Shown in pieces: positions 1-14,936 of a stretch of 14,936 nt of DNA (its first letter is position 1; the number at the start of each line of letters is the position of its first letter). This stretch comes from an uncultured bacterium (GTDB lineage Bacteria > Krumholzibacteriota > Krumholzibacteriia > Krumholzibacteriales > Krumholzibacteriaceae), in NCBI GenBank assembly GCA_965371515.1, contig CBDUYR010000059.1, forward strand, positions 1-14,936, read 5' to 3'. The notes beneath the pieces were generated by a model. That model worked only from the letters and a program-made list of their open reading frames with translations. It did not search any database and had not been told where the DNA came from. The position numbers and the translations under genes were made by a program.

Positions 1-862
1 GACCGCCACCCCTGTGATCGGACTGCCTCGGGCCTCCACCCTTGCGGTCGGACTGCCTCGGGCCTCCACCCTTGCGGTCGGACTGCCTCGGGCCTCCACC
101 CTTGCGGTCGGACTGTCTCGGGCCTTCCTTCTTCGCTTCAGCAGCCTTCTCCTGCTTCTCGAGGAAGTCCTTGTTCTTCAAGTAGCGCGCCCTGCCCTCG
201 ATGATCGCGTCGGCGAAGGTCTTCGTGAAGAGCTTGATCGACCGGATCGCGTCATCGTTCGCCGGAATGGCATATTCGAGATCGTCGGGGTCGCTGTTCG
301 TATCTATTAGACCGATCAGTGGGATGTGGAGTTTCCTCGCTTCCTTGATCGCGATTTCTTCCTTCTTTGTGTCGAACACGATGAGACAAGACGGGGCGCC
401 CTTCATCCCACGGATGCCCTCGAGCACCTTGAGAAGCTTCTGCTTGTGCTTGTCGAGCGTGAGCCTCTCCTTCTTGGAGAGCTGCTCGATGCGCCCGTCC
501 TTTTCCATCTCTTCCATGTCATCGAGACGATCGAGGCTGAGCTTGATCGTCTTGAAGTTCGTGAGGGTCCCGCCGAGCCAGCGCTCGTTGATATAGTACA
601 TGCCGCATCGCTTGGCGTCTTCGCGCACGGAGTCTTTTGCCTGCCTCTTCGTTCCGACAAACATGACCGTCTTTCCTTCCGATGCCATCTGGAGAAGAAT
701 GTCGTACGCGTTCTGGAGAGTATCGAGAGTCTGACGCAGATCGATAATGTAGATACCGTTCTGTTCCTTAAAAATATAGGGCTTCATCTTCGGGTTCCAG
801 CGCCTCGTCTGGTGTCCGAAGTGAACGCCCGCTTCCAGCAGATCCTTGATCTGGACTTTCAC
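1..862 (-). CDS. rpsB: 30S ribosomal protein S2 (3' end runs off the window), with repetitive C-terminal extension
   Basis: Not in the ORF track. Manual translation from GTG at 862 (SD AGGAGG 5 nt upstream) gives (M)KVQIKDLLEAGVHFGHQTRRWNPKMKPYIF, the S2 signature. The C-terminal part (180 to 1) is in the same frame with no stop. Confidence 0.97.
   Translation of the reverse strand, partial: MKVQIKDLLEAGVHFGHQTRRWNPKMKPYIFKEQNGIYIIDLRQTLDTLQNAYDILLQMASEGKTVMFVGTKRQAKDSVREDAKRCGMYYINERWLGGTLTNFKTIKLSLDRLDDMEEMEKDGRIEQLSKKERLTLDKHKQKLLKVLEGIRGMKGAPSCLIVFDTKKEEIAIKEARKLHIPLIGLIDTNSDPDDLEYAIPANDDAIRSIKLFTKTFADAIIEGRARYLKNKDFLEKQEKAAEAKKEGPRQSDRKGGGPRQSDRKGGGPRQSDRKGGGPRQSDHRGGG
18..124 (-). repeat. 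30-bp in-frame tandem repeat (~3.5 copies) encoding GPRQSDRKGG in the S2 tail
   Basis: Unit TCGGACTGCCTCGGGCCTCCACCCTTGCGG repeats head-to-tail from 18, with a partial variant copy at 108-124. Confidence 0.95.
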
Positions 863-958
863 TTTTTCCTCCTAGGTTATTCCTCCATCCCTCCCCCAGG
901 GGCGTCCAAAACGGACTTTTGCGTCCGTCACCATGGACCCTGCGGAGAGATGTGTGTC
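863..958 (-). promoter_or_regulatory. rpsB 5' leader RNA (t44/S2 autoregulatory leader-like)
   Basis: Minus strand reads ACACAC-AUCUCUCC...GGAGGGAUG-GAGGAAUAACC-U-AGGAGG-start. Basal stem 952-944 pairs with 894-886; internal hairpin ACGGAC-GCAAAA-GUCCGU. The ACACAC...GGAGG-x-AUAACC pattern matches the rpsB leader consensus as I recall it. Confidence 0.8.
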
Positions 959-967
959 CTTGAAAAT

Positions 968-1360
968 CTATCGCTTGGAGAACTGGAACTTCTTCCGTGC
1001 TCCGGGCTGTCCGTACTTCTTCCTCTCCTTTTCCCTGGGATCTCTGGTGAGGAACCCGCCGGACTTCAGCGCTTTCTTGTGGGTCTCGTCGTGAAGAAGG
1101 ATCGCTCTCGAGATACCGAGACGAATCGCCCCCGCCTGACCGGCTATGCCGCCGCCGGCGACCGTCGCCTTGATGTCGTACGTTCCCTCGGTATTGGTCA
1201 CTCCGAGGGGCTGACGTACGAGAAGCGTCAGACTGTTTCTCTTCATGTAATCGGCCAGCTCCTCACCGTTCACGGTGATCGAGCCCTTTCCCTCGCTGAG
1301 ATAGACACGGGCTACCGCCGATTTTCGTCTTCCCACTGCATGGTACATCTCTTTTGCCAA
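968..1360 (-). CDS. rpsI: 30S ribosomal protein S9
   Basis: GRRKSAVARV, GGGIAGQAGAIRLGISRA, ERKKYGQPGARKKFQFSKR. TTG start with SD AAGGAGGT. Confidence 0.98.
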   Translation of the reverse strand: MAKEMYHAVGRRKSAVARVYLSEGKGSITVNGEELADYMKRNSLTLLVRQPLGVTNTEGTYDIKATVAGGGIAGQAGAIRLGISRAILLHDETHKKALKSGGFLTRDPREKERKKYGQPGARKKFQFSKR

Positions 1361-1419
1361 GTCTTTACACCTCCTTCCGGCTGAAAATGTGTCCTGCGAA
1401 CACGGGCCGCAGATCGGCC

Positions 1420-1851
1420 CTAGAGCTCCAGCTGCTTCGGCTGCTGCGACGCGTGAGGATGTTTCTCGCCCGCGTAGACCTTCAGCTTTTTCATGACCCT
1501 GCGACCGAGCTTGTTATGGGGAATCATCCCCTTGATCGCGTTTGTCACGGCGAAGGTAGGATCCTTCTCCATCTTCGCCTCGAAATTGATCAGGCGGATA
1601 CCGCCCGGGTACTGGGTATGGCTCCAGTAGGTCTTGTCTTCCCTCTTGTTACCGGTAACGTGGATCTTCTCGGCATTGACTACGATCACGAAATCGCCCA
1701 CGTCCATGTGCGGGGCGAATCCGGGCTTGTGCTTGCCCCTGAGGATAGTCGCGACTCTCGTCGCCAGCCTGCCGAGCGTCTTCCCGCTCGCGTCCACTAT
1801 GTACCAGTCTCTCTCAAACTCTCCCGGTTTGAGAATCGTGGTCTTCTGCAT
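1420..1851 (-). CDS. rplM: 50S ribosomal protein L13
   Basis: WYIVDASGKTLGRLAT, LRGKHKP, DVGDFVIVVNAEK. Start moved to ATG 1851 (MQKTTILK, SD GGAGG); the track's start at 1929 is the TTG of the promoter -35 box. Confidence 0.97.
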   Translation of the reverse strand: MQKTTILKPGEFERDWYIVDASGKTLGRLATRVATILRGKHKPGFAPHMDVGDFVIVVNAEKIHVTGNKREDKTYWSHTQYPGGIRLINFEAKMEKDPTFAVTNAIKGMIPHNKLGRRVMKKLKVYAGEKHPHASQQPKQLEL

Positions 1852-1900
1852 TTTTCCGTCCTCCGTACACTTTTCCGATATATTTCGGTAAAGAAGTTCA

Positions 1901-1929
1901 AATATATATGGGTTAGCTGATGATGTCAA
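1901..1929 (-). promoter_or_regulatory. sigma70-type promoter of the rplM-rpsI-rpsB operon
   Basis: TTGACA (1929-1924), 17-nt spacer, TATATT (1906-1901). Confidence 0.85.
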
Positions 1930-1953
1930 GCCGCGTTTGACCGGTAAAATCGG

Positions 1954-3090
1954 TCAATCCGCCGGCAGGACCCCCGCCTCCACGGCTGCGGCGGCTATTT
2001 TTTCCGAATTTGGGCTCTCGATCACGCATGTCTCGGTTATCAGAGCAGTTAAGAGATCGGCTGGCGTCACGTCGAAGGCCGGGTTGTACGCCCCGGCGTC
2101 GTCGGGGACCGTCTTGATTCCGGCGAACGACTTGACCTCTCCCGGATCGCGCTCCTCGATTGGTATGCCGGAACCGTTCTCGATCGAAAGATCGAAGGTC
2201 GACCAGGGTGCGGCGATATAGATCGGAACGTGGTATTTCTCGCACAGGACGGCCAGCCCGAGGGTGCCGATCTTGTTCGCCGAGTCCCCGTTGCGCACTA
2301 TCCGGTCGGCCCCGGTTACCACGGCATCGATGCGGCCAGCGGCAAAGAGCGAAGCGGCGGCATTGTCGCACAGGACGGTCACGTCGATCCCGGCGCGGGT
2401 CAGCTCCCATGCGGTGAGCCTCGCCCCCTGGAGCAGCGGTCTGGTTTCGTCGGCGAAGACGTTGATCCTCTTCCCCTGCTCATGGGCCGTCTTGATGACC
2501 GCCAGGGCAGTACCGTAACCAGCCGTCGCGAGCCCGCCCGCGTTGCAGTGCGTGAGAACGTTCATGCCGTCCCTGAGCAGGACTGCTCCGTTCTCCCCGA
2601 TACGGTGGTCGGTCTCGAGTTCCCCGTCGTGTATGTCAAACGCCTCGGCGGAGACATTCTCCGCCAGCAGTGCGATATCGCTCCCGCTCTTCTCTATCGC
2701 CGTCCTCATCCGCTCGAGCGCCCAGAAGAGGTTTACCGCCGTCGGCCTCGTCGCGGCGAACATGTCAGCCGTTTCGAGAAGCTTCGCCGCGATCGCAGCC
2801 CCGTCAAGGCCCTCGATATCGAACCCCGCCGCATCCGATCCATGATCGAAGATGTGATCGGGCGCATCCTTCCGGCCGGCGAGTATCTCGTTCTCCAGCG
2901 CCAGCAGTATCCCGTGGGCGGCGGCCACGCCGATGGCCGGAGCGCCGCGGACCCGAAGAATCCGGATAGCAGCGGCAAGCTCTTCAGGAGAGCCGATCTC
3001 GACATACTTCTCCTCGGCCGGCAGGAGCGTCTGGTCGAGGATCACGATCTTTCCCTTCATGTAATCGACAGTCCTGACGATCATCTCCAT
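1954..3090 (-). CDS. mtnA: S-methyl-5-thioribose-1-phosphate isomerase
   Basis: LDQTLLP, VRGAPAIG, TRPTAVNL, THCNAGGLAT, DETRPLLQGARLTAWEL, GADRI, NKIGT, NPAFDVTP. Confidence 0.95.
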   Translation of the reverse strand: MEMIVRTVDYMKGKIVILDQTLLPAEEKYVEIGSPEELAAAIRILRVRGAPAIGVAAAHGILLALENEILAGRKDAPDHIFDHGSDAAGFDIEGLDGAAIAAKLLETADMFAATRPTAVNLFWALERMRTAIEKSGSDIALLAENVSAEAFDIHDGELETDHRIGENGAVLLRDGMNVLTHCNAGGLATAGYGTALAVIKTAHEQGKRINVFADETRPLLQGARLTAWELTRAGIDVTVLCDNAAASLFAAGRIDAVVTGADRIVRNGDSANKIGTLGLAVLCEKYHVPIYIAAPWSTFDLSIENGSGIPIEERDPGEVKSFAGIKTVPDDAGAYNPAFDVTPADLLTALITETCVIESPNSEKIAAAAVEAGVLPAD

Positions 3091-3510
3091 CTACTCCCCC
3101 ACAAGGCTGAAATGCACCCTTCGGCTGCGTGGCCGGTTGTCGAATTCAAGGAACACTATCTGCTGCCACGTTCCGAGAACCAGGCCGCCCTCTGATACCG
3201 GCACTGTGACCGACGGCCCGATGATCGCCGCCCTGAGATGCGAGAAACCGTTCCCGTCCCCCCAGGTCGCGTCATGGCCATACATGACCCCCGACGGAAT
3301 GATCCTCTCGAAGAACTCGGGCAGGTCCCGCAGGAGCCCGGGCTCGTACTCGATAGTGGTGATCCCCGCCGTCGAACCGGGTACGATAACGGTCACCTGC
3401 CCCGAGGTGATCCCGCTGTCCTCGACGATCTCCCTTGCCGCATCGGTGATGTCGACGATCGTCCCGTCTCCATCGGTATTGAAACTGTACTGGCTCTCGT
3501 ATGTGACCAT
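3091..3510 (-). CDS. yjbQ: YjbQ/UPF0047 family protein
   Basis: DITD...GSTAGITTIEYEPGL...Y-H...DGNGFSHLRA...LGTWQQIVFLEFD-RPR. Confidence 0.9.
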   Translation of the reverse strand: MVTYESQYSFNTDGDGTIVDITDAAREIVEDSGITSGQVTVIVPGSTAGITTIEYEPGLLRDLPEFFERIIPSGVMYGHDATWGDGNGFSHLRAAIIGPSVTVPVSEGGLVLGTWQQIVFLEFDNRPRSRRVHFSLVGE

Positions 3511-3511
3511 G

Positions 3512-4129
3512 TCAGCGTCCCCCGTTCATAGACGCGAGCTCCGCCTCTAGCTTGCGGAACATGCCGAACAGCCTCGCCACGGGCAGCCCGACTACGTTGA
3601 AATAGCACCCCTCGATCTTGTCGATAAAAGCGGAAGCGTACCCCTGGATCGCGTACGCGCCGGCCTTGTCGAAGGGCTCCCCCGTCTCGATATACCGCGA
3701 GATCTCCTCCGGCATCAGCTCGCGGAAAAACACCTTCGTGCTCTCGGCCTCGATTATCCGGATGTTCGGCAGGGTGATGAGCGCTATCCCGGTAACGACC
3801 TCGTGCATGCGCCCCGACAGGGTCTCGAGCATCTCCCGCGCCTCTTCGGAGCTACCGGGTTTACCCATCACCTGCCCCTCGCAGAGCACGATCGTGTCGG
3901 CAGCGATGATCGTCTTGCGCGGCCGCGTCATCTGTGCATCCACAGCCTTGATCTCGGCGAGCAGTCTGGCGCTCTCGACCGGGTCGTTCCAGGGTACCTC
4001 CGACTCGTCGACGTTCGCGGGAAGGATCTCGAACTCGAATCCGAGGTTCTCGAGGATCTCCCTGCGTCTCGGCGAGGCAGAGGCGAGAAGCAGCCTCTCC
4101 TGGACCTTGTCGGGCAGGAACGGATTCAT
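3512..4129 (-). CDS. maf: Maf family nucleoside triphosphate pyrophosphatase (YhdE-type)
   Basis: LASASPRRREIL, ADTIV, GKP, LSGRMHEVVTG, DKAGAYAIQG, NVVGLP. ATGA overlap with dtd. Confidence 0.95.
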   Translation of the reverse strand: MNPFLPDKVQERLLLASASPRRREILENLGFEFEILPANVDESEVPWNDPVESARLLAEIKAVDAQMTRPRKTIIAADTIVLCEGQVMGKPGSSEEAREMLETLSGRMHEVVTGIALITLPNIRIIEAESTKVFFRELMPEEISRYIETGEPFDKAGAYAIQGYASAFIDKIEGCYFNVVGLPVARLFGMFRKLEAELASMNGGR

Positions 4130-4572
4130 CGCATCTCCCTGTCGATTATGAGTGTAACGGGGCCGTCATTTACGAGTTTTATATCCATCATCGCGCCGAA
4201 CTCCCCCTCGGCCATCTTCGGCCACCTCGCGGAGATATTGTCTACAAACTCCCGGTAGAGCCTGAGAGCCTCGGGCCCAGGTGCACTGTCGGTGTAGGCC
4301 GGCCTGCGACCCTTGCGGCAGTTTCCGTAGAGTGTGAACTGGGAGACGACGAGCACCTCGCAGTCTGTCTCCATCACCGAGAGGTTCATCTTCCCCGCAT
4401 CGTCCTCGAATATCCGCAGGTCGAGACACTTGCGTGCCATCCAGTCGAGATCCTCCGACGTGTCCCCCGTACGGAAGGCGGCAAGCACGAGTATGCCCCG
4501 CCCTATCGACGCGATCGTCCTGCCGTCGACAACGACGCTCGCCTCGCTTACCCTCTGGACCACTGTACGCAT
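4126..4572 (-). CDS. dtd: D-aminoacyl-tRNA deacylase
   Basis: MRTVVQRV, LRIFEDDAGKMNLS, VSQFTL, FGAMM, NDGPVT. Confidence 0.96.
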   Translation of the reverse strand: MRTVVQRVSEASVVVDGRTIASIGRGILVLAAFRTGDTSEDLDWMARKCLDLRIFEDDAGKMNLSVMETDCEVLVVSQFTLYGNCRKGRRPAYTDSAPGPEALRLYREFVDNISARWPKMAEGEFGAMMDIKLVNDGPVTLIIDREMR

Positions 4573-4583
4573 TGAATATCCCG

Positions 4584-6311
4584 CTACTGCTCTTCCCGCA
4601 ACGCCGCCGGTTCCGCGGTCTTGTGGAGCAGTGTCACCTGGATCTGAGCCTCTTCCTTACCCTGCCAGACATTCCGCCTCAGATGCGCCAGAACGTCGAT
4701 CCTTCCCCCGATCACGTCGTACGGCTGCCAGCTCTTGCCGAGCGAGAAGCCGATCATCTCGACCGACGTTCCATCTTCCTGTGAGACGGAGAGCCTGAGA
4801 TGATGTTTGCCGACTATCCTTGTCTTCCCGAGCACGTCGAGATCGCGGATCAGCATGAGCGGCTCGCCGTTGCCGGGACCGAAGGGCGCGAGCTGCTCGA
4901 TGAACGATATGATACCGAGATCGCACTCTGCGAGTGAAGCTTCCGCGTCGGCGTATATGTGGGAGTGCCCCTCGCTGTCGCCGATCGCCTCGCCGACGAC
5001 CTTGTTGAAACACTTGTTAAAGGCGGGAATGTCTTCCTCTTTTATCGAGAATCCGCCCGCTTCCTTATGCCCTCCGAAGGCAGACAGGAACCTGGAGCAT
5101 TTCTCCAGCGAATCGCGGATGTTTATCCCGCCTGAAGACCTCACGGATCCCTTGCCGACGCCGTCCCGCACAGCGATCAGCACCGAAGGGACGTTGTAAT
5201 TCTCCGCGAGCCTCGCCGCCCCTATGCCGACCACTCCCTCGTGCCACGACGATGACGAGAAGACCAGTGCGTTCGGCTCGCTCCGCTTGAGTATTATGTC
5301 GGCGAGGTAGCAGGCCTCCTCGGTGACCTGGCTGTCGTGGGCCCGCCGCTGCCTGTTCGTGTCCTCGATCTCCCCGGCCATCGCCTTCGCCTTTTCCTCG
5401 TCCTTCGTCGTCAGCAGTTCGACTACGCCGCGCGCGCTGCCTATCCTGCCGGGGGAGTTGAGCCTCGGCACAATGGTAAAACATATCTGCCGCGCCGAAA
5501 AACCGGAAGCGGCGAGGCCGCATCCCTTCCTCAGCGCGTTGAATCCCGGCCTTTCCCATTTCCCCAATTCCGCCATGCCGAGTGTGACGAGTGACCTGTT
5601 CTCGTCGACAAGCGGCACGTAGTCTCCCAGCGTCCCGACGGCTACGAGGTCGAGGAGGCGACCGAGCTTCATGTCGATGCCCATATCCTTCTCGATGCCC
5701 TGGAGCAGCTTGTACGCCACACCCGCGCCTGAGAGCTCTGTGAACGGGTATGTCTCGCCCGGCAGCTTTGCGTTGATGAACGCCCTCGCATCAGGAACCC
5801 TCTCTCCTATCTCGTGATGGTCGGTTATGACGACGGGGATACCGCCGTCGGCGAGTTCCTTGACAATGTCGCCGTCACTGGAGCCGCAGTCGACGGTGAT
5901 CAGCAGGCCGAGGCCTACTTCGAGACTCCTCTCGGCAATGCGCCTCGCCATGCCGTAACCGTCCTTCTTGCGGTCGGGGATGAAGTAGTGAACGTCGGCG
6001 CCGATCGAGCGCAGCCCCTCGCAGAGAATCACAGTCCCGCAGATCCCGTCGGCGTCGTAGTCGCCGTGCACGAGTATCCGGCTGCCTGCCGAAACGGCTT
6101 CCCGCACGGCTTTCACAGCCTCACCCATCTCGCTGAACAGGAAGGGATCGTGTGTCCGGTCGATCGTGGGCGAGAGAAACTGCCTCGCCTCTTCGACGGT
6201 GGCAACTCCCCTCGAAGCCAGGATCCTCGCGGCAAACGGGGATATTCCGAGCCCTTCGCTCAGATTGGTGATTATGACGGGTTCGACCGGCCGGACGAGC
6301 CAGGAAGACAT
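4584..6311 (-). CDS. recJ: single-stranded-DNA-specific exonuclease RecJ
   Basis: GDYDADG, ITVDCG, TDHH, PRLNSPGR, GKGSVRS, FGGHKEAGG, APFGPGN. SD GAGGG. Confidence 0.96.
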   Translation of the reverse strand: MSSWLVRPVEPVIITNLSEGLGISPFAARILASRGVATVEEARQFLSPTIDRTHDPFLFSEMGEAVKAVREAVSAGSRILVHGDYDADGICGTVILCEGLRSIGADVHYFIPDRKKDGYGMARRIAERSLEVGLGLLITVDCGSSDGDIVKELADGGIPVVITDHHEIGERVPDARAFINAKLPGETYPFTELSGAGVAYKLLQGIEKDMGIDMKLGRLLDLVAVGTLGDYVPLVDENRSLVTLGMAELGKWERPGFNALRKGCGLAASGFSARQICFTIVPRLNSPGRIGSARGVVELLTTKDEEKAKAMAGEIEDTNRQRRAHDSQVTEEACYLADIILKRSEPNALVFSSSSWHEGVVGIGAARLAENYNVPSVLIAVRDGVGKGSVRSSGGINIRDSLEKCSRFLSAFGGHKEAGGFSIKEEDIPAFNKCFNKVVGEAIGDSEGHSHIYADAEASLAECDLGIISFIEQLAPFGPGNGEPLMLIRDLDVLGKTRIVGKHHLRLSVSQEDGTSVEMIGFSLGKSWQPYDVIGGRIDVLAHLRRNVWQGKEEAQIQVTLLHKTAEPAALREEQ

Positions 6312-6338
6312 ATCAGTCCCTCAAATCTATGGTTTAAA

Positions 6339-6718
6339 GAACGGCGGAGCGAACTTGTAAGCCGAGTTCTGTCCCGTTCCGCAAGCGGACCGGTGATGAT
6401 CATTTATCTGGGGCCGGCGTTTCCGCGGGCCACGATCGACCTACCCGAGAGTCGAACGAAGCGGGCCGCTTCTCCTCTTCTATTTGGTCTTTCTCCGGGT
6501 GGGGTTTACCTGGCTGCCGCCGTCGCCGGCAGCACCGGTGAGCTCTTACCTCACCATTTCACCCTTACCGCCGGCAAGCCGGCGGCGGTATATTTTCTGT
6601 GGCACTTTCCTTGGGGTCGCCCCCACTGGGAGTTACCCAGCACCCTGCCCTGTGGAGCTCGGACTTTCCTCGGACACCCCGAAGGACGCCCGCGATCACC
6701 TCGTCCGCTCCGCCGTCC
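6339..6718 (-). ncRNA. rnpB: RNase P RNA, type A
   Basis: Minus strand has GAGGAAAGUCCGAGCUCC, GGAAAGUGCCACAGAAA, GGUGAAAUGG...GGUAAGAGC, GGUAAACCCC and ACAGAACUCGGCUUA. P1 formed by GGACGGCGGAGCGGAC / GUUCGCUCCGCCGUUC. Ends approximate. Confidence 0.98.
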
Positions 6719-6747
6719 AAACTGCATTCGGACCACTGTCTCGAGTC

Positions 6748-6776
6748 AATATATCATAGTGAGACCCGAAGGTCAA
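6748..6776 (-). promoter_or_regulatory. sigma70-type promoter of rnpB
   Basis: TTGACC (6776-6771), 17-nt spacer ending TGA (extended -10), TATATT (6753-6748). Confidence 0.8.
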
Positions 6777-6788
6777 AGGATGGGAAAT

Positions 6789-7436
6789 CTACTTGGTCTC
6801 TACTGCTTCGTCGAGGATCTCGTTGGCCAGCTTGTCGGCAGCCTCGTTGCGGGCGCGTGGGACATGCTCCCAGAGACACTTGTCGAATCCCGCCGCGAGC
6901 TCTCTGGCCTGCCCGGCGAGGACGGCGAGGTTCTTGTTTTTAATCTTGTACTCGCCGTTCATCTGCTTGACGACAAGCTCACTGTCCATCCGGATTGTGA
7001 CGTCGGCCACGCCGAAATCGGCCGCCAGCTCGAGGGCGAGAATGCATGCATTGTACTCAGCGACGTTGTTCGTCGCCTTCCCCAGCCGCTTCGCCCTGGA
7101 AGTCAGCTCCGTCCCTTCCGTATCGTAAGCGACAACTGCTGCGGATGCGGGCCCGGGATTCCCCCTGGAAGCACCGTCCGCATGGACGATCAGCTCCGAT
7201 ATCGTCATGCCGGTTATATCGACCGTCTTTGCCACGGTGCCGGCCGATACGGGTTCGGCGACAGGCGCAGGTTCAGGACAGCCGGCACAGATCTCTTTCT
7301 CCAGCTCGGCGGCCATCTCTCGCAACGCTTCCTCCGCTTCGGCCTTCGCAAGAAAGCCGGCCTGCTCCCACGCGTTATCGAGCGGCAGTCCGCCAGCGAG
7401 CAGCTCGAGAAGCTTCTTGAGGCTGTTTTTTTTCAT
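6789..7436 (-). CDS. rnhA: ribonuclease HI (actinobacterial/archaeal-like type) with ~80-aa N-terminal extension
   Basis: ADGASRGNPGPA, TNNVAEY, MDSELVVKQMNGEYKIK, HVPRARNEAADKLAN (D-E-D-D catalytic set). Start placed at ATG 7436, which overlaps the upstream stop (TGATG). Confidence 0.9.
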   Translation of the reverse strand: MKKNSLKKLLELLAGGLPLDNAWEQAGFLAKAEAEEALREMAAELEKEICAGCPEPAPVAEPVSAGTVAKTVDITGMTISELIVHADGASRGNPGPASAAVVAYDTEGTELTSRAKRLGKATNNVAEYNACILALELAADFGVADVTIRMDSELVVKQMNGEYKIKNKNLAVLAGQARELAAGFDKCLWEHVPRARNEAADKLANEILDEAVETK

Positions 7437-8167
7437 CAGGATGCCGGTTTCTGGTCGGCTGGAAAATATATGAGAATCCGCCCGCATGCCTCGCAGGTCA
7501 GTATGTTGTCGTTGCGCCTGACCTCGTGCGCATGCTGCGGCGGAACCCGACTGAAGCACCCCTGGCATACATCGCCTATGAGGTTCGCCACGCCGGAATC
7601 CCCTTTTACCCTCAGTATCCGCTCGTAGAGCCTTTGTATCCTCTCGGAGAGCAGGGGAAGGGTCCTGGACTTCTGCTCTTCCAGTCTGGCAAGCGTCGCT
7701 TTCGCCTCCTCGATCTTGTCCTCCCAGTCTTTCTTCGCTGAGAGCCTGGCATCCTTCTCGGTGTTGATCTTCTCGGTAGCCGCGTCTACTTCCTTCATCT
7801 CAGCCTCGGTCAGGTCGAGGATCTCGAGTATGCTGTTCTCGTGCCCGTCGATCTTCTTCTCGAGGAACTGGATCTCGGAGGTCTTCGCCGCGTACTCTTT
7901 ATTGTCACTTACGGCCAGCAACTCGTTCTTCTTTTTGACGATAGCCGCGCGGTCGTCCTTGACATCACCGTCGAGACGGATCTTTTCCCTCTTGAGCTTA
8001 TCCAGCTCAGCCTCTGCCTCGGTGTACCGCTCGTCCATGTCGCTTACTTCCTGCTCGAGCTTGCTGATTGTGAGCGGGGCCGTTTCGATGAGCCTCTTGT
8101 TCTCCTTCATCTGGAGTTCTTCCTGTGCCAGCTGGATAAGAAACTGGATGTCACTTTCGACCGTCAT
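7436..8167 (-). CDS. coiled-coil C4-type zinc-ribbon protein (DUF164; HP0958/CdsZ/Rv2229c-like)
   Basis: Long E/K-rich coiled coil with NKEYAA..EI, then LYERI, CQGC...CEACGRILIY. Start at ATG 8167 with SD GAGGTG. Confidence 0.9.
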   Translation of the reverse strand: MTVESDIQFLIQLAQEELQMKENKRLIETAPLTISKLEQEVSDMDERYTEAEAELDKLKREKIRLDGDVKDDRAAIVKKKNELLAVSDNKEYAAKTSEIQFLEKKIDGHENSILEILDLTEAEMKEVDAATEKINTEKDARLSAKKDWEDKIEEAKATLARLEEQKSRTLPLLSERIQRLYERILRVKGDSGVANLIGDVCQGCFSRVPPQHAHEVRRNDNILTCEACGRILIYFPADQKPAS

Positions 8168-8169
8168 AG

Positions 8170-8295
8170 TCAATCTGCACCTCTCGTCGCTAAAAAAAAT
8201 GCCTCCCGAACGGGAAGCATCTGATAAGGCATGCAGATTTCGCACCCGGGCTTGCCGGGTCGCGGAGCGATGGGATTGTTGTAAGCTCTCTCCAT
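8170..8295 (-). CDS. putative 41-aa leader peptide (uORF) MERAYNNPIAPRPGKPGCEICMPYQMLPVREAFFLATRGAD
   Basis: Open frame from ATG 8295 to TGA 8172-8170, stopping 2 nt before the Zn-ribbon ATG. SD is weak (ACAGGT directly before ATG); translation is unproven. Confidence 0.3.
   Translation of the reverse strand: MERAYNNPIAPRPGKPGCEICMPYQMLPVREAFFLATRGAD
8192..8220 (-). terminator. intrinsic terminator inside the 5' leader of the Zn-ribbon gene
   Basis: AUGCUUCCC-GUUC-GGGAGGCAU hairpin running into a U8 tract that ends 24 nt upstream of the Zn-ribbon start. Confidence 0.85.
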
Positions 8296-8308
8296 ACCTG
8301 TCGTTTCT

Positions 8309-8321
8309 TTTTCAAAGATCA
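8309..8321 (-). promoter_or_regulatory. boxA-like (NusB/NusE-binding) element
   Basis: TGATCTTTGAAAA shortly after the predicted TSS; resembles rrn boxA (E. coli TGCTCTTTAACA; TCTTTGAAAA form in many other bacteria). Confidence 0.55.
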
Positions 8322-8336
8322 GATAATGAAACGATG

Positions 8337-8365
8337 AGAATATAGGAACGCTGTGAGGCGGTCAA
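8337..8365 (-). promoter_or_regulatory. sigma70-type promoter for the leader/Zn-ribbon/rnhA unit
   Basis: TTGACC (8365-8360), 17-nt spacer, TATTCT (8342-8337), with an A-tract just upstream of -35. Confidence 0.8.
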
Positions 8366-8392
8366 GTTTTTTCTCGATAGAAATTGACTGGA

Positions 8393-9499
8393 TCACTGGT
8401 ACATAAAAACGCCGGTCTCTTCGACTGCGACAGCCTCAAGACCTGTCGTCTCGTACGAGAACTCGGTGATCGACCAGGTCGCCCCGCCGTCCGTCGTGGC
8501 CAGCACGACCGTGTAGACGACCAAGCGTCCCTCGATGACTTCTTCCCTGCCTGTGCCTGCTATCCAGCCGTTCGATGAATCGATGAAATGCACGGCACGA
8601 AGGTCGACGATCCTCTCGTCCACCGGTGCTACATCAGTCCAGGTCGCCCCGCCGTCGACGGTGTGCAGAATCGAGGTCTTGCCCACGGCGAAGACTGACA
8701 TCGCGTCGTGGACGAAGAACTCGCGGACGGTGGCCGTCTCCAACTGCATCGTCCAGGTCTTCCCGCTTTCGGTGGTCTTCATTACGGCGGCGCCGCCGGC
8801 CCATCCGGTCTCCTTGTCGTTAAACTCGATGGTGACGATCCCCCTCAGGATCGAGGCGTTCGAGCCCGGCACGGCCGACCAGGTCAGGCCGCCATCTTCG
8901 GTGGCGTATATGAGTTCGGGGTCGGAATCTGTCCACTTGCTTCCCATCAGATATGCGTTGTCCTCATCGACGACGCTCATCGACCAGGCTCCCCGGTACT
9001 CGACGATCGGCAGCCAGTTGTTTACCCAGTCGGTGCCACCGTCCTCGGTCACGAAGACTCCGTGATATCCGAGGATGAACCCTTCGGAGTCGTTGACGAA
9101 CCTGACCTCGAACAGGTCGTCCATCTCGGGATACCCGGTGAATATCTTCCTCTCCCAGGTATACCCTCCGTCATCGGAGACGTAGAGTGTGCCTTCGCGC
9201 CCGACGACCCATCCGTGCTGCGCGTCGGAGAAGTAGACTCCCCTGATGTCGAGCTCATCGATCTTCACTGGCGTCCAGGACTCTCCGCCGTCATCGGTCA
9301 CAACGGCCGTACCGAGCCGCCCAACGATCCAGCCATGGTCGGCGTCGGCGAAGTAGATGTCGTTCGCCCCGAGCAGTTCGTTCCTGATCTCCAGGGGAGG
9401 CTCGGGTGATACGGACCTGTCCTCCGAGCAGGAATGTGTCTCGAAAAGTATGAATGCGATGATCATGAGGGCGAGCAGGACGCTGCGCTTGAGTTGCAT
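8393..9499 (-). CDS. exported Ycf48/BNR (Asp-box) beta-propeller protein, possibly a lipoprotein
   Basis: Repeated F-x-D-xx-GW-x-VG...TxDGGxTW units; hydrophobic N-terminus followed by THSC. Start moved to ATG 9499 (SD AGGAG). Confidence 0.85.
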   Translation of the reverse strand: MQLKRSVLLALMIIAFILFETHSCSEDRSVSPEPPLEIRNELLGANDIYFADADHGWIVGRLGTAVVTDDGGESWTPVKIDELDIRGVYFSDAQHGWVVGREGTLYVSDDGGYTWERKIFTGYPEMDDLFEVRFVNDSEGFILGYHGVFVTEDGGTDWVNNWLPIVEYRGAWSMSVVDEDNAYLMGSKWTDSDPELIYATEDGGLTWSAVPGSNASILRGIVTIEFNDKETGWAGGAAVMKTTESGKTWTMQLETATVREFFVHDAMSVFAVGKTSILHTVDGGATWTDVAPVDERIVDLRAVHFIDSSNGWIAGTGREEVIEGRLVVYTVVLATTDGGATWSITEFSYETTGLEAVAVEETGVFMYQ

Positions 9500-9712
9500 A
9501 ATTAACTCCTGCCGTTGCAAAGTAAAGCCCTGTATTATATCGGCTTACAGCCGTCCGGCGGAGACCTGACAGCACAAGCCCTTTAATATCAGCAAGATAG
9601 CTTCCCACACTCCTTGTCATTCCGCCATAGCGGACCCGCGTGCGGGAAACAACGGGAAATCCTACGCAATCTTCAGGCCGGATAAAGAACCGGTAGAAGG
9701 CCGTGACAGTAA

Positions 9713-10174
9713 TTAAATATCCTGGGGAGCGATATGCCAGAGGAGCTTCCAGTCTCCCCCGTCCTGGTACTCGTAGCAGGAGACCTCGGCGGTCTTGAAC
9801 TCTGTGTTCCACCCGCAGACCTCGCCGCGAGTGAGTTCGCACGAGAGCAGTCCCATGAACGGCATGTGGCCGACAAGCATCGCGCCCGGCGACGAGGCGA
9901 CGTATATGTCCCATCCACCGATATCGTCGTGTGGCCGAAGGCCCTTCTCCTCCCTCACTCCTCCGGGAGGATCGAGCCTGGAGGCAAGGATCTCGGCGGT
10001 CTGCCTGGCCCTGGCCCTGCCGCTGTGGACTATGACCTCGGGGGTGACGTCCCCCAGCCGGGCGAGATGGTCGGCGACCTTTTCTATCTCCCGCATCCCC
10101 TCTTCGGACAGGGGCCGGGCAGGATCGACCGACGCGTCGACGGGTTTCGCGTGCCTGACAAGGTATGCCTTCAA
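9713..10174 (-). CDS. sixA: phosphohistidine phosphatase SixA family
   Basis: YLVRHAK, RPLSEEG, HSGRARARQTAEIL, MLVGHMP. TTG start with SD GAGG. Confidence 0.88.
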   Translation of the reverse strand: MKAYLVRHAKPVDASVDPARPLSEEGMREIEKVADHLARLGDVTPEVIVHSGRARARQTAEILASRLDPPGGVREEKGLRPHDDIGGWDIYVASSPGAMLVGHMPFMGLLSCELTRGEVCGWNTEFKTAEVSCYEYQDGGDWKLLWHIAPQDI

Positions 10175-10196
10175 ATTATTCCTCGCGCAGATGTGA

Positions 10197-10544
10197 CTAT
10201 TTCAGGAACCTGATCGTAAACGGATATCTGTAATGTTCTCCGTTGCTCGACTTGACCGCCGCGATGATCGGAAATGCAATCATCAAGACACCTACCGCCA
10301 CCAGCAGAAAAAAGCCGACAACAACGACCGTTAGTATGCCGCTTACAATAGCAGCGATTATCATCGTGATCTGGAAGTTGATCGCTTCCTTACCCTGCTC
10401 CTCTACGAAAGCATATTCGTCCTTTTTAATCAGCCAGACCACGAGTGGTCCCAGTACGAATCCTACTCCGTTGCCGATAAGTCCGCTGAGCGCTACGATG
10501 TGACACAGTGAAGCCCATTTCCGGGCATCTGCGTTCTGTTCCAT
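10197..10544 (-). CDS. DUF4870 family membrane protein
   Basis: WASLCH, GPLVVWLIKK, QGKEAINFQIT, three hydrophobic segments, G-x-x-YRYPFTIR end. Confidence 0.85.
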   Translation of the reverse strand: MEQNADARKWASLCHIVALSGLIGNGVGFVLGPLVVWLIKKDEYAFVEEQGKEAINFQITMIIAAIVSGILTVVVVGFFLLVAVGVLMIAFPIIAAVKSSNGEHYRYPFTIRFLK

Positions 10545-10562
10545 CTTTCATCCCCCCTGTCC

Positions 10563-10931
10563 CTATCTGCCGGGAACCGATTTGAAATATGCTTCTTTTT
10601 CCATGTCTCTTATCTCTACGGTTATCTGCAGGGAAAGTTCGCCGGCGGAGAGTGAAAAATACTCTTCGAGGTACTCGATGCAGTCTTCGCCGATCCGCCG
10701 CTTCACATCGAGAGTCCTCCCGGAGAAGATCCCGACATCGAGATGCACGAAGGCGTCCCTTTCGTCTCCCTCCCCGACGAGATACTCCTCTCTACGCAGC
10801 AGCCTGCTCTTGAAATTCCCAACGGGGATCTCCGCCGCCGCGGATATGACCGAGGTTATCTCGCCGAGCAGCAGGGCGCTTTCGACTTTCTGCGTGATAT
10901 TGGACGAGTATTCCAGTGATATCTGAGGCAT
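10563..10931 (-). CDS. 5-carboxymethyl-2-hydroxymuconate isomerase-like tautomerase
   Basis: N-terminal Pro (MPQISLEYSSN), KSR, AFVHLDVGIFSGRT, ITVEIRDM...YFK. Confidence 0.8.
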   Translation of the reverse strand: MPQISLEYSSNITQKVESALLLGEITSVISAAAEIPVGNFKSRLLRREEYLVGEGDERDAFVHLDVGIFSGRTLDVKRRIGEDCIEYLEEYFSLSAGELSLQITVEIRDMEKEAYFKSVPGR

Positions 10932-10962
10932 GGCAACTCCTTCCGCATGGGCAACCCCGCGG

Positions 10963-11283
10963 TCAGATATCCTCGACGAAGATTACCCGGACGAGATCGG
11001 TCAGCACTCTACCCCTGTGCCGGTGCTCCTCGCCGTCGGGGATGAAGACCCCGTCTCCAGCCTCGAAGACAACTGTCTCCGAATCGAACTCCAGCTCGAA
11101 CTTCCCATCGAGGATATAGCCGTGGTGCCCCTTGTCACACCAGTGCGGCTCCATATCAGCAGTGTACTCGACGAGGCGAACCCGTCTCTCGCCATCCGAG
11201 AAGACCTTCTGTCTCATGCCCGGGATCGGGGACTCCCATTCCAGGCCGTCGAAGTCGATTCTGTACGTGCTTGCCTTTTTCAT
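10963..11283 (-). CDS. cupin domain protein
   Basis: PHWCDKGHHGYILDG...FEAGDGVFIPDGEEHRH. Confidence 0.85.
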   Translation of the reverse strand: MKKASTYRIDFDGLEWESPIPGMRQKVFSDGERRVRLVEYTADMEPHWCDKGHHGYILDGKFELEFDSETVVFEAGDGVFIPDGEEHRHRGRVLTDLVRVIFVEDI

Positions 11284-11286
11284 GCC

Positions 11287-11550
11287 TCAGCCCTTCCAGT
11301 TCCACCACTTCTGCAGATCTGGAGGAGGATCATCGGTACTCGCGCAGTATACAGCACATCGAAATGCATACAGGACACATCGATCTATATGGGACCCTCT
11401 GATCTTTATAAGATCCTGATACATCAATTCAGGATCGGATCCTGAGAGATCATAAACTCGCTTATAGCCCAGATCCTTCAGGTCCTCAGCCAAACTCTTC
11501 CCGATGCCCGGGAGGCTGTCGAGCTTATCATCCTGAATTTGTTTAACCAT
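11287..11550 (-). CDS. helix-hairpin-helix protein, Cdd1/mitomycin-resistance-like family
   Basis: LPGIGKSLAEDL, DPELMY, DRCVLYAFRCAVY, KWWNWK. Confidence 0.82.
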   Translation of the reverse strand: MVKQIQDDKLDSLPGIGKSLAEDLKDLGYKRVYDLSGSDPELMYQDLIKIRGSHIDRCVLYAFRCAVYCASTDDPPPDLQKWWNWKG

Positions 11551-12583
11551 CTCGATTTACGTACTCTGCCTTTTCAACAGCTCTCTCTTCATTGACCAGA
11601 GTATAACTTTCGAGAAACAGATTTTCGTCAGAAATCATAGTACCAATTATATTACCTTCAGCATCACGCATATCTGTCTCAAAATGAGCATACATGCCTA
11701 AATATCCACACCTGCCATACCATAAATATACTATGTCGTTTTCTTCCAGAAACTCATTGTATATTCTGATTTTGAAACCAGTCATTCTTCCCGCCGACAG
11801 GTCAAGCACTTCATGACTCTCGACGAATGAATAAAATAATGGAGTGTCCCTGATAATCCATTCCTGCCGTGGGTGTAAAGGATATCTGAGACGTTGTATT
11901 TCATCTGGCAGGACTCCACCAGGAGGGCCACTTGTTAACATAGCTGAGTTGGCGCTGCGTCCCAATAATTCGTTTATCATGGATATTTTATTAAAATGTA
12001 TGATCCTGGCTCTTTCGATTGTTTCATTATCAATCGACTTCAAGTTATCGGCTAATTGTTTCCAGAGCGATGTCCATCGATCGCGATACGAATCTGAATT
12101 ATCATCTGAGGAGCTTATTTTATAGCGGTCCGCACCTGGAGGATTAATTATAGACACGTCAGCTTCGTATAGGCCTGCACGGTCCTGCCGATATCGGAGC
12201 CAATAAGTAGTTATTTCATCGAGGCCAATTTGAGTAATTTCCTGCTTTTCCAGAACGTACTCTCTATCGAACAACACTTCAGTGCCAACTAATGTTCTCG
12301 TCTCATTGATCAATATGCTGTATTGCTCAGAGCCTTCCATTGATATGGATGACTCACCTGTATAGGTCCAGGAATTCCCTATAGCGAGAGGAAAGTATTC
12401 ACCATGATACTGATCATTCTCGCTTGCGCCGTCACTTAATAGCGTTTCTTGTTGACTCATGACTGTGTTCTGGATCTCACCATCCACCAATCCAGTGTCA
12501 CTGATATTACAAGCCACAAAAAGTGATATAATGACTGTTGTCAGTAACCATCTACGATTTTTTATCATTCTTACGGTCTCCAT
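11543..12583 (-). CDS. putative lipoprotein of unknown function (FPLxxGxxWxY-type beta-rich protein)
   Basis: Start moved to ATG 12583 (SD AAGGAGGT). Basic N-terminus, hydrophobic core, LFVA-C lipobox; motifs YFPLAIGNSWTY, DLSAG, YLWYGRCGYLG. Confidence 0.75.
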   Translation of the reverse strand: METVRMIKNRRWLLTTVIISLFVACNISDTGLVDGEIQNTVMSQQETLLSDGASENDQYHGEYFPLAIGNSWTYTGESSISMEGSEQYSILINETRTLVGTEVLFDREYVLEKQEITQIGLDEITTYWLRYRQDRAGLYEADVSIINPPGADRYKISSSDDNSDSYRDRWTSLWKQLADNLKSIDNETIERARIIHFNKISMINELLGRSANSAMLTSGPPGGVLPDEIQRLRYPLHPRQEWIIRDTPLFYSFVESHEVLDLSAGRMTGFKIRIYNEFLEENDIVYLWYGRCGYLGMYAHFETDMRDAEGNIIGTMISDENLFLESYTLVNEERAVEKAEYVNRDG

Positions 12584-12599
12584 TGCTGACCTCCTTCTT

Positions 12600-13118
12600 T
12601 TAATTCTCCGTATTGATCTTCCTGTCATATACAGCCTTAGTCTCCATATCGCCCCTCGGCGTGTAGCGGACCGAATCGATGACAAGCTGACCTTCGCTTA
12701 TCGACCAGCTCTGAACCGACTCCATGGTGAATTCCATATCCCCTCGCTTGACGTCCATCGTTGAGACGATCTCGAGGATCTGCCCGTCCTCGAGCCATTT
12801 CGCTGTCGATTCCTGTTTCCCGGATTCTGTCTTGTTCTTCGTCTTCTTTCCTTCCAGCGAATACTTAAATTCTCTCTTGTTTTCCTTCCCGTCGCGGTCG
12901 GTGCGGATCATCGTTATGGTGAGCTTCTTGTCGTCCTGTTCAATGATCATGGTCGAGGAACGTGGAGTACGTTTTTTGCCGTCCTGCCGCTGGCCGAAAT
13001 CGCTCTTTTCCTTGTTTATCGTCCATTCACCCGAGAAATCCGTCCTCTGTTCCTGAGAACCCACTGTTACTGTTCCCAGCAACAGTGCGAATAATATCAA
13101 CAAACCCGTGTAACGCAT
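12600..13118 (-). CDS. exported protein, lipocalin-like beta-barrel (function unknown)
   Basis: Signal peptide MRYTGLLILFALLLGTVTVG followed by DFSGEWTINKEKSDFG. SD AGGAGG. Confidence 0.75.
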   Translation of the reverse strand: MRYTGLLILFALLLGTVTVGSQEQRTDFSGEWTINKEKSDFGQRQDGKKRTPRSSTMIIEQDDKKLTITMIRTDRDGKENKREFKYSLEGKKTKNKTESGKQESTAKWLEDGQILEIVSTMDVKRGDMEFTMESVQSWSISEGQLVIDSVRYTPRGDMETKAVYDRKINTEN

Positions 13119-13254
13119 CGAAGCCTCCTGAGATCTTTTAAATGTTTAAGAAAGATATCATATTGATTAAGCAGGAATCAATCTCCCAGAAAGGGATCCT
13201 GGAGTGTCTCTCTCACTTTTTCTCATCTGTATTTCTTCACTCGTGGCTGTCAGC

Positions 13255-13734
13255 TTATCGATGGATGATCTTGATTTTGCCCCAGCTGACAGCTTGTGTT
13301 GCTATAACGGAATCTACATCAAATTCTAATGTCTGAACATATGTTGTTGGATCCCTTTGTGAGTCACTATATTCCCTCACAGTCACCACATAGTGCCCGG
13401 GTTCAAGCAAACCCGGCTGACAGTGTTCTACGTAATGTACCACCATATCAAGACATACAAACCCCGGTTCCCAATCATCTACCCAATGTACATTTATTGA
13501 TATCTGGTAATCCTCAACAGACAGACATTCATGGCCGGTAAATTCCCAACATAAATCAGGTCGTGCTCCTTCGATTCTGACCACTACATGATCCAGATCT
13601 GTTGGATCAGTTGGGATTATCTGAATTTCAACTGCACAGATCTCTTTGGAGAATAGAATGAAAAACAGAAATGAGAAGAGGCGCAGAAGATATCCGGGCC
13701 GACGACAGCTTGACAAGACTCGTAGTTTGATCAT
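13255..13734 (-). CDS. exported Cys-containing hypothetical protein with C-terminal SWGKIK motif
   Basis: SD AAGGAGG, signal-peptide-like N-terminus, four Cys in the mature region, ends VIATQAVSWGKIKIIHR. Confidence 0.8.
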   Translation of the reverse strand: MIKLRVLSSCRRPGYLLRLFSFLFFILFSKEICAVEIQIIPTDPTDLDHVVVRIEGARPDLCWEFTGHECLSVEDYQISINVHWVDDWEPGFVCLDMVVHYVEHCQPGLLEPGHYVVTVREYSDSQRDPTTYVQTLEFDVDSVIATQAVSWGKIKIIHR

Positions 13735-13773
13735 CAGTCCCTCCTTATATCTTTGATTCTTACCTTCTCTAAT

Positions 13774-13802
13774 ATTATATGCACTTTTTTTGAATCTGCC
13801 AT
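13774..13802 (-). promoter_or_regulatory. possible sigma70 promoter for 13734
   Basis: ATGGCA (13802-13797), 17-nt spacer, TATAAT (13779-13774). Confidence 0.5.
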
Positions 13803-13826
13803 GTGATGAGCTCCGCCCAGAACGCC

Positions 13827-14936
13827 TCAGCGGACCAGAACCGCCTTCACTGACCGGGACTCGCCAGCGATACCACGCAGACTCAGAAAATACACCCCCG
13901 AGACCAGGTCGACACCGCTCACGTCACGTCCGTCCCACTGCGCCCGATGCCGGCCAGGCTCTACAACCCCGAGATCGACTGTCCTCACGCACCTCCCGCT
14001 CACGTCATAGACTTCCAGGCTCACTCGTCCGAACAATAGCGTCTCAAAACAAACTTCCGTGGATGGATTGAACGGGTTGGGCGAAAGGGATAGTATCTCG
14101 ATCATCGCGGCTCCGGGCACATCACCGGGCCCGGTTTCCTCGACGTCTGTTGTAGATGTGCTTCTCAAAGCCAGGCTGCGATTACCACCCCCGGCAACTG
14201 CCAGGAAGCCCTCGTTCGGTTCAGGGACGTTGCACTGGCCAAGGTCGTTCAACCGCCAGGCCACGATCGTCCCGTCGGATTTGAGACCCAGACTGTGAAA
14301 TGAGCCTCCGGCCACCGCCACGAATCCCTCGTTCGGCGAGGGAACCCAGCCAGCGTAGAAGGAGCCCCAGACCACGATCGTCCCGTCAGTCTTAAGGCCC
14401 AGGCTGTGATCCGCGCCCGCAGCGACCGACACGAAATCCTCATTCGGCTCAGGAACGTCGCACTGGCCAGAGTAGTTATTTCCCCAGGCCACGATCGTCC
14501 CGTCGGTCTTTAGCGCGAGGCTGAAATATGGACCGCTAGCAACCGCACTGAAACCCTCGTTCGGCTCAGGGATGTCGCACTGGCCTATGTCGTTGTTCCC
14601 CCAAGACACGATCGTCCCGTCGGTCTTTAGCCCCAGGCTGTGCAAATCGCCTGCAGCGATTGCAGTGAAGCCCTCGTTCGGCGCGGGAACATCGCACTGG
14701 CCGGAGACGTTCTTCCCCCAAGCCACAATCTTCCCGTCAGTCTTAAGGCCCAGGCTGTGAGACCCACCCCCGGCGACCGCCACAAAATCTTCGTTCGGTT
14801 CAGGAACGTCGCACTGCCCATAAGAGCTACCCCCCCAGCCCACAACCGTCCCGTCGGACTTTAGGCCCAGTGTGTGACCCTCACCCCCTGCGACCGCAAC
14901 GAAGCCCTCGTTCGGTACGGGGATGTCGCACTGGAC
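13827..14936 (-). CDS. RCC1/BLIP-II-repeat beta-propeller protein with C-terminal FlgD-Ig/T9SS-like domain (5' end outside window)
   Basis: Frame stays open to the right edge (VQCDIPVPNEGFVAVAGGEGHTLGLKSDG...). C-terminus SPNPFNPST...VYDVSGR-VR...WDGRD-SG...SGVYF. Confidence 0.9.
   Translation of the reverse strand, partial: VQCDIPVPNEGFVAVAGGEGHTLGLKSDGTVVGWGGSSYGQCDVPEPNEDFVAVAGGGSHSLGLKTDGKIVAWGKNVSGQCDVPAPNEGFTAIAAGDLHSLGLKTDGTIVSWGNNDIGQCDIPEPNEGFSAVASGPYFSLALKTDGTIVAWGNNYSGQCDVPEPNEDFVSVAAGADHSLGLKTDGTIVVWGSFYAGWVPSPNEGFVAVAGGSFHSLGLKSDGTIVAWRLNDLGQCNVPEPNEGFLAVAGGGNRSLALRSTSTTDVEETGPGDVPGAAMIEILSLSPNPFNPSTEVCFETLLFGRVSLEVYDVSGRCVRTVDLGVVEPGRHRAQWDGRDVSGVDLVSGVYFLSLRGIAGESRSVKAVLVR
14163..14936 (-). 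repeat. ~117-bp coding tandem repeats (39-aa RCC1/BLIP-II blades, about 6.7 visible)
   Basis: CAC(G/A)A(T/C)C-T-CCCGTC anchor recurs near 14262, 14373, 14490, 14607, 14724 and 14841 (spacing 111, then 117). Confidence 0.92.

What the first reader, a model, noticed from the sequence alone, without database searches (positions are those of the whole stretch)
8168..8365. Candidate new attenuator: promoter + boxA + structured leader + intrinsic terminator gating the Zn-ribbon/RNase HI operon
Seen in sequence: a clean TTGACC-N17-TATTCT promoter would give a ~165-nt leader before the DUF164 Zn-ribbon ATG. The leader holds (i) a 5' stem UCGUUUC/GAAACGA enclosing a boxA-like UGAUCUUUGAAAA, (ii) a GC hairpin at 8264-8241, and (iii) a strong U8 terminator (8220-8192) just before the gene's SD. 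(iv) UAUCUGAU (8325-8318, overlapping boxA) can pair with AUCAGAUG (8225-8218), which invades the terminator's 5' arm, giving mutually exclusive folds. No second promoter is visible between the terminator and the ATG. Established: boxA recruits NusB/NusE in rRNA antitermination and regulates suhB in E. coli. Inference: Zn-ribbon and RNase HI expression requires conditional read-through, by a Nus-dependent, riboswitch-like or ribosome-coupled switch. I do not recognise it as a known riboswitch. It could instead be a standalone ~140-nt sRNA.
Basis: partly seen in the sequence, partly recalled or inferred. Interest (0 to 1): 0.8.

Follow-up and report, generated by a model that had tools for sequence, protein, structure and literature searches.

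The report
Ribosome-gated terminator before RNA-polymerase partner gene
In front of a zinc-ribbon gene whose product is predicted to bind RNA polymerase, several groups of little-studied bacteria keep a tiny reading frame that runs right up to, or through, a transcription stop signal, so the gene is likely made only when a ribosome keeps pace with the polymerase; this looks like an undescribed variant of a known switch type.

Summary
The promoter and terminator are real and conserved: both flank a ~115-nt leader before the CT398/HP0958-type zinc-ribbon gene in 43 of 46 loci of the order (the other 3 are contig-end or pattern misses). Its sequence is not conserved but its position is. It starts about 60-90 nt upstream and stops at the foot of the terminator or runs through it (ATG 36/43 loci; 15/19 genera vs 6.4 expected). 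The layout recurs in other families and, with strong Shine-Dalgarno sites, in Calditrichota and other phyla (17/21 vs 3.8). In Krumholzibacteriota the open frame is enriched in the wobble-read CGA codon (1.18 vs 0.30 per frame). Best reading: a pyrBI-like coupling attenuator in which a trailing ribosome masks the terminator, possibly autoregulating a predicted RNA-polymerase-binding factor. No expression data were found. The scan noted another uORF attenuator before different zinc-ribbon miniproteins in another genome.

The parts
8360..8372 (-). sigma70-type -35 hexamer TTGACC (8365-8360) with upstream A-tract (8372-8367)
   Evidence: conserved in 30 of 30 loci
8337..8342 (-). -10 hexamer TATTCT; start site inferred near 8330, in a pyrimidine tract
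   Evidence: TAnnnT at spacer 17-18 in 30 of 30; pyrimidines at +7 and +8 after the -10 in 52 of 55 loci; start site not mapped
8309..8321 (-). boxA-like word, genus-limited; lies where the uORF's ribosome-binding site would be
   Evidence: matches rRNA boxA of three relatives; 4 exact, 1 with one and 1 with two mismatches in genus g1; no other of 31 genera within 1 mismatch
8170..8295 (-). upstream ORF, 41 codons, runs through the terminator and stops 2 nt before the zinc-ribbon ATG; no strong SD in this genus
   Evidence: same frame in 6 of 6 genus members, pN/pS 0.50, lowest of six frames; translation inferred
8260..8262 (-). in-frame CGA (Arg12) codon, likely slow-read
   Evidence: CGA in 5 of 6 genus members, CGG in one; CGA enrichment across 31 genera
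8241..8264 (-). GC hairpin before the terminator, candidate polymerase pause hairpin
   Evidence: a hairpin in the last 42 nt is enriched across 31 genera (mean z -1.18 +/- 0.19); pausing inferred
8227..8299 (-). genus-level helix pairing 8299-8293 (covers the uORF AUG) with 8233-8227
   Evidence: RNAalifold consensus, no compensatory change; weak
8192..8220 (-). intrinsic terminator (9-bp stem, 4-nt loop, U8)
   Evidence: conserved at this place in relatives
7436..8185 (-). SD (8185-8178) and CT398/HP0958-type coiled-coil plus C4 zinc-ribbon gene (8167-7436), the gated gene
   Evidence: PF02591 and PF24481 above cut-off
6789..7436 (-). RNase HI-like gene, start overlapping the zinc-ribbon stop; likely co-gated
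   Evidence: PF13456, PF00075; no promoter-like site between the two genes
6342..6776 (-). RNase P RNA (6711-6342) with its own promoter-like site (6776-6748), so probably not dependent on the attenuator
   Evidence: RF00010 303.7 bits
8393..9496 (-). upstream YCF48/BNR-repeat gene; no terminator-like site between it and the promoter

Best explanation
The leader is likely a translation-coupled transcription attenuator of the pyrBI type: a short upstream ORF ends at, or runs through, an intrinsic terminator, so a ribosome that trails RNA polymerase closely would mask the terminator's 5' arm and let transcription enter the zinc-ribbon and RNase HI genes, while a lagging ribosome would let the terminator form. 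Shown by sequence comparison: the promoter, the terminator, the uORF's position, the stop-codon placement, the CGA enrichment, the lack of an antiterminator, and the 20-35 nt stop-to-terminator spacing of ordinary genes in this genome. Inferred: the uORF is translated; the upstream hairpin pauses polymerase so the ribosome can catch up; slow wobble-read CGA codons (or, in Calditrichota, a TTG start) set the ribosome's handicap, making read-through a measure of ribosome speed relative to polymerase speed. Most speculative: because the gated protein family is predicted to bind RNA polymerase, the switch may be a feedback loop on an elongation factor.
For: uORF starting at least 60 nt upstream and reaching within 16 nt of the terminator: ATG in 36 of 43 loci, 15 of 19 genera vs 6.4 expected (P 3.6e-5), any start 43 of 43. 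It holds against trinucleotide shuffles (median P 3.6e-4); antisense control 5.7 vs 5.3. Other families, same criteria: ATG 9 of 10 vs 3.4-3.7 expected, and the two loci missed there also have one. Other phyla, mostly Calditrichota: 21 of 21 vs 12.0, with SD 17 of 21 vs 3.8. Stops pile up at -8..0 (12.7 vs 1.6 genus-weighted) or beyond (13.4 vs 7.6), none at -40..-17 (0 vs 4.1); frame-specific 13.3 vs 6.4 and 4.3. Ordinary terminators in G000 lie a median 30 nt after the stop, only 17 of 135 within 12 nt. CGA 1.18 per open vs 0.30 per closed frame, 0 of 3000 permutations family-wise; 56 per 1000 uORF codons vs 3.0 genome-wide and 6.8 in gene starts. A tRNA-Arg(UCG) gene was found in 1 of 52 genomes vs tRNA-Arg(ACG) in 47. 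Papers (passages read): a terminator is repressed when a stop lies a few nt upstream (PMC4824070); coupling across pyrL prevents termination (PMC5021804); CGA is slow in the his leader (PMC4046918); the family is predicted to bind RNAP beta' (10.64898/2026.07.15.738315); Borrelia BB0713 co-sediments with RNAP and antiterminates trpL in E. coli (10.1101/2025.09.19.677338).
Against: No transcript or ribosome data: the four RNA runs laid had no cover over the leader. Peptide-level selection is weak (pN/pS 0.50 in g1; 0.73 in g2, where two antisense frames score 0.69-0.70). The window's own genus has no SD before the uORF (dG about -1), and its leader is conserved at nucleotide level (0.89 vs 0.51 at fourfold sites), which coupling alone does not explain. 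7 of 43 order loci need a GTG or TTG start. Thresholds and the CGA idea came after looking at the data, and genera are kin, so P values overstate. The CGA signal is weaker in the other families (132 of 5000) and was not tested formally in Calditrichota, where few CGA are seen. PMC4824070 reports that terminators in the first 100 nt of an ORF work unless a pause couples the ribosome, so the model needs the untested pause. Some relatives lack the element (5 of 9 f6 loci).
Confidence: 0.66

Rival explanations
1. Stall-to-activate attenuator (trp or whiB7 logic): a ribosome stalled at CGA codons frees an antiterminator, so slow translation switches the gene on.
For: uORF with slow codons 36-72 nt upstream of the terminator and a hairpin between them; local pairings with the 5' arm can be drawn in single genera.
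Against: The 5' arm is less pairable than in shuffles (probability 0.29 vs 0.39-0.43 with 30 nt free; duplex z +0.26). A ribosome at the stop would cover the arm itself; no ATG-ORF stops at -40..-17.
Confidence: 0.12
2. The terminator is controlled by a protein that recognises or melts its conserved stem (rimP-leader-like; NusA or the zinc-ribbon protein itself), with the uORF only accessory.
For: Stem sequence conserved within each lineage, with a shared GC pair block at its base; BB0713 antiterminates trpL in E. coli (10.1101/2025.09.19.677338, passages); rimP-leader precedent (PMC2965389, passages).
Against: The same stem is a common ordinary terminator in unrelated metagenome contigs (109 stretches; output partly cut); it does not explain the uORF geometry or CGA bias. 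Compatible with the best explanation as a second input.
Confidence: 0.09
3. A standalone small-protein gene or sRNA with an ordinary terminator; the zinc-ribbon gene lives on constant leak-through.
For: Own promoter, about 140-nt unit, strong nucleotide conservation in the genus; strong SD in Calditrichota.
Against: Peptides and RNA body are unalignable between genera. About half of the ORFs run through the terminator and would give non-stop mRNA. Ordinary genes here keep terminators 20 nt or more from the stop. The unit stays tied to the zinc-ribbon gene whether a tRNA or another gene lies upstream.
Confidence: 0.08
4. One reading: NusB-S10 binding at boxA controls termination through alternative folds.
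For: Exact match to the lineage's rRNA boxA including trailing bases and to the B. subtilis consensus (PMC13753749, passages); it sits over the uORF initiation region, so it could modulate uORF translation in this genus.
Against: Only 1 of 31 genera; pairings not conserved; forced fold 10 kcal/mol worse and the terminator core survives.
Confidence: 0.05

Closest known systems
E. coli pyrBI (pyrL) attenuator
   Same: Leader ORF translated up to or through an intrinsic terminator, no antiterminator needed, coupled ribosome suppresses termination (PMC5021804, PMC4824070, passages). A 44-codon ORF ending just before pyrB is recalled, not from a call.
   Different: Gated gene is not pyrimidine biosynthetic; the leader is purine-rich, not U-rich; the handicap appears to be on the ribosome (CGA codons, TTG starts) rather than UTP-dependent polymerase pausing.
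whiB7/wblC uORF attenuator
   Same: Position-conserved uORF before a terminator, general translation sensor, gates an RNA-polymerase-associated factor (10.1101/2023.06.02.543512, passages).
   Different: whiB7 uses an antiterminator and is switched on by slow translation; here no antiterminator is found and the geometry predicts the opposite sign.
rimP-leader (rimP-nusA-infB)
   Same: Sequence-conserved leader terminator with no antiterminator before a transcription-factor operon (PMC2965389, passages).
   Different: No uORF was described for it in the passages read; different stem and gene.
boxA-regulated suhB leader
   Same: boxA next to a start codon, in genus g1 only.
   Different: boxA absent from 30 of 31 genera; the terminator here is intrinsic. 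The suhB mechanism (Rho-dependent) is recalled.

Membership tests
pyrBI-type coupling attenuator | Intrinsic terminator between promoter and first gene | tested here: met
pyrBI-type coupling attenuator | Leader ORF reaching within about 15 nt of, or through, the terminator | tested here: met
pyrBI-type coupling attenuator | No RNA antiterminator required | tested here: met
   none enriched:
pyrBI-type coupling attenuator | Organism couples transcription and translation | tested here: inconclusive
   proxy only: median 30 nt stop-to-terminator, 17 of 135 within 12 nt
pyrBI-type coupling attenuator | Polymerase pause that lets the ribosome catch up | not testable with these tools
   a hairpin is enriched at the expected place; pausing not measured
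pyrBI attenuator proper | U-rich, UTP-sensing leader before pyrimidine genes | tested here: not met
   purine-rich body; gated gene PF02591
trp/whiB7-type stall attenuator | Antiterminator competing for the terminator's 5' arm | tested here: not met
amino-acid leader peptide | Run of codons for one amino acid tied to the gated pathway | tested here: not met
   no run; Arg overall 98 vs 84 out of frame, only the CGA synonym enriched
Nus/boxA-regulated leader | boxA conserved in orthologous leaders | tested here: not met
   1 of 31 genera
riboswitch or structured cis-RNA | Conserved, covarying aptamer structure or Rfam match | tested here: not met
decayed tRNA gene | Leader replaces the tRNA-Met(CAT) gene found here in other lineages | tested here: not met
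   tRNA and leader coexist in L164, L165, L169 and in Calditrichota

The most novel reading that the evidence does not exclude
A cross-phylum speedometer: a sequence-free uORF with a built-in ribosome brake (inosine-wobble CGA codons) measures how closely ribosomes trail RNA polymerase and sets the level of the CT398/HP0958 family protein, which would then be an unrecognised elongation factor that autoregulates through transcription-translation coupling, together with the R-loop remover RNase HI.
Probability: 0.25. Interest if true: 0.88.

Novelty: new variant of a known kind. Interest (0 to 1): 0.7.

Why it matters
The CT398/HP0958/Rv2229c family is widespread, reported essential in M. tuberculosis (PMC5947703, passages) and still without an agreed function; recent work places it on RNA polymerase. 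A conserved coupling-sensing attenuator in front of it points to a role in elongation or coupling and makes that directly testable with simple reporters. It also shows a regulatory element conserved as geometry, not sequence or fold, which covariance-model searches miss. And it offers a natural case of a single slow codon (CGA) selected in leader ORFs of a non-biosynthetic gene. I did not find this leader described: none of the listings of nine searches of the paper library showed it, and term searches within two survey papers found no mention of the gene family. The library lacks most subscription journals, and bioRxiv supplements were not seen.

Tried and rejected
Rfam at gathering and E-value level: only weak hits to the terminator hairpin. 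Other copies of the leader in the own genome: none. Conserved RNA fold of the body: none. Decayed tRNA: rejected, tRNA and leader coexist. 3'-UTR sRNA of the upstream YCF48 gene: the unit follows the zinc-ribbon gene when the upstream context differs. N-terminal extension of the zinc-ribbon gene (open frame 291 aa in four genus members): not kept in G003 or other genera. Cysteine sensing: Cys only mildly enriched in frame (24.9 vs 17.9) and absent from many uORFs. pyrG-like poly-G slippage (recalled): no G-run at the start site. RNA evidence: 18 runs listed, all with share 0.07 or less; the four laid were contigs, covered mostly RNase P RNA and nothing over 8138-8479, which is no evidence either way. 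In one search the 'exp' column is a per-genus fraction, not a count.

Full report
OBSERVATION. The gated gene carries PF02591 and PF24481 (CT398/HP0958 family). It is followed by an RNase HI-like gene and by RNase P RNA, which has its own promoter-like site. Rfam has nothing for the leader and the genome holds no second copy. Named relatives place the lineage in Candidatus Krumholzibacteriota.

WHAT IS CONSERVED. Of 41 genomes searched first, 40 had a match and 30 loci were fetched; 16 more order loci were added. The promoter pattern TTGAC-17/18-TAnnnT was found in 30 of 30 first loci, and promoter plus terminator in 43 of 46 order loci. The three left out were a contig end and two pattern misses; both misses show terminator and uORF. 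Between these fixed ends the leader is about 100-130 nt and cannot be aligned between genera. It is no more structured than shuffles (mean z 0.03 +/- 0.23 over 19 genera), and the genus alignment has 0 of 32 pairs with compensatory change. Forcing (iv) costs 10 kcal/mol and leaves six terminator pairs. The boxA word does match the lineage's rRNA boxA and the B. subtilis consensus (PMC13753749, passages), but only 1 of 31 genera has it within one mismatch. It may be a local add-on, not the shared mechanism.

THE MISSED PART. The window has a 41-codon ORF from ATG 8295 through the terminator to TGA 8172-8170, two bases before the zinc-ribbon start. Relatives have unrelated peptides in the same place. 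I required a start at least 60 nt before the terminator's first C and an end within 16 nt of it or beyond (the second value borrowed from recalled pyrBI work). 36 of 43 loci passed with ATG and 43 of 43 with any common start; by genus 15 of 19 vs 6.4 expected from dinucleotide shuffles. The result survives trinucleotide shuffles (median P 3.6e-4) and several thresholds, and the antisense strand shows nothing (5.7 vs 5.3). Among 27 loci from other families, all 8 of family f9 and 4 of 9 of f6 have the same promoter-leader-terminator layout; the rest have tRNAs or short leaders there, and one was not parsed. With the same criteria 9 of 10 have an ATG uORF (3.4-3.7 expected), and the two loci that script missed also do; I had read these by eye before the test. 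From 54 more distant loci screened, 31 with intergenic room were examined. 21 had a detectable terminator and 5' bound, 9 were scored as without terminator (three of these do show one) and one was cut off. All 21, mostly Calditrichota, where the leader follows tRNA-Met(CAT), have the uORF (12.0 expected); 17 of 21 have it with a Shine-Dalgarno site (3.8 expected), often with a TTG start. Kin are not independent, so the P values are generous.

GEOMETRY. Over 55 loci in 31 genera, ATG ORFs end at -8..0 of the terminator far more often than in shuffles (12.7 vs 1.6, genus-weighted) or run through it (13.4 vs 7.6), and none ends at -40..-17 (4.1 expected). The placement is frame-specific (13.3 vs 6.4 and 4.3). 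Ordinary terminators in this genome sit a median 30 nt after the stop, with 17 of 135 within 12 nt, the pattern used as a proxy for coupled expression (PMC7858274, passages). In E. coli a stop a few bases before a terminator represses it, and beyond about 27 nt does not (PMC4824070, passages). The terminator's 5' arm pairs with upstream RNA less than in shuffles (0.29 vs 0.39-0.43 with 30 nt free), so no antiterminator is evident, while a separate hairpin in the last 42 nt is enriched (z -1.18 +/- 0.19).

CODON SIGNAL. CGA is the most enriched codon in open frames: 1.18 vs 0.30 per frame, 0 of 3000 permutations family-wise; 1.10 vs 0.21 in the order (0 of 5000) and 1.33 vs 0.43 in the other families (132 of 5000). 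It makes up 56 per 1000 uORF codons against 3.0 genome-wide and 6.8 in the first 30 codons of genes, and clusters 36-72 nt before the terminator. Other Arg codons are not clearly enriched. A tRNA-Arg(UCG) pattern hit 2 of 52 genomes, one a true tRNA in an array, against 47 of 52 for tRNA-Arg(ACG). G000 has a deaminase ORF that I read as TadA-like from its sequence, not tested against a family library. So CGA is likely read by inosine wobble, which is slow in the Salmonella his leader (PMC4046918, passages). I noticed CGA by eye before testing it. Peptide-level selection is weak.

MECHANISM. Most likely (0.66) this works like the pyrBI attenuator (PMC5021804, passages): polymerase pauses after the hairpin, a ribosome that keeps up covers the terminator's 5' arm, and transcription continues; a ribosome delayed at CGA or at a weak start arrives late and the transcript ends near 8192. 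Translation, pausing and the sign of the switch are inferred. It is not a member of the pyrBI family proper (no U-rich leader, different gene). It also fails the defining test for trp/whiB7-type attenuators (no antiterminator; 10.1101/2023.06.02.543512, passages), boxA-regulated leaders and riboswitches. The gated family is predicted to bind the beta' subunit of RNA polymerase (10.64898/2026.07.15.738315, passages; supplements not seen), and the Borrelia member co-sediments with polymerase and antiterminates in E. coli (10.1101/2025.09.19.677338, passages). A feedback loop on an elongation factor is therefore a reasonable but untested extension. I could not model the complex. Synteny with tRNA-Met, RNase H and RNase P RNA is known (PMC3372290, passages). 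PMC12218461 (abstract and outline only) describes another uORF attenuator with different logic.

AGAINST AND OPEN. No RNA data cover the leader. The window's genus lacks an SD before the uORF and conserves the leader at nucleotide level beyond what coupling needs. The terminator stem is also a common ordinary terminator elsewhere (output partly cut). The pyrimidine tract at the inferred start site (52 of 55 loci; not seen at 63 other promoter-like sites of the genome) is unexplained and may be a second, nucleotide-sensing input. Terminators near the start of an ORF escape ribosome masking unless a pause couples them (PMC4824070).

VERDICT. Observation partly confirmed, interpretation partly supported. 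A real, cross-phylum uORF-terminator element, not found in the paper searches made: a new variant of a known kind, interest 0.70.

Noticed in passing
window 8331-8328 and orthologous leaders: Pyrimidines at +7 and +8 after the -10 hexamer in 52 of 55 leaders, not at other promoter-like sites of the genome; may mean UTP/CTP-sensitive initiation.
   Followed up: partly
window 6342-6776: Class A RNase P RNA with its own TTGACC-17-TATATT promoter-like site just after the RNase HI gene.
   Followed up: partly
window 14-130: About 30-nt tandem repeat seen as a repeated peptide in the ORF list, probably the tail of the gene on the minus strand.
   Followed up: no
L174 and L235, upstream of the zinc-ribbon gene: The tRNA-Met(CAT) 3' half is preceded by non-tRNA sequence that resembles a group I intron (recalled resemblance).
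   Followed up: no
L292 311-1634 (G041): Array of seven tRNAs including the rare Arg(TCG) and Arg(GCG) anticodons, possibly mobile.
   Followed up: partly
G000:C9:42419-42688: Second, about 116-aa protein with a PF02591 hit, present in most genomes of the phylum; identity not checked.
   Followed up: no
L164, L165, L169: The terminator after tRNA-Met(CAT) resembles the leader terminator in stem sequence, hinting at a duplication origin.
   Followed up: no
L037, L181, L182 (family f8): After tRNA-Val(CAC) lies a longer spacer with CGA-containing open frames running through a terminator, probably the same element.
   Followed up: partly
L034 upstream of the zinc-ribbon gene: Four near-identical tandem copies of an about 17-nt unit between tRNA-Val and the terminator.
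   Followed up: no
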